Origin: Escherichia phage vB-Eco-KMB23
Sequence record: OR525702.1
Direction: 5' to 3' (one strand)
Length of the DNA stretch: 64,000 nt
Position numbers and translations under genes: made by a program
Shown here: positions 1-64,000 of the stretch, piece after piece
How the letters are laid out: each line of letters starts with the position of its first letter
Position numbering within the stretch: the first letter of the stretch is position 1
The notes under the pieces: generated by a model
The model's database searches: none
What the model was told of the DNA's origin: nothing
What the model saw: only the letters and a program-made list of their open reading frames with translations

Positions 1-358
1 CCATCTCTGGAATCATAACGCCATCTTTATTTTCAAAATAAGACTCGCAATGGCAATTTCTGAACATCTCATGCTCTACTGGAATCGTATAATAAAATAA
101 CTGTAAGTCTTTATTACTAGAATATTTAAATACACCTAGGTCTTCTAGAAGGTCTGGATTATAATTGCTAAAACCGGTCTCTTCTAAGCATTCTCTTTTT
201 GCAGCTTCCAGTGCATTCAAATCAGAACTTTCTACACGGCCCTTTGGAATATCCCAACGATGTGCCATCATTCCAGGCTTACGAGAACCAGTAACCCGAC
301 CCATAAATAAATCTTTATCTTCTGTCATAAAGATAATACCAGCTGATAGTGTTTTCAT
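1..358 (-). CDS. nudE: Nudix hydrolase NudE (e.1), 5' portion only; gene runs off the left edge of the window
   Basis: Minus-strand translation from ATG at 358..356 gives MKTLSAGIIFMTEDKDLF...GRVESSDLNALEAAKRECLEETGF, containing a Nudix box (GX5EX7REUXEEXGU-like). Confidence 0.8.
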   Translation of the reverse strand, partial: MKTLSAGIIFMTEDKDLFMGRVTGSRKPGMMAHRWDIPKGRVESSDLNALEAAKRECLEETGFSNYNPDLLEDLGVFKYSSNKDLQLFYYTIPVEHEMFRNCHCESYFENKDGVMIPEM

Positions 359-843
359 TTTAATTTCCTGCATTCAGTGATAAAGTTATTTAAATTTTGA
401 GTATATTTCTTTTCATCAAAAATCTTTTGTTGTCTGCGTAAACGCCATGGCATTTCAATGAACACGCACCACATTCCTGATAATATTGCTGCTGTCAAAA
501 TATTAACAAGCATAATTAAAAGAATCCAATCTCCTGTTCTGCCTATTGGACTTTCACCAAAGAAGCAAAATACAAATGATGTCACAGGAAAACTAATGAT
601 ATACCACAGAATCATAATCTTATTTGTAAACCAATCAGCGTTCGTTAGCTTAGCGCGACCATTATGAATACACACGAATTTATCATCTGTTATAATAGAT
701 GGCTTAGCTGCTTGATATCCCATTCTAAACTCCCTAATCAACAAATTTTTCATATCTTCGGAACAACCATTCCAGTCAACTCTATTAACTGAAATGCCAT
801 CATCCCCATCATCTAAATCATACCAGCGAGTTTTTAAAATCAT
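355..843 (-). CDS. hypothetical membrane protein (positional e.2-like)
   Basis: 162 aa ORF with hydrophobic stretches (ILWYIISFPVTSFVFCFFG; WILLIMLVNILTAAILSGMWCVFI); stop overlaps nudE start (ATGA). Confidence 0.6.
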   Translation of the reverse strand: MILKTRWYDLDDGDDGISVNRVDWNGCSEDMKNLLIREFRMGYQAAKPSIITDDKFVCIHNGRAKLTNADWFTNKIMILWYIISFPVTSFVFCFFGESPIGRTGDWILLIMLVNILTAAILSGMWCVFIEMPWRLRRQQKIFDEKKYTQNLNNFITECRKLK

Positions 844-1202
844 TTAATTTTCCTGCAATCACTCACAAACTCTTCCATTGATTCTTTTTCAATATAAGAC
901 ATGTAGTTGTTATATTCCTTTAATTGTATTTTGTAATCCTTTTTTCTTTGCCAATTTATTTTAAAATTATCATAATGAAAATATAACATGGTACCAAAGA
1001 ATGAAAATAATGAAATAATTTTAGTATAGTGAAGTTCACTCCAAACTTCTATTATATTTACTGTGCCGTCAATGTTTAAAATAATACAGTCAATTAACAA
1101 TCCAAAAAGACTACCCGCAAGAGCTGCAGCCAACGCCACAGCAAAAATTAAAAATGACTCAGGAAGAGAATATTTGACTTTATTTAGTTTTGGCTTTTGC
1201 AT
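840..1202 (-). CDS. hypothetical small membrane protein
   Basis: 120 aa ORF, two predicted hydrophobic helices; 4-nt overlap with neighbouring genes, typical T4 packing. Confidence 0.6.
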   Translation of the reverse strand: MQKPKLNKVKYSLPESFLIFAVALAAALAGSLFGLLIDCIILNIDGTVNIIEVWSELHYTKIISLFSFFGTMLYFHYDNFKINWQRKKDYKIQLKEYNNYMSYIEKESMEEFVSDCRKIK

Positions 1203-1576
1203 CGTGATTCCTTAACAAATTTCATAATTTCATCAAATTCATGTGCAGCAAGTTTAAGCTGATGTTCCTTTTTAATCTTTTTACACTGGGCTTTCCAATC
1301 ACGTACACGTTTACGATAGTGTCTTCCTTGATACCAGTATCCCACCCAATTTACAGGTACTAATAAAAATGGAACTATCATTGGAAGAATTAGTGTTGAC
1401 GCAAATATTACATTAGATTCAATATCAGTCATAACATCTATAACTATTCCAACCCCCAGTAGAATTACAAATGATACAGCTATTACAGGACCTATTAATA
1501 CATCAGTAGAAATTAGCTGGCGCTTTAATTCATACTTCAACGGTTTACTTGGAAGATACATTGATGGCTTTGACAT
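1184..1576 (-). CDS. hypothetical small membrane protein
   Basis: 130 aa ORF with long hydrophobic segments (VLIGPVIAVSFVILLGVGIVIDVM; IFASTLILPMIVPFLLVPV). Confidence 0.6.
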   Translation of the reverse strand: MSKPSMYLPSKPLKYELKRQLISTDVLIGPVIAVSFVILLGVGIVIDVMTDIESNVIFASTLILPMIVPFLLVPVNWVGYWYQGRHYRKRVRDWKAQCKKIKKEHQLKLAAHEFDEIMKFVKESRCKSQN

Positions 1577-2159
1577 ATTCTCTACATTCCTTCACAAATT
1601 TTTCTAATAATAAATCGCTTTCAAAATTGGGATTTTCCACGAATTTATCAAAAAGATCATCAACAATAGTTAAGATATTCTTTTTACTAAGAATACGCTT
1701 ATTTTCATGCTTCGTTTCAGAATCAACTATAAGAGTAAAGAAATATTTCTTGCCCTGAAATTTTACAGTAGTATCAATATAGAATAAATTTGACTTTTGT
1801 AAATTACGTTTAAACCATGCATCACTTAAACTATAAACGCCAAGATAATCATAATCGTCGTTTAAATAACAGACCGTCCATTCAGGAGAAACAAAATCAG
1901 TAAATTCAACGTCAAAATCGCATGTTAATGAATGAATTGATTCAATACTGTTAATAAGTATTCCAGGACGTATTAAAGACTTTTTACCTCTAGAAAATCT
2001 TCCAGAAAGATTTTCATCAGTTTCATATGAAGAACCCCAATAATAATTACGTCCTTCTGCCATGCGTTTAAGAGCATTTAGTAATTGGTCTGGAACATCA
2101 ACCTGTCTTTGGAACTCTTCAAACATTGAATTAAAATCACTTTGCATTTTCATTTTCAT
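1545..2159 (-). CDS. hypothetical protein
   Basis: 204 aa ORF in co-directional gene run; no recognisable motif. Confidence 0.6.
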   Translation of the reverse strand: MKMKMQSDFNSMFEEFQRQVDVPDQLLNALKRMAEGRNYYWGSSYETDENLSGRFSRGKKSLIRPGILINSIESIHSLTCDFDVEFTDFVSPEWTVCYLNDDYDYLGVYSLSDAWFKRNLQKSNLFYIDTTVKFQGKKYFFTLIVDSETKHENKRILSKKNILTIVDDLFDKFVENPNFESDLLLEKFVKECREYVKAINVSSK

Positions 2160-2179
2160 TCCTATTTACTCCAAGTAAT

Positions 2180-2195
2180 AGGGGCCGAAGCCCCT
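2180..2195. terminator. GC-rich hairpin (aggggc-cgaa-gcccct); same element recurs at 43538..43553
   Basis: Perfect inverted repeat with CGAA/TTCG tetraloop in intergenic gap. Confidence 0.45.
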
Positions 2196-2200
2196 TATCA

Positions 2201-2794
2201 TTATTTCAGAGAATTAATGTATTCCTGAACATCGGCAGAGGTAGTTTCAACCCCAGAAGTATTACCATTAAAGGTTTCAACTCGAGCAAGGGTATCTTCA
2301 ATATCAACCTTAGTCAGTGCTGCAATTTCAACTACATCATCTGCAGTACTAATTCCAAGGGCATTTGCTGCACGAGTTTCACGGATATATTCCAATTTAA
2401 CTGCAAGTTCTTGGCGAGCATCATCTAACTCAACTACTTTCTTGGCAATTTCAATTCGCATTTCAGCATAACCATCAGCTTTAGTAGTCAACTGCTCAGC
2501 TGTTCGACGATATAGTAAACCGAGTTTAGCATGCATTGTTACATCTTGACCTTCAGAAAGGAGCTTGCGAATTTCGCGCTCTTTTGATTCGGCCTGCTTA
2601 TTCTTTTCGACAATAAGTTCACGAATACGCTTTTCTTCGTTAATAGATTTAATGGAAGCAGTTTTTAGGTCTTTAATCTTATCAAGTAGTTTTGCTGCTG
2701 CAGCAGTATACTGTTCTTCAACAGATAGATTTTTAGCCATAGCAGAACCAAGTTTAGTGCGAATAAACTCAACAATTTTCTTCAGTGTGTTCAT
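2201..2794 (-). CDS. coiled-coil protein, possibly PspA/IM30-like
   Basis: 197 aa, strongly alpha-helical/charged heptad-like sequence; loose resemblance to PspA by eye only. Confidence 0.55.
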
Positions 2795-2836
2795 AGTATT
2801 TCCTTAGGTTGATTAAAATTAAAATCCACAGAAAAA

Positions 2837-3370
2837 TTATATCATGCTATTTAAGAGATGTAAACTATTTTTAATTTTACAAATTCGTTCAGCTTCTTCA
2901 ACAGCGGCAGTGATAATGCTTTTAGCTATAGGAGTACTAATACTAGTAGCTTTTACACTTAACACGATTTCTTTATCTTTACCAGGCCAACCCCACGATT
3001 TTTCACCATGAGTGCCTTTAATTACAGCAGACACCTCAAGTGAGCATCCATTATCACATGTTTTTACATTAACAACCCAAGTGTCACTTTTCTCAACCGG
3101 TTTATCCCAGTAAATATTAAGAATACGTGGGACATCAAATTTAGCAGGGCAAATCTTAACAGTAAGACCTTCGCTTTCTAGCCAATTAATAAGAGGGCGT
3201 TCATACATGCGGCGATGTGGGCTTTGAACTCGACAAGCTTTGTACCCATTGCTTGCGGCTTCACTAAGCTCTTCTAATACCTGCTTTTGCATTATTGATA
3301 AGATACCATCAAAAGATTTTTCGGAAGTTTCATTCAGTTCGGTATAAAGAGACATAACAGTTTTCCTCAA
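2837..3370 (-). CDS. hypothetical protein
   Basis: 177 aa ORF, compact spacing with neighbours. Confidence 0.6.
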   Translation of the reverse strand: MRKTVMSLYTELNETSEKSFDGILSIMQKQVLEELSEAASNGYKACRVQSPHRRMYERPLINWLESEGLTVKICPAKFDVPRILNIYWDKPVEKSDTWVVNVKTCDNGCSLEVSAVIKGTHGEKSWGWPGKDKEIVLSVKATSISTPIAKSIITAAVEEAERICKIKNSLHLLNSMI

Positions 3371-3411
3371 ATTATAGGCTCATAATATCTCAATCATGAG
3401 CCTATGTAAAC

Positions 3412-3687
3412 TTATTTCATATTATTGAAATATTCTTCTGCAATTTCGTCGTTATCATGATAAACTTTAGAAGACAGTTTAACATAACCTTCAGCAGTGA
3501 ACATGTTAATCACAACCTTTACAGTATACCACTGACCATCTTCATTACCCATTACTGCGTAAGTTTCAAACATCGGATGATCAGGACCGATAACTTTAAT
3601 ATCATTCACTGTACGACCAAAATCTTCTGAAACACATTTCATAAAGAAGTTGAACAGTTCGCCGTAATTATCCATTTCATTCTCCAA
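3412..3687 (-). CDS. hypothetical protein
   Basis: 91 aa ORF; preceded on the minus strand by a GTTTAC-N18-TACTAT promoter-like cassette. Confidence 0.55.
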   Translation of the reverse strand: MENEMDNYGELFNFFMKCVSEDFGRTVNDIKVIGPDHPMFETYAVMGNEDGQWYTVKVVINMFTAEGYVKLSSKVYHDNDEIAEEYFNNMK

Positions 3688-3718
3688 GTTGTTTTCTGTA
3701 TCAGTAGTTGATAGTTGT

Positions 3719-3748
3719 ATAGTACCATAGAAGAACAGGGATGTAAAC
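3719..3748 (-). promoter_or_regulatory. T4 early-type promoter-like element (GTTTAC -35, 18-nt spacer, TACTAT -10) on minus strand
   Basis: Plus-strand gtaaac at 3743..3748 and atagta at 3719..3724; same architecture repeated at 7749..7778, 8047..8076, 8378..8407. Confidence 0.5.
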
Positions 3749-3881
3749 AGTTTTGTGAAAAATTTTTTAAAAAGTTTTGGGGAATTCTAGGGCAAGGAGG
3801 GGAAATTAAAGGATAGGATAATATATTATAAAGGGTAGAAACTAAATGATGCCTAGAGAGGCCTGGAAAGGCCTAGATACC

Positions 3882-3910
3882 AAAAAGCCCCAACCTTTTG
3901 GTCGGGACTA
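3882..3910 (-). terminator. intrinsic terminator (10-bp stem with G-U pairs, AAAA loop, T-run) downstream of IP-like gene
   Basis: Minus strand reads AGTCCCGACC-aaaa-GGTTGGGGCT-TTTTT. Confidence 0.6.
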
Positions 3911-3916
3911 AGAATG

Positions 3917-4390
3917 TTATTTGATTTGTTTAGCAGACCAAATGCGGTCTTTAATAATTTTTTGGATGTCTTCAACATACTCGAGAGAATGAGCATGTGG
4001 GTTATCTTTAAAGCTATGAGCACGAGCTAGCTTTTGGCCTTCAGTTTTGATTACTAAAAGCTCTTTAAGGATAGCTTCATATTTGGAGATAATTCCTTTA
4101 ACGATATTTTTTTCTTGTGCGACTTTAGGATCTGCTTTAGGAGCAGGTTTACCCGAAGCCTTTGCAAAAGCAGCGCCAGTAGCAACTAAACTTTTCCAGG
4201 CCATACTAACTGCATTTCCCGTAAATCCTTCCGCTTTCATGTCGCGTGCGAACTGGAATCGTGATTCATCAGAAGCATCTTTGTAAGAATATTTACCCGC
4301 TGCAATGGCTGCTTTTGCGACAGCTTGAATTTCGGTGCTAGATGCTTCATTTAACACCGCTTCATTTAAAAATTGAGTATATGATTTCAT
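3917..4390 (-). CDS. internal-protein-like gene with N-terminal capsid-targeting sequence
   Basis: 157 aa; N-terminus MKSYTQFLNEA resembles the T-even IP leader (MKTYQEFIAE-type), which is cleaved by the gp21 prohead protease; late promoter TATAAATA directly upstream. Confidence 0.7.
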   Translation of the reverse strand: MKSYTQFLNEAVLNEASSTEIQAVAKAAIAAGKYSYKDASDESRFQFARDMKAEGFTGNAVSMAWKSLVATGAAFAKASGKPAPKADPKVAQEKNIVKGIISKYEAILKELLVIKTEGQKLARAHSFKDNPHAHSLEYVEDIQKIIKDRIWSAKQIK

Positions 4391-4430
4391 CTTATTTCCT
4401 GTTTTAATTCGTGGTTTTAATATACTACTA

Positions 4431-4438
4431 TATTTATA
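4431..4438 (-). promoter_or_regulatory. late promoter TATAAATA for IP-like gene
   Basis: Plus tatttata = minus TATAAATA, about 40 nt upstream of ATG at 4390. Confidence 0.6.
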
Positions 4439-4440
4439 CC

Positions 4441-4471
4441 AAAAAGCCCCAACCTTTCAGTCGGGGCTAAG
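4441..4471 (-). terminator. intrinsic terminator (AGCCCCGACT-gaaa-GGTTGGGGCT + TTTTT)
   Basis: 10-bp stem incl. G-U pairs, GAAA tetraloop, followed by T5 on minus strand. Confidence 0.6.
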
Positions 4472-4479
4472 CCTTGCGG

Positions 4480-4770
4480 CAACCTTGTCGGGGTTCCACC
4501 TGCTAAGGCAAGTGTTTGTACGAAACGCCGGGATTCGAACCCGGTTATTAAGTAGTTGACGCTACTCAATATTTTAAAAGGCCATATCTCGACCATATCC
4601 GAACGTTCCGTCAAAAACGCTACTCGGTTTACGGCAAACATATTTCCTCGAATCGATAATTCGGTGCGCCGTTTCTGCTGTGATAGTAAAGAGCCAGAAC
4701 ACAGTAAAACTGTGGGAGGAAACTATACTCCAGGGAACATCAGTCCGACGACTTACCGGTAGCGACCCGG
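4480..4770 (-). ncRNA. candidate structured small RNA region with tRNA-like T-arm
   Basis: No credible ORF; T-arm-like CCGGG-TTCGAAT-CCCGG at 4528..4544 (minus); small hairpins; sits between tRNA-Arg-proximal gene and terminator. May correspond to a T4 small stable RNA locus, not verified. Confidence 0.35.
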
Positions 4771-4774
4771 TTTC

Positions 4775-5125
4775 TTAGTATTCTTTTAAAGCATCAACCT
4801 GTTCACGACGTTTACGCCATAAATCAATTACTTCATACGCAGATTCAGCATTTCGAATTGGACGGCATTTATATAAAGACTTGTGATTTTGATATTGTGT
4901 AGATAACGGAATTTTATCTAAAAGGTCTTTACGTTCAAAATATTCGTAACCATCTAAACCAAATGAACGATTTTTGAGAAATTGCCAATGACCAAATTCG
5001 TTTTCGACATAAACATAATCTGCATGCTGATAAAGCAAATTAATTACACGTTCAGAAATAACAGTATCATTATGATTAAAATAGAATGTTAAATCATGAA
5101 CTACTAAATAAACATTACCTTTCAT
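4775..5125 (-). CDS. hypothetical protein
   Basis: 116 aa ORF immediately downstream (minus) of tRNA-Arg. Confidence 0.6.
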   Translation of the reverse strand: MKGNVYLVVHDLTFYFNHNDTVISERVINLLYQHADYVYVENEFGHWQFLKNRSFGLDGYEYFERKDLLDKIPLSTQYQNHKSLYKCRPIRNAESAYEVIDLWRKRREQVDALKEY

Positions 5126-5143
5126 ATTTTCCTCACTTATAAT

Positions 5144-5219
5144 TGGTCGAGGCAGTAGGGATCGAACCTACGACCCAGGACTTAGAAGGTCCTTGCTCTT
5201 CCTTCTGAGCTATGCCCCG
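5144..5219 (-). tRNA. tRNA-Arg (anticodon UCU)
   Basis: Hand-folded cloverleaf: acceptor CGGGGCA/TGCCTCG, T-arm GTAGG-TTCGATC-CCTAC, anticodon loop CT-TCT-AA, encoded CCA. Confidence 0.8.
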
Positions 5220-5223
5220 TAAT

Positions 5224-5299
5224 TGGGGTGACCGATGGGAGTCGAACCCATGACTACGAGAATCACAATCTCGAGTTCTACCAACTGAACTACGGCCAC
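5224..5299 (-). tRNA. tRNA-His (anticodon GUG)
   Basis: Acceptor GTGGCCG/CGGTCAC, D-arm TAGTTCAGTTGGTAGAACT, anticodon loop TT-GTG-AT, discriminator C, CCA encoded. Confidence 0.75.
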
Positions 5300-5413
5300 A
5301 TTAATACCTACTCCAACAATCATGATGTCTTCACACGAAATTAAGAGAAGAGTGATCAGTTCAACCCCTATAATCGCGTCAAGTAGATATTAATGTGACA
5401 GTTGTCACAAATT

Positions 5414-5488
5414 TGGCGGACGTGATAGGATTCGAACCTATAACCAATCGCTTAACAGGCGATCGCTCTGCCATTGAGCTACACATCC
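5414..5488 (-). tRNA. tRNA-Asn (anticodon GUU)
   Basis: Acceptor GGATGTG/CACGTCC, T-arm ATAGG-TTCGAAT-CCTAT, anticodon loop CT-GTT-AA, CCA encoded. Confidence 0.75.
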
Positions 5489-5492
5489 AAAT

Positions 5493-5579
5493 TGGTGGGG
5501 AGTGGTGGAGTCGAACCACCCGAGTCGCAATGACAATGGATTTACAGTCCACACCGCTACCTCTACGGGATAACTCCCC
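5493..5579 (-). tRNA. tRNA-Tyr (anticodon GUA), long variable arm
   Basis: 87 nt; acceptor GGGGAGT/ACTCCCC, anticodon loop CT-GTA-AA, long variable arm, T-arm GGTGG-TTCGACT-CCACC. Confidence 0.75.
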
Positions 5580-5591
5580 TAATTCATAATT

Positions 5592-5666
5592 TGGTGGCCC
5601 TGGGTGGAATTGAACCACCATCTGGCGATTATGAGTCGCTTGCTTGAACCTTCCAGCTACAGGGCC
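5592..5666 (-). tRNA. tRNA with CAU anticodon (Met, or Ile if lysidine-modified)
   Basis: Acceptor GGCCCTG/CAGGGCC, anticodon loop CT-CAT-AA, T-arm GGTGG-TTCAATT-CCACC. Confidence 0.75.
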
Positions 5667-5667
5667 T

Positions 5668-5743
5668 TGGTGCTGATTGACGGAATCGAACCGCCGACCT
5701 TCTCATTACAAGTGAGTTGTTCTACCTACTGAGCTAAATCAGC
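5668..5743 (-). tRNA. tRNA-Thr (anticodon UGU)
   Basis: Acceptor GCTGATT/AATCAGC, anticodon loop CT-TGT-AA, T-loop TTCGATT. Confidence 0.75.
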
Positions 5744-5748
5744 AAAAC

Positions 5749-5838
5749 TGGCGGAGGCGATAGGATTTGAACCTATGAGTCGCCGGAGCGACTGCCGGTT
5801 TTCAAGACCGGTGCATTAAACCACTCTGCCACGCCTCC
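5749..5838 (-). tRNA. tRNA-Ser (anticodon UGA), long variable arm
   Basis: 90 nt; acceptor GGAGGCG/CGCCTCC, anticodon loop CT-TGA-AA, long variable arm, T-arm ATAGG-TTCAAAT-CCTAT. Confidence 0.8.
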
Positions 5839-5844
5839 AAATAT

Positions 5845-6495
5845 TTATATATTGTTAATTTGATTTAGAATTCTTTTTGCTTGAGTATGACTTACACCAA
5901 TATGCTTAGCATATTTAGATAATTCACCACGTTTAGAAAAATCATATAATTTAGAAATTTCTATTCTTCTTTTTCTTTCATCCGCAGAAACTTTTGATTC
6001 GTTTGCTTTTGCTATTTTACGTTTAGCTTCTTGAGAATGAGTTTTACCAGCAAAGCCATTCTTCATTAATCCATTTGAAGACCATCCTTTTAATTTTCCG
6101 TTAGAATGTGCCTTTTTAACACCCAATGAAATTAATTCGCGTTGCTGATCTGTCATAGGATAATTATTTATATGATCCCATCCACCTTCACCGCCGAGTT
6201 TTAAATTATACACATCTGGTTTATTTAAAAACTCTTCTGTGACAATATTTTTCTCAGCTTCAAGCATAGATTCTTTATCATCAAAATACTCTAATATTTC
6301 TTTAGAAAAATTTTCTATACCATATTTATCTTGGGCTCTTTTTAATAATTTACCAGAACCCATATATCCATCATCTAAATTTTCGGTAGAATGCACACCA
6401 ATATAAATTTTATTATTAATTTTATTTGTTATTTTATAAAGATAAAAATGCATATCAGTCCCTAATAAAGAACTGAGCGTCTCACGACGAGTCAT
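5845..6495 (-). mobile_element. segB: GIY-YIG homing endonuclease (segB-like) embedded in tRNA array
   Basis: 216 aa; N-terminal YKITNKINNKIYIGVHST...GYMGSG matches GIY-YIG motif; gene sits 6 nt from tRNA-Ser and 5 nt from tRNA-Gly. Confidence 0.8.
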
Positions 6496-6499
6496 AAAT

Positions 6500-6573
<74 letters not shown>

Positions 6574-6578
6574 AAATT

Positions 6579-6665
6579 TGGTGCGAGAAGTGGGACTCGA
6601 ACCCACAAGGAAATCATTCCGCAGCATTTTAAGTGCTGTGCCTTTACCAATTTGACCATTCTCGC
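6579..6665 (-). tRNA. tRNA-Leu (anticodon UAA), long variable arm
   Basis: 87 nt; acceptor GCGAGAA/TTCTCGC, anticodon loop CT-TAA-AA, T-arm GTGGG-TTCGAGT-CCCAC. Confidence 0.8.
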
Positions 6666-6666
6666 G

Positions 6667-6739
6667 CTGGGAATAAAGGACTCGAACCTTTGCATCCTGG
6701 AATCAAAATCCAGTGCCTTACCAACTTGGCTAATTCCCA
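6667..6739 (-). tRNA. tRNA-Gln (anticodon UUG), CCA not encoded
   Basis: Acceptor TGGGAAT/ATTCCCA, anticodon loop TT-TTG-AT, T-arm AAAGG-TTCGAGT-CCTTT. Confidence 0.8.
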
Positions 6740-6836
6740 ATTATTAACAAAGGCTCTTAAGCAAGAACCCTTGATGATAGAGGGTATTAATCAGTGCGGT
6801 ATGAGTTAATAATAACAAATAATTCTTAAAGCATAT

Positions 6837-7121
6837 TTACCATTTATGATACGTATTTACGATGCATTCAAGACTTAAAGGATTCTTGAAAATATCATAT
6901 TCAAGAGGACCTTTTTCTGTTTCAATAAAGAAATCAAAATTTACTGTATTAAATTTACGGTCTTCCTTCACTAATTTAACCTGAGAAGATGAACGGTCAA
7001 TGTAAACCTTTTCAACTTCAAAACATGTTAAAATGCCATAATCATCAATCAAGGCTTTAGCTGCTTCTTGATCATATTTATATCCATTTTCAATGGACGA
7101 TACTTTAGCATAAAGAATCAT
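6837..7121 (-). CDS. hypothetical protein
   Basis: 94 aa ORF upstream (minus) of tRNA array. Confidence 0.55.
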   Translation of the reverse strand: MILYAKVSSIENGYKYDQEAAKALIDDYGILTCFEVEKVYIDRSSSQVKLVKEDRKFNTVNFDFFIETEKGPLEYDIFKNPLSLECIVNTYHKW

Positions 7122-7123
7122 TG

Positions 7124-7534
7124 TCAGCCTCTATCAACGATAGCATGAGTATGGGCATTTACGATTTGCCACCAGTCGAAACGATTGAAACCATAATCTG
7201 GTTTATTTTCATTTTCTTTAATGATATCACGCAGCTTATCTTCTGTTTCAGCATACGCAATTAAATCATCATATCCACCACAAGGGTAATAATTATCACC
7301 TGCGAATAAAAGAAAATTTACCTTAGATGGATTTACATAATAATGGTCTTTAGGATATTTAGTTCCTCTCCAATCAGTTACTTCAACATAACGGTAAGAA
7401 AATCCATTTTTACTTTCAATCCAACTCCACGCTTCAAAAGGAGTATTAAAAACTTTATCAGGTATTAAATTACCTTCAAAATGAGAAGGATTTGCATAAT
7501 CCCCAGCATAAACATAATATTCGTTAATACTCAT
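7124..7534 (-). CDS. hypothetical protein
   Basis: 136 aa ORF, adjacent to next gene by 1 nt. Confidence 0.6.
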   Translation of the reverse strand: MSINEYYVYAGDYANPSHFEGNLIPDKVFNTPFEAWSWIESKNGFSYRYVEVTDWRGTKYPKDHYYVNPSKVNFLLFAGDNYYPCGGYDDLIAYAETEDKLRDIIKENENKPDYGFNRFDWWQIVNAHTHAIVDRG

Positions 7535-7720
7535 TTATTCACCTTTAGAAATTTTATCCATAACGATAGCAATTAAACCAATTAAAAATGCTACTACAAG
7601 TGAAAACGCATTTTCTGCTGTAGTTAATAATCCGCATATAAATCCAACAAACATTGAAAAACTAAAAGCAGAAGCAGAAATTGCAATAGCAACATTTCGA
7701 ATTAATTCACAACGTTTCAT
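7535..7720 (-). CDS. hypothetical small membrane protein
   Basis: 61 aa, single hydrophobic helix; preceded by promoter cassette. Confidence 0.5.
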   Translation of the reverse strand: MKRCELIRNVAIAISASAFSFSMFVGFICGLLTTAENAFSLVVAFLIGLIAIVMDKISKGE

Positions 7721-7740
7721 TTTATTCTCCTCGGTAGTTG

Positions 7741-7778
7741 ATAGGGTAATAGTATCACTACCCTATCTAAAAGTAAAC
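7741..7778 (-). promoter_or_regulatory. early-type promoter cassette (GTTTAC-N18-TACTAT) with hairpin gatagggta/taccctatc
   Basis: Plus gtaaac 7773..7778, atagta 7749..7754; conserved core gtaatagtatcactac shared with copies at 8041.. and 8371... Confidence 0.5.
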
Positions 7779-8012
7779 TTATTTTTTACGAAAAATTGAT
7801 TTATTTTCTGCTGCCCATTTTTCAATAACTGCAGCAGGACCAGTAACAACAATTTTATCACCGTAATCTTCTGCGGCGAGTTGACCGAAATTATCTAATG
7901 CATCACGAAGAACTCCATGAGGCATTTCACCCATTTTATCTTTCTTGCCGGTGTAAATAAACTCAACTTTTACATCAGAAGATTCAGCGATAAACTCTTT
8001 GAAAGTTTTCAT
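7779..8012 (-). CDS. internal protein (IP) with capsid-targeting leader MKTFKEFIAE
   Basis: ORF track gives 99 aa from 8078; the conserved IP leader starts at internal Met (8012); alternative start at 8024 (MEIKMKTF...). Confidence 0.7.
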   Translation of the reverse strand: MKTFKEFIAESSDVKVEFIYTGKKDKMGEMPHGVLRDALDNFGQLAAEDYGDKIVVTGPAAVIEKWAAENKSIFRKK

Positions 8013-8040
8013 TTTGATTTCCATTTGGTTTTGTTTTGAT

Positions 8041-8098
8041 AGAGTAATAGTATCACTACTAAAACCCTGTGTAAACAACTTTGTGAAATTATTTTAAA
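8041..8098 (-). promoter_or_regulatory. early-type promoter cassette (second copy)
   Basis: Plus gtaaac 8071..8076, atagta 8047..8052; shares ...gtaaacaactttgtgaaattattttaaat with copy at 8401... Confidence 0.5.
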
Positions 8099-8346
8099 TC
8101 TTCTAATCGTTTCTTCATCTTAGAACCATTTTTAGCAATTTCTCCTGCATCTGAGCATAATGCTAAAAGTGCTTTAACTTTAGTTTGGTCTCCTTTAAAA
8201 GATGAAGGATCGACTGCAGCAGCAAGTTCTTTAATACGAGAGAAAAGACGCTCAGCTTCAGCTAAAGCCATTCCAAGCTTTACTTCCATACCGTGGGAAG
8301 ATTCGGTGATAGTAGTTTTTGTAGCAAACTCTTTGAAAGTTTTCAT
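8089..8346 (-). CDS. internal protein (IP) with capsid-targeting leader MKTFKEF
   Basis: 85 aa; N-terminus MKTFKEFATKT matches IP leader; SD AGGAAA upstream. Confidence 0.75.
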   Translation of the reverse strand: MKTFKEFATKTTITESSHGMEVKLGMALAEAERLFSRIKELAAAVDPSSFKGDQTKVKALLALCSDAGEIAKNGSKMKKRLEDLK

Positions 8347-8370
8347 TTTTATTTTCCTAATTAATTTTGA

Positions 8371-9116
<746 letters not shown>

Positions 9117-9117
<1 letters not shown>

Positions 9118-9842
9118 TATAGTACCTTTAGTGTATTTTTAATTTTAGAAAAAAGTTCTTCAAGAGAACCATCGTTTGTAATTACTAAATCACCATCACG
9201 AATTGGCAATCCAGCTTCTGTAATATGTGTATCATTGGATTTTTGACCAGGACGAACTACATGAATTACTGTAGCACCCATCGCCCTAGCCGCATCCATT
9301 TCATGATCTTGACGAGTATCAGGAACGATATAATAATCATAACCTGAGTTAAATTTATCAAGATAATCTAAAGCAAATAATTTTACCCAATACATGCGGT
9401 CGAAGTTATTAACAATCAAATCCGTACCTAGGGCTTGCATCAGACGACGGACTGACCATTGATCTTCAATATTATTTATAACGTCAGCAATCTTATTAAA
9501 TGCTACGAAAGTAACTGATTCTTTTCCTTCGTCATCAAAAACAAACACACCTTTAATTGGGCTTTTACTATTAAGATAGCAAAATGCTTGTTCCATAATC
9601 GTGATTACTTCTAATTTAGTCAGATTTAAATTAGTCTCACGATCATAGTCAATTCCTTCAAACTCTTTACGAGTTAAGCAAGGATAGTCAGTGTTTGCTG
9701 CAAATACTCCCCATGCATAAGCCAATGCATCCTTAATAGGACCAGCAAGTTGGTATTTAACTGCAGAATAATTATTCATGATAAAATCTGCAGTAGTATC
9801 TTTTCCGCTACGCTTTACACCACTTAAAAAGATTAGTTTCAT
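9117..9842 (-). CDS. 1: gp1 deoxynucleoside monophosphate kinase
   Basis: 241 aa; P-loop GVKRSGKDT near N-terminus; T4 order 57A-1-3-2-4. Confidence 0.9.
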
Positions 9843-9891
9843 ATGTTTCTCCTCAAATTTAGTTAAGATTATAACACATGAAACTGAAGCA

Positions 9892-10422
9892 TTAAACTTC
9901 TGCTATAATTTTTCCATCTTTTTCTACTTGAAAATAGGTGTAAGGAATCGTTGCAGTACATACTAAAGCCGGGTCTGAATCTTCCGTATAGCTAAATTCT
10001 ACTTCAGATAGGTCAGAAACCCAAGGCTTATAAAAATTTATTGACATCACGATTTCAGTTTTGCTATTATCTAAGATGTAAAGCGTAATGTACTCAGGAC
10101 CTGTTTTTTGGGCAGTATTTTCACCTGTAAGATAGTTGCTAGTTCCTAGCATCCATTCATACATTCCTATCCACGACTTAAGTTCTTCATCAACTATAAA
10201 TCTCACAATGAGTGGATCATACTCGAATGTAACACCTGGACGTTGTGCTCGGCCCAGTCCAAACGGCCCAGTCACGGTATCAGTAACAGGTATTCTAATT
10301 CCTGGAATAGGAACTGACTGAGCATTTAAAGTAAAAGCAGATGTAGTATTACTATGTGGTATTGATACTACAAAGTTAGTTGTATTTGCTTGGTTAAAAA
10401 TTTGTTGTAGAGCTTGCGACAT
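9892..10422 (-). CDS. 3: gp3 tail tube terminator/sheath stabiliser
   Basis: Start placed at internal Met (MSQALQQIF...) with SD GAGGAA; ORF-track N-terminal extension runs into a tandem repeat and is rejected. Confidence 0.85.
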   Translation of the reverse strand: MSQALQQIFNQANTTNFVVSIPHSNTTSAFTLNAQSVPIPGIRIPVTDTVTGPFGLGRAQRPGVTFEYDPLIVRFIVDEELKSWIGMYEWMLGTSNYLTGENTAQKTGPEYITLYILDNSKTEIVMSINFYKPWVSDLSEVEFSYTEDSDPALVCTATIPYTYFQVEKDGKIIAEV

Positions 10423-10473
10423 ATATTCCTCATAATGCTTTATAACTGTTGGTGGTATAATGGGTCTAAGTCC

Positions 10474-10510
10474 CTTCCATTCAATTCCATTCAATTCCAT
10501 TCAATTCCAT
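10474..10510. repeat. 10-bp tandem repeat (tcaattccat x3 plus partial copy) in gene 2-gene 3 intergenic region
   Basis: Direct reading: cttccat tcaattccat tcaattccat tcaattccat tta. Confidence 0.9.
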
Positions 10511-10548
10511 TTAGAACAAACAACAGAAAAGAATGGAAGATAATAGAA

Positions 10549-11373
10549 TTAGATATTTGACCAGACTTTGTTTGCAGAGAAACGTTTTCCTTTTGAAACG
10601 AACTGCTGAAGTGGCATCAACACAACGTTCGCCCAGTCTTTCGGGGCGATTTCAACAAGGCTACCCATAATATTACCAGGTATATATGCCTTAATCATTT
10701 GGTCTGCACCCCTAAATCCTTTCACTTGACTCCAATCAATTTTTAATTTCGTTTTATTAGTAATAGTAGGTGTATTTGAATATTGCTTTAAAAGCTCTTC
10801 TAGAAATTGCTGACGAGCTTTAGGTGGAATATAGTGCAAGTTTAATCCGTACATTAAATTATGCTTACCTAAACCAAGGTAAATTATCAAAGGAAATTTA
10901 TCCCAGTAAGGAAGAGTTTCCTTGTGTTTAGCATCATAAGCAAAAGCATATATTCGTCCCGGCTGCGGGCGAACAACTTTATGTCCTTTTACTTGCTTAA
11001 TAGTTTCAGCAAACCACTTTCTGGTTTTATTATTAATTGCTGCACCTTCATTACGAATTTTATCACGCAATGTTTGTCTGAATGAATTTATCATAAGCAG
11101 TTGTCTTTCTTGCTTATTGAGTTTATTCATTGGTTTTGATTCAAGCTTTTGAATCTTTTCAGCCGTTTTAATTCCTGAAGCATATTTTGACATTGCTGAA
11201 GTAAACGTAGAGTATTTGATTCCTCTTTCTTCAGCAAATTGCTTTCCTGTCATTCCTTTTGCTTTGGCCTTTTTATATTCAAGACCTATCTGAATCCATT
11301 TCTTTTCGTTTAATGATTGCTTAACCTTTGGAACTTGGGGAGTGCTTTCATTAATTATTTGAAAAATAGCCAT
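10549..11373 (-). CDS. 2: gp2 DNA end-protector protein
   Basis: 274 aa, matches T4 gp2 length and order. Confidence 0.9.
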
Positions 11374-11825
11374 TATGCCCCCTTAAAGCCAAGAGCTCGT
11401 AATCCATCTTCTGTTAGAATTCTAAATTTTATTCCACGCTTTTCAGCTAAAGCTTGCGCTGCTTTCCATTTGTCGGTATTAACGGAATATGTATAAATTT
11501 CATTCATAAATCTTTTCTTCGCTGCAGTTGTTAGATGTGCTGGTTTAACTGGTGGTTGTGTTTCTTTTTTAGGTTTTATTTCAATAAAAAATTCTTGTCC
11601 AGAAGAATCTTTCATCCAAATATCCATGAAGTATCTACGTTTTTTCCCTTCTGCATTACAAAAATAAGGAATTACTGCTGTTTCACTACCCCATGCAATA
11701 ATTTCTGGATTTTTATCTAACCATTCAAAAAAGAATTTTTCCCAATTTGATCTATACGTAATTTTTTTAGGGTCACCTCTATACTTTGATATATTTTTAG
11801 GAACCCATTTTCCAGAATATGCCAT
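11373..11825 (-). CDS. 4: gp4 head completion protein
   Basis: 150 aa; T4 gp4-like; stop/start overlap with gene 2. Confidence 0.9.
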
Positions 11826-11835
11826 TGGATTCTCC

Positions 11836-11843
11836 TTATAAAT
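11836..11843 (+). promoter_or_regulatory. late promoter TATAAATA for gene 53
   Basis: Exact TATAAATA 30 nt upstream of gene 53 ATG. Confidence 0.65.
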
Positions 11844-11850
11844 AGATAAT

Positions 11851-11858
11851 ATATTTAT
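11851..11858 (-). promoter_or_regulatory. late promoter TATAAATA (minus) for gene 4
   Basis: Plus tatttata; divergent from gene 53 promoter. Confidence 0.6.
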
Positions 11859-11872
11859 AAACAGGAGGGCCC

Positions 11873-12463
11873 ATGCTCTTTACATTTTTTGATCCGATTG
11901 AATATGCGGCCAAAACGGTGAATAAAAACGCGCCGACTATTCCTATGACAGATATTTTTAGAAACTATAAAGACTATTTTAAACGCGCTCTTGCGGGATA
12001 CCGCTTACGTACTTATTATATCAAAGGTTCACCACGCCCGGAAGAATTAGCAAATACTATATATGGAAATCCACAGTTGTATTGGGTTTTATTGATGTGT
12101 AATGATAATTATGACCCGTATTATGGATGGATTACTTCACAAGAAGCTGCTTATCAAGCATCTATACAAAAATACAAAAATGTGGGTGGAGACCAGATAG
12201 TATATCATGTGAATGAGAACGGTGAAAAATTTTATAATTTAATATCATACGATGATAATCCATATGTTTGGTATGACAAAGGTGATAAAGCTAGAAAATA
12301 TCCTCAATATGAAGGAGCACTTGCTGCGGTCGATACGTATGAAGCTGCTGTTCTTGAAAATGAAAAACTTCGTCAAATAAAAATAATAGCAAAATCCGAC
12401 ATTAATTCATTTATGAACGACCTTATACGTATAATGGAGAAATCTTATGGAAATGATAAGTAA
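11873..12463 (+). CDS. 53: gp53 baseplate wedge protein
   Basis: 196 aa, T4 order 4/53/5. Confidence 0.9.
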   Translation: MLFTFFDPIEYAAKTVNKNAPTIPMTDIFRNYKDYFKRALAGYRLRTYYIKGSPRPEELANTIYGNPQLYWVLLMCNDNYDPYYGWITSQEAAYQASIQKYKNVGGDQIVYHVNENGEKFYNLISYDDNPYVWYDKGDKARKYPQYEGALAAVDTYEAAVLENEKLRQIKIIAKSDINSFMNDLIRIMEKSYGNDK

Positions 12464-14174
12464 TAACCTTAATTGGTTTGTTGGTGTTGTTGAAGATAGA
12501 ATGGACCCATTAAAATTAGGTCGTGTTCGTGTTCGTGTGGTTGGTTTGCATCCACCCCAAAGAGCACAAGGTGATGTAATGGGTATTCCAACTGAAAAAT
12601 TACCATGGATGTCAGTTATTCAACCTATAACTTCTGCAGCGATGTCAGGAATTGGAGGTTCTGTTACAGGGCCAGTAGAAGGAACTAGAGTTTATGGTCA
12701 TTTTTTAGACAAATGGAAAACTAACGGAATTGTCCTTGGCACATATGGTGGAATAGTTCGCGAAAAACCGAATAGACTTGAAGGATTTTCTGACCCAACT
12801 GGGCAGTATCCTAGACGTTTAGGAAATGATACGAACGTATTAAACCAAGGCGGAGAAGTAGGATATGATTCGTCTTCTAACATTATCCAAGATAGTAACT
12901 TAGACACCGCAATAAATCCCGATGATAGACCACTATCAGAGATTCCAACCGATGATAATCCAAATATGTCAATGGCTGAAATGCTTCGCCGTGATGAAGG
13001 ATTAAGACTAAAAGTTTATTGGGATACAGAAGGATATCCGACAATTGGTATTGGTCATCTTATCATGAAGCAGCCAGTTCGTGATATGACCCAAATTAAT
13101 AAAGTTTTATCAAAACAAGTTGGTCGTGAAATTACCGGAAATCCAGGTTCTATTACAATGGAAGAAGCGGTAACTTTATTTGAACGCGATTTGGCTGATA
13201 TGCAACGTGACATTAAATCACATTCTAAAGTAGGACCAGTCTGGCAAGCTGTAAACCGTTCTCGTCAAATGGCATTAGAAAATATGGCATTTCAGATGGG
13301 CGTTGGCGGTGTAGCTAAATTTAACACAATGTTAACTGCTATGTTAGCCGGAGATTGGGAAAAGGCATATAAAGCTGGTCGTGATTCATTGTGGTATCAA
13401 CAAACAAAAGGCCGTGCATCCCGTGTTACCATGATTATTCTTACAGGGAATTTGGAATCATATGGTGTTGAAGTGAAAACCCCAGCTAGGTCTCTATCAG
13501 CAATGGCTGCTACTGTAGCTAAATCTTCTGACCCTGCTGATCCTCCTATTCCAAATGACTCGAGAATTTTATTCAAAGAACCAGTTTCTTCATATAAAGG
13601 TGAATATCCTTATGTGCATACAATGGAAACTGAAAGTGGACATATTCAGGAATTTGATGATACCCCTGGGCAAGAACGATACAGATTAGTTCATCCAACT
13701 GGAACTTATGAAGAAGTATCACCGTCAGGAAGAAGAACAAGAAAAACTGTTGATAATTTGTATGATATAACCAACGCTGATGGTAATTTTTTGGTAGCCG
13801 GTGATAAAAAGACTAACGTCGGTGGTTCAGAAATTTATTACAACATGGATAATCGTCTTCACCAAATAGATGGAAGCAATACAATATTTGTACGTGGCGA
13901 TGAAACTAAGACGGTTGAAGGTAATGGAACTATCCTAGTCAAAGGTAATGTTACTATTGTAGTTGAAGGCAATGCTGACATTACAGTTAAAGGAGATGCT
14001 ACCACTTTAGTTGAAGGTAATCAAACTAATACAGTAAATGGAAATCTTTCTTGGAAAGTTGCTGGGACAGTTGATTGGGACGTTGGCGGTGATTGGACAG
14101 AAAAAATGGCATCTATGAGTTCTATTTCATCTGGTCAATACACAATTGATGGATCGAGGATTGACATTGGCTAA
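12447..14174 (+). CDS. 5: gp5 baseplate hub/cell-puncturing protein with lysozyme domain
   Basis: 575 aa; N-terminal OB domain, central T4-lysozyme-like segment (EGLRLKVYWDTEGYPTIGIGHL), C-terminal beta-helix repeats (VEGN...VKGD). Confidence 0.95.
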   Translation: MEMISNNLNWFVGVVEDRMDPLKLGRVRVRVVGLHPPQRAQGDVMGIPTEKLPWMSVIQPITSAAMSGIGGSVTGPVEGTRVYGHFLDKWKTNGIVLGTYGGIVREKPNRLEGFSDPTGQYPRRLGNDTNVLNQGGEVGYDSSSNIIQDSNLDTAINPDDRPLSEIPTDDNPNMSMAEMLRRDEGLRLKVYWDTEGYPTIGIGHLIMKQPVRDMTQINKVLSKQVGREITGNPGSITMEEAVTLFERDLADMQRDIKSHSKVGPVWQAVNRSRQMALENMAFQMGVGGVAKFNTMLTAMLAGDWEKAYKAGRDSLWYQQTKGRASRVTMIILTGNLESYGVEVKTPARSLSAMAATVAKSSDPADPPIPNDSRILFKEPVSSYKGEYPYVHTMETESGHIQEFDDTPGQERYRLVHPTGTYEEVSPSGRRTRKTVDNLYDITNADGNFLVAGDKKTNVGGSEIYYNMDNRLHQIDGSNTIFVRGDETKTVEGNGTILVKGNVTIVVEGNADITVKGDATTLVEGNQTNTVNGNLSWKVAGTVDWDVGGDWTEKMASMSSISSGQYTIDGSRIDIG

Positions 14175-14703
14175 TATACTTCCAATGAGCGCTGATTTAG
14201 GAGAATCCATGGAAGGTTCTTCTATCGACGTCACCTTTACCGCTCAATTAGAAACAGGTGAAACGTTAGTATCTATAAATATAACTAGTTACGAAGAAAC
14301 TCCTGGAGTTTTAGTAGAAGAAAATCGCTTATATGGAACATATGAATCTGTATTTGGTTTCGGAAATGACGCGTTGAAATATCGTTTAGGCGATGAATTT
14401 AAAACTGCTGCTTCATGGGAAGAACTTCCTACTGATTCTGATACTCAGTTGTATTTGTGGAAAGCTCCTCAAAATCTCCAGAAGACATTCACTTACGAAG
14501 TAACATTAATATATGACTACCAAGAACAAAGTGAATCTGGAGGTTCTGGCAGTAATTCTAGGTCATCTTCTGATACTACTGAACCGGCAGATCCTCCTGC
14601 TCCAGTAAGAAAAACTCTCGTTAAAAATTATACTAAAACTATAGTTGGAAATTGGAGTCGTTGGGCTAATAAACTGAGAAGCTATGTGTATGAGAGGCCA
14701 TAA
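14146..14703 (+). CDS. 5.1: gp5.1-like hypothetical protein
   Basis: 185 aa ORF between 5 and 5.4. Confidence 0.7.
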
Positions 14704-14997
14704 ATGTCAGGATTAAGTTATGATAAGTGTGTTACTGCTGGCCATGAAGCGTGGCCTCCAACAGTTGTGAATGCTACACAAAGTAAAGTATTCACTGGAG
14801 GAATTGCTGTTCTCGTAGCAGGCGATCCAATTACAGAACATACAGAAATTAAAAAGCCATATGAAACACATGGCGGAGTGACACAACCCAGAACTTCTAA
14901 AGTATATGTCACTGGAAAGAAAGCTGTTCAAATGGCTGATCCAATATCATGCGGTGATACTGTGGCTCAGGCATCATCTAAAGTATTCATTAAATAG
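14704..14997 (+). CDS. 5.4: gp5.4 PAAR-repeat spike tip protein
   Basis: 97 aa; PAAR-like fold signature, position after gene 5. Confidence 0.85.
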
Positions 14998-15005
14998 GAT
15001 TTAAA

Positions 15006-16988
15006 ATGGCAAATACCCCTGTAAATTATCAATTAACAAGAACAGCAAATGCTATTCCCGAGATATTCGTCGGGGGTACGTTTGCTGAAATAAAACAAAA
15101 CCTCATTGAATGGCTTAATGGTCAAAATGAATTTTTGGATTATGATTTTGAAGGCTCAAGATTAAACGTTCTGTGTGACCTTTTAGCTTATAATACATTA
15201 TACATTCAACAGTTTGGTAATGCTGCTGTGTATGAAAGCTTTATGCGTACTGCTAACTTACGAAGTTCAGTTGTTCAAGCTGCACAAGATAACGGATATT
15301 TACCTACTTCAAAATCCGCTGCGCAGACCGAAATTATGTTAACATGCACCGACGCATTGAATAGGAATTACATTACTATTCCTCGCGGAACTCGCTTTTT
15401 AGCATATGCAAAAGATACTTCTGTTAATCCATACAACTTCGTTTCTACCGAAGACGTTATTGCTATTCGTGATAAAAATAACCAATATTTTCCGCGTTTA
15501 AAATTGGCCCAGGGACGTATAGTAAGAACTGAAATCATTTATGATAAATTAACACCTATTATCATTTATGATAAAAATATTGATAGAAACCAGGTTAAAT
15601 TATATGTTGATGGAGCGGAATGGATTAACTGGACGAGAAAGTCAATGGTTCATGCTGGTTCAACATCAACGATTTATTATATGCGTGAAACTATTGATGG
15701 AAACACTGAATTCTATTTTGGTGAAGGTGAAATTTCTGTTAATGCTTCTGAAGGAGCTTTGACCGCTAATTATATCGGAGGTCTTAAACCTACTCAGAAC
15801 TCTACGATTGTTATTGAGTACATTAGTACTAATGGTGCTGACGCGAACGGAGCAGTCGGATTTTCATACGCAGATACATTAACAAATATAACTGTCATCA
15901 ATATTAATGAAAATCCAAACGATGACCCAGATTTTGTTGGGGCAGATGGCGGCGGTGATCCAGAAGATATTGAGCGTATTCGCGAATTGGGTACTATTAA
16001 ACGCGAAACCCAGCAACGATGCGTAACTGCGACTGACTATGATACATTCGTTTCAGAGAGATTTGGTTCTATTATTCAAGCAGTTCAAACTTTCACTGAT
16101 TCTACTAAACCTGGGTATGCATTTATTGCTGCTAAACCTAAATCAGGTCTGTATCTAACTACTGTACAACGTGAAGATATTAAAAATTATCTCAAAGACT
16201 ATAATTTAGCTCCTATTACGCCATCAATTATTTCTCCTAATTATCTTTTTATTAAGACTAATTTAAAAGTCACATATGCTTTAAATAAACTGCAAGAATC
16301 CGAGCAGTGGCTTGAAGGTCAAATAATTGATAAAATTGATCGCTATTATACCGAAGATGTAGAAATTTTTAACTCGTCTTTTGCCAAGTCTAAGATGTTG
16401 ACATATGTAGATGATGCAGATCATTCTGTCATTGGTTCATCAGCGACTATTCAAATGGTTCGTGAAGTACAAAACTTCTATAAAACACCTGAAGCAGGTA
16501 TTAAATACAATAATCAAATAAAAGATCGTTCTATGGAATCTAATACGTTTTCATTTAATTCTGGACGAAAGGTTGTAAATCCTGATACTGGTTTAGAAGA
16601 AGATGTATTATATGACGTTCGTATAGTATCAACAGACCGAGATTCTAAAGGAATCGGTAAAGTTATTATTGGTCCATTTGCTTCTGGCGATGTTACAGAA
16701 AATGAAAACATTCAGCCGTATACAGGCAACGATTTTAACAAATTAGCAAATTCTGATGGACGCGACAAATACTATGTTATCGGTGAAATAAATTACCCAG
16801 CTGACATGATTTATTGGAATATCGCTAAAATTAATTTAACATCTGAAAAATTTGAAGTTCAGACTATTGAATTATATTCTGACCCAACCGATGATGTTAT
16901 CTTTACTCGCGATGGTTCACTGATTGTATTTGAAAATGACTTACGTCCGCAATACTTAACTATCGATTTGGAGCCTATATCACAATGA
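15006..16988 (+). CDS. 6: gp6 baseplate wedge protein
   Basis: 660 aa. Confidence 0.95.
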   Translation: MANTPVNYQLTRTANAIPEIFVGGTFAEIKQNLIEWLNGQNEFLDYDFEGSRLNVLCDLLAYNTLYIQQFGNAAVYESFMRTANLRSSVVQAAQDNGYLPTSKSAAQTEIMLTCTDALNRNYITIPRGTRFLAYAKDTSVNPYNFVSTEDVIAIRDKNNQYFPRLKLAQGRIVRTEIIYDKLTPIIIYDKNIDRNQVKLYVDGAEWINWTRKSMVHAGSTSTIYYMRETIDGNTEFYFGEGEISVNASEGALTANYIGGLKPTQNSTIVIEYISTNGADANGAVGFSYADTLTNITVININENPNDDPDFVGADGGGDPEDIERIRELGTIKRETQQRCVTATDYDTFVSERFGSIIQAVQTFTDSTKPGYAFIAAKPKSGLYLTTVQREDIKNYLKDYNLAPITPSIISPNYLFIKTNLKVTYALNKLQESEQWLEGQIIDKIDRYYTEDVEIFNSSFAKSKMLTYVDDADHSVIGSSATIQMVREVQNFYKTPEAGIKYNNQIKDRSMESNTFSFNSGRKVVNPDTGLEEDVLYDVRIVSTDRDSKGIGKVIIGPFASGDVTENENIQPYTGNDFNKLANSDGRDKYYVIGEINYPADMIYWNIAKINLTSEKFEVQTIELYSDPTDDVIFTRDGSLIVFENDLRPQYLTIDLEPISQ

Positions 16989-19900
16989 CAGTAAAAGCAC
17001 CTTCAGTCACTAGTCTCAGAATTTCCAAGTTATCCGCAAATCAGGTGCAAGTACGCTGGGATGACGTTGGTGCTAATTTCTACTATTTTGTAGAAATCGC
17101 TGAGACAAAAACAAACTCGGGGGAAAATCTCCCGAGTAATCAATACAGATGGATTAACTTAGGATATACTGCAAATAACAGCTTCTTTTTTGATGATGCT
17201 GACCCATTGACATCATACGTTATTAGAGTAGCTACAGCTGCACAAGATTTTGAGCAGTCTGATTGGATTTATACCGAAGAGTTTGAAACTTTTGCTACAA
17301 ATGCTTATACATTTCAAAACATGATTGAAATGCAATTAGCTAATAAATTCATTCAGGAAAAATTTACTCTTAATAATTCTGATTATGTTAATTTTAATAA
17401 TGACACTATAATGGCTGCATTGATGAATGAATCATTTCAATTCAGCCCATCATATGTTGACGTTTCATCAATAAGTAATTTTATTATTGGTGAAAATGAG
17501 TATCATGAAATACAGGGTTCTATTCAGCAAGTATGTAAGGATATTAACCGAGTTTATTTGATGGAATCAGAAGGGATTTTATACCTTTTTGAGCGCTATC
17601 AACCTGTAGTTAAAGTATCCAATGATAAAGGACAAACTTGGAAAGCTGTAAAGCTCTTCAATGACCGCGTAGGATATCCTTTATCTAAGACAGTATATTA
17701 CCAATCTGCGAACACAACATACGTTCTAGGATACGACAAGATTTTCTATGGCCGCAAATCTACTGATGTTAGATGGTCAGCTGATGATGTCAGATTTAGT
17801 TCGCAAGATATAACATTTGCTAAACTTGGTGACCAATTACATCTAGGATTTGATGTAGAAATTTTTGCCACTTACGCGACTTTACCAGCGAATGTATACC
17901 GCATTGCAGAAGCTATTACTTGTACAGATGATTACATTTACGTTGTCGCCAGAGACAAAGTTAGATACATAAAAACGAGTAATGCACCTATAGATTCTGA
18001 TCCATTATCTCCAACATATTCGGAAAGACTTTTTGAACCCGATACAATGACTATAACTGGAAATCCTAAAGCAGTATGCTATAAAATGGATTCTATCGGT
18101 GATAAAGTTTTTGCTCTTATTATTGGTGAAGTTGAAACATTAAATGCTAATCCTAGAACATCAAAAATAATTGATTCCGCTGATAAAGGAATATATGTTT
18201 TAAATCATGACGAAAAAACATGGAAAAGAGTTTTTGGTAATACTGAAGAAGAAAGAAGACGTATTCAACCCGGATATGCGAATATGTCAACTGATGGTAA
18301 ATTAGTTTCTCTATCATCGAGTAATTTTAAATTTTTAAGTGATAATGTTGTTAATGACCCTGAAACTGCAGCAAAATATCAGTTAATCGGTGCTGTTAAA
18401 TATGAATTTCCTCGTGAATGGTTAGCTGATAAGCATTATCATATGATGGCATTTATAGCAGATGAAAAGTCTGATTGGGAAACTTTTACGCCTCAGCCGA
18501 TGAAATACTACGCAGAACCGTTCTTTAACTGGTCTAAAAAATCTAACACACGTTGTTGGATAAACAACTCCGATAGGGTTGTAGTAGTTTATGCTGATTT
18601 AAAATACACTAAAGTTATAGAAAATATTCCGGAAACATCACCAGATAGATTAGTTCATGAATACTGGGATGATGGCGATTGTACTATAGTAATGCCAAAT
18701 GTTAAATTCACTGGATTTAAAAAATATGCATCTGGGATGCTTTTCTATAAAGCCTCTGGTGAAATAATTTCTTACTATGATTTTAACTATCGCGTGAGAG
18801 ATACAGTAGAAATTATTTGGAAGCCAACTGAAGTATTTTTAAAAGCATTTTTACAAAACCAAGAGCATGAAACTCCTTGGTCGCCCGAAGAAGAGCGTGG
18901 ATTAGCTGACCCTGATTTAAGACCATTGATTGGCACAATGATGCCTGATTCTTATTTGTTGCAGGATTCGAATTTTGAGGCATTTTGCGAAGCATATATT
19001 CAGTATCTTTCTGATGGATATGGAACTCAGTATAACAATTTACGAAATTTAATTCGTAACAAATATCCACGAGAAGAGCATGCATGGGAATATTTGTGGT
19101 CAGAGATATATAAAAGAAACATTTATTTAAATGCTGACAAACGTGATGCTGTTACAAGATTTTTCGAATCACGTAGCTATGATTTTTATTCTACTAAAGG
19201 AATTGAAGCATCATACAAATTTCTTTTTAAAGTTCTTTATAATGAAGAAGTTGAAATTGAAATTGAATCTGGGGCTGGTACTGAATATGATATAATCGTT
19301 CAATCTGATTCTTTGACTGAAGACTTAGTAGGACAAACGATTTATACAGCTACAGGAAGATGTAATGTTACTTATATAGAAAGAAGCTATTCTAATGGTA
19401 AATTGCAATGGACCGTAACTATTCATAATCTTTTGGGAAGATTGATTGCCGGTCAAGAAGTTAAAGCAGAAAGACTTCCTAGTTTTGAAGGCGAAATTAT
19501 TCGTGGGGTTAAAGGAAAGGATTTGCTTCAAAATAATATAGACTATATTAATAGAAGTCGATCATATTATGTAATGAAAATTAAATCCAACTTACCTTCT
19601 TCCCGCTGGAAATCTGACGTTATTCGTTTTGTTCATCCAGTAGGATTTGGATTTATAGCAATTACCCTTTTAACTATGTTTATTAATGTTGGTTTAACTC
19701 TTAAACATACAGAGACCATAATTAATAAATACAAAAACTATAAATGGGATTCTGGATTGCCTACTGAATATGCTGATAGAGTAGCTAAATTAACTCCGAC
19801 TGGTGAAATTGAGCATGATTCGGTAACAGGCGAAGCAATTTATGAGCCTGGCCCAATGGCTGGTGTAGAATATCCTCTTCCTGATGACTATAATGCTGAA

Positions 19901-20083
19901 AATAACAATTCAATATTTCAAGGTCAATTTCCGTCTGAACGACGTAAATTAATGAGTCCTCTATTTGACGCATCTGGAACAACATTTGCACAATTTAGGG
20001 ATTTAGTTAATAAACGTCTAAAAGATAATATAGGAAATCCAAGAGACCCTGAAAATCCAACACAGGTTAAAATAGATGAATGA
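16985..20083 (+). CDS. 7: gp7 baseplate wedge initiator
   Basis: 1032 aa. Confidence 0.95.
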   Translation: MTVKAPSVTSLRISKLSANQVQVRWDDVGANFYYFVEIAETKTNSGENLPSNQYRWINLGYTANNSFFFDDADPLTSYVIRVATAAQDFEQSDWIYTEEFETFATNAYTFQNMIEMQLANKFIQEKFTLNNSDYVNFNNDTIMAALMNESFQFSPSYVDVSSISNFIIGENEYHEIQGSIQQVCKDINRVYLMESEGILYLFERYQPVVKVSNDKGQTWKAVKLFNDRVGYPLSKTVYYQSANTTYVLGYDKIFYGRKSTDVRWSADDVRFSSQDITFAKLGDQLHLGFDVEIFATYATLPANVYRIAEAITCTDDYIYVVARDKVRYIKTSNAPIDSDPLSPTYSERLFEPDTMTITGNPKAVCYKMDSIGDKVFALIIGEVETLNANPRTSKIIDSADKGIYVLNHDEKTWKRVFGNTEEERRRIQPGYANMSTDGKLVSLSSSNFKFLSDNVVNDPETAAKYQLIGAVKYEFPREWLADKHYHMMAFIADEKSDWETFTPQPMKYYAEPFFNWSKKSNTRCWINNSDRVVVVYADLKYTKVIENIPETSPDRLVHEYWDDGDCTIVMPNVKFTGFKKYASGMLFYKASGEIISYYDFNYRVRDTVEIIWKPTEVFLKAFLQNQEHETPWSPEEERGLADPDLRPLIGTMMPDSYLLQDSNFEAFCEAYIQYLSDGYGTQYNNLRNLIRNKYPREEHAWEYLWSEIYKRNIYLNADKRDAVTRFFESRSYDFYSTKGIEASYKFLFKVLYNEEVEIEIESGAGTEYDIIVQSDSLTEDLVGQTIYTATGRCNVTYIERSYSNGKLQWTVTIHNLLGRLIAGQEVKAERLPSFEGEIIRGVKGKDLLQNNIDYINRSRSYYVMKIKSNLPSSRWKSDVIRFVHPVGFGFIAITLLTMFINVGLTLKHTETIINKYKNYKWDSGLPTEYADRVAKLTPTGEIEHDSVTGEAIYEPGPMAGVEYPLPDDYNAENNNSIFQGQFPSERRKLMSPLFDASGTTFAQFRDLVNKRLKDNIGNPRDPENPTQVKIDE

Positions 20084-21080
20084 TTCAAGTGTTATCTATC
20101 GTGCGATAGTTACTTCAAAATTTAGAACAGAAAAAATGTTGAATTTTTATAATTCAATTGGAAGTGGTCCGGATAAAAACACTATCTTTATCACATTTGG
20201 AAGATCAGAACCGTGGTCATCAAATGAAAATGAGGTGGGCTTTGCTCCACCTTATCCTACCGATTCCGTATTAGGTGTAACTGACATGTGGACTCATATG
20301 ATGGGAACAGTAAAAGTTCTTCCATCAATGCTTGATGCAGTTATTCCTCGCAGAGATTGGGGAGATACTAGATATCCGGATCCATACACATTTAGAATTA
20401 ACGATATTGTAGTATGTAACTCAGCTCCTTACAACGCTACTGAATCAGGCGCAGGCTGGTTAGTATATCGTTGTTTAGATGTTCCTGATACCGGAATGTG
20501 TTCAATAACATCTTTAACTGATAAGGATGAATGCCTTAAGTTAGGTGGAAAATGGACTCCTTCTGCTAGGTCAATGACTCCGCCTGAAGGCCGAGGAGAT
20601 GCTGAAGGAACAATTGAACCTGGAGACGGATATGTTTGGGAATATTTATTTGAGATTCCGCCCGATGTATCTATAAATAGATGCACGAATGAATATATCG
20701 TGGTTCCTTGGCCTGAGGAATTAAAAGAAGACCCGACTAGATGGGGATATGAAGATAATCTCACTTGGCAACAAGATGATTTTGGATTAATTTACCGTGT
20801 TAAGGCAAATACTATCCGTTTTAAAGCATATTTAGATTCAGTTTATTTTCCTGAAGCTGCATTGCCAGGAAATAAAGGATTTAGACAAATATCAATAATC
20901 ACGAATCCTCTTGAAGCTAAAGCTCATCCAAATGACCCAAACGTTAAAGCTGAAAAGGATTATTATGATCCGGAAGATTTAATGAGGCATTCGGGCGAAA
21001 TGATTTATATGGAAAATAGGCCACCTATTATCATGGCAATGGATCAAACAGAAGAAATCAATATTCTGTTTACATTTTAA
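20076..21080 (+). CDS. 8: gp8 baseplate wedge protein
   Basis: 334 aa. Confidence 0.95.
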   Translation: MNDSSVIYRAIVTSKFRTEKMLNFYNSIGSGPDKNTIFITFGRSEPWSSNENEVGFAPPYPTDSVLGVTDMWTHMMGTVKVLPSMLDAVIPRRDWGDTRYPDPYTFRINDIVVCNSAPYNATESGAGWLVYRCLDVPDTGMCSITSLTDKDECLKLGGKWTPSARSMTPPEGRGDAEGTIEPGDGYVWEYLFEIPPDVSINRCTNEYIVVPWPEELKEDPTRWGYEDNLTWQQDDFGLIYRVKANTIRFKAYLDSVYFPEAALPGNKGFRQISIITNPLEAKAHPNDPNVKAEKDYYDPEDLMRHSGEMIYMENRPPIIMAMDQTEEINILFTF

Positions 21081-21085
21081 CTTAA

Positions 21086-21110
21086 GGGAGCCCATGGGCT
21101 CCCTTTTTCT
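21086..21110 (+). terminator. intrinsic terminator after gene 8 (gggagccc-atg-ggctccc + T-run)
   Basis: Near-perfect palindrome followed by TTTTTCTTT. Confidence 0.6.
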
Positions 21111-21111
21111 T

Positions 21112-21119
21112 TATAAATA
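21112..21119 (+). promoter_or_regulatory. late promoter TATAAATA for gene 9
   Basis: Exact TATAAATA 25 nt upstream of ATG at 21144. Confidence 0.65.
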
Positions 21120-21143
21120 CTATAAACTCATAAGGAAACCGCT

Positions 21144-22010
21144 ATGTTCATTCAAGAACCAAAGAAATTGATTGATACCGGCGAAATTGGTAACGCTTCT
21201 ACTGGTGATATCTTATTCGACGGTGGTAATAAAATTAATAGTGATTTTAACGCAATTTATAATGCGTTTGGCGATCAACGTAAAATGGCAGTAGCAAATG
21301 GAACTGGAGCAGATGGCCAAATTATCCATGCTACTGGATATTATCAAAAACACTCTATTGCAGAGTACGCAACTCCGGTAAAAGTTGGCACTAGGCATGA
21401 TATTGATACCTCTACTGTAGGTGTTAAAGTTATCATTGAAAGAGGCGAACTCGGCGATTGTGTTGAATTCATTAACTCAAATGGATCAATATCAGTTACT
21501 AATCCTTTAACAATTCAAGCTATTGATTCAATTAAAGGTGTTTCGGGTAATTTAGTAGTAACTAGTCCATATAGTAAAGTAACTTTACGCTGTATTTCAT
21601 CTGATAATTCTACGTCGGTTTGGAATTATTCTATTGAAAGTATGTTTGGACAAAAGGAATCACCAGCTGAAGGTACATGGAATATTTCTACATCTGGATC
21701 AGTTGACATTCCATTATTTCATCGCACTGAATACAATATGGCTAAATTGCTAGTTACGTGCCAATCAGTAGATGGAAGAAAAATTAAAACGGCAGAAATA
21801 AATATTCTTGTGGATACTGTTAATTCAGAGGTCATTTCTTCTGAATATGCTGTCATGCGAGTTGGGAATGAAACCGAAGAAGACGAAATCGCTAATATTG
21901 CATTTAGTATTAAAGAAAATTATGTAACGGCGACTATAAGTTCTCCAACTGTCGGTATGAGAGCAGCAGTTAAAGTTATCGCTACGCAGAAAATCGGGGT
22001 GGCTCAATAA
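21144..22010 (+). CDS. 9: gp9 baseplate wedge / long tail fiber socket
   Basis: 288 aa. Confidence 0.95.
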   Translation: MFIQEPKKLIDTGEIGNASTGDILFDGGNKINSDFNAIYNAFGDQRKMAVANGTGADGQIIHATGYYQKHSIAEYATPVKVGTRHDIDTSTVGVKVIIERGELGDCVEFINSNGSISVTNPLTIQAIDSIKGVSGNLVVTSPYSKVTLRCISSDNSTSVWNYSIESMFGQKESPAEGTWNISTSGSVDIPLFHRTEYNMAKLLVTCQSVDGRKIKTAEINILVDTVNSEVISSEYAVMRVGNETEEDEIANIAFSIKENYVTATISSPTVGMRAAVKVIATQKIGVAQ

Positions 22011-23818
22011 TGAAACAAAATATTAATATCGGTAATGTTGTAGATGATGGTACCGGTGACTACCTGCGTAAAGGTGGTATAAAAATAAATGAAAACTTTG
22101 ATGAGCTTTATTATGAACTCGGTGATGGTGATGTTCCATATTCAGCTGGTGCCTGGAAAACTTATAATGCTTCATCAGGACAAATATTAACAGCAGAATG
22201 GGGAAAATCATACGCTATTAATACATCTTCTGGAAGAGTGACTATAAATCTTCCAAAGGGCACAGTCAATGATTACAACAAGGTAATTAGAGCTAGAGAC
22301 GTATTTGCTACATGGAACGTCAACCCCGTTACACTAGTAGCTGCTTCCGGCGATACGATTAAAGGGTCTGCAGTACCAGTTGAAATTAATGTTCAATTCA
22401 GCGATTTAGAACTAGTGTATTGTGCCCCAGGACGTTGGGAATATGTCAAAAATAAACAAATTGACAAAATTACCAGTTCAGACATTAGTAATGTAGCTCG
22501 TAAAGAATTTTTAGTCGAAGTCCAAGGACAAACAGACTTTTTAGATGTTTTCCGTGGAACCAGTTATAATGTAAATAACATCAGAGTAAAACATCGTGGT
22601 AACGAATTGTATTATGGCGATGTGTTTAGCGAAAACAGTGATTTTGGCTCTCCGGGCGAAAATGAAGGAGAACTAGTTCCTCTTGATGGATTTAATATTC
22701 GATTAAGACAGCCTTGTAATATTGGTGACACTGTTCAAATTGAAACATTTATGGATGGTGTATCACAGTGGAGAAGTTCATATACAAGACGTCAAATTAG
22801 ATTGTTAGATTCAAAATTAACGTCAAAAACTTCTTTAGAAGGAAGCATTTACGTTACTGATTTATCAACAATGAAATCAATTCCATTTTCTGCTTTTGGA
22901 TTAATTCCAGGAGAACCTATTAATCCTAACTCTCTTGAGGTTCGTTTTAATGGAATTTTGCAGGAATTAGCTGGCACAGTTGGAATGCCATTATTTCATT
23001 GTGTTGGTGCCGATTCAGACGATGAAGTAGAATGCTCTGTTTTAGGTGGAACTTGGGAACAATCTCATACCGATTATTCAGTTGAAACTGATGAAAACGG
23101 CATACCGGAAATTTTACATTTCGATAGAGTATTTGAGCATGGTGACATTATCAATATCACCTGGTTTAATAATGATTTGGGTACATTATTAACAAAAGAT
23201 GAGATTATTGATGAAACTGATAATCTTTATGTATCGCAAGGACCGGGAGTAGATATTTCTGGTGATGTAAATTTAACAGACTTCGATAAAATTGGTTGGC
23301 CAAATGTAGAAGCAGTTCAATCTTACCAACGCGAATTTAATGCTGTTTCAAATATCTTTGATACGATTTATCCTATTGGAACTATATATGAAAACGCTGT
23401 TAATCCAAACAACCCTGTTACATATATGGGATTCGGCTCATGGAAATTATTTGGGCAAGGAAAAGTTTTAGTTGGATGGAATGAAGATATTTCGGATCCG
23501 AATTTTGCTCTAAATAACAACGATTTAGATTCTGGCGGAAATCCTTCACATACTGCAGGTGGAACAGGTGGTTCTACTTCTGTTACATTGGAAAATGCTA
23601 ATCTTCCTGCAACTGAAACAGATGAAGAAGTTCTAATAGTTGATGAAAATGGATCAGTCATTGTTGGTGGATGTCAATACGATCCAGATGAATCTGGTCC
23701 AGTTTACACGAAATACCGTGAAGCTAAAGCATCTACTAACTCTACTCACACTCCGCCAACATCAATAACTAACATTCAACCATACATTACAGTTTATCGT
23801 TGGATAAGGATTGCATAA
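22010..23818 (+). CDS. 10: gp10 baseplate wedge protein
   Basis: 602 aa. Confidence 0.95.
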
Positions 23819-24477
23819 TGAGTTTACTTAATAATAAAGCGGGAGTTATTTCCCGCTTAGCCGATTTTCTTGGTTTTAGACCTAAAACTGGCGACATCGA
23901 TGTAATGAATCGTCAATCAGTTGGGTCAGTGACAATTTCTCAACTAGCGAAAGGATTTTATGAACCAAACGTAGAATCAGCTATTAATGATGTTCATAAT
24001 TTTTCTATAAAAGACGTTGGTACAATTATTACTAATAAAACTGGTGTTTCTCCTGAGGGTGTTTCTCAAACTGATTATTGGGCGTTTTCGGGAACTGTAA
24101 CAGATGATTCGCTTCCTCCTGGTTCTCCTGTTACTGTATTAGTATTTGGTCTTCCGGTTTCAGCAACAACAGGAATGACAGCTATCGAGTTTGTTGCCAA
24201 AGTTCGCGTTGCGCTGCAAGAAGCTATTGCGTCATTTACTGCTATCAATTCATATAAAGACCATCCAACTGACGGTAGTAAATTAGAAGTTACTTATTTA
24301 GATAATCAGAAACATGTATTAAGCACATATTCTACATATGGAATAACTATTTCCCAAGAAATTATTTCAGAATCTAAGCCTGGATATGGCACATGGAATT
24401 TGCTTGGTGCACAAACTGTAACTTTAGATAATCAGCAAACTCCAATAGTACTTTATCATTTTGAGAGAACAGCATGA
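23818..24477 (+). CDS. 11: gp11 baseplate wedge / short tail fiber attachment
   Basis: Start moved to ATG overlapping gp10 stop (TAATG) giving 219 aa MSLLNNKAG...; ORF-track start 23800 rejected. Confidence 0.9.
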
Positions 24478-26057
24478 GTAATAATACATATCAACACGTT
24501 TCTAATGAATCTCGCTATGTAAAATTTGATCCAACCGGTACAAATTTTCCGGCAGAGATTACTGATGTTCAGGCTGCTATAGCAGCCATTTCTCCTGCTG
24601 GTGTAAATGGAGTTCCTGACGCATCATCAACAACAAAGGGAATTTTATTTCTTGCCACTGAACAGGAAGTTATCGACGGAACTGATAATACCAAAGCAGT
24701 TACACCAGCAACGCTGGCAACAAGATTATCTTATCCAAACGCAACTGAAACTGTTTATGGATTAACAAGATATTCAACCAATGATGAAGCAATTGCCGGA
24801 GTTAATAATGAATCTTCTATAACTCCTGCTAAATTTACTGTTGCCCTTAATAATGCCTTTGAAACTCGTGTTTCAACTGAATCATCAAATGGAGTTATTA
24901 AAATTTCATCTCTACCGCAAGCATTAGCTGGCGCAGATGATACTACTGCAATGACTCCGTTAAAAACACAGCAGTTAGCTATTAAATTAATTGCGCAAAT
25001 CGCTCCTTCTGAAACCACAGCTACCGAATCTGACCAAGGTGTTGTTCAATTAGCGACAGTAGCTCAAGTTCGTCAAGGAACATTAAGAGAAGGCTATGCA
25101 ATTTCTCCTTATACGTTAATGAATTCTACTGCTACTGAAGAATATAAAGGCGTAATTAAATTAGGAACACAATCAGAAGTTAACTCGAATAATGCTTCTG
25201 TTGCGGTTACTGGCGCAACTCTTAATGGTCGTGGTTCTACAACGTCAATGAGAGGCGTAGTTAAATTAACTACAACCGCCGGCTCACAGAGTGGAGGTGA
25301 TGCTTCATCAGCACTAGCTTGGAATGCTGATGTTATCCACCAAAGAGGTGGTCAAACTATTAATGGAACACTTCGCATTAATAATACGCTCACGATAGCT
25401 TCAGGTGGAGCAAATATTACCGGAACAGTTAACATGACCGGTGGTTATATTCAAGGTAAGCGTGTCGTAACACAAAATGAAATTGATAGAACCATTCCTG
25501 TCGGAGCTATTATGATGTGGGCCGCTGATAGTCTTCCTAGTGATGCTTGGCGTTTTTGCCATGGCGGAACTGTTTCAGCATCAGATTGTCCATTATATGC
25601 TTCTAGAATTGGAACAAGATACGGCGGAAGTTCATCAAATCCTGGATTACCTGATATGCGCGGTCTTTTTGTTCGTGGCTCTGGTCGTGGCTCTCACTTA
25701 ACAAATCCAAATGTTAACGGTAATGACCAATTTGGCAAGCCTAGATTAGGCGTAGGTTGTACTGGTGGGTATGTTGGTGAAGTACAAAAACAACAGATGT
25801 CTTATCATAAACATGCTGGCGGATTTGGTGAGCATGATGATTCTGGAGCATTCGGTAATACCCGTAGATCAAATTTTGTTGGTACACGTAAAGGACTTGA
25901 CTGGGATAACCGTTCATATTTCACCAATGACGGTTATGAAATTGACCCAGCATCACAACGAAATTCCAAATATACATTAAATCGTCCTGAATTAATTGGA
26001 AATGAAACACGTCCATGGAACATTTCTTTAAACTACATAATTAAGGTAAAAGAATGA
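24474..26057 (+). CDS. 12: gp12 short tail fiber
   Basis: 527 aa; C-terminal receptor-binding region. Confidence 0.95.
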
Positions 26058-27517
26058 CAGATATTGTACTGAATGACTTACCATTCGTTGACGGCCCTCC
26101 TGCAGAGGGCCAGAGCCGCATTTCCTGGATTAAAAACGGCGAAGAAATATTAGGAGCTGACACACAGTATGGAAGCGAAGGTTCAATGAATAGACCTACA
26201 GTTTCTGTACTAAGAAATGTTGAAGTTCTTGATAAAAACATTGGAATACTCAAAACATCTTTAGAATCCGCGAATAGTGATATTAAAACAATTCAGGGCA
26301 TCTTAGATGTATCTGGTGATATTGAAGCTTTGGCCCAAATAAGTATCAATAAAAAGGATATTTCTGACCTTAAAACGCTAACCAGTGAACATACAGAAAT
26401 ATTAAATGGGACTAATAGTACGGTTGACAGCATTCTTGCTGATATTGGTCCATTTAACTCCGAGGCCAACTCTGTATACAGAACGATCAGAAATGATTTA
26501 CTGTGGATAAAGCGTGAACTTGGACAATATACAGGCCAAGATATTAATGGTCTTCCTGTTGTAGGAAATCCTAGCACAGGAATGAAGCATCGCATTATTA
26601 ATAATACTGATGTCATCACTTCACAGGGAATACGTTTAAGCGAATTAGAAACAAAATTCATTGAATCTGATGTAGGTTCTTTAACTATTGAAGTTGGTAA
26701 TCTTCGCGAAGAGCTTGGACCTAAACCACCGTCATTTTCACAAAACATCTACAGTCGTTTAAATGAAATTGACACTAAACAGACAACAGTTGAGTCTGAC
26801 ATTAGTGCTATTAAGACCTCAATAGGATATCCAGGAAATAATTCGATTATCACGAGTATTAATACAAACACTGATAATATTGCATCTATTAATTTAGAGC
26901 TAAATCAAAGTGGAGGTATTAAACAGCGTTTAACCGTTATTGAAACTTCTATTGGTTCAGATGATATTCCTTCGAGTATTAAAGGCCAAATCAAAGATAA
27001 TACAACTTCAATCGAAGCTCTAAATGGAATCGTCGGTGAAAACACTTCATCCGGTTTAAGAGCGAATGTTTCGTGGTTAAACCAAATTGTTGGAACTGAT
27101 TCTAGCGGTGGACAACCTTCTCCTCCTGGGTCTCTTTTAAACCGAGTTTCTACAATTGAAACTTCTGTTTCAAGCTTGAACAACGATGTTCAGAACCTAC
27201 AAGTAGAGATTGGTAATAACAGCACAGGAATTAAAGGGCAAGTTGTAGCGTTAAATACTTTAGTAAATGGAACTAATCCAAATGGTTCAACTGTCGAAGA
27301 ACGTGGATTAACCAATTCAATAAAAGCTAACGAAACCAACATTGCATCAGTTACACAAGAAGTGAATACAGCCAAAGGTAGTATATCTTCTCTGCAAGGT
27401 GATGTTCAAGCTCTACAAGAAGCAGGTTATATTCCTGAAGCTCCAAAAGATGGTCAAGCTTACGTTCGTAAAGACGGCGAATGGGTATTACTTTCTACCT
27501 TTTTATCACCAGCATAA
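26054..27517 (+). CDS. wac: fibritin (whisker antigen control)
   Basis: 487 aa segmented coiled-coil; C-terminal foldon [27 protein letters not shown]. Confidence 0.95.
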
Positions 27518-27520
27518 CAT

Positions 27521-27548
27521 GGGGCCGCAAGGCCCCAAAGGATTTTTA
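27521..27548 (+). terminator. intrinsic terminator after wac (ggggcc-gcaa-ggcccc)
   Basis: GC hairpin followed by T-rich tract. Confidence 0.55.
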
Positions 27549-27549
27549 A

Positions 27550-29251
<1,702 letters not shown>

Positions 29252-29292
29252 TAAATATTATAAACTAATTAAAGCCCAGATTAGGAGAAATC

Positions 29293-32430
<3,138 letters not shown>

Positions 32431-32461
32431 ATATATTAAAGCATATTAAAGAGGATTAAAA

Positions 32462-34568
32462 ATGACTTTATTATCTCCGGGCATTGAGCTCAAAGAAACT
32501 ACGGTTCAAAGCACCGTGGTTAATAACTCTACTGGTACAGCAGCTTTGGCCGGTAAATTCCAGTGGGGTCCTGCTTTTCAAATTAAACAGGTTACAAATG
32601 AAGTAGATTTAGTTAATACTTTTGGTCAACCTACAGCTGAAACTGCTGACTATTTTATGTCTGCAATGAATTTCTTACAATACGGAAATGATTTGCGAGT
32701 TGTGCGTGCTGTCGATAGAGATACCGCTAAAAACTCATCTCCGATTGCCGGTAATATTGAATACACTATTTCTACCCCAGGTAGTAACTACGCGGTTGGA
32801 GATAAAATCACTGTTAAGTATGTTTCAGAAGATGTTGAAACAGAAGGTAAAATTACTGAAGTAGATGCTGATGGAAAAATTAAGAAAATTAATATTCCTA
32901 CCGCAAAAATTATCGCTAAAGCGAAAGAAGTAGGCGAATATCCAGCATTAGGTTCTAACTGGACTGCGGAAATTTCTTCGTCTTCCTCTGGTTTAGCTGC
33001 AGTAATAACTCTTGGGAAAATTATTACTGATTCTGGTATTTTATTAGCTGAAATTGAAAATGCCGAAGCTGCTATGACAGCTGTTGACTTTCAGGCAAAT
33101 CTCGAAAAATATGGAATTCCAGGAGTAGTAGCTCTTTATCCAGGCGAGTTGGGCGATAAAATCGAAATTGAAATCGTATCTAAAGCTGACTACGCAAAAG
33201 GTGCTTCTGCATTACTCCCAATTTATCCAGGTGGCGGAACACGCGCATCTACTGCCAAAGCAGTGTTTGGATATGGACCACAAACTGATTCACAATACGC
33301 TATTATAGTTCGTCGCAATGATGCTATTGTTCAAAGCGTTGTTCTTTCAACAAAGCGTGGTGAAAAAGATATTTACGATAGTAACATCTATATTGATGAC
33401 TTTTTCGCAAAAGGTGGTTCAGAATATATTTTCGCAACTGCACAAAACTGGCCAGAAGGCTTCTCTGGAATTTTAACTCTGTCTGGTGGATTATCATCAA
33501 ATGCTGAAGTAACAGCAGGAGATTTGATGGAAGCTTGGGACTTCTTTGCTGACCGTGAATCTGTTGATGTTCAGTTGTTTATTGCGGGTTCTTGCGCCGG
33601 CGAATCTTTAGAAACAGCATCTACTGTCCAAAAACACGTCGTTTCAATTGGGGATGCTCGCCAAGATTGCTTAGTACTGTGCTCACCACCGCGTGAAACT
33701 GTAGTTGGAATTCCTGTAACTCGTGCTGTTGATAACTTAGTCAATTGGAGAACTGCAGAAACACGTCGTTTCAATTGGGGATGCTCGCCAAGATTGCTTA
33801 GTACTGTGCTCACCACCGCGTGAAACTGTAGTTGGAATTCCTGTAACTCGTGCTGTTGATAACTTAGTCAATTGGAGAACTGCAGCAGGTTCATACACTG
33901 ATAATAACTTTAATATCAGTTCAACCTACGCAGCAATTGATGGTAACTACAAGTATCAGTATGACAAATATAATGATGTGAATCGTTGGGTTCCATTAGC
34001 AGCTGATATTGCTGGTTTATGCGCGAGAACAGATAACGTTTCTCAGACTTGGATGTCTCCAGCTGGTTATAATCGCGGCCAAATTTTGAACGTTATTAAA
34101 CTTGCTATTGAAACTCGCCAGGCGCAGCGCGATCGTTTATACCAAGAAGCTATCAACCCAGTAACTGGCACAGGTGGTGATGGTTACGTATTGTATGGTG
34201 ATAAAACAGCTACTTCTGTTCCTTCTCCATTTGATCGTATTAACGTTCGTCGTCTGTTTAATATGTTGAAAACGAATATCGGACGTAGTTCAAAATATCG
34301 TTTGTTCGAATTAAACAACGCGTTTACTCGTTCATCGTTCCGCACAGAAACTTCCCAGTACTTGCAGGGAATTAAAGCTCTCGGTGGAATTTATGAATAT
34401 CGTGTAGTTTGCGATACAACAAATAACACTCCGTCAGTAATTGATAGAAATGAGTTTGTTGCAACATTCTACATCCAACCGGCTAGAAGCATTAACTACA
34501 TTACCTTAAACTTCGTAGCAACTGCTACTGGTGCAGATTTCGATGAGTTAACTGGTCTTGCAGGTTAA
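32462..34568 (+). pseudogene. 18: tail sheath gene 18 interrupted by 127-bp tandem duplication (frameshift; ORFs 32462..33823 and 33978..34568)
   Basis: Two ORFs in different frames (453 aa + 196 aa); removing one 127-bp copy gives a single 659-codon frame. Confidence 0.85.
33632..33885 (+). repeat. perfect 127-bp direct tandem duplication (2 copies) inside gene 18
   Basis: 33632..33758 identical to 33759..33885 (aaacacgtcgtttcaattggggatgctcg...gtcaattggagaactgcag). Confidence 0.95.
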
Positions 34569-34584
34569 TACGGTGCATTCTAAA

Positions 34585-34602
34585 GGCCTGTTTCGGCAGG
34601 CC
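34585..34602 (+). terminator. hairpin after gene 18 (ggcctg-tttcgg-caggcc)
   Basis: Inverted repeat in 18-19 intergenic region. Confidence 0.45.
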
Positions 34603-34603
34603 A

Positions 34604-34611
34604 TATAAATA
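34604..34611 (+). promoter_or_regulatory. late promoter TATAAATA (distal) upstream of gene 19
   Basis: Exact match. Confidence 0.55.
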
Positions 34612-34662
34612 CACTATATCCTTAATTCTTTAATTCTATATGCCCTAGGTTAAACATAGGGA

Positions 34663-34670
34663 TATAAATA
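34663..34670 (+). promoter_or_regulatory. late promoter TATAAATA (proximal) for gene 19
   Basis: Exact match 15 nt upstream of ATG at 34685. Confidence 0.6.
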
Positions 34671-34684
34671 CTACAGAGGCTAAT

Positions 34685-35176
34685 ATGTTTGTAGATGATG
34701 TAACACGAGCGTTTGAATCTGGTGATTTTGCTCGACCTAACTTATTCCAAGTAGAAATTTCTTATCTTGGACAAAATTTTACGTTTCAATGTAAAGCCAC
34801 TGCTTTACCAGCTGGTATTGTAGAAAAAATTCCAGTCGGATTCATGAACCGTAAAATTAACGTAGCAGGCGATCGTACATTCGATGACTGGACTGTTACA
34901 GTAATGAACGATGAGGCACATGATGCTCGCCAGAAGTTTGTTGATTGGCAAAGCATTGCTGCTGGGCAAGGGAACGAAATTACTGGTGGAAAACCAGCAG
35001 AGTATAAAAAGAGCGCTGTTGTTCGCCAATATGCTCGTGACGCTAAAACTGTAACAAAAGAAGTCGAAATTAAAGGCCTGTGGCCTACTAACGTGGGTGA
35101 ACTTCAATTAGATTGGGATTCAAACAATGAAATCCAAACCTTTGAAGTAACTCTCGCTCTCGATTATTGGGAATAA
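34685..35176 (+). CDS. 19: gp19 tail tube protein
   Basis: 163 aa. Confidence 0.95.
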   Translation: MFVDDVTRAFESGDFARPNLFQVEISYLGQNFTFQCKATALPAGIVEKIPVGFMNRKINVAGDRTFDDWTVTVMNDEAHDARQKFVDWQSIAAGQGNEITGGKPAEYKKSAVVRQYARDAKTVTKEVEIKGLWPTNVGELQLDWDSNNEIQTFEVTLALDYWE

Positions 35177-35181
35177 AATGA

Positions 35182-36833
<1,652 letters not shown>

Positions 36834-36834
<1 letters not shown>

Positions 36835-37091
36835 TGGAAGGTTTAATTGAAGCTATTAAATCAAACGACCTCGTAGCCGCTCGTAAATTCTTTGCTGAAG
36901 CCATGGCTGCAAGAACGATTGATTTAATTAAAGAAGAAAAAATCGCTATCGCTCGTAATTTCTTAATCGAAGGTGAAGAACCTGATGATGAGGATGACGA
37001 AGACGAGGATGATGACGAAGATAGCGATGATAAAGACGACAAAAAAGACAAAGACTCTGGCGAAGATGACGAAGACGAGGATGATGAATAA
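36834..37091 (+). CDS. 67: gp67 prohead core protein (acidic C-terminus)
   Basis: 85 aa with poly-D/E tail. Confidence 0.9.
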
Positions 37092-37516
37092 TGCTTCTGA
37101 TCCCTGAAACTCATGAATTAGTTCTCGAGAATGTCGAAGCACTTATTCCTGAAGCACAGGGTCGCTTTGACGAATTGTCTTCTGCTTTAAATAAAGACGA
37201 TATAAATACAATTGTCGAGAATATGCTTGATGATGAAACTGATTTAGCAATTGCATTAGCTTCTATTAATGAAGATATGCCGCTAAATGAATTCATCGTT
37301 AAACATGTTTCTGCTCGTGGTGAAATTACACGTACCAAAGACCGCAAAACGCGTGAACGTAATGCATTTCAAACCACCGGGCTGTCTAAAGCAAAACGTA
37401 GACAAATTGCTCGCAAAGCTACCAAAACGAAGATTGCCAACCCAGCAGGTCAATCTCGTGCTCAGCGTAAGCGTAAAAAAGCTCTTAAACGCCGTAAAGC
37501 ATTAGGATTAAGCTAA
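37091..37516 (+). CDS. 68: gp68 prohead core protein
   Basis: 141 aa. Confidence 0.9.
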
Positions 37517-38154
37517 TGAATGAACCCCAATTACTAATTGAAACTTGGGGTCAACCTGGCGAAATTATTGATGGCGTGCCAATGCTTGAATCTCATGATG
37601 GAAAAGACCTAGGTTTAAAACCCGGTTTATACATCGAAGGAATATTCATGCAAGCGGAAGTCGTCAATAGAAATAAACGTCTTTATCCAAAACGCATATT
37701 AGAAAAAGCGGTAAAAGACTATATCAATGAGCAAGTTTTAACTAAACAAGCTCTCGGAGAATTAAATCATCCTCCACGCGCTAATGTTGACCCGATGCAA
37801 GCCGCTATCATTATAGAAGATATGTGGTGGAAAGGAAATGACGTATACGGACGAGCTCGTGTTATTGAAGGTGACCATGGTCCTGGAGATAAATTAGCAG
37901 CTAATATTCGTGCCGGATGGATTCCAGGAGTTTCTTCTCGTGGATTAGGTTCATTGACTGACACAAATAAAGGTTATCGTATCGTAAACGAAGGATTCAA
38001 ATTAACTGTAGGTGTTGATGCAGTATGGGGTCCAAGTGCTCCAGATGCATGGGTAACTCCTAAGGAAATTACCGAATCACAGACGGCGGAAGCCGATACA
38101 AGTGCCGATGACGCCTATATGGCTCTCGCAGAGGCCATGAAAAAAGCGTTATAA
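37516..38154 (+). CDS. 21: gp21 prohead core protease
   Basis: 212 aa. Confidence 0.95.
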   Translation: MNEPQLLIETWGQPGEIIDGVPMLESHDGKDLGLKPGLYIEGIFMQAEVVNRNKRLYPKRILEKAVKDYINEQVLTKQALGELNHPPRANVDPMQAAIIIEDMWWKGNDVYGRARVIEGDHGPGDKLAANIRAGWIPGVSSRGLGSLTDTNKGYRIVNEGFKLTVGVDAVWGPSAPDAWVTPKEITESQTAEADTSADDAYMALAEAMKKAL

Positions 38155-38184
38155 ATATTATTATCTAAACAACAGGACTACAAA

Positions 38185-38994
38185 ATGCTTAAAGAACAAC
38201 TGATTGCTGAAGCGCAAAAAATTGATGCTTCCGTTGCTCTTGATAGTATTTTCGAATCAGTTAATATTTCTCCGGAAGCAAAAGAAACTTTCGGCACTGT
38301 ATTCGAAGCTACCGTCAAGCAGCACGCCGTTAAATTAGCTGAATCTCATATCGCTAAAATTGCTGAAAAAGCAGAAGAAGAAGTAGAAAAAAATAAAGAA
38401 GAAGCCGAAGAAAAAGCTGAGAAGAAAATCGCTGAGCAAGCTTCTAAATTCATCGACCATCTTGCAAAAGAATGGCTCGCTGAAAATAAATTAGCAGTTG
38501 ATAAAGGCATCAAAGCCGAACTGTTTGAATCCATGCTTGGTGGATTAAAAGAGCTCTTTGTTGAACACAACGTTGTTGTTCCAGAAGAATCAGTTGATGT
38601 TGTAGCTGAAATGGAAGAAGAGCTGCAAGAACATAAAGAAGAATCAGCTCGTCTGTTCGAAGAACTCAATATGCGCGACGCATATATCAATTATGTGCAG
38701 CGTGAAGTGGCATTGAGCGAAAGTACTAAAGATCTGACTGAGTCTCAAAAAGAAAAAGTCTCTGCTCTGGTCGAAGGTATGGATTATTCAGATGCATTCT
38801 CAAGTAAATTGAGTGCCATCGTAGAAATGGTGAAGAAGTCTAATAAAGATGAAAGCACTATTACTGAGGGTATAAATACTCCTGATACTGAAGCAGCCGG
38901 ACTGAATTTCGTCACTGAAGCTGTAGAAGATAAAGCTGCACCTGGTGCAGAAGATATTGTAAGTGTATATGCGAAAGTCGCATCTCGTTTCTAA
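38185..38994 (+). CDS. 22: gp22 prohead core scaffold protein
   Basis: 269 aa, acidic coiled-coil. Confidence 0.95.
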   Translation: MLKEQLIAEAQKIDASVALDSIFESVNISPEAKETFGTVFEATVKQHAVKLAESHIAKIAEKAEEEVEKNKEEAEEKAEKKIAEQASKFIDHLAKEWLAENKLAVDKGIKAELFESMLGGLKELFVEHNVVVPEESVDVVAEMEEELQEHKEESARLFEELNMRDAYINYVQREVALSESTKDLTESQKEKVSALVEGMDYSDAFSSKLSAIVEMVKKSNKDESTITEGINTPDTEAAGLNFVTEAVEDKAAPGAEDIVSVYAKVASRF

Positions 38995-39012
38995 TTTTAA
39001 AGGTTAACACAA

Positions 39013-40578
39013 ATGACTATCAAAACTAAAGCTGAACTTTTGAACAAATGGAAGCCATTACTGGAAGGTGAAGGTTTACCGGAAATTGCTAATAGCAAAC
39101 AAGCGATTATCGCTAAAATCTTTGAAAACCAGGAAAAAGATTTCCAGACAGCTCCAGAATACAAAGACGAAAAAATCGCTCAGGCGTTCGGTTCTTTCTT
39201 AACAGAAGCTGAAATCGGTGGTGACCACGGTTACAACGCTACTAACATCGCTGCTGGTCAGACTTCTGGCGCAGTAACTCAGATTGGCCCAGCTGTTATG
39301 GGTATGGTACGTCGTGCTATTCCTAACCTGATTGCTTTCGATATTTGCGGTGTTCAGCCGATGAACAGCCCGACTGGCCAGGTATTCGCACTGCGTGCAG
39401 TATATGGTAAAGACCCAATCGCTGCTGGTGCTAAAGAAGCATTCCACCCAATGTATGGTCCAGATGCAATGTTCTCTGGTCAGGGTGCTGCTAAGAAATT
39501 CCCAGCTCTGGCTGCTAGTACACAAACCGTTGTGGGTGATATCTATACTCACTTCTTCCAGGAAACTGGTACTGTGTATCTGCAAGCTTCCGCTGTAGTA
39601 ACAATCGATGCTAGTGCTAACGATGCAACTAAACTGGATGCTGAAATTAAGAAACAAATGGAAGCTGGCGTACTGGTAGAAATCGCTGAAGGTATGGCTA
39701 CTTCTATCGCTGAACTTCAGGAAGGTTTCAACGGTTCTACCGATAACCCATGGAATGAAATGGGCTTCCGTATCGATAAACAAGTTATTGAAGCTAAATC
39801 TCGTCAGCTGAAAGCTGCTTACTCTATCGAATTAGCACAAGACCTCCGCGCTGTTCACGGTATGGATGCTGATGCTGAACTGTCTGGTATTCTGGCTACC
39901 GAAATCATGCTGGAAATCAACCGTGAAGTTGTTGATTGGATTAACTACTCAGCTCAGGTTGGTAAATCTGGTATGACCCTGACTCCGGGTTCTAAAGCTG
40001 GTGTATTTGACTTCCAGGATCCGATTGATATTCGTGGTGCTCGCTGGGCGGGTGAATCCTTTAAAGCTCTGTTGTTCCAGATTGACAAAGAAGCAGTTGA
40101 AATTGCTCGTCAGACCGGTCGTGGTGAAGGTAACTTCATTATCGCTTCCCGTAACGTAGTTAACGTTCTGGCTTCAGTTGATACTGGCATTTCTTATGCT
40201 GCACAGGGTCTGGCTACCGGCTTTAACACTGATACTACCAAGTCAGTATTTGCTGGTGTTCTGGGTGGTAAATACCGTGTATATATCGACCAGTATGCTA
40301 AACAGGATTATTTCACTGTAGGTTATAAAGGTCCGAACGAAATGGATGCTGGTATTTACTATGCTCCATATGTAGCTCTGACTCCGCTGCGTGGTTCCGA
40401 TCCGAAGAACTTCCAACCGGTAATGGGATTCAAAACTCGTTACGGTATCGGTATCAACCCATTTGCGGAATCCGCTGCTCAGGCTCCGGCTTCTCGCATC
40501 CAGAGCGGTATGCCTTCTATTCTGAATAGCCTTGGTAAAAACGCTTACTTCCGCCGTGTATATGTTAAAGGTATCTAA
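39013..40578 (+). CDS. 23: gp23 major capsid protein
   Basis: 521 aa. Confidence 0.97.
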   Translation: MTIKTKAELLNKWKPLLEGEGLPEIANSKQAIIAKIFENQEKDFQTAPEYKDEKIAQAFGSFLTEAEIGGDHGYNATNIAAGQTSGAVTQIGPAVMGMVRRAIPNLIAFDICGVQPMNSPTGQVFALRAVYGKDPIAAGAKEAFHPMYGPDAMFSGQGAAKKFPALAASTQTVVGDIYTHFFQETGTVYLQASAVVTIDASANDATKLDAEIKKQMEAGVLVEIAEGMATSIAELQEGFNGSTDNPWNEMGFRIDKQVIEAKSRQLKAAYSIELAQDLRAVHGMDADAELSGILATEIMLEINREVVDWINYSAQVGKSGMTLTPGSKAGVFDFQDPIDIRGARWAGESFKALLFQIDKEAVEIARQTGRGEGNFIIASRNVVNVLASVDTGISYAAQGLATGFNTDTTKSVFAGVLGGKYRVYIDQYAKQDYFTVGYKGPNEMDAGIYYAPYVALTPLRGSDPKNFQPVMGFKTRYGIGINPFAESAAQAPASRIQSGMPSILNSLGKNAYFRRVYVKGI

Positions 40579-40592
40579 TCTTTGACGATTTA

Positions 40593-40620
40593 AGGGACCT
40601 TCGGGTCCCTTTAGTTGTTT
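40593..40620 (+). terminator. intrinsic terminator after gene 23 (gggacc-ttcg-ggtccc + T-run)
   Basis: Canonical GC hairpin with TTCG loop and T tract. Confidence 0.65.
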
Positions 40621-40626
40621 TTATGG

Positions 40627-40634
40627 TATAAATA
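40627..40634 (+). promoter_or_regulatory. late promoter TATAAATA for gene 24
   Basis: Exact match 28 nt upstream of ATG at 40662. Confidence 0.6.
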
Positions 40635-40661
40635 AATCATATAAACCAAAAGGAAAGCGCA

Positions 40662-41945
40662 ATGGCTAAAATCAACGAACTTCTGCGCGAATCAACCACA
40701 ACGAATAGCAACTCAATCGGTCGCCCAAATCTCGTTGCTTTGACTCGCGCTACCACTAAATTAATATATTCTGACATTGTAGCAACGCAAAGAACTAATC
40801 AACCTGTTGCTGCTTTTTATGGTATCAAATACCTTAACCCGGATAACGAATTTACATTTAAAACTGGTGCTACTTACGCTGGCGAAGCTGGATACGTAGA
40901 CCGAGAACAAATCACAGAATTAACAGAAGAGTCTAAATTAACTCTCAATAAAGGCGATTTATTCAAATATAATAATATCGTTTATAAAGTATTAGAAAAT
41001 ACACCATTTGCTGATATTGAAGAAAGTGATTTAGAATTAGCTCTTCAGATTGCAATTGTTCTTTTAAAGGTTCGTCTATTTTCTGATGCTGCAGTAACAA
41101 GCAAATTTGAAAGCTCTGATAGTGAAATTGCGGATGCTAGATTCCAGATTAATAAATGGCAAACCGCAGTTAAATCTCGTAAACTTAAAACTGGCATCAC
41201 AGTTGAATTAGCACAAGATTTAGAAGCAAACGGATTCGATGCTCCTAATTTCTTGGAAGATTTGCTTGCAACTGAAATGGCGGATGAAATCAATAAAGAT
41301 ATTCTGCAGTCTTTGATTACAGTGTCAAAACGCTATAAAGTTACAGGAATTACTGATACTGGATTCATTGATTTGAGTTATGCATCTGCCCCTGAAGCTG
41401 GTCGTTCATTATACCGAATGGTGTGTGAAATGGTTTCACATATCCAGAAAGAATCAACTTATACAGCAACGTTCTGTGTTGCTTCAGCTCGTGCCGCTGC
41501 GATTCTTGCTGCATCAGGTTGGTTAAAACATAAACCGGAAGATGATAAATATCTTTCACAAAATGCCTACGGGTTCTTAGCTAATGGTTTACCGCTTTAT
41601 TGCGATACCAACAGCCCATTAGATTATGTAATCGTTGGCGTAGTAGAAAATATCGGTGAAAAAGAAATTGTTGGATCAATTTTCTATGCTCCGTATACAG
41701 AAGGTCTTGACTTAGATGACCCTGAACATGTAGGTGCATTTAAAGTTGTAGTTGATCCAGAAAGTTTGCAGCCATCTATCGGTTTATTAGTTAGATATGC
41801 TTTATCTGCAAATCCTTACACTGTAGCAAAAGATGAAAAAGAAGCAAGAATAATTGATGGTGGAGACATGGATAAAATGGCGGGTCGTTCAGATTTGTCT
41901 GTTTTATTAGGTGTTAAGCTACCAAAAATTATCATTGATGAATAA
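40662..41945 (+). CDS. 24: gp24 capsid vertex protein
   Basis: 427 aa, paralogous to gp23. Confidence 0.95.
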   Translation: MAKINELLRESTTTNSNSIGRPNLVALTRATTKLIYSDIVATQRTNQPVAAFYGIKYLNPDNEFTFKTGATYAGEAGYVDREQITELTEESKLTLNKGDLFKYNNIVYKVLENTPFADIEESDLELALQIAIVLLKVRLFSDAAVTSKFESSDSEIADARFQINKWQTAVKSRKLKTGITVELAQDLEANGFDAPNFLEDLLATEMADEINKDILQSLITVSKRYKVTGITDTGFIDLSYASAPEAGRSLYRMVCEMVSHIQKESTYTATFCVASARAAAILAASGWLKHKPEDDKYLSQNAYGFLANGLPLYCDTNSPLDYVIVGVVENIGEKEIVGSIFYAPYTEGLDLDDPEHVGAFKVVVDPESLQPSIGLLVRYALSANPYTVAKDEKEARIIDGGDMDKMAGRSDLSVLLGVKLPKIIIDE

Positions 41946-41950
41946 AACAA

Positions 41951-41975
41951 AGGGACCTTTCGGTCCCTTTTTATT
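41951..41975. terminator. bidirectional terminator between gene 24 and rnlB (agggacc-tttc-ggtccct, T-runs both sides)
   Basis: Hairpin flanked by A-run upstream and T-run downstream. Confidence 0.6.
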
Positions 41976-42979
41976 TAACTTACCAATTCAATCCAAGCCG
42001 GACGAAGTACATCTTGTACCATTTTAACTAATTCCTTTTTAATCAAAGAAGGATTATCCGCTTGAGTTAGAGTAATACCTTCACGAGAAGTTTCTTCCAA
42101 AATATCTTGAACAGTTAGTCCCATCACCTTTCCAAAATCTTTTGGACCAATTTCGCCAATTTTAGAAATAACGTTATTTACTCGGTTCAGTGTAACATAA
42201 CAAGCTAAAATTCCCAGCAATTTATTATCAGCTTCTGACAACTCAACTTTAGCTTTAATAGGCTTATCAGACTTTTTCTTTTCACTAAATTTAGAGTTCT
42301 TGCATTTGATGGCTACACGATTGCGATTAGGCAGCCAAGAAGGATAACAAGGTTTCAATACATATCCTTCAGCAGTAAATACTTCGCCTTTTGCTTCAGC
42401 ATTCCAAACGCATTTATTTGCATCAACTAATCCAGCATGGTCTACTGTAAAATTATAATCTTGGACGACAGAATCTAAATCATTTGGCAATTTAATAAGT
42501 TCTTCAAATTTACCGCGACCTAAAAGTGGAGCCATTTTAAATTTAAATGTATTACAAAATGATTCCATCATATAATCATCGACATAAGTTACATCACCAC
42601 TTTCTGTAGTAACAATAATGTCAAATACATAAAAATCTTTATCGCCATAATCGACATTCTTCTGAATGCCAGGTCCAGCGAATTCGCCAAAAACTTGATA
42701 AGATACAACCGCTGAAGTTTCCATAATATCTTGTACTGCTTTAATAGAATCAGCGTAATTCTTTAAAATAATTTCATACCCAAAGAAATCTTCAGCAGGA
42801 AGAATAGGACCAGTTCGTTTAGCACAAGTTACTTTATCACGCTCAATAATCAATGAGAAATTTGTGCCATGAATCTTTTCACGAGCTACCCATTCGCCGC
42901 CAGTCAATCCTAAACTGTAAAGTTTTTCAATGAATTTAGAATTGTAATGATTTTCAAGACTGCTATACTTTTTAAACAT
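41975..42979 (-). CDS. rnlB: RNA ligase 2 (Rnl2)
   Basis: 334 aa; nucleotidyltransferase motif KIHGTNFS. Confidence 0.92.
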
Positions 42980-42988
42980 AATTAATCC

Positions 42989-43267
42989 TCAAAATGTAAT
43001 TTCTAACCAATCACCATCACGCTGATCACTATTGACTTTAAAGCTAAATCCTTCTTTTCTCAGCCAATCACCAATTTCTTCAGTAATCAATTTATCGCGA
43101 GCAGTACAATAATAACTAAAATATGTTTTACCTTGTTCAGCTGCTTTATTAGCAAGTTCCGAAAAATCTTTAATAAAACACTCTAGCTTAAACTGTTTAC
43201 TTTTAAGTGCTTTTTCACGTAATTGATTAGCAAAAGATTCATTTTCATAAAGATCATACTGTTCCAT
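42989..43267 (-). CDS. hypothetical protein (24.2-like)
   Basis: 92 aa ORF. Confidence 0.65.
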   Translation of the reverse strand: MEQYDLYENESFANQLREKALKSKQFKLECFIKDFSELANKAAEQGKTYFSYYCTARDKLITEEIGDWLRKEGFSFKVNSDQRDGDWLEITF

Positions 43268-43469
43268 TTTTCACCTTTTTATTAATATGCCTTTTTCTAT
43301 AGACAACTTTTTCTCGAGTTTCAAATTTATTCTTAGCAGTCATAGCTCGAGCCCATAATACAGCCACTTCCTTTGCCTGTAAGTTCAATTCACGAGCAAT
43401 TTCAATGAATGACTTTCCAGACTCATGAAGAGTAAACACCACAACCTCAGTTCTCATAATCAATCTCAT
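43254..43469 (-). CDS. hypothetical protein (24.3-like)
   Basis: 71 aa ORF. Confidence 0.6.
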   Translation of the reverse strand: MRLIMRTEVVVFTLHESGKSFIEIARELNLQAKEVAVLWARAMTAKNKFETREKVVYRKRHINKKVKNGTV

Positions 43470-43537
43470 GTTATCGAGTTGGTGCCATTATATACATCAT
43501 TTTCTGAGTGTGTTTTGTGTGCTTTCAAAATGAAGAA

Positions 43538-43553
43538 AGGGGCCGAAGCCCCT
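43538..43553 (-). terminator. hairpin/terminator downstream of hoc (aggggc-ttcg-gcccct)
   Basis: Same hairpin as at 2180..2195. Confidence 0.5.
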
Positions 43554-43558
43554 TATGA

Positions 43559-44977
43559 TTATGGATAGGTATAGATGATACCAGTTTCTAAAGCAGTTTT
43601 ATGAATGATGTATCCATTACGTGATTCTTGAACATCAACTTCTGGATAGTCTTTCATCATCTTCTGAAGGGTGTAACGATGCAGGTAGTATTTACTATCT
43701 GGATCTTCAGTTTTCCAATCTTTACCTTCTTCGGTCATTTTTTGGATTTCATCCATAACCCACCAACCGCACCAGATATAAGCCGAAGTACGATGTGGAA
43801 GAGGATGAACATAAGGCAATTCACCTTCTGGTTCTGGAGCAACTTTATCAGTTACCTGAACTTGACCTTCTGCTGTGATAGTTTTGCTATCATAATCAGT
43901 AGCAGTAACAGTTGCAGTAACTTCAATAGTTTGACTTCCAATAGATGATGTATCAACAGTGTATACATTAGTTGACCCTTCTACTGGAGAAGAATCTTTC
44001 TTCCATGAATATTCGATTTGTGCTTCTTCTGGAGCATCCGTAACATTAGCAGTAAATGTAGCCGAAGCATCTTGCTGAACGTTAATAGAAGGAGGAGTCA
44101 ATGTAACCTGTGGATTCATTGTCTTCTTATTAACTGTTAATGATACTTCATTAGAAGTAACTGTTTTTGCGTCATAATCTGTTGCTGTTACTTGCGCTAC
44201 GCATTTAATTCTTTTTACTCCACTTGTAGTTGGAGTATAGCTAAATGTAGCAGAAGTCGCTTCACCAATTTGAGAATCATCTACATACCACTGATACGTA
44301 GCAGATGCCCCATCAGGTTGAGAAGCTAAGGCAGCGGTAAATTCAACGGCTGTTCCAATCACTCCAGCTGGAGGACTATCAGGAGTTACTGCCAAGGTAG
44401 TCGTCTGCGTCTTTTTATTAACAGTCAATGATACTTCATTAGAAGTAACGCTTAGTGCATCATAATCTGCCGCAGTTACTTGAGCTACACACTTGATTTT
44501 TTTAACTCCGCTTGTGTCAGGAGTGTAATTGAATGTAGCGTCAGTTGCTTCGTCTACAGGAGAACCGTCAACGTGCCATTGATACGTAGCGTTTGCACCT
44601 GATGGCTGTGAAGCTAAGGCAGCGGTAAATTGAACGGCTGTTCCGATTACTCCTTCCGGAGGACTAGCAGGAGTTACGGCTAATGTAGTTGTCTGTGTCT
44701 TATTTTGAACCGTGATAGTTGTCGTAGTTTCTGCTGTTTCAGGTTCAGATTCTGCAACTTGATTGGTTGCAACTACTTTAATAGTCTTTTGACCGGCAGG
44801 TCCTTTTAGTACATAACTAAAAGTTGCTGACGTTTCTTCCTGTGGAGCGTCGTCTACAGTCCAAGCATATGTAATAGGTCCATCTCCAGTTTGACCACTG
44901 GGTGTAGCAGTAAACTGCTGAGTCTGATCTATAACTCCAGTAGGTGTTTTAGGAGTTATATCAACTGTAAAAGCCAT
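43559..44977 (-). CDS. hoc: Hoc highly immunogenic outer capsid protein, four Ig-like domains
   Basis: 472 aa; the ORF contains two adjacent ~96-aa Ig-like repeats (TTTLAVTP...LTVNKKT) and is ~96 aa longer than the T4 Hoc length I recall (376 aa). Confidence 0.9.
   Translation of the reverse strand: MAFTVDITPKTPTGVIDQTQQFTATPSGQTGDGPITYAWTVDDAPQEETSATFSYVLKGPAGQKTIKVVATNQVAESEPETAETTTTITVQNKTQTTTLAVTPASPPEGVIGTAVQFTAALASQPSGANATYQWHVDGSPVDEATDATFNYTPDTSGVKKIKCVAQVTAADYDALSVTSNEVSLTVNKKTQTTTLAVTPDSPPAGVIGTAVEFTAALASQPDGASATYQWYVDDSQIGEATSATFSYTPTTSGVKRIKCVAQVTATDYDAKTVTSNEVSLTVNKKTMNPQVTLTPPSINVQQDASATFTANVTDAPEEAQIEYSWKKDSSPVEGSTNVYTVDTSSIGSQTIEVTATVTATDYDSKTITAEGQVQVTDKVAPEPEGELPYVHPLPHRTSAYIWCGWWVMDEIQKMTEEGKDWKTEDPDSKYYLHRYTLQKMMKDYPEVDVQESRNGYIIHKTALETGIIYTYP
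44117..44692 (-). repeat. tandem internal duplication (2 x 288 bp) encoding Ig-like domain of Hoc
   Basis: Codons 96-191 and 192-287 of hoc are ~80% identical repeats. Confidence 0.8.
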
Positions 44978-44986
44978 AAGTTATCC

Positions 44987-45667
44987 TTATTTTAATGTTA
45001 CGAAAGAAGAATTACGTGTTTCACGAATTAGAACTGATCCGTCGCGATTAATGTAATAAATTAAGCTAAATAAAGTTTGGTGTGCTGACGCATGCTCAAA
45101 ACTAGTTGGGTGAGATTTCCAATCCGGAGTTTCAGCAATCCACTGGTAAATCCACCAAGGAACAGTGCAGAATCCTGGATTTTTTCCAATCAGCTGAAGA
45201 TTCGGACTAAAGTTTTCCGGAAGAGTAAATACAGACGGCTTCTCAGATTCAATAATCTCAGCTACAGCCTGTTCGAATTTTTCTTCAACAAAAGGAGTAT
45301 CTTCAATCAAAACATCGGTATTTTCAGGAATTTTATCCGTTTCTACTACTTCAATTTTAATGTCAGATTTAACCGGAGAATCAATCAGAAGTGCTGCCTC
45401 TGGATTGACTTCTTCATCGTCATATTTTAATCCGTCTGCAGCATCAGCAGCATCAATTAAGTCTTTAATAGATAACCCATCAGTCTCTGGCATAGGTTCA
45501 CTAGCGAGCTTCTGGAGGGCTTCTTCAATATCATTAACGATATTATCAAAAGATTTATTCTTTTTGACTTTTATACCAAACTGTTCAGCATATTCAGCTA
45601 ATTTAGCTTTAGCTTCTTTATTATCATCAAGAGCCTTCAGCTCTGCAATATAATCTTTATCTATCAT
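44987..45667 (-). CDS. inh: Inh inhibitor of prohead protease
   Basis: 226 aa. Confidence 0.9.
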   Translation of the reverse strand: MIDKDYIAELKALDDNKEAKAKLAEYAEQFGIKVKKNKSFDNIVNDIEEALQKLASEPMPETDGLSIKDLIDAADAADGLKYDDEEVNPEAALLIDSPVKSDIKIEVVETDKIPENTDVLIEDTPFVEEKFEQAVAEIIESEKPSVFTLPENFSPNLQLIGKNPGFCTVPWWIYQWIAETPDWKSHPTSFEHASAHQTLFSLIYYINRDGSVLIRETRNSSFVTLK

Positions 45668-45717
45668 AATATTTCCTCAGTATAAATATAGATATATTTA
45701 TTACATGGTATTTAGAC

Positions 45718-47229
45718 ATGACTGACATTAAAGTACATTTTTATGATTTTAGTCACGTGAGAATTGATTGTGAAGAAAGTACATTTCATGAACTCCGTGA
45801 TTTCTTTAGCTTTGAAGCTGATGGGTATCGTTTTAATCCGAAGTACAAATATGGCCACTGGGATGGACGAATTCGTCTTTTAGATTATAATCGCCTTCTT
45901 CCATTCGGCTTAGTCGGGCAAATTAAAAAGTTCTGTGATAACTTTGGCTATAAAGCCTGGATTGACCCACAAATTAACGAAAAAGAAGAATTATCAAGAA
46001 AAGATTTTGATGAATGGCTTTCTAAATTAGAAATCTATTCAGGAAATAAAAGAATTGAACCGCACTGGTATCAAAAAGATGCAGTGTTCGAAGGATTAGT
46101 TAATCGTCGTAGAATTCTTAATCTTCCAACATCCGCTGGTAAATCGTTAATTCAAGCTTTGCTTGCGCGATATTATTTGGAAAATTATGAAGGTAAAATT
46201 CTTATCATTGTTCCAACAACTGCCTTAACAACTCAGATGGCTGATGACTTTGTTGACTATCGTTTATTCAGTCATGCAATGATAAAGAAAATTGGTGGCG
46301 GAGCATCAAAAGATGATAAATATAAAAATGATGCACCGGTCGTTGTTGGTACATGGCAAACTGTAGTAAAACAACCAAAAGAATGGTTCTCACAGTTTGG
46401 AATGATGATGAATGATGAATGCCATCTTGCTACAGGAAAAAGTATTTCATCTATCATATCTGGTTTAAATAACTGCATGTTCAAATTCGGTTTGTCCGGT
46501 TCATTACGTGATGGCAAAGCTAATATCATGCAGTATGTTGGAATGTTTGGTGAAATATTTAAGCCAGTAACGACTTCTAAGTTAATGGAAGATGGACAAG
46601 TAACTGAGCTAAAAATTAATAGTATTTTTCTTCGCTATCCCGATGAGTTCACTACTAAATTAAAGGGAAAAACTTATCAAGAAGAAATAAAAATTATTAC
46701 GGGGCTTAGTAAAAGAAATAAATGGATCGCTAAATTGGCTATTAAGCTTGCACAAAAAGATGAAAACGCTTTTGTCATGTTTAAACATGTATCACATGGT
46801 AAAGCTATTTTCGATTTAATTAAAAATGAATACGATAAAGTTTATTACGTATCAGGGGAAGTTGATACCGAAACCCGCAATATAATGAAAACCTTAGCTG
46901 AAAACGGTAAAGGAATAATTATAGTCGCTAGTTATGGTGTATTTTCTACTGGTATTTCAGTTAAAAATCTGCATCACGTTGTTTTAGCGCACGGTGTTAA
47001 ATCAAAAATCATTGTATTACAAACAATCGGTCGTGTATTACGTAAGCACGGTTCTAAGACAATAGCAACCGTCTGGGACCTCATCGATGATTGTGGTGTT
47101 AAGCCAAAATCTGCTAATACGAAAAAGAAATACGTTCATTTGAACTATCTTTTAAAACATGGCATTGATCGTATTCAGCGCTACGCAGATGAAAAATTTA
47201 ATTACGTAATGAAAACAGTTAATTTATAA
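45718..47229 (+). CDS. uvsW: UvsW DNA/RNA helicase
   Basis: 503 aa; Walker A PTSAGKS, DEAH-like MMNDECH. Confidence 0.95.
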   Translation: MTDIKVHFYDFSHVRIDCEESTFHELRDFFSFEADGYRFNPKYKYGHWDGRIRLLDYNRLLPFGLVGQIKKFCDNFGYKAWIDPQINEKEELSRKDFDEWLSKLEIYSGNKRIEPHWYQKDAVFEGLVNRRRILNLPTSAGKSLIQALLARYYLENYEGKILIIVPTTALTTQMADDFVDYRLFSHAMIKKIGGGASKDDKYKNDAPVVVGTWQTVVKQPKEWFSQFGMMMNDECHLATGKSISSIISGLNNCMFKFGLSGSLRDGKANIMQYVGMFGEIFKPVTTSKLMEDGQVTELKINSIFLRYPDEFTTKLKGKTYQEEIKIITGLSKRNKWIAKLAIKLAQKDENAFVMFKHVSHGKAIFDLIKNEYDKVYYVSGEVDTETRNIMKTLAENGKGIIIVASYGVFSTGISVKNLHHVVLAHGVKSKIIVLQTIGRVLRKHGSKTIATVWDLIDDCGVKPKSANTKKKYVHLNYLLKHGIDRIQRYADEKFNYVMKTVNL

Positions 47230-47242
47230 GGGCTTCGGCCCT

Positions 47243-47485
47243 TTGGAGAAAAAGATGTTACTAGAATTTAAACAATTTCTTTATGAAGCTTCTATTGATG
47301 AATTTATGGGTAAAATTGCCTCTTGTCAAACAATAGAAGGTCTAGAAGAACTTGAAGCTTATTATAAGAAAAGAGTTAAAGAAACTGAATTAAAAGATAC
47401 TGATGACATCTCTGTGAGAGATGCTTTGGCAGGAAAAAGAGCTGAATTAGAAGATTCAGACGATGAAGTAGAAGAAAGCTTTTAA
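47243..47485 (+). CDS. uvsW.1: UvsW.1 small acidic protein
   Basis: 80 aa. Confidence 0.8.
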   Translation: MEKKMLLEFKQFLYEASIDEFMGKIASCQTIEGLEELEAYYKKRVKETELKDTDDISVRDALAGKRAELEDSDDEVEESF

Positions 47486-47540
47486 ATTAAAAAAGGCCCA
47501 ACCGAAAAGGAAGGGCCAAAACTATAGACTAAAGGTCACA

Positions 47541-47708
47541 CTATAGCAAAAGTTGTGTTTCATTTAATTGTTCTTCCGAACTTTCTGAAACTGGTAGTTC
47601 TTTAATGTAATTATAACAAGGCCCAGGATGTACAGGACCTTTGTCTGTTTCAACAACCAATGCAGAATCGATTGGAGTTTTACAGACAACGCAAATCTTA
47701 TCTGACAT
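47541..47708 (-). CDS. small zinc-ribbon-like protein (uvsY.-2-like); not in ORF track (<60 aa)
   Basis: Hand translation: MSDKICVVCKTPIDSALVVETDKGPVHPGPCYNYIKELPVSESSEEQLNETQLLL (55 aa, CxxC...C motif). Confidence 0.55.
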   Translation of the reverse strand: MSDKICVVCKTPIDSALVVETDKGPVHPGPCYNYIKELPVSESSEEQLNETQLLL

Positions 47709-47736
47709 GATTGTCTCCTCTAAATTATATATCTAT

Positions 47737-47961
47737 TTATATAACTCTCATATGCATATCAATGCCCATATCTTTAGAATAAAAATATTCATCAAGATAT
47801 CCGGCAAATTTTCCTTTAACATAAAGTACATCTTCACCGCATGGGTGGTCGGCCAGGATACGAATATCCTGACGCTTAAGATTATACTTTTTCATTAAGA
47901 ATTGAATTTCCGTTTCGAATTCTTCTTCATAATTAAAAGCATCATCAATGCTATATCTCAT
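47737..47961 (-). CDS. hypothetical protein (uvsY.-1-like)
   Basis: 74 aa; overlaps uvsY stop. Confidence 0.7.
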   Translation of the reverse strand: MRYSIDDAFNYEEEFETEIQFLMKKYNLKRQDIRILADHPCGEDVLYVKGKFAGYLDEYFYSKDMGIDMHMRVI

Positions 47962-48374
47962 TATTTTCCAGCCTCAAATGCCCGCATGTCTTGAATATGC
48001 TTAATAGCAAATCCACGTGATTTAATAGCATCAAGAGCTCCGCTACAGAAATCTAATAAAATCCCCCAATACTGTAACGAGGTATCAACCTTTAAAACAT
48101 CCTTATCAGCCGATAGAACTGTCTTCATTTCTGATTTCTCGTAACGATCCATACTAAATTCATCACCATCTCCTCGTCCCGAGTAGTAGTCTAATTTAGC
48201 TTTAAGAGCAACTTTTTTCTGTGCGTCAATTCTAAGCATTTCCTTTTTAATACTTGAATGCTTATTGAGCCATTTACTATATAACATCACATTATTAGCT
48301 GCTTCATACTGTAATTTAGTCGAATCTATAAACACATCTTTCTTCAATTCTTCTTGAAGATCTTCTAATTTCAT
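47961..48374 (-). CDS. uvsY: UvsY recombination mediator
   Basis: 137 aa. Confidence 0.95.
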   Translation of the reverse strand: MKLEDLQEELKKDVFIDSTKLQYEAANNVMLYSKWLNKHSSIKKEMLRIDAQKKVALKAKLDYYSGRGDGDEFSMDRYEKSEMKTVLSADKDVLKVDTSLQYWGILLDFCSGALDAIKSRGFAIKHIQDMRAFEAGK

Positions 48375-48440
48375 ATTGTTCTCTATTCAATTGTTATTGG
48401 ATGGACTTAGATTCATTATACCACGTTTATACGTGAAGCA

Positions 48441-48839
48441 TTATACTCTGTTACTGGAAGCCAGTTGTAGTTTTATCTGCTCAATATCATCAGGGTTATC
48501 GATGACTGAAAAGCGTATTTCTACTATCAGAGTATAATCATCATAAACTGGTATTACATTAACTGCTAATTTATCAATACGTGGCTCGTAGTTTCTTACT
48601 GCGCTTTCAATGTTACGCTCAACGGTATCAGCAGTAAGAGGAGTCATATTCTCAAAAAGCTGATCAGATAAATCGCATCCAAATTCTGGGTCAAATGGCC
48701 TTGACCCTTTCCTAGTTGTAATAATTCCTAAAAGGCTATTTTTAATTGACCTTAATCCAAGAGATCTGGAAACGTCTTTGTCCCAATCCATTTTCATTTC
48801 TGGGTCAATGTCAGAATAAAGCTTATTAATATTTGCCAT
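48441..48839 (-). CDS. 25: gp25 baseplate wedge protein (LysM-like fold)
   Basis: 132 aa. Confidence 0.95.
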   Translation of the reverse strand: MANINKLYSDIDPEMKMDWDKDVSRSLGLRSIKNSLLGIITTRKGSRPFDPEFGCDLSDQLFENMTPLTADTVERNIESAVRNYEPRIDKLAVNVIPVYDDYTLIVEIRFSVIDNPDDIEQIKLQLASSNRV

Positions 48840-49465
48840 TACAATAGCTCAAAGAATTCTTTGAGTCCTCTTATTACATGAGCGTGAGTTTTTCCACACT
48901 CTGGACACTTAATTGGAACAGCCAAATAAACAGTAGGCTTTAAAAGCATATCTTTTATAGCTACAATATCTGACTCTGTGATGATAGAATATAAATCTTC
49001 CAACTCTTTTTCATTTAAGTCTTCAATTGGAATGCTTTCACCGTTAGCATGAATCGTTTCTATACATGATACTATCATGTGGGCTATATTTTTATCATCA
49101 AAAATTTTAGGATAATGGAACTTAATTTTAATGTCACCCAGTGTATACCAGAGGTCTTCTGGTGCATCTATTTGTGTATGTAATAGATTTATATGGGTTG
49201 GTATTTCAGTTCCACAGATGCACTTCCAGGAGTTTTCGTGATTAACTTCTCCAAGAGAATGTGCCCATAAATGAATCAGCAGTAGTTCTGATTCTTGACG
49301 GTTTAAATCTTTTGCATTTGTACAGTCTTTAATTAGTTTTTTAACGATCTCTTCTACTGAACCGTTCTTTTTAGCAGTAATAAGTTCTAGATATTCTTTA
49401 AGAGTAAATGCGCGACAGTTGATTATTTTAGAACCAACTCTCACATCAAATTTGTATTCATACAT
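48839..49465 (-). CDS. 26: gp26 baseplate hub protein
   Basis: 208 aa. Confidence 0.9.
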
Positions 49466-49487
49466 ATTTAGCTCCTTTATTTATCAT

Positions 49488-49499
49488 ATTTATAAATAG
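49488..49499. promoter_or_regulatory. overlapping divergent late promoters (tatttataaata) for genes 26 (minus) and 51 (plus)
   Basis: Palindromic TATTTATAAATA gives TATAAATA on both strands. Confidence 0.6.
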
Positions 49500-49515
49500 A
49501 ATAAAAGGAGCATCT

Positions 49516-50265
49516 ATGGCAAACATTATTCGTTGTAAATTACCAGATGGTGTTCATCGTTTTAAACCATTTACGGTAGAAGATTATCGAGATTTTTTGT
49601 TAGTTCGAAACGATATAGAACATCGGTCACCACAAGAACAAAAAGAAATAATTGCTGATTTAATTGCCGATTATTTTGGAGACTATCCGAAGACTTGGCA
49701 ACCATTTATATTTTTGCAGGTATTTGTAGGGTCAATAGGTAAAACTAAAGTACCGGTCACATTTGTATGTCCAAAATGTAAAAAAGAAAAGACAGTTCCA
49801 TTTGAAATATATCAAAAAGAATTAAAGGAACCTGTTTTTGATGTAGCTAATGTTAAAATTAAATTAAAGTTTCCTTCTGAGTTTTATGAAAATAAAGCAA
49901 AGATGATTACTGAAAATATTCATTCCGTTCAAGTAGATGAAATGTGGTATGACTGGAAGGAAATTAGCGAATCAAGTCAAATAGAACTTGTTGATGCCAT
50001 CGAGATAGAAACATTAGAAAAAATTCTCGATGCAATGAATCCTATTAATTTAACATTACATATGTCATGTTGTAATAAGTATGTAAAAAAATACACTGAT
50101 ATAGTAGATGTGTTTAAGCTATTAGTTAACCCAGATGAAATATTTACTTTTTATCAAATTAATCACACACTCGTAAAAAGTAATTATAGCTTAAATTCAA
50201 TAATGAAAATGATTCCTGCTGAGCGCGGATTCGTATTAAAACTGATTGAGAAGGATAAACAATAA
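49516..50265 (+). CDS. 51: gp51 baseplate hub assembly catalyst
   Basis: 249 aa. Confidence 0.9.
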
Positions 50266-51440
50266 TGAGTATGTTGCAACGCCCAGGATATCCAAATCTC
50301 AGCGTTAAATTATTTGATAGCTACGACGCTTGGAGTAATAATAGATTTGTTGAATTAGCTGCTACTATTACCACATTAACTATGCGGGATTCTCTTTATG
50401 GCCGAAATGAAGGAATGCTGCAGTTTTATGATTCTAAAAATATCCATACAAAAATGGATGGAAATGAAATAATTCAGATTTCTGTAGCTAATGCAAACGA
50501 TATTAATAATGTTAAAACACGAATTTATGGATGTAAGCATTTTTCAGTGTCAGTAGATTCAAAGGGTGATAACATCATTGCTATTGAATTGGGAACTATT
50601 CATTCTATAGAAAATCTTAAATTTGGCAGACCGTTTTTCTCTGATGCAGGTGAATCTATAAAGGAAATGCTTGGTGTCATTTATCAGGATCGCACGTTAT
50701 TAACTCCAGCAATAAATGCTATAAATGCTTATGTTCCTGATATTCCATGGACTAGCACATTTGAAAACTATTTGTCGTATGTTAGAGAAGTTGCTCTAGC
50801 TGTAGGAAGTGACAAATTTGTATTTGTGTGGCAAGACATCATGGGAGTTAACATGATGGACTATGATATGATGATAAATCAAGAACCGTATCCAATGATT
50901 GTCGGTGAGCCATCTTTAATAGGTCAATTCATCCAAGAATTAAAATATCCATTAGCATATGATTTCGTTTGGTTGACTAAATCGAATCCTCATAAACGCG
51001 ACCCAATGAAAAACGCTACTATCTATGCTCATTCATTTTTAGATTCTTCATTGCCAATGATTACTACAGGAAAGGGAGAAAACTCTATTGTAGTGTCAAG
51101 GTCAGGTGCTTATTCTGAAATGACTTATAGGAATGGATATGAAGAAGCTATTCGTCTTCAAACTATGGCACAATACGATGGCTATGCTAAATGTTCTACT
51201 GTCGGTAATTTTAACTTGACTCCTGGCGTTAAAATTATTTTTAATGATAGTAAAAACCAATTTAAAACAGAATTTTACGTTGATGAAGTTATCCACGAAT
51301 TATCTAATAATAATTCAGTAACTCATCTATATATGTTCACTAATGCAACGAAACTGGAAACAATAGACCCAGTTAAGGTTAAAAATGAATTTAAATCTGA
51401 TACTACCACTGAAGAAAGTAGTTCTTCCAATAAGCAATAA
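50265..51440 (+). CDS. 27: gp27 baseplate hub protein
   Basis: 391 aa. Confidence 0.95.
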
Positions 51441-51918
51441 AGAAGTTTCTATTCCTAAAATGGGTCTTAAACATTATAACATTTTAAAAGATGTTAAAGG
51501 TCCTGATGAAAATTTAAAACTTCTTATTGATTCTATTTGCCCGAATTTATCACCGGCAGAAGTTGATTTCGTTTCCATTCATTTATTAGAATTTAATGGA
51601 AAGATTAAATCTCGTAAAGAAATAGATGGTTATACTTATGACATTAATGATGTTTATGTATGCCAAAGATTAGAATTTCAATACCAAGGAAATACATTTT
51701 ATTTTAGACCGCCTGGAAAATTTGAACAATTTTTAACTGTGAGCGATATGTTATCCAAATGCTTGCTTAAGGTCAATGATGAAGTTAAAGAAATTAATTT
51801 TCTTGAGATGCCAGCATTCGTTTTAAAATGGGCAAATGATATTTTTACAACTTTAGCAATTCCTGGCCCTAATGGTCCAATAACCGGAATTGGCAATATT
51901 ATTGGATTATTTGAATGA
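51385..51918 (+). CDS. 28: gp28 baseplate hub distal protein
   Basis: 177 aa. Confidence 0.9.
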
Positions 51919-53687
51919 AAAAGCCACAAGAAATGCAAACGATGCGTAGAAAAGTTATTTCAGATAATAAACCAACACAGGAAGCGGCTAAATCCGCTTC
52001 TAACACTTTATCTGGACTTAACGATATATCTACGAAATTGGATGATGCTCAAGCTGCTTCTGAATTAATTGCTCAAACTGTCGAAGAAAAATCGAATGAA
52101 ATAATTGGAGCAATTGACAATGTAGAAAGCGCAGTGAGTGATACTACTGCTGGTTCTGAGTTAATTGCTGAAACTGTCGAAATTGGCAATAATATTAATA
52201 AAGAAATCGGTGAATCGCTCGGAAGTAAATTAGATAAATTAACGAGTTTACTCGAGCAAAAAATTCAGACAGCTGGAATTCAACAAACAGGAACTAGTTT
52301 AGCTACGGTTGAAAGCGCTATTCCTGTTAAAGTTGTTGAGGACGATACAGCTGAATCTGTGGGTCCTTTATTACCGGCTCCTGAAGCAGTTAATAATGAT
52401 CCTGATGCTGATTTTTTCCCTACCCCTCAGCCAGTTGAACCTAAACAAGAATCGCCAGAAGAAAAACAGAAAAAAGACGCATTTAACTTAAAATTATCTC
52501 AAGCTTTAGATAAATTAACAAAGACTGTTGATTTCGGATTTAAGAAATCTATTTCAATTACTGATAAAATATCAAGCATGCTATTTAAGTATACTGTCAG
52601 TGCTGCTATTGAAGCTGCTAAAATGACTGCAATGATATTGGCTGTTGTTGTTGGAATAGATCTGCTGATGGTTCACTTTAAATATTGGTCAGATAAATTT
52701 TCACAGGCATGGGATTTGTTTAGTACAGACTTTACTAAATTCTCTAGCGAAACCGGAACATGGGGTCCTTTATTACAGAGCATCTTTGGTTCTATTGATG
52801 AAATTAAAAAATTCTGGGAAGAGGGAGATTGGGGCGGTTTGACGGTAGCTATTGTAGAAGGGCTTGGAAAGGTTCTTTATAATTTAGGAGAACTTATTCA
52901 GCTTGGAATGGCTAAATTATCTGCTGCAATTCTTCGAGTCATTCCTGGCATGAAGGATACCGCTGATGAAGTAGAAGGAAGAGCACTAGAAAATTTCCAA
53001 AATTCTACTGGAGCATCTCTCAATAAAGAAGACCAGGAAAAAGTTGCAAATTATCAAGATAAACGAATGAACGGAGACCTTGGTCCGATAGCAAAAGGAT
53101 TAGATAAAATTGCTAATTGGAAAACTCGTGCATCTAACTGGATTCGTGGCGTTGATAATAAAGAAGCACTAACTACCGACGAAGAACGTGCAGAAGAAGA
53201 AGAAAAATTAAAGCAACTTTCACCAGAAGAAAGAAAAAATGCTTTAATGAAGGCTAATGAAGCCCGTGCCGCGATGATTCGTTTTGAAAAATACGCTGAT
53301 TCGGCTGATATGAGTAAAGACTCAACGGTTAAATCAGTTGAAGCTGCCTATGAAGACCTTAAAAAACGGATGGATGACCCGGATTTAAATAATTCACCGG
53401 CAGTTAAAAAAGAACTTGCTGCTAGATTTTCTAAAATTGATGCTACTTATCAAGAGCTCAAGAAAAATCAGCCTAATGCCAAACCTGAAACTTCTGCTAA
53501 ATCGCCAGAAGCAAAACAAGTCCAGGTAATAGAAAAGAACAAAGCACAGCAAGCTCCTGTTCAACAAGCATCTCCTTCAATCAATAATACTAATAATGTT
53601 ATTAAGAAAAATACTGTCGTTCATAATATGACACCCGTAACGAGCACGACTGCTCCTGGTGTATTTGATGCGACCGGAGTTAATTAA
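51915..53687 (+). CDS. 29: gp29 tail tape measure/baseplate hub
   Basis: 590 aa. Confidence 0.95.
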   Translation: MKKPQEMQTMRRKVISDNKPTQEAAKSASNTLSGLNDISTKLDDAQAASELIAQTVEEKSNEIIGAIDNVESAVSDTTAGSELIAETVEIGNNINKEIGESLGSKLDKLTSLLEQKIQTAGIQQTGTSLATVESAIPVKVVEDDTAESVGPLLPAPEAVNNDPDADFFPTPQPVEPKQESPEEKQKKDAFNLKLSQALDKLTKTVDFGFKKSISITDKISSMLFKYTVSAAIEAAKMTAMILAVVVGIDLLMVHFKYWSDKFSQAWDLFSTDFTKFSSETGTWGPLLQSIFGSIDEIKKFWEEGDWGGLTVAIVEGLGKVLYNLGELIQLGMAKLSAAILRVIPGMKDTADEVEGRALENFQNSTGASLNKEDQEKVANYQDKRMNGDLGPIAKGLDKIANWKTRASNWIRGVDNKEALTTDEERAEEEEKLKQLSPEERKNALMKANEARAAMIRFEKYADSADMSKDSTVKSVEAAYEDLKKRMDDPDLNNSPAVKKELAARFSKIDATYQELKKNQPNAKPETSAKSPEAKQVQVIEKNKAQQAPVQQASPSINNTNNVIKKNTVVHNMTPVTSTTAPGVFDATGVN

Positions 53688-53695
53688 GGAATAAT

Positions 53696-54790
53696 ATGGC
53701 AATTGTTAAAGAAATAACTGCTGATTTAATTAAAAAGTCCGGTGAGAAAATTTCAGCCGGACAGAGTACTAAATCAGAAGTAGCAACTAAAACATACACT
53801 GCCCAGTTTCCAACTGGGCGTGCTAGTGGTAATGACACTACAGGGGACTTCCAGGTAACAGATCTATATAAGAATGGATTATTATTTACTGCATACAATA
53901 TGTCATCTAGGGATTCTGGAAGTCTTAGATCGATGAGATCTAACTACTCTTCTTCATCTTCGAGTATTTTAAGTACAGCTAGAAACACTATTAGTAGTAC
54001 AGTATCAAAACTATCAAATGGATTAATATCAAACAATAATTCAGGAACAATAAGTAAAGCTCCTGTGGCAAATATTCTTTTACCGAGATCTAAATCTGAC
54101 GTTGATACATCATCACATAGATTTAACGATGTCCAAGAAAGCCTTATCAGCAGAGGCGGAGGTACTGCTACTGGCGTGTTAAGTAATATTGCTTCAACTG
54201 CAGTATTTGGGGCACTGGAAAGTATAACGCAAGGTATAATGGCTGATAATAATGAACAGATTTATACGACAGCTAGAAGTATGTATGGCGGTGCTGAGAA
54301 TAGAACTAAAGTGTTTACATGGGATTTGACGCCACGTTCAACAGAAGATTTAATGGCTATTATTAATATCTATCAATATTTTAACTATTTTTCTTATGGT
54401 GAAACGGGTAAATCTCAATATGCTGCTGAAATAAAGGGGTATTTAGATGATTGGTATCGTTCTACGTTAATTGAACCTTTATCTCCGGAAGACGCAGCTA
54501 AAAATAAAACACTATTTGAGAAAATGACATCGAGTTTAACTAACGTTCTAGTAGTTTCAAACCCGACAATTTGGATGGTGAAAAACTTTGGCGCAACATC
54601 TAAGTTTGATGGAAAAACGGAAATATTTGGCCCATGCCAAATACAGAGCATCAGATTTGATAAAACACCTAATGGTAACTTTAACGGATTAGCTATTGCT
54701 CCAAACCTCCCTAGTACATTTACTCTTGAGATTACTATGAGAGAAATTATCACGTTAAACCGTGCTTCTTTATATGCGGGGACTTTTTAA
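53696..54790 (+). CDS. 48: gp48 baseplate tail-tube junction protein
   Basis: 364 aa. Confidence 0.95.
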   Translation: MAIVKEITADLIKKSGEKISAGQSTKSEVATKTYTAQFPTGRASGNDTTGDFQVTDLYKNGLLFTAYNMSSRDSGSLRSMRSNYSSSSSSILSTARNTISSTVSKLSNGLISNNNSGTISKAPVANILLPRSKSDVDTSSHRFNDVQESLISRGGGTATGVLSNIASTAVFGALESITQGIMADNNEQIYTTARSMYGGAENRTKVFTWDLTPRSTEDLMAIINIYQYFNYFSYGETGKSQYAAEIKGYLDDWYRSTLIEPLSPEDAAKNKTLFEKMTSSLTNVLVVSNPTIWMVKNFGATSKFDGKTEIFGPCQIQSIRFDKTPNGNFNGLAIAPNLPSTFTLEITMREIITLNRASLYAGTF

Positions 54791-55755
54791 TGTATTCTTT
54801 AGAGGAATTTAATAATCAAGCAATAAACGCAGATTTTCAACGTAATAATATGTTTAGCTGCGTTTTTGCGACAACTCCATCAACTAAAAGCTCTTCGTTG
54901 ATAAGTTCAATTAGTAACTTTTCTTATAATAACTTGGGTCTAAATTCAGATTGGTTAGGATTGACTCAAGGCGATATTAATCAGGGAATTACCACGCTAA
55001 TTACTGCTGGCACACAAAAACTGATAAGAAAATCAGGGGTTAGTAAATATCTTATTGGTGCCATGAGTCAACGTACAGTTCAAAGTTTATTGGGCTCATT
55101 TACAGTTGGTACATATTTAATTGACTTCTTTAACATGGCATATAACTCATCTGGATTGATGATATATTCTGTAAAAATGCCAGAGAATAGATTATCCTAT
55201 GAAACTGACTGGAACTATAATTCTCCTAATATTCGTATAACTGGGAGAGAATTAGACCCTTTGGTTATTTCATTTAGGATGGATTCAGAAGCTTGTAACT
55301 ATCGTGCGATGCAAGACTGGGTTAACGCTGTTCAAGACCCAGTAACTGGATTGCGTGCTTTGCCACAAGATGTCGAGGCAGATATTCAGGTTAATCTTCA
55401 TGCTCGTAATGGATTACCTCATACTGCGGTGATGTTCACTGGATGCATTCCAATATCAGTGAGCGCTCCTGAGTTATCATATGATGGAGATAACCAAATA
55501 ACTACATTTGATGTTACTTTTGCGTATAGAGTGATGCAGGCTGGAGCAGTTGATAGACAAGCTGCGCTTGAATGGCTTGAATCTGCTGCTATAAATGGTA
55601 TTCAAAGCGTTCTCGGAAATAGTGGAGGTGTTACTGGACTATCTAATTCGCTTTCACGACTCAGTAGATTAGGTGGAACTGCAGGAAGCATTTCAAACAT
55701 TAATACTATGACAGGAATTGTCAATTCGCAAAGTAAAATATTAGGAGCAATATAA
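54790..55755 (+). CDS. 54: gp54 baseplate tail-tube initiator
   Basis: 321 aa. Confidence 0.95.
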   Translation: MYSLEEFNNQAINADFQRNNMFSCVFATTPSTKSSSLISSISNFSYNNLGLNSDWLGLTQGDINQGITTLITAGTQKLIRKSGVSKYLIGAMSQRTVQSLLGSFTVGTYLIDFFNMAYNSSGLMIYSVKMPENRLSYETDWNYNSPNIRITGRELDPLVISFRMDSEACNYRAMQDWVNAVQDPVTGLRALPQDVEADIQVNLHARNGLPHTAVMFTGCIPISVSAPELSYDGDNQITTFDVTFAYRVMQAGAVDRQAALEWLESAAINGIQSVLGNSGGVTGLSNSLSRLSRLGGTAGSISNINTMTGIVNSQSKILGAI

Positions 55756-55759
55756 CAAC

Positions 55760-55790
55760 GGGGACCTTTCGGTCCCCATATTTTTATTTG
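55760..55790. terminator. bidirectional terminator (ggggacc-tttc-ggtcccc + T-run)
   Basis: Between convergent gene 54 and alt-region genes. Confidence 0.6.
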
Positions 55791-56074
55791 CGGAATGAAA
55801 TGAAAGCAGAAACTGAAGCAACTAAACTATCTTCAATATAAACTTCAATTTTTACCGGAGCTTCTGACTCAAATTTACCTGTTACTACACCTTGGAAAAT
55901 ACTTTCAGTTTGTTCTGGCTTTGAAAAATTTTCAGAAGGAAAAATTCCGAACTTTTTATCTGTTCCAAAAATTTTAATAAATTCATCGTAAACTGCTTCA
56001 TTAAAAGCATTATCAACAGGAATAACGCCTTCAACTACAAGTTCTTGACCTAAAAAGCGTAAAGAAGATTTCAT
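55784..56074 (-). CDS. hypothetical protein (alt.-3-like position)
   Basis: 96 aa. Confidence 0.6.
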   Translation of the reverse strand: MKSSLRFLGQELVVEGVIPVDNAFNEAVYDEFIKIFGTDKKFGIFPSENFSKPEQTESIFQGVVTGKFESEAPVKIEVYIEDSLVASVSAFISFRK

Positions 56075-56134
56075 TTTGTGTTCCTCATGTTATGTCAGTA
56101 AGACTACTATAACACAACACGAGGGACTTGTAAA

Positions 56135-58192
56135 CTACATTTTGAACTTTTTAGACATTCCGTTGATGTTAACCAAAGAAGCTAAGATTTGAGAAACTTC
56201 GTTTTCCTCTTCTTTTGATTCTTCTACAAGGAATTGATTAAATCCAGTCATTGGACGAACTTCACCAGTTTCCATTAAATGGTCGCCATCATATACTGAT
56301 TCTTCTAATTGTTCAGAAGGAGGAACGATTGTGCCTTCGATTAAATACTTGTTATAAGCAGTTTCTTTCATCATGTACGTGCTCACTTTATTAATCTTCA
56401 GCAAAATTCCACGCGGTAAAATAACTTCAGCTTCTGATGGAAATCCTGATAAATGACCTGGAACGATAACTTTGATTCGCTCAGCCCCTTTAATTACCAT
56501 ACCTACGCTAGTTTCAGCATCTTCATTAGCATATGCGGAATGACTACCCATATGCATTAAATCTTCAGCATCAACTGAACCTTCTCCTTCACCAGAAAAT
56601 ACTGCACTGGAATCATCTAAAGCCATATAGTTTTTACCATACTCACCGAAGATATTTGGTTTAAGCGATGTTGATACGAAGTTCTTGAAATAGAACATTT
56701 TATTTTCAATATTATGGCGTAAAGTTTTAAAAGTAACTTCTTGTCCACGATAAAGCGTAGTTCCTGGAGGAAGAACTGATCCTTTGGCGAATGCAGAATC
56801 CAGCGTCTCGATGTGTTTAATAGCTCGTTCCATGTATTCTTCACGAGTAGAATCTGGTTTACCCAAGAGGAACGAGTTCATTTCAACATATGAATCTGCA
56901 CAATAATCTTCAATTACATCGGACTCAGCCTGAGTTAATCCTTTTGGGGGTACTTCAGTACTTGCATATTCATACGCTTGAGAAGCAGACTCATTAATCA
57001 ATTTATAAATGCCATTCATGACAAATTGAATAATAGCTACCTTTTCATCTGGCGTGGCTTTAGAACCTTTAACTAAATCATTGACAATTTTCTTAATAAC
57101 ATCAAAGCTATTAGAAATATTAATGTCAGCAAGATCGCTCAAAATTTTATCGGTTTTATAATCAAAGAATTCTTTATTCTTTAAATATTCCTGAGAACCT
57201 TGATATGTTATATCGCTCTGTAATTTAATAGATGGATCACGTAAACGCGCATGGGCCAATGCAATATGATTTCGGAAGCTTTCTAGTTCATAATCGTTAG
57301 ATTTAAAACGAGAAGCACTCCTCATACCACCGATAGCTCCTTTGCTGAAGTTTGAACCAATCTGAATAACGCCAGAGTTCATTGGTCCTTCTGCTTTATA
57401 TACCGGAACTTTAGATTCAAACTCTTGATATTTCTTAGCGGCGAAGCTATCACCCTGAAGTGAAGCATCAACAGTAGAATATTGAGCTTGTGCTGCTAAT
57501 CGACGACTAATTTTAGTTTTCTGAATAACAGCTTGATCCGTGCGCTTATCATTTTCTAAAGCAATAGAAGCAGCAACAGCAACAGCTTTAGGAACAGCAT
57601 TACCTGTTTTAACATCTACATAAACATCACCAACCTTTGATTCAACTTTTGTGAATAACTCAGTTGAAATAGGAGGTACACCTGGAATGTCTTCTAAATT
57701 GGCATTTTTACGGTAAACCATAATATATGCATACTTTTTATCATAATCCCAGATTTCCTTTAAAAGAACATATCGACCTGCTCCTTTAGTACGTACTAAA
57801 CGGTCAGCAATAACTTGCATTTGACGAGCAGCGCCATTTGTTTTACTTTTTAGTACGCGGAATAGGCATGCGTCAATTTTATACTGTTTCATTGTTTGAA
57901 GAGCAGTATCAAAAACCGCATTAATGACACCAATTGGATTTCCACCCAAGTTTTTAAGTTTAACTAATGATAGTTTCTCATTAACACCTATCATTACGAT
58001 ATGCATCATTTTATCGCCTGGCTTAACGTTTTTATTTGTATCACCGCCAGAGGTGTATGTACAAAATCTAAATCCAGGAAGCACGCTTTCTTCACCAGCT
58101 TGAATAGCAAAAATTTGAGGTATTTTATGCTTAGGATTTAAGTTAACAACCGGCGCCGAAGCGCCGTCAAATAATTCTGTAATAAGTTCCAT
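56135..58192 (-). CDS. Alt-family mono-ADP-ribosyltransferase paralog
   Basis: 685 aa; shares N-terminal MELITELFD... and C-terminal R...STS...EAEVILPRG (R-S-ExE) motifs with neighbouring alt. Confidence 0.85.
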   Translation of the reverse strand: MELITELFDGASAPVVNLNPKHKIPQIFAIQAGEESVLPGFRFCTYTSGGDTNKNVKPGDKMMHIVMIGVNEKLSLVKLKNLGGNPIGVINAVFDTALQTMKQYKIDACLFRVLKSKTNGAARQMQVIADRLVRTKGAGRYVLLKEIWDYDKKYAYIMVYRKNANLEDIPGVPPISTELFTKVESKVGDVYVDVKTGNAVPKAVAVAASIALENDKRTDQAVIQKTKISRRLAAQAQYSTVDASLQGDSFAAKKYQEFESKVPVYKAEGPMNSGVIQIGSNFSKGAIGGMRSASRFKSNDYELESFRNHIALAHARLRDPSIKLQSDITYQGSQEYLKNKEFFDYKTDKILSDLADINISNSFDVIKKIVNDLVKGSKATPDEKVAIIQFVMNGIYKLINESASQAYEYASTEVPPKGLTQAESDVIEDYCADSYVEMNSFLLGKPDSTREEYMERAIKHIETLDSAFAKGSVLPPGTTLYRGQEVTFKTLRHNIENKMFYFKNFVSTSLKPNIFGEYGKNYMALDDSSAVFSGEGEGSVDAEDLMHMGSHSAYANEDAETSVGMVIKGAERIKVIVPGHLSGFPSEAEVILPRGILLKINKVSTYMMKETAYNKYLIEGTIVPPSEQLEESVYDGDHLMETGEVRPMTGFNQFLVEESKEEENEVSQILASLVNINGMSKKFKM

Positions 58193-58195
58193 GAT

Positions 58196-60292
58196 TTATC
58201 CTTGAACGAACTTGTAAGGCATGTTTGTAATATCTATGCAAGACGCAATAATTCCAAGAGATGATTCTACTTTTTGTTTAACATTTGATGAAACAAATGA
58301 TGCAAAATCAACTCTGTCTTCTATTTCAATATCACCTGTCATTGCAACTACTTCACCAGTTTCCATTAGACGATCACCGTCATAAATTACTGATTCGGTG
58401 AGTTCTTCCGTAGTCATAACTTCAGCTTGAATGAGTTTTGTATTATTAGATGTTGTTCCGTCATTATTAGAAGCATCAGTTATTTTATTAACTTTGACCA
58501 TCAATCCGCGTGGTAGAATAACTTCAGCTTCTGTTGCTATTCCGAGACTTCCTGGATATACAACATTAACTTTATGAGCTCCATCAATTGCCCATCCTAT
58601 TTGAACTTTAACGTATTCAGGATTTTCTTTATACGCTCTTATTTCGTTTGGATTAATAGTTATTCCTTCTTCATTTTTATCAACTGTCAATTCATTACGA
58701 GCTTCTGGTTCTAAAAGACCAATACCAGCATGTGTAATTCCAAAACGTCCAAAAATGATAGGAGTTAAAGAAGTAGATACAAAATTTCTGAAATAGAATA
58801 CTTTATTTTTAACTAGTGCTTCGTATATAGGAGCAGTCATACTTTGAGCACGATAAACTGTAATGCCTTCTGGTATACGGTCACCATTTTCAAAAGCTGA
58901 ATCTAAGTTATTTATAGCAGATTCAATTTCTTTTTCACTCATTACATCATATCGTTCTGGATTGTAGCGTCCTAAAAGAAGATTATTGATGTCAGTATAT
59001 CCTGAACCACAATACTCTCTAATACCACGCTTTTGTGATGGAGTATATTTAGAACCATCACGAGCAATAGTAATATCAATCATTGGACCTGCACCAATTC
59101 CAGAAAAGCTATAAATCATTCGTTTGAGGAATTTAGTTTTTGCTGCGTTCCAGGAATTTTTAGTTATTTCTTCCCAGACTTCATCTGACTGCCCTTTACG
59201 AGTTTTATTATGTTTATCAAGCCAATTATCTTTATATTCTTCAAAGAATTGATTAACAGCTGCTGCGTATTTCTCTAAACATTTTATTGAAGTAGTTGGT
59301 TCATTTTTAATCGCATTAAGAATTACATCTTTAATTTTTTCAGAAACTTCATTAACCTCACTTTTTGAAAAGAATTTATAGTCATAATGAAGTTCATCTG
59401 CAGTTCCTTCAGCAATAATTTTTGCTGCTTTAGTTTTAGAAGCCAATGAATTAATTCCAAGTTTCATTTCTTCTGCTTCGGGAATTAAAGGAGCGGTAGC
59501 AGGTTTATTGAAATTAGCTGCGGTAGATTCATACTTCTGGAATAATTCACTTTCAAATCTAGAAGATTCTAATGATTGACTTTGTGCAATTGCTCTACGG
59601 GAAATTTTAACTTTAACGATTACAGCTTGGTCAGAACGTTTATCATTTTCTTGCGCAATAGATGCAGCAATTGCCTCATTTTTAGTTACTTGAGCTCCAG
59701 TATCTTTATTGATATAAACATCACCGACCTTCGATTCAACTTTAGTAAAGAGCTCGGTACTAATTTCCGGAACTCCTGGAATGTCTTCTAGTGATACATT
59801 TTTGCGATGTATAAGAATATATGCATACTTTTTATCGTAATCCCAGAGTTCCTTAAGAAGGACGTATCTGCCACCTGAACGACTGCGGATAAGTCTATCA
59901 GCAATAAGTTGAATTTGACGAGCTTGACCAGCAGTTTTAGACTTAAGAATACGGAGCATACAGGCATCAATTTTATACTGACGCATCGTCTGCATCGCAA
60001 CAGTAAAAACTGAATTGATGTAATTAATTGGGCTTGGACCGAGACCTTTTAATTTAGCAATTGAACCTTTAGCAGTTAATGTAAAAGGAACAATATGCAT
60101 CATTTTATCGCCCATCTTTAAATCGCGATTAGTATCACCTCCAGATGTATAGGTACATAAACGAAAGCCTGGTTGTTCAATTGCGTCATCAACATGAACT
60201 GAAAAAATTTGTGGTATTTTCTTCTTTGGATTTAAGTTTGTAATCGGAAGAGTAGTATCTTCGTCAAATAATTCTGTAATGAGTTCCATCAT
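58196..60292 (-). CDS. alt: Alt ADP-ribosyltransferase (packaged, modifies host RNA polymerase)
   Basis: 698 aa (start may be second Met, 60289); YRAQ...STS...EAEVILPRG motifs; late promoter upstream. Confidence 0.88.
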   Translation of the reverse strand: MMELITELFDEDTTLPITNLNPKKKIPQIFSVHVDDAIEQPGFRLCTYTSGGDTNRDLKMGDKMMHIVPFTLTAKGSIAKLKGLGPSPINYINSVFTVAMQTMRQYKIDACMLRILKSKTAGQARQIQLIADRLIRSRSGGRYVLLKELWDYDKKYAYILIHRKNVSLEDIPGVPEISTELFTKVESKVGDVYINKDTGAQVTKNEAIAASIAQENDKRSDQAVIVKVKISRRAIAQSQSLESSRFESELFQKYESTAANFNKPATAPLIPEAEEMKLGINSLASKTKAAKIIAEGTADELHYDYKFFSKSEVNEVSEKIKDVILNAIKNEPTTSIKCLEKYAAAVNQFFEEYKDNWLDKHNKTRKGQSDEVWEEITKNSWNAAKTKFLKRMIYSFSGIGAGPMIDITIARDGSKYTPSQKRGIREYCGSGYTDINNLLLGRYNPERYDVMSEKEIESAINNLDSAFENGDRIPEGITVYRAQSMTAPIYEALVKNKVFYFRNFVSTSLTPIIFGRFGITHAGIGLLEPEARNELTVDKNEEGITINPNEIRAYKENPEYVKVQIGWAIDGAHKVNVVYPGSLGIATEAEVILPRGLMVKVNKITDASNNDGTTSNNTKLIQAEVMTTEELTESVIYDGDRLMETGEVVAMTGDIEIEDRVDFASFVSSNVKQKVESSLGIIASCIDITNMPYKFVQG

Positions 60293-60313
60293 ATCCTCTC
60301 TAGTGTTTATTCT

Positions 60314-60321
60314 ATTTATAA
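60314..60321 (-). promoter_or_regulatory. late promoter TATAAATA for alt
   Basis: Plus tatttata about 22 nt upstream of alt ATG. Confidence 0.6.
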
Positions 60322-60326
60322 AATTA

Positions 60327-60344
60327 AAGGCCCGAAGGCCTTTA
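60327..60344 (-). terminator. hairpin terminator (aaaggcc-cgaa-ggccttt) downstream of small ORF / upstream of alt
   Basis: Perfect inverted repeat. Confidence 0.5.
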
Positions 60345-60530
60345 ATAATCTATTGGTAAGAGAGTACGATATATTTCAAACTTTGGACCTTTTTCATAAG
60401 CATCAAATGTTTCTGTGAATTTATTATAAGCATATGCATCTATAAATTCAATCATAATTTGTGATACAGAAGTAGAAACATCTCCACCTTCTTTTTGAGC
60501 AACGACAATTGTTTCTAAGTAAGCTTTCAT
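60342..60530 (-). CDS. hypothetical protein
   Basis: 62 aa ORF overlapping ligase stop. Confidence 0.55.
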   Translation of the reverse strand: MKAYLETIVVAQKEGGDVSTSVSQIMIEFIDAYAYNKFTETFDAYEKGPKFEIYRTLLPIDY

Positions 60531-61990
60531 AGACCAGTTACCTCATGAAAATCACCAAATACATCCTCGAATGTATTAGCTTTAGTTTTATCTTCACGTA
60601 AACGAATCGCAATTGGAAGAAATAATTTTACATAATCGGTGCGGCCATCAGATTTTAGCCAACCGTTGCATTCGCACTCTAGAATTTTTCCAATATAATA
60701 ATTTTGGTTTTCCATAATGCGAGTACGGTCAAGTTCATGTGATTTTACACCGGCTTTATCTTTTAAGCCTGAACCAGCATTTACTTTAATTTTTCCACAC
60801 TCTGATTCAAGAATAAATCCACCTGCTTTAGTAGGGTCTTTACGGTGAGGATAAATTCCTACAATTTTTAAATCAACATCAATTACTTCTTTAAATTTAT
60901 AGAGATTTTTTGAACGAGCATTTTCCCACAATCCATCGGTATTTTTGAGAATAATACCTTCAAGACCTTGGTCAATATATTTTTTATAAATTACCTTAGC
61001 TTCATCTAGGTTATTTACTACCTGGTTTTCAATTAAAATTACTTTATCATAGCCTGATGTCATTTGTTCTAGTTTAGAAAAACGTACATCATATTTTAAA
61101 CGAAACGCCGGAAGACCATATATTTCTACTAATGGAACATAGTCCCAGACCTGAAACTTCATGCATTGTGCTTCTTTTTCAGAAATGGTTCCCTTTAAAG
61201 ATTTATTAGCGATTCCATTAGAAGTAGTACGTGATTCAGCTACTTCAGCGAATTCTTTAGCTTTACTAATTTCAGGATAAGCATCAAAAAGAAAATCTAG
61301 GCCTTCTGGTTCCTTTTCAACTTGCTCATGGTATACCAATTCGCCATCAATTAACACACCTTCTGGATGAATCTGGCGGGCTTCAGCGGTCATTTTGATT
61401 AACTCTTCTTTAAGAAGATCTAATCCTAGATATTCATTACCAGCTCGTGATAAAAGACGAACATCATCTAATTCATCACCTCTGACTTCAGCAAAGCACC
61501 GAGCTCCATCAGCTTTTAATTGGGCAAAGGCTGGAAATTTGATATTCTTATTAATGCCTTTTTCATCATAAGAACTTGCCAGCATTTGAGGTTGTTCAGG
61601 AATTAAACCTGGCCAAACTTTGTTTGCAATAGATACTGAAGCACCGCATTCAAGGTCTCGCATCATCACTCGACGCAAAACTTCAACATCATCTTTTTTA
61701 CCATCGGTGATATATCCAATTAATTCCTCAATTGCCGCATTTCCAGTCAATTTCCGAGTAGCTAACGTGAATTCAATGAAGTCAAGCATATCGGTAATAG
61801 TCAGCATCCCAAAACTCTGGGTAGCAATACCGGGTTTAGGCCATTTCTTTATATAATACTGTAACCCACGAGAATAAGTCAGACGATATACTCGTTTGAG
61901 CAATTCATTATCTTTATTCTTTTCAAGAATTGCTTGCTTCTGCTTAGTTGAACCAATAGATGCTATTTCGTTCAGAATTTTAAGAATCAT
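60527..61990 (-). CDS. 30: gp30 ATP-dependent DNA ligase
   Basis: 487 aa; adenylation motif KADGARCF and OB domain. Confidence 0.97.
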   Translation of the reverse strand: MILKILNEIASIGSTKQKQAILEKNKDNELLKRVYRLTYSRGLQYYIKKWPKPGIATQSFGMLTITDMLDFIEFTLATRKLTGNAAIEELIGYITDGKKDDVEVLRRVMMRDLECGASVSIANKVWPGLIPEQPQMLASSYDEKGINKNIKFPAFAQLKADGARCFAEVRGDELDDVRLLSRAGNEYLGLDLLKEELIKMTAEARQIHPEGVLIDGELVYHEQVEKEPEGLDFLFDAYPEISKAKEFAEVAESRTTSNGIANKSLKGTISEKEAQCMKFQVWDYVPLVEIYGLPAFRLKYDVRFSKLEQMTSGYDKVILIENQVVNNLDEAKVIYKKYIDQGLEGIILKNTDGLWENARSKNLYKFKEVIDVDLKIVGIYPHRKDPTKAGGFILESECGKIKVNAGSGLKDKAGVKSHELDRTRIMENQNYYIGKILECECNGWLKSDGRTDYVKLFLPIAIRLREDKTKANTFEDVFGDFHEVTGL

Positions 61991-62256
61991 TGTTCATCCT
62001 TTAGAGTTTGGTTTACAGCTCTATTATAAATCAATTCATCATTAAGCTCAGTCAAAGACCTATGGTACGTGGTTCTAACTTTATTTCCTTGCATCCAATG
62101 CTTGACGTAAATGAAACCTTGCTCTACACATTTTTTAAAAATTCGTTCGTCTTTTTGAGCTCGGAATTCTGGATTGCATCTAAAAAATTGATTTACGTGA
62201 CCGTAATCACGTGTAGTATTACCTTCATTTTCATAAATAGTGTGAACAACAAACAT
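61987..62256 (-). CDS. hypothetical protein (30.1-like)
   Basis: 89 aa. Confidence 0.65.
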   Translation of the reverse strand: MFVVHTIYENEGNTTRDYGHVNQFFRCNPEFRAQKDERIFKKCVEQGFIYVKHWMQGNKVRTTYHRSLTELNDELIYNRAVNQTLKDEQ

Positions 62257-63092
62257 TAGAATGCTCCTTGGAAAATATTATCACCACTAGTAGGTCTATT
62301 ATACAAATACTCTATACCACCGGGTTTAATATAGTTCCATGTCTGAAACGGATGCGTCTGATATGGATGATATGGATTATAAGGATTAAATCCAGGAGTT
62401 CTCCAGGTAGTGTTCCAACGAAAAGAATCATTTTTAATCATCTTTTCAATTACATCTTTTATAGCTTTTTCACTATCAAAACTTTCTTTATTTTCCTTCG
62501 GTGAAAAAAGCTTATTCTCTACATCGTTCCATGTATAAACTCGCTGAGCGGTTTTTGGAATACTGTCACGTTCCCCTCGAGCCATCCAATACACAGGAAC
62601 ACGTAATATTTCACTCGCATGATCGCAGTGGTGAGCGAGATCGTCAATATAACAAATTACGTTATATTTCTCTTTTGCCTTTTTGAACAACTCTTCTTTT
62701 GAAGAATCATGACCACACATCATTACTTCTGAGAAGGCACCAGGAAAAAGAGCATTCAAATTAAATTGACGATTCAACAGAGCGTCAATAGAATCACCCA
62801 ATGCTGTAACAGCTACAAAATTATAATCTTCTTTTAATTTGTTAATTACACACAGAGCATCTTTATATGGAGACAAGTAACGAATAAAATCTGATCGATT
62901 GTATTTTTCAATTAGCTTAACGCCAAGTTCTTCATCACAGTTAAAGAGTTTACCAGGAGAAATAAATTTCTCATCCTGGATCATTTTTAAAATATGTTCT
63001 AACGGAAGATTATATTTCTGAGCAAAATAAGGAAGGCCTGATTGCCAGCTTAAACATACTCCATCAATATCAGTTAAAATAGTAAGCTTCAT
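62256..63092 (-). CDS. HAD-superfamily hydrolase-like protein (30.2-like)
   Basis: 278 aa; N-terminal motif I LTDIDGV. Confidence 0.7.
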   Translation of the reverse strand: MKLTILTDIDGVCLSWQSGLPYFAQKYNLPLEHILKMIQDEKFISPGKLFNCDEELGVKLIEKYNRSDFIRYLSPYKDALCVINKLKEDYNFVAVTALGDSIDALLNRQFNLNALFPGAFSEVMMCGHDSSKEELFKKAKEKYNVICYIDDLAHHCDHASEILRVPVYWMARGERDSIPKTAQRVYTWNDVENKLFSPKENKESFDSEKAIKDVIEKMIKNDSFRWNTTWRTPGFNPYNPYHPYQTHPFQTWNYIKPGGIEYLYNRPTSGDNIFQGAF

Positions 63093-63553
63093 AGAGAGTC
63101 TCTTAATAGGTTTAACACATCAATAAATTCAGCTTCGGTTAGTATTGTATCATCTTTTGTTAGACCACTAGCCATGCTGTGCTTCAAAACTTTTCCTTTC
63201 GAGGCTTGTAATGCATCACGAAAGCCCCTGTTTTGGATCGCTGCTTCAAAATATGCATTTGTGTATAATTCTTTCCACGCTGGGGAGTATCTTGAAAACG
63301 GAACTCCAAGCCAGAAGAGGGTCCCACGGTCCTGAGCTCTTGCATAAGACCTTCCAGCTTGTTGGGCGGCAAGACCGGATAACCCAAATATACGACGTTG
63401 TTGTTCAACATTTTTCACCTTGCACCCTTGGAGGAATCCTTCAAGACCTCCAAATTGAATACCATCCATAACGAAAGGCCATTGGGCGAAATTACTTAAT
63501 GCACATGATGGCCACCTAAAATTGCTTCTAATCTCTAACTCAGACATTTTCAA
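63089..63553 (-). CDS. NADAR/YbiA (DUF1768)-like protein (30.3-like)
   Basis: 154 aa; LSNFAQWPFVMDGIQF resembles YbiA FSNFAAWPIKVDGKTW core. Confidence 0.7.
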   Translation of the reverse strand: MKMSELEIRSNFRWPSCALSNFAQWPFVMDGIQFGGLEGFLQGCKVKNVEQQRRIFGLSGLAAQQAGRSYARAQDRGTLFWLGVPFSRYSPAWKELYTNAYFEAAIQNRGFRDALQASKGKVLKHSMASGLTKDDTILTEAEFIDVLNLLRDSL

Positions 63554-63746
63554 TGCTTATAATTTCAACATCAGCCCAATGACCATAGCAAGGAAGACGA
63601 AATTCAACTGGCCAGTTAGGGTCCTTTTCTAATATAATAGACTCAACTTGTGGTTCTTCATGTTCATCAGTATATGGATTTTTATCTGTTACTTTATATG
63701 TGACCTTAATGTACTGAATTCCAAAAATCTTATTAATTATATTCAT
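63540..63746 (-). CDS. hypothetical protein
   Basis: 68 aa. Confidence 0.55.
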   Translation of the reverse strand: MNIINKIFGIQYIKVTYKVTDKNPYTDEHEEPQVESIILEKDPNWPVEFRLPCYGHWADVEIISIENV

Positions 63747-63940
63747 ACTAATTCCTTTAATCCGTAGATAGGAGATAATTCATCACCCATACGAAGGTCT
63801 TCATTTCCATCTACCCAGGAAACAATATAAGCCTCTTTTATTTGAATACCACTCCATTTAAATGGAGGTAGAACCTTAGAAATTAATCCAGGTATACCAA
63901 CTCCCTTTAATTCAACAGTTTGACCTAAAAAGAATTTCAT
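63743..63940 (-). CDS. hypothetical protein
   Basis: 65 aa. Confidence 0.55.
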   Translation of the reverse strand: MKFFLGQTVELKGVGIPGLISKVLPPFKWSGIQIKEAYIVSWVDGNEDLRMGDELSPIYGLKELV

Positions 63941-64000
63941 TAGAACCTCATCTGAAAACCGTGCGATTTAACATTACCGCCGCCAATATCAGAAATGTTA
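63940..64000 (-). CDS. 3' end of an upstream minus-strand gene (partial, runs off right edge)
   Basis: Open frame ...NISDIGGGNVKSHGFQMRF* ending with TAA overlapping next ATG (TAATG). Confidence 0.4.
   Translation of the reverse strand, partial: NISDIGGGNVKSHGFQMRF

Follow-up and report, generated by a model that had tools for sequence, protein, structure and literature searches.

The 64-kb stretch of DNA analyzed here (the window) is a Tequatrovirus genome that is syntenic with T4 from e.2 through gene 1 and beyond. T-even internal proteins are present in hundreds of mature copies per virion and are injected along with the DNA. Three minus-strand open reading frames (ORFs), at 3917..4390 (157 aa), 7779..8012 (77 aa) and 8089..8346 (85 aa), had been proposed in an initial annotation to encode such proteins, and all three are present at these coordinates. 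They begin with MKSYTQFLNEAVLNEASS, MKTFKEFIAESS and MKTFKEFATKTTITESS, respectively, and the ATG start of the 77-aa ORF is nested within a mechanical TTG-initiated ORF (7779..8078). The genes, together with the two head-assembly genes that bear on their interpretation, are as follows.

8089..8346, minus strand: ip5, encoding an internal protein precursor of 85 aa; leader MKTFKEFATKTTITE, with gp21 predicted to cut after ITE15
7779..8012, minus strand: ip6, encoding an internal protein precursor of 77 aa; leader MKTFKEFIAE, with gp21 predicted to cut after IAE10
3917..4390, minus strand: candidate internal protein of 157 aa (phrog_2280 family), whose leader MKSYTQFLNE-AVLNE carries two LNE sites in tandem
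37516..38154, plus strand: gp21 prohead serine protease (PF03420 Peptidase_S77, E = 1.5e-111), expected to remove leaders after (L/I)xE
38185..38994, plus strand: gp22 scaffolding core protein (PF25623 T4_CASP, E = 9.5e-90)

The 157-aa gene is separated from ip5 and ip6 by ten Rfam-confirmed tRNAs (5147..6739), the array that had been said to part one internal protein gene from the other two, and by a GIY-YIG segB-like gene. The window also encodes two further core proteins, gp67, which matches PF17634, and gp68, which has no Pfam match and was assigned by position.

We searched all six frames of the window for ORFs of at least 40 aa headed by the motif M-K-[ST]-[YF]-x-[EQ]-F and found exactly three matches, all on the minus strand; across 200 shuffles of the sequence, no ORF was headed by MK[ST][YF]x[EQ]F. 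In the capsid-targeting sequence (CTS), targeting depends on an aromatic residue 4 and on Phe7, as mapped in T4 IPIII, and processing depends on residue 8 and Glu10; in T4 the first 10 CTS residues alone are enough to package foreign proteins (PMC9026906). Residues 4 and 7 are F4/F7 in both Ip6 and Ip5 and Y4/F7 in the 157-aa protein, which also has L8 and E10. Thus, the reading of the MK(S/T)(Y/F)-type leaders as a hallmark of T-even internal proteins fits the experimentally defined determinants of the CTS (PMC9026906). In T-even internal proteins, the gp21 processing motif (L/I)-x-Glu closes a propeptide of 10 to 19 residues. Sites of the (L/I)-x-Glu type at which gp21 would be predicted to cut are found at IAE10 in Ip6, ITE15 in Ip5, and LNE10 and LNE15 in the 157-aa protein.

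Two of the three genes are already named internal protein genes, and apart from the 157-aa member the set represents ordinary biology. Ip5 is 100% identical over its full length to RB15 Ip5 (Z35082) and PST IpV and falls in phrog_3499 ("internal head protein," E = 1e-49), and Ip6 is 100% identical over its full length to PST IpVI, is 73 to 78% identical to the proteins named Ip6 in VR7 and JK1, and belongs to phrog_8111 ("internal virion protein"). Both proteins were already known in 1994, from phage RB15 (Repoila et al. 1994, EMBO J; Z35082); we found no published function for either protein in the searchable literature. The predicted mature form of Ip5 is 70 aa long (7.5 kDa, pI 9.2), and that of Ip6 is 67 aa long (7.4 kDa) with a pI of 6.5, i.e., not basic. 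An AlphaFold2 model of Ip6 (pLDDT 81) suggests a small beta-alpha-beta-beta-alpha-beta, ferredoxin-like fold, and its best Foldseek hits in the PDB were generic ferredoxin-like matches (top E-value, 0.047).

The new candidate among the three is the 157-aa gene only, and it represents a widespread, under-annotated family: phrog_2280 is listed as "unknown function," and its members, found in 511 phage records, are nearly all named "hypothetical," although one depositor called a Klebsiella homologue "Internal head protein." Phage vB_EcoM_G4507 encodes an identical 157-aa protein. Judged by its sequence, the 157-aa protein carries every feature of an internal protein, including purifying selection (dN/dS of 0.04 to 0.11) and a late promoter that is conserved across genera. 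Both LNE sites fit the gp21 cleavage motif, and the predicted mature protein is 142 aa long (15.5 kDa), all-helical and basic (pI 9.6, net charge +8, 20 Lys); the semi-tryptic N-terminal peptides predicted to follow cleavage of the leader are ASSTEIQAVAK or AVLNEASSTEIQAVAK. The leader pattern x-x-x-(Y/F)-x-(E/Q/D/S)-F-L-x-E is kept in every homologue, down to the most distant (E = 1e-4), among them divergent leaders such as MKFKEFLAE, MLKFNEFLAE, MINFSDFLNE and MKSFSSFLNE, so that the four mapped CTS positions and an (L/I)xE site persist family-wide, even in members with <40% overall identity. Two features point the other way. A third site of the (L/I)xE type, LKE at residue 110, might also be cut by gp21, and conservation across the family is strong, its C-terminal half hardly varying at all, unlike what a fast arms-race effector would show.

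The 157-aa gene lies outside both of the classical polymorphic internal protein loci (beside 57B and beside e) in a cassette made up of the following elements.

4431..4438, minus strand: T4-type late promoter TATAAATA, lying 40 nt before the start codon of the 157-aa gene
4397-4400, minus strand: Shine-Dalgarno sequence AGGA of the 157-aa gene
4436..4471, minus strand: upstream copy of a 36-nt direct repeat, the rnaC-distal intrinsic terminator (hairpin 4445..4468 plus T-run), leading directly into the late promoter
3877..3912, minus strand: downstream copy of the 36-nt repeat, the terminator of the 157-aa gene (hairpin 3886..3909) and right-hand insertion junction
4519..4656, minus strand: homologue of rnaC (T4 species 1 RNA), identified by alignment with T4; the cassette is inserted just downstream

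The initial annotation had described this gene as an insertion-like module that has a late promoter to itself and is flanked by terminators, and all parts of that description held up, since promoter and hairpins are in place and T4 shows the empty site. The two repeat copies (family D7) are 92% identical and spaced 559 bp apart. In T4 the site is precisely empty and the terminator is present once, which places the insertion at about 3907-4465 (559 bp); PST likewise has the empty site. The cassette is cleanly inserted between rnaC and e.8, with the duplicated rnaC terminator on either side. An ARAGORN call of tRNA-Lys at 4518-4611 was rejected, as this segment has no Rfam tRNA match and aligns with T4 rnaC.

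The late promoter is conserved across genera: the sequence (N)ATAAATA occurs 34 to 48 nt upstream of the start codon in 13 of the 14 loci bearing homologues, and the loci with the conserved promoter span Tequatrovirus, Carettavirus and Jiaodavirus. At the locus of a Yersinia phage (L014), (N)ATAAATA precedes not the homologue itself but the adjacent upstream leader-bearing gene. In the relatives L005, L006, L008 and L012, the homologue is followed at this site by another late gene with such a leader (187 aa, MKTYAEFLTE|AA...). With up to two leader-bearing genes in relatives, the site behaves like a third internal protein locus.

The other two genes occupy the classical polymorphic ipI locus, where they are associated with regulatory elements of a different kind. 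PeSL cassettes reportedly go back to Arbiol in 2010. In the PeSL concept, promoter-early stem-loop cassettes shuffle genes within the hyperplastic regions of T4-like phages (PMC4122927). The elements of this type, with the adjoining gene, are as follows.

8420..8875, minus strand: 57B, Acb1 (anti-CBASS) family (PF23474, E = 2.6e-60), directly upstream of ip5
8365..8435, minus strand: PeSL-type element upstream of ip5, with a sigma-70-like early promoter (GTTTACA ... TACTAT) and an embedded stem-loop (family D2)
8034..8104, minus strand: PeSL-type element between ip5 and ip6, the D2 reference copy
7736..7806, minus strand: PeSL-type element between ip6 and trna.4 (D2, 61%)

The 90 nt preceding ip5 and those preceding ip6 contain no TATAAATA, only the PeSL early promoters. 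Late expression of these two genes would therefore have to come from another source, either read-through (perhaps starting at a late promoter within gene 1, 9473-9480) or continued use of the early promoters. As an Acb1 family gene, 57B is a known anti-defense neighbor of ip5.

The mature regions were compared with each other and with proteins of known function. BLASTP between them gave no significant similarity, in agreement with an earlier judgment by eye that they are mutually dissimilar, and the BLAST comparison that had been called for showed them to be unrelated to T4 IPI, IPII and IPIII as well (all E-values at least 0.1). A sequence search of the PDB returned no match, and Foldseek searches of the PDB with models of the 157-aa protein and Ip6 returned no significant match to a solved fold; no such sequence or model match linked the mature regions to GmrSD or another specific target. 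Literature searches on Ip5, Ip6 and the 157-aa family turned up neither proteomic analyses of virions nor results from N-terminal sequencing or on injection.

Taking the leaders together with the analogy to T4, we infer that all three genes probably encode T-even-type internal proteins that are packaged, cut by gp21 and injected, with a probable anti-defense function. During prohead assembly, the CTS of each precursor would dock onto the gp22 scaffolding core, gp22 being the docking partner for CTS-bearing proteins in T4 (PMC9026906), and gp21 would then cut after (L/I)-x-Glu, at LNE10 and/or LNE15 in the case of the 157-aa protein. The mature proteins (7.4, 7.5 and 15.5 kDa) would remain inside the head alongside the DNA and would reach the next host with it, ahead of any phage gene expression, where each would most likely neutralize a host nuclease or other immediate-early defense that attacks glucosyl-hmC DNA. 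This last step is proposed by analogy with Ip1, Ip2 and Ip3 of T4, each of which inhibits a distinct GmrSD type IV enzyme (PMC12373910), a finding that makes the functional guess for the present proteins sharper. The PeSL repeats around ip5 and ip6 may allow cassette shuffling, and the strictly late, terminator-insulated 157-aa cassette may be gained and lost by recombination between its duplicated terminator copies.

Injected effectors need not act on type IV enzymes, and it is possible, if somewhat doubtful, that these proteins are directed at other nucleases, abortive-infection sensors or host takeover targets. The lack of sequence similarity to Ip1-3 and of significant solved-structure matches for the models of the 157-aa protein and Ip6 would suit such targets, as would the position of ip5 and ip6 beside Acb1, and the co-packaged Alt ADP-ribosyltransferase is a packaged protein with a nonrestriction role (PMC9026906). 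However, all three functionally solved internal proteins hit GmrSD-family enzymes, and since these are themselves mutually unrelated in sequence yet share a target class (PMC12373910), the lack of similarity is no argument against GmrSD-type targets. We think it unlikely that the proteins are packaged to serve mainly inside the head, either by helping, as counter-ions rich in lysine, to condense and package the DNA or by assisting core or prohead assembly. Mature Ip5 and the mature 157-aa protein are indeed basic and lysine-rich, only internal protein lysines touch DNA phosphates in T4 heads (PMC3012670), polyheads accumulate in IPIII-minus and IP0 mutants (PMC9026906), an assembly role has been suggested for T4 IPIII, and the 157-aa family, with its strong purifying selection and a C-terminal half that hardly varies, looks more like a conserved partner than a party to an arms race. 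Against this, Ip6 is neutral, the genes are dispensable and polymorphic (the 157-aa gene is absent from T4 and PST), the internal proteins at the ipI locus differ among relatives, and inhibition of type IV restriction is the function of every T4 internal protein to which one has been assigned (three of three; PMC12373910).

For the 157-aa protein alone, we also considered that it might be an unpackaged late cytoplasmic or structural accessory that owes its CTS-like N terminus to shared ancestry or recombination with ip leaders, which we judge to be very improbable. The gene sits outside the classical loci, is "unknown" to PHROGs and almost all depositors, and lacks proteomic evidence in the literature, and its leader DNA is not a copy of the ip5 or ip6 leader, as a 29-nt repeat (family D8) is common to those two only. 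Retention of the CTS positions and cleavage site across the family speaks against an accessory of this kind, as do strictly late expression, which fits the timing of prohead assembly, the same leader on a neighboring gene at the same site in relatives, and the sufficiency of 10 residues for packaging in T4 (PMC9026906).

The closest known counterparts are ip5/ip6 of RB15 and ipV/ipVI of PST, which are the same genes in the same order beside 57B, with no substantive difference. T4 IPI, IPII and IPIII resemble the proteins described here in having a CTS leader, an (L/I)xE motif, the gp21/gp22 machinery and small, mostly basic mature proteins. The 19-residue leader of IPI (MKTFKEFTSTTTPVSTITE, cut at ITE19) is paralleled by that of Ip5, and the 10-residue leaders of IPII and IPIII are paralleled by those of Ip6 and the 157-aa protein, whose mature part is basic like those of IPII and IPIII. 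The mature regions, in contrast, are unrelated by BLASTP, and the 157-aa gene occupies neither T4 internal protein locus and has its own late promoter as sole driver. PST IpIV is also 157 aa long and has a similar type of leader (MKTYQEFITE), but its mature region is dissimilar (BLASTP E = 3.6) and it lies at another locus (the ipII position, beside ipIII), so that the equal length is a coincidence. In the PeSL cassettes, ip5, ip6 and trna.4 each follow a repeat of ~70 nt in which a stem-loop is combined with an early promoter (TTTACA-N17-TACTAT) of the PST/T4-type consensus, and the 2014 PeSL paper covers early and middle versions with no mention of the term "late promoter" (PMC4122927; Comeau 2014). 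The 157-aa cassette shares with them repeated regulatory stem-loops as borders and presence/absence polymorphism, but represents a variant, in which the repeated element joins an intrinsic terminator to a late (TATAAATA) rather than an early promoter.

The window is from the genome of a T4-like phage (Tequatrovirus): its 3700-8500 segment matches 1164 phage records with a top identity of 96%, and its minus-strand gene order is that of T4 (the e.x genes, rnaC/rnaD, the tRNA array with segB, trna.2-4, the IP locus, 57B, 57A, and gene 1). The initial annotation had described three ORFs headed by capsid-targeting leaders of the T4 internal protein type, and all three are present, on the minus strand; phage vB_EcoM_G4507 likewise carries all of them. 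When ORFs of at least 40 aa in all six frames were scanned, the pattern M-K-[ST]-[YF]-x-[EQ]-F stood at the head of exactly three in the 64 kb, namely, ip5, ip6, and a gene for a 157-aa protein, and of none in 200 shuffled controls. The features are as follows, with a slash marking a predicted gp21 cut.

8089..8346, minus strand: ip5 (85 aa); leader MKTFKEFATKTTITE/SS, parallel to the T4 IPI leader, MKTFKEFTSTTTPVSTITE/A; predicted mature N terminus SSHGMEVK...
7779..8012, minus strand: ip6 (77 aa); leader MKTFKEFIAE/SS, an exact fit to the T4 rules; predicted mature N terminus SSDVK...
3917..4390, minus strand: 157-aa gene; leader MKSYTQFLNE/AVLNE/ASS, with Y4, F7, L8, and E10, LNE recurring five residues on; predicted mature N terminus ASSTEIQAVAK or AVLNEASSTEIQAVAK
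4431-4438: late promoter TATAAATA (T4 type), 40 nt upstream of the ATG of the 157-aa gene

In T4 IPIII, residues 1 to 10 (MKTYQEFIAE) are enough for encapsidation, with targeting information at positions 4 and 7 and processing at positions 8 and 10, and IP propeptides of 10 to 19 residues are cut off by gp21 (PMC9026906). The leaders of all three proteins fit these rules, that of Ip6 exactly and that of Ip5 in parallel to IPI, which bears out the leader claim. Farther along, the window encodes gp20, gp67, gp68, gp21, gp22, and gp23, of which the gp21 prohead protease (PF03420), the gp22 scaffold (PF25623), and gp67 (PF17634) were confirmed with Pfam. We are confident that the model of packaging, processing, and injection holds for Ip5 and Ip6, and we consider it likely to hold for the 157-aa protein as well. 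Literature searches turned up no virion proteomics on the three proteins and nothing relevant on T4-like virion proteomes, and phiR1-RT, the subject of an LC-MS/MS virion study, was absent among the 40 matches listed for the homologue of the 157-aa protein in Yersinia phage fHe-Yen9-01.

By sequence identity, two of the three genes encode already-known internal proteins. The product of 8089..8346 is 100% identical to RB15 ip5 (Z35082) and to ipV of Yersinia phage PST (phrog_3499, "internal head protein"), and that of 7779..8012 is 100% identical to PST ipVI (phrog_8111, "internal virion protein") and 73 to 78% identical to the "Ip6" of VR7 and JK1. Both are members of the polymorphic ipI locus, reportedly first described by Repoila in 1994. 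In some close relatives, a T4-type ipI replaces ip5 in the 57B-proximal slot, and a relative of Ip5 (47% identical) lies beside the lysozyme gene e in about 228 records. Each of ip5, ip6, and trna.4 is preceded by a repeat of ~70 nt comprising a stem-loop and a TTTACA-N17-TACTAT early promoter; this is the architecture of the promoter-early stem-loop cassette (PeSL), a proposed means of shuffling such genes (PMC4122927). We infer late expression of ip5 and ip6, perhaps by read-through from a late promoter at 9473-9480; no TATAAATA was found within the 90 nt upstream of either gene. The neighboring 57B (8420-8875, minus strand), annotated as an RNA ligase in the RefSeq entries of relatives, matches Pfam Acb1, an anti-CBASS nuclease (E = 2.6e-60), and the ipI locus thus directly adjoins a known anti-defense gene.

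Between ip5/ip6 and the 157-aa gene lie 10 tRNAs with Rfam support and a homing endonuclease gene. The latter is segB-like (GIY-YIG/NUMOD3, 216 aa, 5845-6495, minus strand) and sits between tRNA-Ser and tRNA-Gly, whereas T4 segB sits between tRNA-Arg and tRNA-Ile; the tRNA set also differs from that of T4, having His, Asn, Tyr, and Met and lacking Pro and Ile. ARAGORN called a further 94-nt tRNA-Lys(ttt) at 4518-4611 (minus strand), but the call has no Rfam tRNA match at the gathering score and falls inside the homologue of T4 rnaC (species 1 RNA; about 4519-4656), upstream of which is the rnaD homologue, and we therefore count 10 tRNAs rather than 11. A 116-aa ORF (4775-5125, minus strand) between tRNA-Arg and the rnaD homologue has no counterpart in T4 and no Pfam match and is "hypothetical" in relatives, making it one more small indel of this hyperplastic region. 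Elsewhere in the window, four consecutive overlapping e.2-e.5-like ORFs on the minus strand (355-843, 840-1202, 1184-1576, and 1545-2159) share a similar C-terminal motif (...FITECRKLK, ...FVSDCRKIK, ...FVKESRCKSQN, and ...FVKECREYVK...) and are probably a tandem paralogue family, the first three appearing by eye to span the membrane. Gene 18 (tail sheath) carries a perfect 127-bp tandem duplication at 33632-33885 (2.0 copies, 100% match) that encodes the peptide ...VVGIPVTRAVDNLVNWRTA twice; as 127 is not divisible by 3, the frame is shifted and the gene is split into ORFs of 453 aa (32462-33823) and 196 aa (33978-34568). Since gp18 is essential, the duplication is most likely an assembly artifact rather than biology.

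The 157-aa gene was described initially as an autonomous, insertion-like module with its own late promoter and flanking terminators, and this description stands. Aligned with T4, the window shows 559 bp cleanly inserted between rnaC and the e.8 promoter (about 3907-4465), at a site that is also empty in PST. T4 has a single terminator copy, TTAGCCCCGACCGAAAGGTTGGGGCTTTTTGGTAT, whereas the window has two (4436-4471 and 3877-3912) that are 92% identical and both score as intrinsic terminators, the upstream copy passing straight into the late promoter. The same layout of terminator, late promoter, and leader-bearing gene was found again in Jiaodavirus (TATAAATA at -44), in Carettavirus phiE142 (AATAAATA at -37), and in the remaining tequatrovirus loci.

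The family of the 157-aa protein (phrog_2280, "unknown function") is widespread but scarcely annotated. By tblastn, the gene is present in 511 phage records; of these, 40 were sampled, and all have it as hypothetical or unannotated, and the homologue of Klebsiella phage KPKp is the sole member of the cluster named "Internal head protein." When 1.84 billion representative proteins were searched exhaustively with a profile, only 13 matched, none offering a functional lead; one weak match (P0087, E = 3.7e-5) is long and repetitive and lacks the leader. No full-length relative has lost the leader pattern (e.g., MLKFNEFLAE, MINFSDFLNE, and MKSFSSFLNE). A further protein, P0013 (94 aa, on a 2.9-kb Logan contig), has an N-terminal part like trna.3 (PF26894) fused to the final ~34 residues of the family (...NPHAHSLEYVEDIQKIIKDRIWSAKQIK) and is apparently a recombinant of two genes that lie ~3 kb apart in the window. 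The predicted mature 157-aa protein (15.5 kDa, pI 9.6, 20 lysines) resembles T4 IPII and IPIII in being basic and lysine rich. PST IpIV, which is also 157 aa long, was ruled out as the same protein (BLASTP E = 3.6). Against six homologues, dN/dS was 0.04 to 0.11, with dS up to 2, and conservation this strong is atypical for an arms-race effector.

As the initial annotation had stated, the mature parts are unlike one another (no significant BLASTP match), and they have no significant similarity to T4 IPI, IPII, or IPIII or to PST IpIV. Searches of Pfam, NCBIfam, and PDB sequences with all three proteins returned nothing above threshold. AF2 modeled the 157-aa protein (pLDDT 74) as all helical: a Pro/Lys linker connects a small helical domain at the N terminus to a long helical hairpin at the C terminus, and Foldseek matched the model only to its own family in PDB and BFVD. 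For Ip6, AF2 gave a small ferredoxin-like fold (pLDDT 81), and Foldseek gave it only generic, nonsignificant matches in PDB, IPI* being absent among the 50 matches listed. A literature search on the function of Ip5 and Ip6 found nothing relevant. The functional proposal is therefore one of analogy with Ip1, Ip2, and Ip3, which have no mutual sequence relation and yet each inhibit a GmrSD-type enzyme (PMC12373910). On this analogy, each of the three proteins might target type IV restriction, a prospect that we put at slightly under even.

In four relatives' loci (L006, L008, L005, and L012), a second cassette with its own late-type promoter and terminator directly follows the first. Its product, of 187 aa (MKTYAEFLTE/AAKLP...), is encoded in 165 records, in all of them as hypothetical, and in fHe-Yen9-01 a leader-bearing gene for a 189-aa protein lies directly upstream of the gene homologous to the 157-aa gene. 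Since the site holds these genes and is empty in T4 and PST, it acts like a third IP locus with zero, one, or two genes. PHROGs places the 157-aa and 187-aa proteins together in phrog_2280, but their profile-profile alignment (hhalign) is limited to the 12-residue leader, and BLASTP gave E = 7.8. A stretch, TPDLY, common by eye to the 177- to 178-aa Klebsiella/Yersinia forms and the 189-aa Yersinia neighbor hints at domain shuffling. In the two-cassette relatives (L006 4474-4600 and 5163-5200; L005 3465-3591), the terminator behind the first gene is again GGTTGGGGCTTTTT, whereas the second gene ends with a different hairpin, CCCTATCTAAATGATAGGGCTTTTTGGTAT; both ends return to common downstream sequence at ...CTTTTTGGTATCTAGGCC, which suggests recombination at the T-run/GGTAT junction.

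Taken together, the initial observation and interpretation were sound, with ORFs, leaders, and module confirmed and two of the three genes being internal proteins known before. From its sequence, the 157-aa protein is probably a new, largely unannotated internal protein, whose gene sits in a cassette with a late promoter and terminators at a third, polymorphic site. Internal proteins that are injected are active before phage gene expression begins, and since all three T4 IPs are specific type IV restriction inhibitors, each further IP is a ready-made candidate anti-defense protein. Ip5 and Ip6 were named long ago but have no assigned functions, and about 500 sequenced phages, many being candidates for therapy, encode a member of the 157-aa family, which is "hypothetical" almost everywhere. 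Annotation would gain if the 157-aa and 187-aa proteins were labeled as probable injected proteins, and with Ip5 and Ip6 they form a short candidate list for anti-defense screens of the kind by which Ip2 and Ip3 were solved. The finding is useful for annotation and screens, though no surprise to a T4 specialist, and the late cassette is a small addition to the picture of gene swapping in T4-like phages.

A broader reading, which we offer only tentatively and think rather doubtful as a whole, is that the rnaC-e.8 site is an unrecognized third IP locus of T4-like phages. It would hold zero, one, or two cassettes, each insulated by terminators and strictly late, as a counterpart of the PeSLs with a late promoter and stem-loop, and their products would be larger (15 to 20 kDa), basic, and helical injected proteins from a narrow family restricted to phages. 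Whereas the genes of the ipI locus are hypervariable, the 157-aa family is conserved under strong purifying selection across Tequatrovirus, Carettavirus, Jiaodavirus, and the Yersinia/Klebsiella T4-like phages, and its target would therefore be a conserved host target or a defense class other than the GmrSD variants countered by Ip1, Ip2, and Ip3.

Follow-up and report, generated by a model that had tools for sequence, protein, structure and literature searches.

Phage T4 makes two small stable RNAs, species 1 RNA and species 2 RNA, which are among the oldest orphan RNAs and whose function has been a puzzle for about 50 years. Species 1 RNA was reportedly sequenced in 1975, and the precursor that joins species 2 RNA to species 1 RNA was a classical substrate when RNase E and RNase III were first studied. 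In a study of segB, a primary transcript of ~1.75 kb was described as the precursor of eight tRNAs and the species I and II RNAs, with termination after the species I gene, and the region was called non-essential (PMC2330249). A later account stated that the "biological roles are unknown" for species 1 and 2 RNAs (PMC3014915). In 2022, omics analysis classed RNAC and RNAD as late RNAs "of yet unknown functions"; both RNAs were detected by RNA-seq and validated by northern blotting with an RNAC riboprobe, both accumulated in T4 infection, and the authors' term for them was "small regulatory RNAs" (PMC9697503). Finally, when a T4-like phage was adapted to semi-permissive E. coli in 2025, a single convergent SNP was found in all lines and was located in rnaD (PMC12685909), a hint of a host-specific role.

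In the T4 genome (NC_000866), rnaD is annotated at 71053..71171 as "small stable RNA; species 2 RNA", immediately 3′ of tRNA-Arg, and rnaC follows rnaD at 70908..71046 as "small stable RNA; species 1 RNA".

Counterparts of T4 rnaD and rnaC in phage vB-Eco-KMB23

The DNA analysed here, called the window, is a 64,000-nucleotide stretch of Escherichia phage vB-Eco-KMB23 (OR525702.1). An initial annotation of the window had pointed to a non-coding interval at 4400-4775 that might encode either an equivalent of the T4 small stable RNAs or a degenerate tRNA. Comparison with NC_000866 bore out the first suggestion, as the interval aligned with T4 rnaD and rnaC. The whole neighborhood is carried by the minus strand, including the tRNAs, the ORF at 4775..5125 and an IP-like gene at 3917..4390, and the following features were defined:

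5144-6739, minus strand, ten tRNA genes directly upstream of the interval
4778..4663, minus strand, rnaD homologue (species 2 RNA) of ~116 nt, by alignment to NC_000866 71171..71053
4662..4657, minus strand, 6-nt spacer GAAUUA between rnaD and rnaC (AAAUUA in T4)
4656..4519, minus strand, rnaC homologue (species 1 RNA) of 138 nt, by alignment to T4 and by covariance model
4518..4469, minus strand, 3′ trailer from rnaC to the terminator
4497..4514, minus strand, hairpin CACUUGC-CUUA-GCAGGUG within the trailer
4468..4445, minus strand, intrinsic terminator stem-loop of 10 pairs, AGCCCCGACTGAAAGGTTGGGGCT then TTTTT
4440..4444, minus strand, U tract of the terminator, closing the tRNA/rnaD/rnaC transcription unit

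The rnaC of the window is a full-length orthologue of T4 rnaC. The two aligned over 138 of 139 positions with 4 differences, namely, C18G, G29A, U66C, and one A fewer in the junction, and in both phages rnaC lies on the same strand as the tRNAs, follows rnaD after a 6-nt spacer, and is the last RNA before the terminator. A covariance model built from rnaC homologues recognized the window copy at 150 bits (E value, 1.8e-36) and indicated a single copy of rnaC per phage. For rnaD, 116 nt aligned with T4, of which ~40 nt at the 5′ end and ~25 nt at the 3′ end were identical or nearly so. The surroundings of the pair differ, as an ORF (phrog_3355) lies upstream of rnaD where T4 has tRNA-Arg, and an inserted IP-like gene lies downstream where T4 has e.8. 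The first 4 nt of rnaD overlap the end of the upstream ORF, with the TAA stop codon of the ORF (4777..4775) inside the overlap, and with an ORF in place of tRNA-Arg the 5′ end of rnaD may form differently than in T4. We conclude that the interval contains the counterparts of T4 rnaC (species 1) and rnaD (species 2), an assignment that we regard as virtually certain.

The locus is thus already known and is the ordinary rnaD-rnaC pair expected of a T4-like phage. Identity to Escherichia phage ECP52 is 99.7% over the interval, which matched 812 phage records, 678 of these across 80% or more of its length. While rnaC is annotated in some of the matching records, one (H62) labels the homologous site tRNA-Lys and several place hypothetical proteins over the match, such that many genome records either leave the pair unannotated or mislabel it. 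The value of the locus is therefore indirect: nothing is new about it as a locus, and what is gained is a sharper form of a long-standing functional question.

The 3′ boundary of the unit bears on the paired terminators of the initial annotation, which gave a strong one at 4441..4471; the pairing was borne out only in part. The strong one was found where expected, as the minus-strand intrinsic terminator at 4468..4445, and alignment indicated that T4 has a homologous terminator element after its own rnaC. The supposed partner on the plus strand at 4755..4771 corresponds to rnaD's first hairpin read in reverse complement and thus is no terminator for the transcribed strand. The trailer that separates rnaC from the terminator is kept in Tequatrovirus and absent from genera with tRNAs after rnaC, as judged by sequence comparison only. 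The best explanation of the interval, to which we assign a probability of roughly 90%, is that it constitutes the 3′ end of the tRNA transcription unit, with the rnaD and rnaC orthologues as processed stable RNAs. Both RNAs would be cut from a polycistronic tRNA precursor and would accumulate as stable non-coding RNAs, and transcription of the tRNA/rnaD/rnaC unit would stop at 4468..4445.

One alternative is a coding interval, with one small protein or several. Two mechanical ORFs do appear in the ORF listing, and the hypothetical proteins that several GenBank records place over the matched interval could be read in the same way:

4417..4641, minus strand, mechanical ORF of 74 aa
4556..4762, plus strand, mechanical ORF of 68 aa

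Pfam searches of the mechanical ORFs returned no match. Moreover, when 11 homologous loci were compared, the ORFs changed strand, frame, position, and length from one locus to another, one locus had none that reached 35 aa, and indels of one and two nucleotides fell inside the ORF span. The pattern of substitution was instead that of paired RNA helices. We conclude that a coding function is extremely improbable, in agreement with the initial annotation, which had seen no credible ORF here.

Covariation and the fold of rnaC

To define the rnaC fold, 24 distinct homologues were compared from Tequatro-, Mosig-, Winkler-, Karam-, and Kanagawavirus and from uncultured phages (Tevenvirinae). The sources were T4, T4_ev151, JS09 (Mosigvirus), Kc304 (Winklervirus), PEi20 (Kanagawavirus), and EcL8g, VPA32, myPSH1140, and UFV01 (Karamvirus), together with IMG/VR and metagenome contigs. 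Three sources agreed on a four-way junction for rnaC: a hand-drawn model, the RNAalifold consensus, and the minimum-free-energy fold computed from the window rnaC by itself, the last of which had an energy of -46.4 kcal/mol (z score, -3.72) and matched the consensus. The elements of the junction are as follows:

4649..4655, minus strand, 5′ strand of P1 (CGAUUCG), which pairs with the 3′ strand at 4521..4527
4521..4527, minus strand, 3′ strand of P1 (CGUUUCG), an acceptor-like stem that directly abuts the T arm
4528..4544, minus strand, T arm CCGGG-UUCGAAU-CCCGG, with a 5-bp stem and the loop UUCGAAU
4546..4571, minus strand, P4, a 10-bp hairpin in the anticodon-arm position, with the loop CGUCAA at 4556..4561
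4580..4648, minus strand, P2-P3, a long arm of ~70 nt in the D-arm position, with apical UUGACG at 4609..4614

Covariation supported the junction in two alignments. In a MAFFT alignment of the 24 sequences, 91.8% of the cells were paired and 20 pairs were changed on both sides, compared to 8.0 ± 1.6 in shuffled controls and 2 to 5 in slid controls. In a model-based alignment, 91.6% of the cells were paired and compensatory changes occurred in 25 of 48 pairs, compared to 9.4 ± 1.8 in shuffled and 3 to 8 in slid controls; these counts lean toward the structure of the model, as the alignment was fitted to that structure, a bias of which the MAFFT and RNAalifold results are free. Relatives thus gave strong support to a structured rnaC when covariation, a check proposed in the initial annotation, was carried out.

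Each helix contributed to the result. P1 is a 7-bp stem in which 5′ CGRUUCG faces 3′ CGUUYCG across the homologues with two invariant central U.U mismatches, and its third pair (4/138) was AU in 13 and GC in 11 of the 24 sequences with none broken; the same helix was predicted by RNAalifold. The middle pair of the T stem was GC in 15, UA in 8, and AU in 1, again with none broken. P4 had compensatory changes in 7 of its 10 pairs and 97.5% of cells paired around a 6-nt loop that was identical in all 24 sequences. In the helices of the long arm (3 and 4 of the model-based alignment), 16 of 23 pairs had compensatory changes, and in VPA32 and PEi20 the sequence in the middle of the arm was wholly different with the helices and the UUGACG loop kept. 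The window copy itself carries one defect, as C18G (position 4639) breaks a pair that is intact in the other 23 of the 24 homologues. The 25 compensatory pairs and the invariant loops, maintained across five named genera, argue for purifying selection on structure rather than decay. We conclude with high confidence that rnaC folds as a tRNA-shaped four-way junction, as shown by covariation.

The two hairpin loops outside the T arm are related to one another. UUGACG, at the apex of the long arm, and CGUCAA, in P4, are exact reverse complements, both were invariant in 24 of 24 sequences, and both were predicted to be unpaired and available. A perfect 6-nt match among three hairpin loops has a chance probability of ~1e-3, and complementary loops that stay fixed beside freely changing stems suggest a loop-loop (kissing) contact. 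The contact is beyond the reach of covariation, as neither loop ever varies, and its geometry would call for a sharp bend between a long arm of ~26 bp and a 10-bp hairpin. Based on complementarity and invariance, a kissing contact between UUGACG and CGUCAA, within one molecule or between two, is plausible at somewhat less than even odds. Should it form, the contact would lock rnaC into a compact fold.

The T loop was less constant. Three of the 24 homologues had the non-canonical T loop UGCAUKC, and thus a strict T-loop sequence is not universally required. The same three, and no others, had CG where GG precedes CCU on the 3′ strand of P2. The joint change, which would represent one or two evolutionary events, may recall by analogy the contact of the D-loop GG with the T loop in tRNA, and a corresponding contact between the P2 GG and the T loop is possible in rnaC.

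tRNA-like features of rnaC and its place among tRNA genes

The T-arm-like element of the initial annotation was present at 4528..4544 exactly as described (CCGGGATTCGAACCCGG on the plus strand and CCGGGTTCGAATCCCGG on the minus strand) and sits within rnaC. With one mismatch or fewer allowed, GGTTCGAATCC occurred 8 times in the window, compared to a chance expectation of 0.64 and a count of 8 that was reached by no shuffle. All 8 occurrences were on the minus strand and 7 of the 8 were inside called tRNAs. The degenerate-tRNA option was right insofar as the element is the T arm of a tRNA-shaped RNA, but comparative analysis indicated that the RNA is not a decoding tRNA.

A more literal reading takes the site as a real, though atypical, tRNA-Lys(UUU) gene, 94 nt in length and with an extended variable arm. 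ARAGORN calls such a tRNA at 4518..4611 on the minus strand, the T arm has the canonical form, CUUUUAA looks like the anticodon loop of tRNA-Lys, and a few GenBank records, H62 among them, annotate the site likewise. In the ARAGORN drawing, however, the D stem is almost unpaired, with a single Watson-Crick pair, and two mismatches interrupt the anticodon stem. The acceptor stem drawn by ARAGORN had 0 compensatory changes and was disrupted by an A.C mismatch in 9 of the 24 homologues; the competing P1 helix, in contrast, covaried. The "UUU anticodon" was not conserved in other genera, and ARAGORN made no tRNA call on the rnaC homologues of seven other loci. Furthermore, the Rfam tRNA model (RF00005; gathering threshold, 29 bits) did not match at 4519-4778 with E values up to 10, whereas nine upstream tRNAs scored 59 to 74 bits, and rnaC of Kc304 likewise had no RF00005 match with E values up to 1 next to a divergent tRNA that scored 36 bits. 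We conclude that the tRNA-Lys reading has been largely refuted already, and we give it next to no weight.

The Rfam scan that the initial annotation had recommended returned no family for the interval. At E values up to 10 across 3800-7200, the interval was empty and the matches were either the upstream tRNAs or chance ones. YrlA (RF02553) gave two matches below its threshold of 69 bits, at 22.9 and 17.7 bits, both over true tRNAs and neither over the interval. The Rfam model tmRNA_permuted gave a 13.6-bit chance match over true tRNAs, and ARAGORN found no tmRNA in the window.

The resemblance of rnaC to a canonical tRNA thus lies in architecture. The order of its four helices is that of the cloverleaf, its terminal stem of 7 bp is directly followed by a T stem of 5 bp capped by the loop UUCGAAU when read from the 3′ end, and its gene occupies a tRNA slot in phage tRNA clusters. 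Unlike a canonical tRNA, rnaC has an arm of ~70 nt instead of a D arm, two conserved U.U mismatches in the acceptor-like stem, and a hairpin of 10 bp with a 6-nt loop in the anticodon position rather than 5 bp with 7 nt. In addition, no CCA is encoded, and the annotated 3′ end in T4 is ...CGUA. Decoding or charging is unlikely, as rnaC has neither a 7-nt anticodon loop nor an encoded CCA. Acceptor/T-arm modules are found on other non-tRNA bodies, including the tRNA-like domain of tmRNA, YrlA, and the mascRNA of MALAT1, where they serve in tRNA-type processing or protein recognition. The likeness of rnaC to these RNAs would be one of concept alone, as there is no similarity of sequence or model, and rnaC differs from tmRNA in having no tag ORF and from YrlA in having no Ro-binding stem.

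The slot that rnaC occupies was apparent in other genera. In Karamvirus, Winklervirus, and a further group of ~175-kb phages, rnaC lay 5 to 6 nt after a CCA end and 5 to 8 nt before the next tRNA, in the following orders:

EcL8g and VPA32: tRNA-Trp, 5 to 6 nt, rnaC, 5 nt, tRNA-Gly
L006: tRNA-Met, 5 nt, rnaC
L023: tRNA-Met, 5 nt, rnaC, 6 nt, tRNA-Gly
Kc304 and L009: rnaC, 8 nt, tRNA-Trp

In Kc304, the divergent 36-bit tRNA mentioned above is unannotated, ends in CCA, and precedes rnaC. The spacing of rnaC is that of ordinary inter-tRNA spacers, which argues that tRNA-processing machinery makes the ends of rnaC. We propose that rnaC is a tRNA-derived, tRNA-shaped RNA in which the acceptor/T-arm module would allow host tRNA-processing machinery to define the ends and would confer tRNA-like stability. 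Where a tRNA precedes rnaC, the 5′ end would be generated by RNase P; in T4-type phages, cleavage within the GAAUUA spacer would fall to RNase E; and the 3′ end would be left to trimming by exonucleases. The spacer, both as GAAUUA and as AAAUUA in T4, presumably fits the RAUUW motif of RNase E. Based on this context, we lean toward tRNA-type processing of rnaC.

Relatives were sought more widely with four pattern scans of IMG/VR, one of metagenomes, and one of GTDB (185,579 bacterial and archaeal genomes). Apart from chance matches, all that came back from IMG/VR and the metagenomes was T4-like phage contigs. The metagenome chance matches were GC rich, were judged by sequence alone, and had no copy of the conserved 5′ motif TTCGAGGA. 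The GTDB scan returned chance matches alone and no phage contig, with 17 loci that scored at most 19.6 bits on the rnaC model. The chance matches of the last viral scan were excluded with the model as well, loci L083-L085 giving no match to it. In the IMG/VR, metagenome, and GTDB scans together, there was no rnaC homologue outside Tevenvirinae, no bacterial homologue, and no loop variant.

rnaD and possible roles of the pair

The structure of rnaD was addressed with RNAalifold on 16 homologues. In the 5′ hairpin RCCGG-GUCGCUA-CCGGY, the variable pair was A-U in 8, G-C in 6, and G.U in 2 of the homologues, and one of the short helices showed a swap from U-A to A-U. A long-range stem, GUCGUCG/CGGCG-C-AC, closes the molecule one nucleotide from the 3′ end and was invariant, such that covariation cannot test it. 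The covariation check proposed in the initial annotation thus gave partial support for rnaD, in which the first and central hairpins covary and the closing stem does not vary. The window rnaD shares with T4 rnaD a 5′ domain of two small hairpins, the 3′ tail ...AUCACAGCAGAAACGGCGCACC, and a place immediately 5′ of rnaC, but the hairpin in its central ~45 nt is not that of T4. Among relatives, four or more versions of this central region occurred, unrelated in sequence but always a hairpin. The 3′ tail includes a conserved unpaired segment, CAGAAACGG. No rnaD was seen outside relatives of Tequatrovirus and Mosigvirus, and elsewhere a tRNA fills its place.

Two further resemblances of rnaD were considered and set aside. 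When an acceptor/T-arm was sought in rnaD by eye and by folding, the sole resemblance was the 3′ end ...GCGCACC(A/G/U), which is loosely CCA-like; likewise, the rnaC covariance model did not match rnaD, and neither a second rnaC copy nor an rnaC-like fold in rnaD was found. A 6-nt complementarity between GAAACG in rnaD and CGUUUC in the 3′ strand of rnaC is no more than chance would produce in RNAs of this length.

The variability of rnaD bears on whether the interval is a decaying tRNA pseudogene followed by non-functional spacer before the terminator, transcribed by read-through with no selected function. Consistent with decay, the center of rnaD is hypervariable and the single-sequence fold of the window rnaD was unexceptional (minimum-free-energy z score, -0.24). 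Even the variable center, however, keeps its hairpin through compensatory changes, and the conservation of rnaC across five named genera, with its compensated pairs and invariant loops, runs counter to decay. Moreover, both RNAs accumulate in T4 as discrete stable species (PMC9697503). We conclude that decay is very improbable and that the pair is better explained as stable RNAs processed from the tRNA unit.

If rnaC and rnaD are stable products, one or both could act in trans as base-pairing regulators of host or phage mRNAs. Conserved unpaired segments suited to such a role are present in the UUGACG and CGUCAA loops of rnaC and in the rnaD 3′ tail, the name "small regulatory RNAs" was chosen by the authors who detected them in T4 (PMC9697503), and the convergent rnaD SNP arose during host adaptation (PMC12685909). 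The two invariant 6-mers are complementary to one another, however, which favors an internal or dimer contact, and both the placement in a tRNA slot and the acceptor/T module are atypical of Hfq-type small RNAs. We consider regulation by base pairing improbable, although less so than decay.

A different role would follow from tRNA likeness. The likeliest of the roles considered for mature rnaC is mimicry of tRNA, by which it would bind or titrate a host or phage factor that recognizes tRNA. Even so, such a mimic or decoy role is speculative, and we give it low odds. If true, the acceptor/T-arm half of rnaC would recruit tRNA-processing or tRNA-binding proteins, and the target of the decoy would be a tRNA-directed host factor, for example, a tRNA-cleaving defense nuclease or a processing enzyme. 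In a bolder version, rnaC would be a purpose-built mimic rather than a relic, the kissing loops would close a nuclease-resistant fold that acts as a decoy, and rnaD would tune host range; taken as a whole, this version is a long shot, though not quite so long as base-pairing regulation. Were it correct, rnaD would be a partner specific to Tequatrovirus and Mosigvirus, for which the convergent SNP would be the hint (PMC12685909). The comparative model, comprising a tRNA-shaped junction, a tRNA slot, complementary loops, and a possible contact between the T loop and GG, makes the function of the RNAs more directly testable.

Lastly, the interval includes an element that belongs to the gene downstream:

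4438..4431, minus strand, late-promoter motif TATAAATA, which serves the IP-like gene at 3917..4390

The motif lies 41 nt upstream of the ATG of the IP-like gene, and TATAAATA occurred 24 times in the window compared to 9.55 expected. The motif is inside the interval first noted yet is separate from the RNA locus. The true partner of the terminator at 4445-4468 lies beyond the IP-like gene, at 3877-3912, as a copy with 92% identity.

The internal-protein-like gene and its flanking terminators

3877-3912 and 4436-4471, minus strand: 36-nt direct repeat with 92% identity between the copies, both of which are intrinsic terminators

The internal-protein-like gene at 3917..4390, which matches phrog_2280, is flanked on both sides by copies of the 36-nt terminator repeat and has a separate late-promoter motif, TATAAATA, at 4431-4438. 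Its N-terminus, MKSYTQFLNE, resembles the targeting sequence of T4 internal proteins. In T4, e.8 lies directly after the rnaC terminator, whereas in the window the internal-protein-like gene is found there instead. Because the terminator repeats bracket the gene and the rnaC terminator of T4 directly precedes e.8, we conclude that the internal-protein-like gene looks like a cassette inserted between two duplicates of a terminator.

Reading frames and a gap around the tRNA genes

4775..5125, minus strand: ORF of 116 aa, phrog_3355, between tRNA-Arg and rnaD
5845..6495, minus strand: GIY-YIG/NUMOD3 homing-endonuclease ORF, phrog_314, within the tRNA cluster in the tRNA-Gly/tRNA-Ser interval

Nothing separates tRNA-Arg from rnaD in T4, whereas the window carries at that place the 116-aa ORF, for which no Pfam match was found. 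The stop codon of the ORF, TAA (4777-4775), falls within the initial nucleotides of the rnaD homologue, and therefore the rnaD 5′ end may be formed otherwise than in T4. Within the tRNA cluster, TATAAATA motifs occur in or near the homing-endonuclease ORF at 5842-5849 and 6165-6172. The gap of approximately 115 nt between tRNA-His and tRNA-Asn (5300-5413) gave neither a tRNA call nor a significant Rfam match.

Variants of rnaC and their surroundings

L003:1431-1502 (Kosakonia phage Kc304, MZ348424): divergent tRNA, 5 nt upstream of rnaC, Rfam tRNA score of 36 bits

At window position 4639 (rnaC position 18), the C that forms a C-G pair in the other 23 of the 24 homologues is replaced by G, so that the long arm of the window copy contains a G.G mismatch. 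Three rnaC variants, that of Kc304 and those of loci L006 and L015, have the T loop UGCAUKC in place of UUCGAAU, and only in these three does the long arm have, on its 3′ strand, CG instead of GG before CCU. The paired changes may reflect a tertiary contact analogous to that between the D loop and T loop.

The divergent tRNA of Kc304 is not annotated in its record and was not called by ARAGORN. It has the T loop AUCGUUA, an odd anticodon loop, GCCUGAA, and a 3′ end of ACCA, and the same element is present in a second rnaC-bearing locus, L009.

We note that the rnaC/rnaD interval is labelled inconsistently among the matching GenBank records: most carry no feature there, a few annotate "rnaC," and others have overlapping labels of "tRNA-Lys," "tRNA-Trp," "tRNA-Phe," "tRNA-Asn," or "hypothetical protein."

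Follow-up and report, generated by a model that had tools for sequence, protein, structure and literature searches.

When a perfect short tandem repeat lies directly upstream of a structural gene, the question arises whether its copy number controls that gene or is the trace of a duplication of no particular consequence. The genome of Escherichia phage vB-Eco-KMB23 (sequence record OR525702.1) poses this question in the spacer between genes 2 and 3. The original prediction favored control: a 10-bp repeat whose changes in copy number would add or remove upstream ATGs, or alter promoter spacing, and so place an otherwise conserved tail gene under phase-variable control. Here we analyze a 64,000-nucleotide stretch of this genome, referred to below as the window, and compare the spacer with its counterparts in other phages. 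The data are best described by a more modest picture, which we hold to be probable: an ordinary and near-neutral slippage allele, in which a conserved hairpin repeat has gained two units while the native gp3 start is kept and nothing is switched.

Organization of the locus

The source of the window is a T4-like phage (Tequatrovirus) whose first 25 kb are at most 97% identical to sequenced phages, teqdroes being one example. Genes 4 (11373-11825), 2 (10549-11373), 3 (9892-10422) and 1 (9117-9842) all lie on the minus strand. They were identified using the T4 annotation together with the open reading frames for genes 1, 2 and 4, and with identity to PDB chains for gene 3. Gene 2, the cistron upstream of gene 3, encodes the DNA end protector gp2. 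Gene 3 starts at the ATG at 10422 and encodes gp3, the 176-residue tail tube terminator or tail completion protein. Between the gene 2 stop at 10549 and this ATG there are 126 bp (10423-10548, minus strand), which agrees with the gap originally reported. Alignment and blastn show that the same intercistronic spacer is 106 bp long in sequenced Tequatroviruses (105 bp in T6).

The spacer contains a tandem repeat far above chance expectation

Tandem Repeats Finder returned a perfect (AATGGAATTG)x3.7 tandem repeat at 10475-10511 on the minus strand, the coding strand of gene 3, with a period of 10, 100% matches and a score of 74. A repeat search found three 17-nt copies within the array, in register and spaced 10 nt apart. 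Read on the minus strand, the array is TTCTA-(AATGGAATTG)x3-AATGGAA-GGGA. The coordinates first assigned to it, 10474-10510, pointed to the right locus but are shifted by one base. Relative to the true gene 3 ATG the array lies 53-89 nt upstream, outside the real coding sequence.

The 27 matched bases of this period-10 array make it the longest perfect periodic run in the 64-kb window, where the maximum elsewhere is 15. In 100 dinucleotide-preserving shuffles of the window the perfect periodic run averaged 10.6 and never exceeded 15, compared with 27 in the real sequence. The 3.7-copy array is far above chance expectation, and the stretch at 10475-10511 is a tandem repeat in the full sense of the term, with at least two head-to-tail copies at high identity and beyond chance. 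Tandem Repeats Finder, the repeat search and the shuffles thus confirm the repeat that had been predicted between genes 2 and 3.

Relatives carry two units fewer

Alignment of the spacer with those of T4 (AF158101), Yersinia phage fPS-2 and phage FJ1 revealed a single clean 20-nt gap. All three phages have AATGGAATTG-AATGGAA, or 1.7 copies, and the array in the window exceeds this by two units (20 bp). Outside the gap the T4 spacer is identical to the window at every position and that of FJ1 carries one substitution, while the divergence of the fPS-2 spacer is confined to the first ~20 nt after the stop of an upstream homing-endonuclease ORF. Homing-endonuclease ORFs with a weak HNH signature are found in fPS-2 (L002 730-1389), D5505, vB_EcoM_112, KMB39, QL01 (L007 1-318) and L044. 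Each insertion falls precisely at the junction of the gene 2 stop with the conserved TAAT(T)CTATT that opens the spacer, and the spacer is left intact.

A blastn search of 50,697 phage records with the 126-bp spacer as query gave the same result on a larger scale: each of the 504 Tequatrovirus records has 1.7 copies in a spacer of 106 bp (105 bp in T6). All 504 matches fall in the 80-90% identity band, and their maximum of 84.1% is exactly 106/126, that is, the gap itself. A 43-nt probe that seeds only on at least 2.7 copies had no match in the 50,697 phage records, and exact scans for at least 2.7 copies returned none in IMG/VR, the JGI metagenomes or the GTDB genomes. As judged from these comparisons, the repeat is invariant at 1.7 copies throughout the genus, and the two extra units are private to this genome. 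An array this long occurs in 0 of 504 relatives, in keeping with the initial remark that such a repeat is unusual in T4-like genomes.

This distribution bears directly on the proposal that the array is a contingency locus, in which copy number would switch the gp3 translation start or the promoter spacing on and off. The comparison across genomes that had been suggested as a check on that proposal shows no copy-number polymorphism. Copy number does differ in one of ~500 genomes, but fixation at 1.7 copies in 504 of 504 relatives, over hosts and continents, is the opposite of what a hypervariable tract would display. A 10-mer repeated 3.7 times is also short for efficient slippage.

Other lineages carry repeats of their own in this spacer. 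The spacer of one IMG/VR contig (L048) contains a private (TCTTAATCT)x3 that its relatives L049 and L050 do not have, Acinetobacter phages (L014/L051) carry 19-nt tandem repeats, and L040 has GGGGATA repeats. On this sequence evidence, small duplications seem to have arisen repeatedly in the gene 2-gene 3 spacer and, as these tandem repeats are private to other lineages, are evidently tolerated there.

The expansion is likely to be a real allele

An allele found nowhere else in the collections searched might have arisen on the way to the record, as an error of sequencing or assembly or as a minor variant called into the consensus of a phage that truly has 1.7 copies. The record lends this explanation some support. 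A perfect 127-bp x2 tandem duplication at 33632-33885 breaks the essential tail-sheath gene 18 and splits its reading frame into 32462-33823 (453 aa) and 33978-34568 (196 aa). It is absent from all relatives (774 vs 901 bp), and at least one assembly error has therefore been left in the record. This duplication is most likely the untrimmed end overlap of a circular contig, that is, an assembly artefact; 127 is a common maximal k-mer, which would be consistent with an origin in the assembler.

Such an overlap has a different and well-known cause, however, and says little about small indels. The 37-bp array is far shorter than typical reads and than the 127-mer, so de Bruijn assemblers would not normally be expected to invent units within it. 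Slippage in vivo would moreover produce units that are exact and in register, as the extra ones are. We therefore regard an artefact as unlikely, and that the expansion is a real allele as likely. The repeat and the gene 18 duplication together nonetheless flag record OR525702.1 as needing validation at the level of the reads.

Two further periodic regions were noted elsewhere in the window. Tandem Repeats Finder reported a 288-bp unit present x2.0 at 78% identity at 44121-44701, a possible duplication of a domain within a coding region. A 24/48-nt periodicity at 13914-14045, in the 3' part of gene 5 (ORF 12447-14174), corresponds to the VxGxxxxx segment of the gp5 beta-helix and is expected.

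The extra units lengthen the gene 3 reading frame and presumably not the protein

Read from the ATG at 10422, gp3 is 100% identical to T4 gp3 (176 aa) and identical to the PDB chains 9mkb, 9mof and 9x3p, whose first residues are MSQALQQ. The ORF finder instead placed the start at the ATG at 10500, giving 202 residues rather than 176. The original prediction was correct that an ATG of the repeat accounts for this extension by 26 residues. Frame analysis of the ORF shows that the added codons (10423-10500, minus strand) are spurious and are opened by the 20-bp insertion.

The spacer contains four upstream ATGs, at 10510, 10500, 10490 and 10480. The expectation of one in-frame ATG for every ten codons' worth of repeat holds only in the sense of every third unit, because each ATG follows the last by 10 nt and so falls in the next of the three frames. 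The ATG at 10500 alone is both in frame with gp3 and open, reading MELNGIEWKGLRPIIPPTVIKHYEEY-MSQ..., and the other three reach a stop after 4-16 codons. In T4 only the last two upstream ATGs exist, and both are out of frame and terminate. It is thus the frame shift of +20 bp that puts the ATG at 10500 in the gp3 frame and causes ORF callers to over-extend gene 3. For annotation this is a trap: the extra 20 bp lead to a 202-aa call, and the real protein is the 176-aa T4 gp3.

Initiation at the upstream ATG was assessed from predicted energies and structure. The Shine-Dalgarno duplex is worth -3.3 kcal/mol at the ATG at 10500, compared with -6.3 kcal/mol at the native GAGGAA site, which was located from the sequence and the duplex energy at 10426-10431 on the minus strand, 3 nt 5' of the ATG at 10422. 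The ATG at 10500 is located inside a predicted stem. Around the true start of gene 3, the predicted accessibility is essentially unchanged (0.57 vs 0.61). In the virion, residues 2-15 of gp3 form an extended segment that contacts gp15 (PMC12929629), so that a prefix of 26 residues would fall in this interface.

Considering the weak Shine-Dalgarno sequence and the stem, the unaltered accessibility of the start and the gp15-bound N-terminus, we judge that the extension is not made. It is an artefact of ORF calling, and we infer that gp3 is translated from its native start. We found neither a functional upstream ribosome-binding site nor an extension that is conserved (0 of 504 relatives) or structurally tolerated, as an N-terminally extended isoform of gp3 would have. 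These results also bear on phase variation. Copy number does determine which upstream ATG is in frame, and at 3.7 copies the one at 10500 reads into gp3, as a switch would need; but with weak upstream ATGs, an unaffected native start region and a native N-terminus that is structurally engaged, little room is left for the effect on translation that had been envisaged.

Promoter motifs in and around the spacer

A motif scan did not find the late promoter consensus TATAAATA in the spacer; the nearest occurrence on the minus strand lies upstream of gene 4 (11852-11859) and is the likely source of a 4-2-3 late transcript that carries the spacer. A late-like TATAAAGC was rejected as a spacer late promoter on account of two mismatches, and the spacer has no sigma-70-like site on the sense strand.

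On the plus strand, beside the repeat, the stretch at 10433-10461 reads TAATGCTTTA, a 13-nt spacer and TGG-TATAAT, in which TGG forms an extended -10. The rule for middle promoters is a MotA box (a/t)(a/t)(a/t)TGCTTtA at 12 +/- 1 bp from TAtaaT, with an optional TGn (PMC2988021), and the motif satisfies this rule in full, in sequence and in spacing. It is thus a candidate MotA-dependent middle promoter, with a predicted start at about 10468-10469 (76000-76001 of AF158101, plus strand), 6-7 nt ahead of the repeat. A transcript from this start would run antisense into late genes 2 and 4. Table 1 of the same study (PMC2988021), which gives 58 mapped T4 middle promoters, does not include the motif; the number of antisense starts reported in a T4 dRNA-seq study is 22.

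The motif is conserved well beyond the genus. A (T/C)GCTT box followed after 12-14 nt by a perfect TATAAT is present in the spacers of Tequatro-, Mosig-, Gelderland-, Dhaka-, Karam-, Gapriver- and Lazarusvirus, and the same motif was seen in L005, L006, L007, L010, L011, L014 and many of L017-L072. The elements keep their spacing of 12-14 nt, with variation in the sequence that separates them and in how far they lie from the Shine-Dalgarno sequence and start of gene 3. The strict pattern GCTT-N13-16-TATAAT has only 4 occurrences in the 64-kb window, among them the known promoter P1, upstream of gene 1. Two other strict matches, at 48415-48439 and 62023-62047 on the minus strand, are probably middle promoters. 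MotA homologues are present in phages of the host groups that carry the motif-bearing genera, and their range is wider than the motif-bearing group; the presence of MotA, a necessary condition that is consistent but uninformative, was dropped as a discriminator. We treat the antisense middle promoter as a lead suggested by its sequence and not as a finding. Should it prove active, a classic model genome would gain an antisense transcript.

Two other candidates in this region were set aside. We found no basis for linking the spacer to oriE, which the review places by repEA and 12-nt iterons, with no known middle promoters near. A plus-strand ORF at 10533-10670 (45 aa) had no Pfam match and was not accepted as a gene.

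These motifs complete the evidence on phase variation. The spacer holds no sense promoter whose geometry the array could change, and the array is not situated between promoter elements: it lies downstream of the -10 element of the plus-strand motif, and its copy number cannot therefore alter the spacing of that promoter. Together with the lack of variation among relatives, the occurrence of at least 2.7 copies in none of the four collections and a position outside the coding sequence, this leads us to give phase-variable control hardly any credence.

The repeat forms one arm of a hairpin conserved across four genera

The array is not an isolated microsatellite. RNA folds, inverted repeats and compensatory changes delineate an imperfect inverted repeat at 10474-10540 on the minus strand, predicted to form a hairpin in the sense-strand RNA just past the gene 2 stop. 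Its 5' half consists of the degenerate 10-nt units TTCTATTATC, TTCCATTCTT and TTCTGTTGTT, and its 3' half of AATGGAA units. In the RNA, the 5' arm is UCUUCCAUUC..UUCUGUU and the 3' arm is built from the AAUGGAA repeat units. The T4 sense RNA is predicted to fold into a two-tier hairpin at this position, with the stems UCUUCCAUUC/GAAUGGAAGG and UUCUGUU/AAUGGAA. The longer array of the window gives the 3' arm an additional predicted partner, AAUUCUAUUA at the stop codon of gene 2, and lowers the predicted folding energy to -33 kcal/mol, compared with -25.5 kcal/mol for T4. The 3' end of the hairpin is ~40 nt upstream of the gene 3 Shine-Dalgarno sequence.

In the Tequatro-, Mosig-, Gelderland- and Karamvirus spacers tested, the predicted fold of the sense strand is significantly more stable than that of shuffled sequences, with z-scores of -2.3 to -5.1; the Mosigvirus variant L019 reaches only -1.9. 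The antisense strand mostly folds no better than shuffles (z about +0.5 to -2.2), because several of the hairpin pairs are G-U. The arms differ from genus to genus yet remain complementary, as in T4 (CUUCCAUUC/GAAUGGAAG), Mosigvirus (CUCUUCCGUU/AAUGGAAGAG), Gelderlandvirus (CUUCUGGUU/AACCGGAAG) and Karamvirus (UUCUUCCGGA/UCCGGAAGAA).

Covariation was scored on an alignment of the arms only, with six rows anchored on CTTC/GAAG; this alignment is built around the structure and so leans towards it. A MAFFT alignment of the whole spacer misaligned the Gelderland- and Karamvirus 5' arms and was not used for this purpose. In the arms-only alignment 90.9% of cells pair and both sides have changed in 5 of 11 pairs. 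The covariation score was reached by 0 of 500 shuffles, and it collapses when the registers are slid. Across the homologous spacers (L001, L005, L006, L010 and L023) the sequences show a predicted hairpin kept with compensatory changes in four genera. Dhaka- and Gaprivervirus have their hairpin at another position, where it encloses the antisense -10 element; this hairpin covaries as well.

A terminator scan found no intrinsic terminator in the spacer, where the hairpin is followed by GGGACUUAGACCC and not by a U tract. The more distant T4-like relatives Muldoon, Bragavirus and Lazarusvirus have a classical terminator at the same position. In the spacer of Proteus Bragavirus (L012), a direct repeat of ~95 bp flanks a terminator. 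Searching Rfam gave no meaningful match, the sole one being at chance level (21.9 bits vs a gathering score of 50, E = 0.63). Based on the predicted fold and its position, the hairpin may act in the processing or the stability of the 4-2-3 late mRNA.

A conserved structure that has grown in one genome raises the possibility that the expansion is adaptive, retuning the 4-2-3 hairpin or the leader of the antisense transcript (+7 to +43) and thereby altering gp2/gp3 stoichiometry or mRNA stability. The covariation of the hairpin would fit this, as would the pairing of the extra units at the gene 2 stop and the MotA-box-13 nt-TATAAT motif, which is found at fixed spacing on the opposite strand in seven genera. 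The allele is confined to one genome, however, and so carries no sign of selection; the antisense promoter is a candidate from sequence that is missing from the published list; and the displaced hairpin of Dhaka- and Gaprivervirus indicates that the module tolerates large changes. We consider an adaptive expansion very unlikely. A related and broader proposal, that the T-even spacer is a two-strand module of hairpin and MotA-dependent antisense promoter in which the expansion is a natural allele, lengthening both the hairpin arm and the leader of the antisense RNA, that would measurably change gp2/gp3 expression, also seems to us improbable. The by-products of the analysis are of more interest than the repeat itself: the repeat is part of a hairpin shared by four genera and abuts a middle-promoter-like motif shared by seven, and that motif is unlisted.

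Origin of the expansion

The reading that we prefer, a slippage allele without regulatory consequence, can be set out as a sequence of steps. The ancestral state would have been the short direct repeat AATGGAATTG AATGGAA, at 1.7 copies, which would owe its existence to the two-tier 3' arm that it forms in the conserved 4-2-3 mRNA hairpin. On this direct repeat two perfect 10-bp units were probably gained by slipped-strand mispairing or unequal recombination. The gain would have lengthened the hairpin arm and brought one weak upstream AUG into the gp3 frame, while gp3 would still be translated from its normal start.

The mechanism is suggested by the units themselves, which are exact copies of their neighbor and not complements of the 5' arm. 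For the same reason an origin templated by the quasipalindrome was rejected. Going from 1.7 to 3.7 copies requires two slippage steps or a single two-unit step, and we found no intermediate with 2.7 copies. The allele is probably near-neutral. One observation runs counter to neutrality: the predicted hairpin has gained ~7.5 kcal/mol in stability and has come to take in the gene 2 stop codon, with a potential effect on the processing of the mRNA.

Comparison with known systems

Four known systems provide points of reference. The plus-strand motif fits the consensus of the T4 MotA/AsiA middle promoters as well as P1 does (PMC2988021). It differs from them in pointing, as far as its sequence allows prediction, antisense into late genes 2 and 4, and in standing outside the list of 58. 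The hairpin resembles the T-even intercistronic hairpins, such as that at the gene 26-25 junction (PMC3014915), in being a stem-loop in a late polycistronic mRNA between structural genes. As in that type, compensatory changes preserve it in close T-even genera, and more distant T4-like phages have lost it or have something else in its place. The hairpin of gene 25, whose enhancement of initiation has been demonstrated, is situated between the Shine-Dalgarno sequence and the AUG (PMC3014915), whereas the predicted gene 2-gene 3 hairpin ends well before the Shine-Dalgarno sequence.

With the contingency loci of bacteria and some phages the array shares a short tandem repeat 5' of a structural gene and a copy number that sets the in-frame ATG. 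It differs from them in that 504 relatives lack polymorphism, the array is very short, the native start is intact, and the repeat lies outside any promoter spacer and outside the real coding sequence. The array also resembles the Streisinger-type duplications of T4. Slipped-strand mispairing or unequal recombination on direct repeats is the classical mechanism of duplication in this phage, known from the rII and lysozyme work. Exact head-to-tail units of a pre-existing direct repeat, an AT-rich genome of the T4 type and a change of frame are common to both. Here the duplication is in an intercistronic spacer, comprises two units with no 2.7-copy intermediate, and has a mechanism that is deduced from the sequence. 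The feature at 10475-10511 is a short tandem duplication and, as such, a new but ordinary allele.

What the first reader, a model, noticed from the sequence alone, without database searches (positions are those of the whole stretch)
33632..33885. Perfect 127-bp tandem duplication frameshifts the essential tail sheath gene 18
33632..33758 and 33759..33885 are base-for-base identical direct repeats inside gene 18. Because 127 is not a multiple of 3, the sheath ORF terminates at 33823 and the C-terminal 196 residues appear in another frame (33978..34568). Deleting one copy restores a single 659-codon ORF, the length I recall for T4 gp18. Tail sheath is essential in a contractile-tailed phage, so this is either an assembly/sequencing artefact, a defective genome, or a very recent slipped-strand duplication; zero divergence between copies argues for recent or artefactual origin.
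Basis: seen in the sequence. Interest (0 to 1): 0.8.

Follow-up and report, generated by a model that had tools for sequence, protein, structure and literature searches.

The report
Assembler overlap left inside sheath gene
The exact 127-base doubling that seems to break this T4-like phage's essential tail sheath gene is almost certainly a leftover of genome assembly (the end overlap that the SPAdes program adds to circular contigs, moved inside when the genome was rotated), not a feature of the virus.

Summary
Window 33632-33758 and 33759-33885 are identical, adjacent 127-nt copies. The gene 18 ORF stops at 33823, and removing one copy restores a 659-aa tail sheath.

The interpretation resolves to an assembly artefact:
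- **Source.** The truncated 453-aa product is GenBank WQN07426.1 of Escherichia phage vB-Eco-KMB23.
- **Viability.** The paper describing it reports a triple-plaque-purified phage with a burst of 95 PFU per cell.
- **Method.** It was sequenced on MiSeq 2x300, assembled with SPAdes 3.10.1, and then "zeroed" (rotated) to a reference phage.
- **Length.** 127 is the largest SPAdes k-mer. It is also the documented length of the false end overlap on circular or circularly permuted phage contigs.
- **Junction and context.** The junction has no microhomology. Hundreds of relatives have one copy. Gene 18 is the only one of about 75 reference genes compared that is broken.
- **Siblings.** Six of seven other genomes from the same study each carry exactly one exact tandem duplication that is absent from their nearest relatives (55 bp in five, 50 bp in one). 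One of them splits the long tail fibre gene 37 of KMB38.

This is not a real biological feature. The true genome is probably 127 bp shorter, with an intact gene 18.

The parts
33632..33758 (+). Copy 1 of the 127-nt unit. It encodes gp18 residues 391-432 plus the first base of codon 433, in the correct frame.
   Evidence: exact identity with 33759-33885.
33759..33885 (+). Copy 2 of the 127-nt unit, the redundant copy. It is read one base out of register by the upstream ORF. Most likely it is the untrimmed SPAdes k=127 end overlap.
   Evidence: for the sequence; in every listed relative the matched span is shorter than the query by exactly 127. for the mechanism.
33740..33778 (+). Novel junction sequence (…GGAGAACTGCAG|AAACACGTCG…), between 33758 and 33759. 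It should not exist in the real genome.
   Evidence: unique in the window; absent from IMG/VR; no phage record matches across it in one piece.
32462..33823 (+). Apparent truncated gene 18 ORF (453 aa), deposited as WQN07426.1 'tail sheath'. Residues 1-432 are genuine and the last 21 are out of frame.
   Evidence: Pfam PF04984 is cut at profile position 83 of 168.
33978..34568 (+). C-terminal remnant of gene 18 (gp18 residues 464-659) in the other frame. The frame is open from 33741, but it has no start codon before GTG 33978 and no Shine-Dalgarno sequence there.
32462..34568 (+). Gene 18 (tail sheath) as it most likely is in the phage: 1980 nt, 659 codons, once one 127-nt copy is removed.
   Evidence: restoration. 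(exact identity to known tail sheath proteins). (all five gp18 Pfam domains complete).

Best explanation
The duplication is an assembly and editing artefact in the deposited genome of Escherichia phage vB-Eco-KMB23. T4-like genomes are circularly permuted, so SPAdes returns them as a contig whose last k bases repeat its first k bases. The value of k is 127 when reads are at least 250 nt. The authors then rotated ('zeroed') the contig to start where the reference phage starts. This joined the old contig ends, and the overlap was not trimmed first. The old ends happened to lie in gene 18, so the 127-nt overlap became an internal, perfectly identical tandem duplication that shifts the frame on paper only. 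The real phage has one copy and an intact 659-aa sheath. What is shown: the sequence facts, the identity of the source record, the published method, the viability of the phage, and the same signature in sibling genomes. What is inferred: that the overlap was not trimmed in this particular genome, because the reads were not available.
For: - **Length.** The repeat is exactly 127 nt, with 100% identity and adjacent copies. [quoted passage not shown]
- **Source and method.** The 453-aa product equals WQN07426.1 of vB-Eco-KMB23, and Hoc and Alt match the same phage. [quoted passage not shown]
- **Viability.** The phage was purified through three single-plaque passages. It has 72% adsorption, a 10-minute latent period and a burst of 95 PFU per cell, and it was used in a cocktail. 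That is incompatible with a null allele of the sheath gene.
- **Junction.** There is no microhomology at the junction.
- **Relatives.** All listed Tequatrovirus relatives have one copy. The restored protein is exactly identical to known sheath proteins.
- **Rest of the window.** Gene 18 is the only broken gene among about 75 reference genes compared.
- **Sibling genomes from the same study.** Six of seven examined carry exactly one exact tandem duplication that their nearest relatives lack: KMB22 55 bp, KMB36 55 bp in a holin gene, KMB35 55 bp, KMB41 55 bp, KMB38 55 bp splitting long tail fibre gene 37, and KMB46 50 bp. From my own knowledge of SPAdes, 55 is the last k of its default ladder for short reads.
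- **Controls.** Stretches from two other laboratories (65 kb of ECP2301 and 49 kb of SholemSchwarzbard) contain none.
Against: - The raw reads and the original SPAdes contig were not available, so no direct test was possible.
- The siblings mostly show 55 bp rather than 127 bp, although the paper states 2x300 reads for the study. The assemblies therefore did not all end at the same k, for reasons I cannot see.
- KMB46's 50 bp is not a default SPAdes k.
- One sibling (KMB14) has no duplication.
- Table 1 of the paper lists KMB23 as 151.5 kb, whereas the protein collection records a 166,939-bp contig. This hints at a re-assembly that is not described.
Confidence: 0.93

Rival explanations
1. A real, very recent tandem duplication (replication slippage or illegitimate recombination) is present in the sequenced phage stock. 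It would give a gene 18 frameshift allele that was fixed or dominant when the DNA was prepared.
For: Zero divergence between the copies is also what a very recent event would give. T4-type phages do generate tandem duplications (established knowledge). A diverged natural one lies in hoc in this same window, at 44121-44701.
Against: - The sheath is indispensable for a contractile tail. The stock was plaque-purified three times and grows with a burst of 95 PFU per cell.
- The break cuts the PF04984 sheath domain in half. There is no slippery site or restart signal that could rescue it.
- The length coincides exactly with the assembler's k-mer.
- There is no microhomology at the junction.
- Six sibling genomes from the same pipeline show the same kind of lesion, including one in the long tail fibre gene 37.
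Confidence: 0.03
2. It is an artefact of another kind, not specifically the SPAdes k=127 overlap. Examples are a manual or Geneious join of two overlapping contigs, or a scaffolding or polishing error, that happened to leave 127 bp.
For: KMB46 carries a 50-bp record-specific duplication, and 50 is not a default SPAdes k. So the laboratory's joining step can leave overlaps of other lengths. The mismatch between 151.5 kb in Table 1 and the 166,939-bp record suggests later manual work.
Against: An arbitrary join has no reason to give exactly 127, and the paper names SPAdes as the assembler. In practice this rival leads to the same conclusion: the feature is not real.
Confidence: 0.035
3. The gene is genuinely split or recoded. 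Either a full-length sheath is made by programmed ribosomal frameshifting inside copy 2, or two polypeptides together form a working sheath.
For: None beyond the existence of two ORFs that together cover most of gp18.
Against: - No X XXY YYZ slippery heptamer lies in frame between 33600 and the stop at 33823.
- The C-terminal frame has no ATG, GTG or TTG between its upstream stop (33738) and GTG 33978, and there is no Shine-Dalgarno sequence there.
- Residues 433-463 would be missing from both pieces.
- No relative has this arrangement.
Confidence: 0.005

Closest known systems
SPAdes k-mer end overlap on circular or circularly permuted phage contigs (the '127 bp artificial overlap')
   Same: The length is exactly 127 nt, the copies are perfectly identical, and the genome is a circularly permuted phage assembled with SPAdes from MiSeq reads.
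   Different: The overlap is normally seen at the two ends of the contig and trimmed there. Here it sits roughly 97 kb inside the record, estimated from the rIIA-zeroed sibling KMB22, because the contig was rotated before trimming. It therefore looks like a tandem duplication inside a gene.
Terminal redundancy placed internally in a phage assembly (Phage Annotation Guide, PMC8785237, Question 4 and Fig. 2)
   Same: A redundancy created by the way linear phage DNA assembles as a circle ends up inside the contig and misleads annotation.
   Different: That case concerns real biological terminal repeats. Here the redundancy has no biological counterpart, and its length is set by the assembler's k-mer.
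Natural tandem duplications in T4-like genomes, for example the Ig-domain repeat in hoc in this same window
   Same: Head-to-tail direct repeat inside a structural gene.
   Different: The hoc repeat (44121-44701) has a period of 288 nt, which is 96 codons and so in frame. Its copies are only 78% identical, and relatives such as ECP2301 share it. The gene 18 repeat is out of frame, 100% identical and unique to one record.
T4 gp18 tail sheath protein family
   Same: After one copy is removed, the protein has all five gp18 Pfam domains and is identical to known sheath proteins.
   Different: Nothing differs. The apparent truncation is not a property of the protein.

Membership tests
Untrimmed SPAdes end overlap made internal by rotation | Repeat length equals the final assembly k-mer (127 for reads of 250 nt or more) | tested here: met
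   The length is exactly 127. 127 bp is documented as the SPAdes overlap. The default k ladder itself is from my own knowledge of SPAdes.
Untrimmed SPAdes end overlap made internal by rotation | Two copies, directly adjacent, 100% identical, with nothing shared beyond the unit | tested here: met
   the run of period-127 identity is exactly 127 long.
Untrimmed SPAdes end overlap made internal by rotation | Genome was assembled with SPAdes and then re-opened at another position | tested here: met
   [quoted passage not shown] The source record was identified by exact protein look-up.
Untrimmed SPAdes end overlap made internal by rotation | Duplication is absent from close relatives, and the single-copy version is intact | tested here: met
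Untrimmed SPAdes end overlap made internal by rotation | Other genomes from the same pipeline carry one such duplication each, at unrelated positions | tested here: met
   Six of seven siblings do: 55 bp in five and 50 bp in one. Their length is 55 or 50 rather than 127, which is only partly explained.
Untrimmed SPAdes end overlap made internal by rotation | No sequencing read contains the copy-to-copy junction | not testable with these tools
   Raw reads are not available here.
Natural slipped-strand or illegitimate-recombination duplication | Compatible with a viable phage (in frame, or in a dispensable gene) | tested here: not met
   127 is not a multiple of 3. It truncates the sheath within PF04984, yet the phage is viable.
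Natural slipped-strand or illegitimate-recombination duplication | Short homology at the duplication end points (usual but not obligatory) | tested here: not met
   Zero bases of microhomology.
Programmed ribosomal frameshift or split gene | Slippery site in the overlap, or a translation start for the downstream part, conserved among relatives | tested here: not met
   One search finds neither; relatives have an uninterrupted gene.
T4 gp18 tail sheath | Gp18 domains I, II and III plus the sheath C-terminal domain, about 659 aa | tested here: met
   on the restored protein; exact identity to annotated tail sheath proteins.

The most novel reading that the evidence does not exclude
The duplication is physically present in vKMB23 DNA. 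One way would be a high-frequency defective genome carried along in the stock by co-infection with wild type. Another would be a phage that tolerates a split or recoded sheath. The match to the SPAdes k-mer would then be coincidence.
Probability: 0.02. Interest if true: 0.6.

Novelty: not a real feature. Interest (0 to 1): 0.05.

Why it matters
Biologically it does not matter. It tells us nothing new about tail sheaths or about duplication in T4-like phages.

Its value is practical. A public genome of a candidate therapeutic phage, and at least six sibling records, carry a false duplication. The result is truncated or split annotations of important genes: tail sheath in KMB23, long tail fibre gp37 in KMB38, and a putative holin in KMB36. 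Errors of this kind propagate into protein databases, and the 453-aa 'tail sheath' is already there as WQN07426.1. They can also be mistaken for pseudogenes, frameshifting or defective phages.

The case suggests a simple screen. An exact tandem duplication whose length equals an assembler k-mer (55, 77, 99 or 127) and that relatives lack should be treated as an artefact until reads show otherwise.

Tried and rejected
- **Searching sequence collections for the source record.** The junction and the 127-mer gave no exact match in IMG/VR, JGI metagenome contigs or GTDB genome contigs. BLAST found nothing in E. coli complete genomes or plasmids. The record itself (OR525702) is not in the phage collection.
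- **Looking for an independent assembly.** The look-up of encoding contigs found no contig for the truncated sheath or for Hoc, so I could not see an independent assembly of the same reads. The source was finally identified by exact protein look-up.
- **Defective or decaying genome.** Rejected, because every other reference gene compared in the window is intact.
- **Frameshifting or re-initiation rescue.** Rejected on sequence.
- **A change planted in the window rather than present in the public record.** Rejected, because the exact frameshifted 453-aa product is in NCBI.
- **Explaining the sibling lengths.** I could not explain why the siblings show 55 bp, or 50 bp in KMB46, rather than 127 bp.

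Full report
**1. The observation**

Window 33632-33758 and 33759-33885 are identical, adjacent 127-nt copies. Tandem Repeats Finder gives period 127, 2.0 copies and 100% matches. The stretch over which base i equals base i+127 is exactly 127 long, so the two end points share no extra base and there is no microhomology.

The gene 18 ORF starts at 32462. It reads correctly through residue 432, then reads copy 2 one base out of register and stops at 33823, giving 453 aa. The C-terminal 196 residues are in another frame at 33978-34568. Removing one copy gives a 659-aa ORF.

This is the only exact tandem duplication with a period of 20-400 bp in the whole window.

**2. Context**

The window is a Tequatrovirus (T4-like) structural region. 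It is collinear with Escherichia phage ECP2301 and SholemSchwarzbard at about 98% identity. From 8 kb to 64 kb the 127-bp insertion is the only sizeable structural difference.

About 75 annotated ECP2301 genes were compared with the window's ORFs. Only the sheath gene is interrupted; the few other differences are two genes absent from the variable 3-7 kb region and two cut off by the window's start.

In BLAST against 50,697 phage records, every listed relative matches the region in two pieces. The matched span in each relative is shorter than the query by exactly 127. A record holding the duplication would have matched in one piece, as the sibling records do.

The restored 659-aa protein is letter for letter the tail sheath of JLBYU22, pSs-1 and other phages. 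It has all five gp18 Pfam domains. The frameshift cuts the PF04984 sheath domain at profile position 83 of 168.

**3. Where the sequence comes from**

Exact look-up of the window's proteins shows that the frameshifted 453-aa product is GenBank WQN07426.1, 'tail sheath [Escherichia phage vB-Eco-KMB23]', from a 166,939-bp record. Hoc (WQN07439.1) and Alt (WQN07455.1) belong to the same phage. So the duplication is in the public record, not something added to the window.

The phage is described in Arch Virol 2024 (PMC11162368):
- It was purified by three single-plaque isolations.
- It shows 72% adsorption, a 10-minute latent period and a burst of 95 PFU per cell, and it was chosen for a therapeutic cocktail.
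- Its DNA was sequenced on MiSeq 2x300 and assembled de novo with SPAdes 3.10.1.

**4. Mechanism**

SPAdes returns a circular or circularly permuted genome as a linear contig whose last k bases repeat its first k. With reads of 250 nt or more, the default k ladder ends at 127 (the ladder is from my own knowledge of SPAdes). Phage papers describe exactly this:
[quoted passage not shown] - 127-bp terminal repeats removed before the genome was reopened (PMC8104045).

If the contig is closed and re-opened elsewhere without trimming, the overlap becomes an internal, perfect, microhomology-free tandem duplication of exactly k bases. It lands wherever the assembler happened to break the circle.

All of these predictions are met here. 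The sibling KMB22 is zeroed at rIIA and has its sheath gene at 96.3-98.3 kb. By analogy the KMB23 junction lies about 97 kb inside the record, far from its ends.

**5. Independent test on sibling genomes**

I fetched seven other genomes from the same study and scanned them for exact tandem duplications with periods of 20-400 bp.

| Genome | Duplication | Position | What it hits |
|---|---|---|---|
| KMB22 (OR539217) | 55 bp | 161622 | region annotated motA.1, beside the DNA topoisomerase gene |
| KMB36 (OR525703) | 55 bp | 41155 | putative holin gene |
| KMB35 (OR525704) | 55 bp | 41411 | hypothetical gene |
| KMB41 (OR539216) | 55 bp | 21484 | two overlapping hypothetical ORFs |
| KMB38 (OR525701) | 55 bp | 156993 | splits long tail fibre gene 37 into two annotated CDS |
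| KMB46 (OR525699, first 50 kb) | 50 bp | 3371 | unannotated gap in KMB46; relatives annotate hypothetical proteins there |
| KMB14 (OR424384) | none | – | – |

Each of the six has exactly one duplication. In every case the nearest relatives carry a single copy, including some whose flanks are 100% identical (G8, Ozark and teqhad for KMB22; PTK and AlbertHofmann for KMB38).

From my own knowledge, 55 is the last k of the SPAdes default ladder for short reads. Control stretches from other laboratories (65 kb of ECP2301 and 49 kb of SholemSchwarzbard) contain none.

One k-length, record-specific duplication per genome, in six of seven genomes from one pipeline, is the signature of a processing step rather than of biology. 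In KMB38 it hits the long tail fibre gene 37.

**6. Rivals**

- **A real recent duplication.** It would explain the zero divergence. It does not fit a plaque-purified, well-growing phage, the exact k-mer length, the lack of microhomology or the sibling pattern.
- **Recoding or a split gene.** This is excluded by sequence. There is no slippery heptamer in frame before the stop. The downstream frame has no ATG, GTG or TTG between the stop at 33738 and GTG 33978, and there is no Shine-Dalgarno sequence there. Residues 433-463 would be missing from both pieces.
- **A different kind of joining artefact.** This cannot be excluded, and KMB46's 50 bp shows that other lengths occur. It leads to the same verdict.

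**7. What remains unexplained**

- The siblings carry 55 bp rather than 127 bp, although the paper states 2x300 reads.
- KMB46 carries 50 bp, which is not a default SPAdes k.
- Table 1 of the paper lists KMB23 at 151.5 kb with 254 genes, while the record is 166,939 bp. KMB23 may have been re-assembled with other settings, which could also explain its different k. This is inference only.

**8. Verdict**

This is not a real feature of the phage. The true genome is most likely 166,812 bp (166,939 minus 127) with an intact 659-codon gene 18. Interest is low. The useful outcome is a correction to several public records and a simple screening rule. Confidence in the SPAdes-overlap explanation is 0.93. 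Confidence that it is an artefact of some kind is about 0.97.

Noticed in passing
L016:8193-8302 (OR525701.1, 156993-157102): Sibling phage KMB38 has an exact 55-bp tandem duplication that splits long tail fibre gene 37 into two annotated CDS. Phages PTK and AlbertHofmann, whose flanks are 100% identical, have one copy. This is the same artefact class as the finding.
   Followed up: yes
L007, L008, L009, L010, L012 (KMB22 record 161622-161731; KMB36 41155-41264; KMB35 41411-41520; KMB41 21484-21593; KMB46 3371-3470): Five further sibling records each carry one exact, record-specific tandem duplication: 55 bp in four and 50 bp in KMB46. KMB36's lies in a putative holin gene. The 50-bp length in KMB46 is not a default SPAdes k and is unexplained.
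   Followed up: yes
window 5845-6495 (-): A 216-aa GIY-YIG, Seg-like homing endonuclease ORF (Pfam GIY-YIG, SegE_GIY-YIG, and a below-cut-off NUMOD3 match) sits between tRNA-Ser and tRNA-Gly. KMB22 has tRNA-Pro at that position, and ECP2301 has only about 80 bp there. No tRNA-Pro was found in the window.
   Followed up: partly
window 43559-44977 (-), repeat at 44121-44701: Hoc is 472 aa here, against 376 aa in sibling KMB22. It contains a 288-nt (96-codon) tandem repeat at 78% identity, which looks like an extra Ig/PKD-like domain. This is a natural, in-frame, diverged duplication and contrasts with the gene 18 artefact.
   Followed up: partly
window 56135-58192 (-) and 58196-60292 (-): Two adjacent Alt-like ADP-ribosyltransferase paralogues, about 69% identical at the DNA level over roughly 725 nt. 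ECP2301 has them too.
   Followed up: no
window 4518-4611 (-): ARAGORN calls a 94-nt tRNA-Lys (anticodon ttt), but Rfam's tRNA model does not report it at its gathering score. It may be a false call or an atypical tRNA-like element.
   Followed up: no
window 10471-10511: A perfect (TTCCATTCAA) x3.7 microsatellite-like repeat lies near the 5' end of the tail completion (gene 3-like) gene. The longest ORF there is 202 aa, against 176 aa annotated in ECP2301.
   Followed up: no
phage record MG010123.1 (hits H17 and H31): A 32-kb record named 'Staphylococcus phage SAJK-IND' carries a T4-type tail sheath gene 98.7-99.8% identical to this coliphage. It looks like a mislabelled or contaminated record.
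   Followed up: no
PMC11162368 Table 1: The paper lists vKMB23 as 151.5 kb with 254 genes, but the protein collection records a 166,939-bp contig for the phage. The deposited sequence may be a later re-assembly.
   Followed up: no

Follow-up and report, generated by a model that had tools for sequence, protein, structure and literature searches.

The head outer capsid protein Hoc of phage T4 (376 aa; PDB 5vf3, 8t1x) is dispensable for growth. One monomer is located at the centre of each gp23 hexamer, its fibre measures 18 nm, and it binds weakly to mucin glycans. The number of Ig domains in homologues of Hoc was reported to vary from one to ten, and 650 homologues are listed in the supplement of the same study (PMC10385173). 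A variant with two Ig domains has been described (PMC11853027), as well as a Hoc-like protein of Klebsiella phage PMBT63 with four Ig-like domains and a capsid-binding domain, for which an extra Ig-like domain absent from T4 Hoc and an interaction with mucin were reported (PMC13435897).

The hoc gene of the window (the whole 64,000-nt stretch of DNA analysed here) lies between inh and 24.3, as does hoc in T4, and both genes share 87.5% nucleotide identity overall. The first Ig-like domain (D1), the third Ig-like domain in T4 numbering (D3) and one cassette of 96 aa (type B) are orthologous in the two genes. In contrast to the window, T4 Hoc is devoid of a second cassette (type A, aa 95-190 of window Hoc), which is inserted between D1 and the T4-type D2. 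An architecture identical to that of the window was found in the 472-aa Hoc proteins of KMB23, Yersinia phage phiD1, Shigella phage ESh33, and Enterobacteria phages RB27, ime09 and HP3. The A-B cassette pair of the window is also present in phiD1, whereas HP3 and ECP2301 carry the pair A-C, and RB27, CAM21 and Sf21 carry other combinations of types. The D1, D3 and C-terminal frame is also shared by Hoc proteins which differ from that of the window, with its two cassettes, in their cassette number, namely those of KMB26 and UGKSEcP1 (568 aa, three cassettes), of Sfk20 (664 aa, four cassettes), and of F2 and PhiPNJ-9 (about 280 aa, no cassette; PMC11853027). Units 1 and 2 of KMB26 are 94% and 100% identical to units A and B of the window, respectively. 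Four Ig-like domains followed by a capsid-binding domain are present not only in PMBT63 but also in the Hoc protein of the Mosigvirus O157 typing phage 3 (471 aa). Unlike the window, however, these two phages belong to other genera, the Ig domains of their Hoc proteins are far more diverged (41-60% identity for Mosigvirus), and the two middle domains do not form a near-repeat.

Identification of hoc and of its internal repeat

The ORF located at 43559..44977 on the minus strand encodes 472 aa plus the stop codon according to the ORF listing of the window, and was identified as hoc, the gene coding for the head outer capsid (decoration) protein, from its matches to T4, phiD1 and KMB23. In a collection of 5.8 billion proteins, window Hoc was found to be 100% identical to the entry 'head outer capsid protein [Escherichia phage vB-Eco-KMB23]'. 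Comparison with T4 Hoc, which counts 376 aa both in the PDB entry (5vf3_Z) and in the annotation of AF158101, gave an E-value of 2e-215 with phmmer. Residues 1-124 of window Hoc aligned with residues 1-124 of T4 Hoc, and residues 201-472 with T4 residues 105-376 (542 bits). From these alignment blocks, window Hoc corresponds to T4 Hoc plus exactly one unit of 96 aa, which bears out the earlier statement on T4 Hoc as a 376-aa protein with one domain fewer. The assignment to the Hoc family is secure for all features open to a test by sequence.

In Tandem Repeats Finder, the stretch 44121-44701 was reported as 2.0 copies with a period of 288 nt (78% matches, score 724), and a second repeat search delivered the pair 44121-44408 / 44409-44696 with 78% identity. 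An in-frame repeat of 288 nt with 78% identity is far beyond chance. When placed in the codon register, unit 1 (type A, aa 95-190) covers 44408..44695 and unit 2 (type B, aa 191-286) covers 44120..44407, both on the minus strand. The two units share 77.8% identity at the nucleotide and 82.3% at the amino acid level; they differ at 64 of 288 nt (22%), and the reading frame is intact. The original prediction had announced a protein of 472 aa with two adjacent repeats of about 96 aa and about 80-85% identity at 44117-44692, which is the same repeat pair in a register starting at TTTLAVTP; the description, lengths, range of identity and coordinates given there proved right.

Domain organization and predicted structure

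Window Hoc consists of four Ig-like domains and a capsid-binding domain of the T4 type, compared to three Ig domains in T4 Hoc. Ig-like domain 1 (aa 1-94; 44696..44977, minus strand) is collinear with residues 1-94 of T4 Hoc and was modelled as a beta domain with a pLDDT of about 90. Then follow the two cassettes, of which unit 1 is absent in T4, as indicated by the repeat searches and the comparison of units, and unit 2 is the positional counterpart of T4 domain 2, as indicated by unit identity, dS and tree (see below). Ig-like domain 3 in T4 numbering (aa 287-382; 43832..44119, minus strand) aligns with T4 residues 191-286, and the capsid-binding domain at the C-terminus (aa 383-472 with the stop codon; 43559..43831, minus strand) is nearly identical to residues 287-376 of T4 Hoc, in which the solved capsid-binding domain covers about residues 281-376.

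Matches to PKD and to Ig-family models (Ig_2, Ig_3, I-set) of Pfam were distributed across aa 112-373 of window Hoc, those to Ig_3 and I-set at aa 289-373 falling in Ig-like domain 3. In the AlphaFold2 model, which was built with 53 homologues, residues 1-376 were folded into four all-beta domains, for which pLDDT values were mostly above 90. The best PDB matches obtained with Foldseek were strings of four Ig domains, i.e. Sidekick Ig1-4, Dscam Ig1-4 and ICAM-5 D1-D4, with E-values of about 1e-13. For the C-terminal 90 residues, pLDDT values were below 60. Because the model of this part is poor, the C-terminal domain was assigned from its sequence identity with T4. The motif GELPYVHPLPHRTSAYIWCGWW is located in this domain at aa 385-406, and window Hoc has kept the residues matching Y293, H295, H299, R300, W309 and W310 of T4 Hoc, which contact gp23 (Fokine et al., PMC10385173). 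AlphaFold2, Foldseek, Pfam and the C-terminal identity with T4 all agree with the four Ig-like domains and the capsid-binding domain that had been proposed from the sequence at the outset. The extra Ig-like domain of window Hoc appears to be a paralogue of its neighbour domain.

If window Hoc behaves as its T4 homologue, the conserved C-terminal domain would anchor one Hoc per gp23 hexamer, and the fibre would be longer than that of T4 by about one Ig domain (roughly 4 nm). The biology of T4 Hoc also suggests that the extra Ig-like module may be weakly adhesive and antigenic or immunogenic.

Occurrence of the four-Ig form

A megablast search with window hoc against 50,697 phage records returned 658 matching records. 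The best matches were annotated as Hoc and covered the full 1419 nt in one piece: phiD1 (96.4% nucleotide identity with its Hoc-like head decoration gene), ESh33, G10400, ime09, HP3 and RB27, among others. The span of the match was surveyed in 60 evenly spaced records out of the 658. The four-Ig form, with a span of 1419-1425 nt, was present in 18 of the 60 sampled records (about 30%), while 34 records displayed a span of 1117-1161 nt, including T4, T2, RB33 and RB51. A span of about 845 nt was obtained for two records (F2, PNJ-9), and a partial one of 1140-1146 nt, starting from nt ~275 of the query, for two others with longer genes (Sfk20, KMB26). Finally, four records matched over about 209-276 nt, corresponding to the C-terminal domain only. 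At the protein level, the best 120 clusters comprised 30 of 468-472 aa, 8 of 568-570 aa and 82 of about 376 aa; the member sequences of the 30 clusters of 468-472 aa, summed within these best 120, amounted to 444. In the sister genus Mosigvirus, the Hoc protein of O157 typing phage 3 (471 aa) aligns collinearly with window Hoc over the whole length, with 59% identity and three gaps.

Novelty of the four-domain form had been implied in the original prediction. This part of it was not sustained, as close relatives display the same architecture of 472 aa, an outcome which the prediction itself had named as making the form ordinary. The four-Ig Hoc is an old and common variant, present in about a third of the relatives; it is ordinary and already known because a protein identical to it can be found in the databases, its allele is frequent and the idea of an extra domain has been published. 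With an identical protein in GenBank and a common architecture, the four-Ig allele of the window matters little by itself. The 376-aa Hoc of T4 is not representative of its genus. Users of Hoc display and those comparing the mucus adherence of therapeutic T4-like phages should check the number of cassettes (0-4), since fibre length and exposed Ig modules differ among phages which are about 98% identical.

Comparison of cassette units across phages

The hoc gene was extracted from 16 phages and cut into units of 96 aa. A common frame was revealed, in which D1 is followed by n cassettes (QTTTLAVTP...SLTVNKKT), then by D3 and finally by the C-terminal domain, in an exact register of 96 aa. No cassette was found in F2 (Hoc of 280 aa), one in T4, RB33, RB51, ADUt and PYps10T (376 aa), two in the window, phiD1, RB27, CAM-21, HP3, ECP2301 and Sf21 (472-474 aa), three in KMB26 (568 aa) and four in Sfk20 (664 aa), which gives six Ig domains in the latter. 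In the extracted loci, the longer and shorter genes are located at 301-2295 for Sfk20 (MW341595), 640-2346 for KMB26 (OR539218) and 301-1143 for F2. The ends of the cassettes are invariant in the protein (QTTT..VTP, VTS.EVSLTVNKK) and highly conserved in the DNA.

Unit 1 of the window (type A) shares 93-94% nucleotide identity with unit 1 of phiD1 and KMB26 and with the sole unit of PYps10T, and 80% with the T4 unit. For unit 2 (type B), the nucleotide identity reaches 100% with unit 2 of phiD1 and KMB26, and 90% with the T4 unit. In a bootstrapped neighbour-joining tree of 26 cassette units, two clades were separated. One contained all first-position units along with the sole units of PYps10T, ADUt and RB33 (93% bootstrap), the other all later units along with those that T4 and RB51 carry singly. 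The type found at the last position, named 'C', formed a clade with 100% bootstrap. The units group by position across phages, and not within a phage.

The dS value between cassettes A and B of the window was about 1.03, with a dN/dS of 0.12. Between the window and T4, dS was 0.35 for both D1 and D3, and 0.25 both for the C-terminal domain and for unit B against T4-D2, such that the A/B value is three to four times the divergence between the window and T4 in the rest of hoc. The positional clades together with a dS of about 1.03 indicate that the A/B duplication long predates the divergence of the compared phages. Cassettes A and B of the window appear as old paralogues, both under purifying selection.

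These data were used to weigh two other origins of the repeat. In the first, a new four-Ig Hoc would have arisen when a part of hoc was duplicated in tandem, recently and in this phage lineage only, in agreement with two adjacent in-frame copies of 288 nt and with a reference phage, T4, which has one unit fewer. The copies, however, are 78% identical with a dS of about 1.0, which is three- to fourfold the value between the window and T4 in the flanking domains; unit 2 is fully identical to that of phiD1 and KMB26 while unit 1 reaches 93-94% with theirs; the units group by position (93-100% bootstrap) and not by phage; and the same architecture is found in about 30% of the relatives. Unit identities, dS and positional clades rule out this scenario, which was given a very low probability. 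The original prediction had attributed the extra domain to an internal tandem duplication. What stands of it are the paralogous neighbour domains and a duplication lying deep in time; a new event specific to this phage does not agree with the dS of about 1.03 and the positional clades.

Tandem repeats are also prone to mis-assembly, and a collapsed or expanded repeat could falsely have doubled domain 2, an assembly duplication having been named from the beginning as a possible flaw. Against such an artefact stand the 64 differences over 288 nt, the intact frame, the dN/dS of 0.12 indicating purifying selection, and the occurrence of the same 1419-nt gene in dozens of phages that were sequenced independently, RB27, ime09, HP3 and phiD1 among them. 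The divergence of the copies and the many independent assemblies exclude this explanation, the probability of which is practically nil.

The hoc gene of the window is best explained as the common two-cassette allele of a Tequatrovirus gene with variable copy number, in which A and B are old paralogues and the turnover of cassettes is likely recombinational (probability of about 0.9). Each cassette of the window has its orthologue at the corresponding position in other phages, and only the B type is kept in T4.

Among the combinations of cassettes, A-B, A-C, A-T4-like, B-C, A-B-C, A-RB51-like-B and others were found, with a conserved order of types. Units of the A type and of the CAM21-u1 type are always first, and those of the C type always last, in arrays of two, three and four units. 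A broader scheme may tentatively be drawn, although its probability was rated as rather low: across the genus, hoc could be an ordered array of 0-4 diverged cassettes of first, middle and last types, which is reassorted by recombination among phages that are nearly identical elsewhere, reduced in the T4 allele, and kept polymorphic by selection acting on the length of the fibre, on avidity or on antigenicity. No explicit description of the positional-orthology pattern of Tequatrovirus hoc was found in the searchable literature. A genus-wide ordered array of 0-4 cassettes with T4 as a reduced allele would be mildly new, the general variability in the number of Hoc domains being already published.

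When compared with Hoc from Mosigvirus O157 typing phage 3, A and B displayed 53-54% identity with its second domain and 41-43% with the third. The closeness of both cassettes to the second domain is compatible with a duplication specific to Tequatrovirus and also with gene conversion. Variable positions of the cassettes were weakly enriched in predicted loops (Fisher p = 0.04 for A and 0.09 for B), and because of this weak enrichment no claim is made on hypervariable binding loops.

Mosaicism and copy-number change in hoc

Comparison of hoc between the window and phiD1 revealed that 39 of the 51 nucleotide differences are concentrated in nt 97-384, and that almost none is present in nt 385-1056. 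The gene looks like a patchwork resulting from recombination within the gene. The segment of nt 97-384 corresponds to 288 nt of the window (44594-44881), comprising the late part of D1 and the early part of cassette A. Over nt 1-192 of hoc, the window agrees with HP3 and ECP2301 instead of phiD1.

The cassette arrays differ among phages whose flanks are about 98% identical, with one unit in ADUt, A-C in ECP2301 and A-B in the window. Over the 20 kb around hoc, ADUt shares 97.9% identity with the window, and yet its Hoc counts 376 aa. In F2, the junction between D1 and D3 displays a cassette-type end, TITVNKKT, which identifies F2 hoc as a deletion product. The domain missing in PhiPNJ-9 Hoc was called 'Domain 3' by its authors (PMC11853027); in the F2 form, the only one for which this was checked, the missing module corresponds to the D2-type cassette according to the 96-aa register. 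With alleles differing by whole units, an exact register and conserved boundaries, hoc displays the features of an array with variable copy number.

The pattern suggests that gain, loss and reassortment of cassettes would most likely result from unequal homologous recombination at their conserved ends during mixed infection, for which the recombination-dependent replication of T4-like phages would provide the setting. The process may have started from an ordered array in the ancestor, from which units were then lost repeatedly. In the window, perfect in-register identity between A and B extends over 22-23 nt at most. Owing to this short length, the A/B pair would be a poor substrate for recombination and the allele should be fairly stable.

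The two cassettes could also have been joined by unequal crossover between co-infecting single-cassette phages, one with an A-type unit (PYps10T-like) and one with a B-type unit (T4-like), in which case A and B would be diverged alleles and no multi-unit ancestor would be needed. Indeed, both types exist singly, A in PYps10T and a B-like unit in T4, next to others; hoc is visibly mosaic, and the conserved ends of the cassettes supply sites for crossover. The strong conservation of the type order is nevertheless explained more simply by an ordered array with losses, and the F2 junction with its end TITVNKKT points to a deletion. This origin is considered less likely. It differs from the preferred reading, a two-cassette allele of a Tequatrovirus gene with variable copy number, in history only, and not in the identity of the locus.

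Several hoc genes appeared split in the records. In T2 (PV648364), the match of 1117 nt lies under three CDSs, the annotation of FriedrichMiescher (MZ501066) reads 'Hoc part 1 | part 2' over a span of 1420 nt, and G29 displays two CDSs over 1474 nt at hoc. These three look like frameshifted or interrupted hoc genes. In phage vB_EcoM_G50 (G50; extracted locus 401-1561), Hoc counts 386 aa owing to an in-frame micro-duplication of 10 aa inside its single cassette (NEKEVTSNED / NEKEVTSNEV), which shows that repeats in hoc are also unstable on a second, smaller scale. A very sharp mosaic boundary was observed between Mosigvirus O157 typing phage 3 (KP869101; extracted locus 2201-2476) and the window (43559-43834). 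This boundary lies where the string of Ig domains meets the anchor domain. The C-terminal domain shares 97.8% amino acid identity between window Hoc and Mosigvirus Hoc.

Genomic context of hoc

The 20 kb around hoc are about 98% identical to several Tequatroviruses, and the window is assigned on its sequence to Tequatrovirus (T4-like phage) DNA. The gene order is inh - hoc - 24.3 - 24.2 - rnlB, divergent from uvsW, as in T4, and the order and lengths of the ORFs agree with the annotated loci of T4, RB27, Sf21 and Sfk20. The upstream neighbour of hoc, an ORF of 226 aa at 44987..45667 (minus strand), was predicted by synteny to be inh (inhibitor of prohead protease), its length and position being those of inh in T4, RB27 and Sf21. 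Directly after the stop codon of hoc, a GC-rich hairpin with a T-rich tail behind it, resembling a terminator, is located at 43537..43554 (minus strand), and the annotations of G50 and fPS-90 also place terminators there. The T4 late promoter TATAAATA was sought on the minus strand, and none was found directly upstream, between hoc and uvsW. In the whole window, this consensus occurs 24 times compared to 9.6 expected from shuffled sequences, and none of 100 shuffles reached 24 occurrences.

A few oddities were encountered in the database records. MG010123.1 ('Staphylococcus phage SAJK-IND', 32 kb) contains a Tequatrovirus hoc which is 95.1% identical to that of the window; this record, labelled as a Staphylococcus aureus phage, is probably mislabelled or derived from a contaminated assembly. 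The taxonomy line of HP3 (NC_041919) reads Rosemountvirus, although its hoc region is syntenic with T4, which may be an oddity of annotation. The same may apply to Hoc clusters named 'endonuclease [Shigella sonnei]' and 'endonuclease [Bacillus cereus]'.

Follow-up and report, generated by a model that had tools for sequence, protein, structure and literature searches.

Two predicted Alt-family ADP-ribosyltransferases and a probably independent NADAR enzyme in the alt–ligase–30.3 region of a T4-like coliphage

The DNA analysed here, a stretch of 64,000 nucleotides from Escherichia phage vB-Eco-KMB23 (OR525702.1; hereafter the window), contains two adjacent genes for putative ADP-ribosyltransferases (ARTs) and, less than 3 kb away on that strand, a gene that resembles the NADAR family. 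The locus raises the question whether these genes form a writer-eraser pair for ADP-ribose, and what a second ART would contribute beside the first. The first-pass annotation considered a functional link conceivable, and added that the genes could be nothing more than the usual T4 neighbours alt and 30.3. The latter remark was essentially right, except that the second ART gene is not intact in T4. Indeed, the window is a segment of a Tequatrovirus (T4-like) genome, and the locus is the alt–ligase–30.3 region in the form usual for a T4-like coliphage. The nearest deposited record across the region is vB_Eco_EH2, and the nearest one with an informative annotation is Bas37 (KarlGJung). The reading that we favor, a T4-like alt/alt2 late unit encoding injected ARTs together with an independent AdfN, is as a whole given a probability of roughly 0.8.

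The two ART genes lie side by side on the minus strand, as had been annotated: alt2 (56135..58192, 685 aa) and alt (58196..60289, 697 aa). For alt, the second ATG at 60289, where T4 Alt is annotated to start, is probably the start codon, and not the first ATG at 60292 that was taken by the ORF finder (698 aa). The gene is the positional ortholog of T4 alt and is of the Bas37/T6/RB27 allele type. The start of alt2 is found 3 nt past the alt stop and is preceded by its own Shine-Dalgarno sequence, AAGGA. About 20 nt 5' of the alt start codon, a pattern search and reading of the sequence revealed a T4-type late promoter motif, TATAAATA (60313..60320, minus strand), which is enriched in the window (24 found versus 9.6 expected); in T4, alt is a late gene (PMC9697503). 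Directly 5' of this motif, at the end of alt.1, lies a G+C-rich stem-loop, AAAGGCCTTCGGGCCTTT (60326..60343, minus strand), also recognized by reading the sequence, which we infer to be terminator-like and which would part the ligase/alt.1 transcript from the alt unit. At the other end, the final gene of the leftward block is a homolog of alt.-3 (55784..56074, minus strand; 96 aa, DUF5498; PF17602, E 3e-63, in line with the T4 annotation), and a bidirectional terminator-like hairpin (55758..55779) separates it from gene 54 on the plus strand. The segment 55784-60320 constitutes a late transcription unit that runs from the late promoter through alt, alt2 and alt.-3 to the terminator. In addition, a promoter scan found a T4-early-like -35/-10 pair (GTTTACA ... 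TATAGT) at 56134-56106, near alt.-3.

The NADAR-like gene, 30.3 or adfN (63089..63547, minus strand), lies outside this unit. Its start is most likely the ATG at 63547, giving 152 aa as in T4, and not the TTG at 63553. The protein belongs to PF08010 (E 5e-70, 234 bits, cutoff 36) and is identical to T4 AdfN (gp30.3) at 150 of 152 positions over the full length, with two conservative substitutions only (K107R and I125M) and with the same neighbours, 30.2 and 30.4. Being full length, it includes the C-terminal helix that is missing in RB69. Its assignment to the NADAR family was borne out by the literature (PMC11825919, PMC11125620) and by a comparison of a six-sequence gp30.3 profile with E. 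coli YbiA in hhalign (probability 86%, E 4.9e-6, 107 columns). The support for a homology of the YbiA type is nevertheless moderate and in part literature-based, because plain searches were negative: gp30.3 had no match to PF08719 in Pfam at E <= 10, phmmer retrieved no NADAR chain from the PDB, and YbiA was not matched either. The catalytic Glu36 and Lys43 and the phage-type His, as defined in PMC11825919 and PMC11543638, are present as E36, K43 and H123 (the last in the final strand), and six diverse homologs all have E36 and H123.

AdfN has been described as a DNA ADP-ribosylglycohydrolase that removes DarT1-made ADP-ribose from DNA and thereby counters DarTG1 (PMC11825919, PMC11125620), and its nearest relatives are DarT1-associated NADARs (PMC11825919). 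According to PMC11825919 and the retrieved passages of the HIDEN-SEQ preprint (10.1101/2025.11.20.689424), it is dispensable on K-12 and essential when DarTG1 is present. Considering the sequence identity, gp30.3 of the window is AdfN, the DNA (guanine) glycohydrolase activity having been shown for the 99%-identical T4 protein. It would act as an independent NADAR enzyme that strips DarT1-made ADP-ribose from guanines in phage DNA, without an Alt partner. We also considered gp30.2 as a HAD-type partner of AdfN; searches of Pfam, NCBIfam and PDB sequences gave no match in favor of it. An N-terminal DIDGV motif and the annotation of one GenBank record are the sole indications that gp30.2 is of the HAD type.

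The alternative is that gp30.3 acts on the proteins modified by the Alt paralogs, and so reverses or tunes their ADP-ribosylation. Both are concerned with ADP-ribose chemistry and are encoded close together, and AdfN is fully effective only within a T-even infection, so that a further phage factor is needed (PMC11825919); moreover, we found no published test of a NADAR protein on arginine-linked protein ADP-ribose. However, the function on DarT1-made DNA ADP-ribose has been demonstrated and is sufficient to explain the gene, and the NADAR substrates in the cited papers are guanine-linked ADP-ribose on DNA, joined by the cytidine-linked form in the title of one later paper. The genomic context also argues against the link. 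The genes are neither adjacent nor co-transcribed: 2.8 kb with four genes (60342..63092, minus strand; ORFs and Pfam, colinear with the T4 annotation) lie between them, namely alt.1 (60342-60530), the DNA ligase gene 30 (60527-61990), 30.1 (61987-62256) and 30.2 (62256-63092), and alt has its separate late promoter behind the terminator-like hairpin. In DarT1-NADAR (DarTG1) operons an ART gene and a NADAR gene likewise occur in one genome, but there the ART is a DarT, whereas Alt and Alt2 are both of the R-S-E, C3/VIP2 type that modifies proteins, and the NADAR enzyme of the phage acts against the DarT1 of the host and not against an ART of its own. Co-distribution was not apparent either: counted as totals per family, gp30.3 homologs occur in 1510 phage records, those of Vibrio, Rhizobium and Ralstonia phages included, versus 1222 for Alt-like proteins, and the host-genus profiles differ (Klebsiella 272 versus 163; Vibrio 55 versus none among the top genera listed). 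Finally, T4 has one Alt and not two, and its gp30.3 is 99% identical to that of the window. We therefore regard a writer-eraser pair as very improbable and rejected AdfN as the eraser of Alt, on the basis of context and known function rather than of a direct negative assay. The reading of AdfN as an independent enzyme is retained. Its function has already been published; what the locus still points to is the target range of Alt2.

The relation between the two ART genes is clear from their comparison. The encoded proteins align over their full length (BLASTP, 41% identity, E 3e-164), and both the common N-terminal region and the diverged middle that had been noted at first sight were recovered: the first ~240 residues are 65-70% identical and start with MELITE in both, residues ~240-420 are essentially unalignable (15-20% identity), and the ART domains are ~40-45% identical, with a conserved block, ESV(I)YDGDxLMETGEV, near the C-terminus. 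Both match PF03496 (ADPrib_exo_Tox, cutoff 23.4 bits), Alt with 129 bits (E 1.8e-37) and Alt2 with 72.9 bits (E 3e-20), as well as PHROG 802 'Alt-like' (E 2e-272 and E 9e-256, respectively). The catalytic motifs read LYR482, FVS507-T-S509 and E587-A-E589 in Alt2 and VYR, FVSTS and EAE in Alt, and the R, STS and ExE motifs do not vary in alignments that include T4 Alt, ModA, ModB and 17 homologs. In particular, R482, S507, E587 and E589 (Alt2 numbering) are invariant in the alignment with the three T4 enzymes, so that the loss of catalytic residues that could have undone the proposal was seen in neither paralog. The R and E-x-E of Alt furthermore align with those of CDTa and iota Ia. Judged by sequence, Alt and Alt2 are paralogous mono-ADP-ribosyltransferases of the R-S-E (C3/VIP2/Alt) clade, the activity of Alt2 being a prediction. 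ModA and ModB are more remote: although their R-S-E residues align, they are only 17-19% identical to the ART domain of Alt2 and, at ~200 aa, have neither the N-terminal and helical domains nor the cleavage motifs; both are early, non-packaged enzymes whose genes lie outside this locus.

An AlphaFold model of Alt2 (pLDDT 73 overall, mostly 75-90 in the ART region) suggests an N-terminal alpha/beta domain (residues ~12-222), an all-helical middle (~230-470), an R-S-E ART domain (~475-625) and a C-terminal tail of low confidence (629-685). In a Foldseek search of the PDB the model matched Vis toxin (E 4e-7), followed by C3bot, CDTa, iota and VIP2, with a target-normalised TM score of ~0.6. The model, which covers Alt2 as the one paralog put to this test, thus predicts an ART fold like that of C3 and VIP2. 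The C3 exoenzyme, Vis toxin and the binary-toxin components (iota Ia, CDTa, VIP2) have the catalytic-domain fold and the R/STS/ExE residues in common with Alt2, but they are secreted bacterial toxins with other delivery domains, 14-21% identical to Alt2, and the TM score of ~0.6 applies to the ART domain only. Searching PDB sequences with phmmer gave no match for Alt2, and for the N-terminal and middle regions of Alt there was nothing credible in Pfam at E <= 10 (no MuF) and nothing in NCBIfam.

The alt2 gene is not particular to this phage. The product is identical to bas37_0032 of Bas37, annotated as 'ADP-ribosyltransferase Alt2', at 678 of 685 positions (99%), and bas37_0032 corresponds to KMB99_gp201 of T6 and to an RB27 gene labelled 'alt.-2', with the same position and orientation as in the window. 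There is no substantive difference from bas37_0032: alt2 of the window is the same gene from another isolate. Both ART genes have already been annotated in hundreds of deposited genomes (twice as 'Alt-like RNA polymerase ADP-ribosyltransferase', and as 'Alt2' in the BASEL phage Bas37), and the duplication of alt has been noted in print (PMC1524935, 2006; PMC13600099, 2026). Our search of the literature for 'Alt2' and for virion proteomics of two-Alt phages yielded nothing, nor did we find an experimental characterisation of bas37_0032; the retrieved passages of the HIDEN-SEQ preprint highlight bas37_0033 (Alt) and do not include bas37_0032.

In T4 the situation is different, and the possibility that the same two genes had been characterised there as an intact pair did not hold. 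The T4 products alt.-1 and alt.-2 (NP_049810, NP_049809) correspond to residues ~1-54 and ~62-117 of Alt2, with a nearly identical sequence, and the PHROG families built on them give stronger matches to Alt2 than to Alt. T4 has the equivalent of window positions 56126-56153 joined straight to 57854 onward: a frame disruption is combined with a deletion of 1,700 bp between two copies of the 9-bp direct repeat ACTTTTTAG (56145..56153 and 57845..57853, plus strand), so that nothing is left of the middle, the ART domain or the tail. The alt.-1 and alt.-2 genes of T4 are a deletion remnant of alt2. The two-gene state is ancestral and common, alt2 having been lost in T4 by the 1.7-kb deletion at 9-bp microhomology, and in ECML-134 the alt/alt2 pair has collapsed to one hybrid gene. 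T4, the best-studied phage, is an alt2 deletion mutant, so that the putative second injected ART, which most T-even phages encode, has escaped biochemical study.

One might take these fragments, the lower PF03496 score of Alt2 and the lack of a direct PDB sequence match to mean that Alt2 is a pseudo-enzyme or a decaying gene. Against this, the 685-codon ORF is unbroken in every full-length ortholog examined, 401 phage records contain the alt2 segment that is absent from T4, and full-length alt2 is found in ~400 deposited phage genomes, that of T6 among them. The catalytic residues (R482, S507/S509, E587/E589) are invariant and the modelled ART domain matches active toxins. Moreover, purifying selection among orthologs is strong, with a whole-gene dN/dS of 0.02-0.06 at a dS of 0.12-0.23, values of at most 0.11 in every region and 0.02-0.055 in the ART domain. 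A loss of function is the least probable of the explanations considered, and we take Alt2 to be a maintained, predicted enzyme.

The alt gene itself occurs in two forms. Alt of the window is identical to bas37_0033 ('Alt' of Bas37) at 694 of 698 positions, whereas it is 70% identical to T4 Alt (NP_049811): ~99% in residues 1-247, ~30% in the middle, 60-70% in the ART domain and more than 90% in the tail. Along the alignment of the alleles the edges of the divergent block are sharp (CDS columns ~743 and ~1867; approximately 58423..59550, minus strand), with a dS of at least 1 and a dN of 0.26-0.70 inside and a dS of 0.1-0.25 in the flanks. The alleles of the window, Bas37, T6 and RB27 on the one hand and of T4 and AR1 on the other therefore differ by an anciently diverged, recombining cassette that comprises the central and catalytic block. 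T4 Alt is a head-packaged, injected NAD+:arginine mono-ADP-ribosyltransferase; Alt of the window resembles it in having alt.1 and ligase upstream, the position of the late promoter, the ITE and LTE motifs and the R/STS/ExE residues, but residues ~248-620 (middle domain and ART core) belong to the other allele. The difference may well matter, as T4 Alt, and not Bas37 Alt, restores evasion of Mokosh type I according to the retrieved passages of the HIDEN-SEQ preprint, and the Bas37 allele that failed to replace T4 Alt there is near-identical to that of the window.

For T4 Alt it has been reported that ~40 copies are packaged (PMC9026906) and that gp21 cleaves at ITE-6 and LTE-619, MELITE being the N-terminal propeptide (PMC5694885). 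At the level of motif presence, MELITE followed by L occurs in Alt and Alt2 alike, and the C-terminal site, LTE followed by S in Alt, is aligned with LEE followed by S (E631) in Alt2, with V(I)YDGDxLMETGE downstream of each. By analogy with T4 Alt, both proteins would be synthesised late, incorporated into the prohead core, trimmed by the prohead protease gp21 at the conserved N-terminal I-T-E and C-terminal L-x-E, and injected with the DNA, so that host proteins become ADP-ribosylated as soon as the next infection begins. [quoted passage not shown] RpoA at Arg265) has been established in the literature for T4 Alt only, and for Alt2 we infer packaging, processing, enzymatic activity and distinct substrates. 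The N-terminal domain of ~240 residues is conserved between the paralogs and is the likely common packaging or ejection module. Divergence almost beyond alignment is seen in the helical middle and on the ART surface, which would most likely confer different, possibly overlapping, target sets; different substrates, as first suggested, are plausible.

Another account is that Alt2 is functionally redundant, sharing the targets of Alt and contributing only dosage or a backup. Indeed, the paralogs have the N-terminal domain and catalytic core in common, Alt is non-essential in T4 (PMC9026906), and T4 without alt2 and ECML-134 with its fused gene are viable. As these phages thrive on a single gene, Alt2 is not required, in laboratory hosts at any rate, and its function may overlap in part with that of Alt. 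However, the low overall identity and the divergence of the middle domain argue against identical targets, and the two alleles of Alt, far more similar than Alt and Alt2, are not interchangeable with respect to Mokosh type I in the preprint passages at hand. Furthermore, ~400 genomes have retained the two copies intact, under strong purifying selection, which is not expected of plain redundancy in a compact phage genome. We consider full redundancy unlikely. It is tentatively suggested instead, with somewhat less than even confidence, that Alt2 is injected as a second effector and acts on host targets of its own, perhaps neutralising one particular bacterial defence system, much as T4 Alt contributes to the evasion of Mokosh type I. 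If so, the two Alt cassettes, combined with an Alt2 that is present, absent or fused, would represent a small exchangeable repertoire of 'first-minute' ADP-ribosylating effectors shaped by the arms race with host immunity, and the conserved N-terminal domain would serve as a general module for head packaging and ejection. On the evidence of the preprint passages, the Alt alleles differ in the host defences that they overcome.

As a separate observation, the fold of this conserved N-terminal domain was weakly seen at the N-termini of large phage proteins with zeta-toxin, deaminase or ParB domains.

The locus is an ordinary one that had already been annotated, and the first-pass annotation read it accurately. 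In a megablast search the final 8.3 kb of the window matched 697 phage records, almost all of them T4-like phages of Escherichia, Shigella and Yersinia, and 403 of the 697 kept colinearity across 80% or more of this segment. The top matches were vB_Eco_EH2 (98.3%) and Bas37/KarlGJung (97.3%). According to the ORFs, Pfam and the T4 annotation, the plus strand carries 29, 48 and 54 and the minus strand alt.-3, alt, alt.1, 30 (DNA ligase), 30.1, 30.2, 30.3 and 30.4, the same gene order as in T4. The genes are thus indeed the ordinary T4 alt and 30.3 neighbours, as had been considered, but T4 is without an intact alt2. Both alt genes are annotated in hundreds of GenBank records. Duplication of alt among T4-like phages was remarked on in 2006 (PMC1524935), and in 2026 two Alt-like paralogs with 43% identity were described in a Tequatrovirus, with speculation on their functional divergence (PMC13600099). 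Experimental work on Alt2 was not found in the literature.

The two minus-strand ORFs, alt (58196-60292, 698 aa) and alt2 (56135-58192, 685 aa), lie 3 nt apart and encode clear paralogs, as proposed earlier: the proteins share 41% identity over their full length (E 3e-164) and both contain the PF03496 ADP-ribosyltransferase (ART) domain (Alt, E 1.8e-37; Alt2, E 3e-20). The description of a shared N-terminus followed by a diverged middle was also borne out. More specifically, in a three-way alignment with T4 Alt the first ~240 residues were 65-70% identical, whereas identity fell to just 15-20% over residues ~240-420; it was ~40-45% in the catalytic domain, and an ESV(I)YDGDxLMETGEV block close to the C-terminus was kept in all three proteins. 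Both paralogs possess the ART signature. The catalytic Arg, Ser-Thr-Ser and Glu-x-Glu did not vary when the paralogs were aligned with T4 Alt, ModA, ModB and 17 homologs from the database, so that the loss of catalytic residues from one paralog, which had been named as a possible objection, is absent. In addition, the Arg and Glu-x-Glu of CDTa and iota toxin align with the Alt-family residues. In the AlphaFold model of Alt2 (685 aa, pLDDT 73), an N-domain of alpha/beta type is followed by a middle domain made up entirely of helices, then by an ART domain rich in beta structure and finally by a tail that is disordered; the PDB matches of its ART domain are Vis toxin, C3, CDTa, iota and VIP2 (E down to 4e-7). 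Alt corresponds in position to T4 Alt, of which it is the ortholog (70% identity), and is identical to bas37_0033, annotated 'Alt', at 694 of 698 residues. Alt2 is identical to bas37_0032, annotated 'ADP-ribosyltransferase Alt2', at 678 of 685, and alt2 is also annotated in T6, RB27 (as 'alt.-2') and AR1.

A second Pfam family, PF26846, is listed on every Alt-like protein in the database's precomputed annotation. The predicted fold of the Alt2 N-terminal domain (window 57473-58192) recurs weakly in BFVD (E 1e-7 to 1e-4, TM 0.4-0.5), the matches being the N-termini of uncharacterised proteins of 500-1280 aa from unrelated phages, some of which bear zeta-toxin, deaminase or ParB domains. Judging from these models, the Alt N-terminal fold may be a common module for packaging or delivery.

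The state of alt2 varies between phages. T4 does not carry the same two ORFs, a prospect that had been raised against the proposal. Its short ORFs alt.-1 and alt.-2, annotated in the T4 record as an old duplication of the alt start, match residues 1-54 and 62-117 of Alt2, respectively, with near identity, and the PHROG families derived from these two ORFs fit Alt2 (E 2e-40 and 3e-38) better than Alt (E 1e-21 and 2e-19). In fact, the T4 junction consists of window 56126-56153 fused directly to 57854 onward and lies inside a 9-bp direct repeat, ACTTTTTAG (56145-56153 and 57845-57853; about 5105-5113 in the T4 locus, L001), and therefore represents a microhomology deletion. T4 alt.-2 derives from a full-length alt2 via this 1,700-bp deletion, with ACTTTTTAG as the exact end points. 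The segment deleted in T4 is present in 401 phage records at a coverage of at least 80%. A third state is found in ECML-134 (L004 2981-5041), where the sole alt gene is an in-frame hybrid with ~150 N-terminal codons from alt and the remainder from alt2; it evidently arose through recombination between the conserved N-terminal domains of both paralogs. We considered whether alt2 is a pseudogene or encodes a pseudo-enzyme. Among five full-length orthologs its dN/dS was 0.02-0.06 (at dS 0.12-0.23) and did not exceed 0.11 region by region, the middle and ART domains included; the ORF was unbroken and the catalytic residues were retained in all five, which argues against either possibility.

The alt gene itself occurs as two allele types, as was apparent from a comparison of the T4 and AR1 loci (L001, L006) with those of the Bas37, T6 and RB27 type (L002, L003, L005). 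In its first 247 codons and again in the C-terminal tail, alt of the window, Bas37, T6 and RB27 is near-identical to alt of T4 or AR1 (dS about 0.1-0.25). Between these flanks lies a block with sharp boundaries (window 58423-59550, middle plus ART) in which dS against the T4/AR1 allele is at least 1; the middle domain has a dN of 0.7 and the ART domain one of 0.26. By these distances, the block is anciently diverged between the two allele types. In AR1 a full-length alt2 accompanies an alt allele of the T4 type, and therefore allele type and alt2 presence assort independently. The cassette looks as if it has been swapped by recombination within the conserved flanks. Such an exchange fits the difference between T4 and Bas37 Alt against the host defence Mokosh type I, evasion of which is restored by the former and not by the latter according to a recent preprint (10.1101/2025.11.20.689424).

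A T4-type late promoter motif, TATAAATA, is located ~20 nt 5' of alt and is immediately preceded by a G+C-rich hairpin in which alt.1 ends; alt2, 3 nt after alt, has its own Shine-Dalgarno sequence. In T4, alt belongs to the late genes (PMC9697503), and its product is a prohead-core protein of about 40 copies (PMC9026906) that is cleaved by gp21 at ITE-6 and LTE-619 (PMC5694885). At the aligned positions gp21 motifs are found in Alt (ITE and LTE) and in Alt2 (ITE and LEE-631). Considering the late promoter, the biology of T4 Alt and these motifs, we may reasonably infer by analogy that Alt2 would likewise be packaged, processed and injected. Downstream, a T4-early-like promoter (G-TTTACA, 17 nt, TG-TATAGT; 56106-56134, minus strand) begins at the alt2 stop codon, before alt.-3, so that alt.-3 may also be transcribed apart from the late alt unit. 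A bidirectional hairpin follows 3' of alt.-3.

The ORF described as NADAR/YbiA-like (63089-63547, minus strand) is gp30.3 (PF08010, E 5e-70), with 150 of 152 residues identical to T4 gp30.3 over the full length. A profile of six gp30.3 sequences aligned with E. coli YbiA (probability 86%, E 4.9e-6), which upholds that description; plain Pfam and PDB sequence searches missed the relationship. T4 gp30.3 has been renamed AdfN, a NADAR-fold protein in which E36 and K43 matter functionally; it strips DarT1-made ADP-ribose off DNA in vitro and is responsible for the DarTG1 resistance of T-even phages, RB69 with its truncated copy being sensitive (PMC11825919; PMC11125620). A transposon screen confirmed that adfN is essential only with DarTG1 present (10.1101/2025.11.20.689424). 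In the window protein E36 and K43 are present, as is the phage-type His123.

It had been suggested as conceivable that gp30.3 reverses or tunes the ADP-ribosylation made by the Alt paralogs. We regard this as highly improbable. Between the genes lie 30.2, 30.1, the gene for DNA ligase and alt.1, alt is under its own late promoter, and the distributions are unequal, with gp30.3 homologs in 1510 phage records against Alt-like proteins in 1222 and differing host profiles. Moreover, the gp30.3 gene is unchanged in T4, a phage with a single Alt, and the presence of AdfN is fully explained by its known function. The eraser pair is thus rejected on genomic context and not on a negative assay, because a direct NADAR assay on arginine-linked protein ADP-ribose was not found in the published literature.

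AdfN reportedly depends on a further T-even factor (PMC11825919), for which gp30.2 is a candidate. The start of gene 30.2 (62256-63092, minus strand) overlaps the adfN stop (ATGA, 63089-63092), and by this overlap the two genes may be translationally coupled. A HAD-like DIDGV motif stands at the N-terminus of gp30.2, and its homolog is annotated as a HAD-like hydrolase in one GenBank record (PEC04); Pfam, NCBIfam and PDB sequence searches yielded nothing for gp30.2. Inside adfN, a 75-aa ORF in another frame (63184-63411, minus strand) matches the T4 30.3' annotation, 'internal translation in a different reading frame'.

Elsewhere in the window, a minus-strand tRNA cluster (4518-6739) comprises 11 predicted genes (Lys, Arg, His, Asn, Tyr, Met, Thr, Ser, Gly, Leu and Gln) versus 8 reported for T4; the 94-nt tRNA-Lys prediction (4518-4611) lacks Rfam confirmation. 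A 216-aa ORF (5845-6495) sits between the two tRNA blocks.
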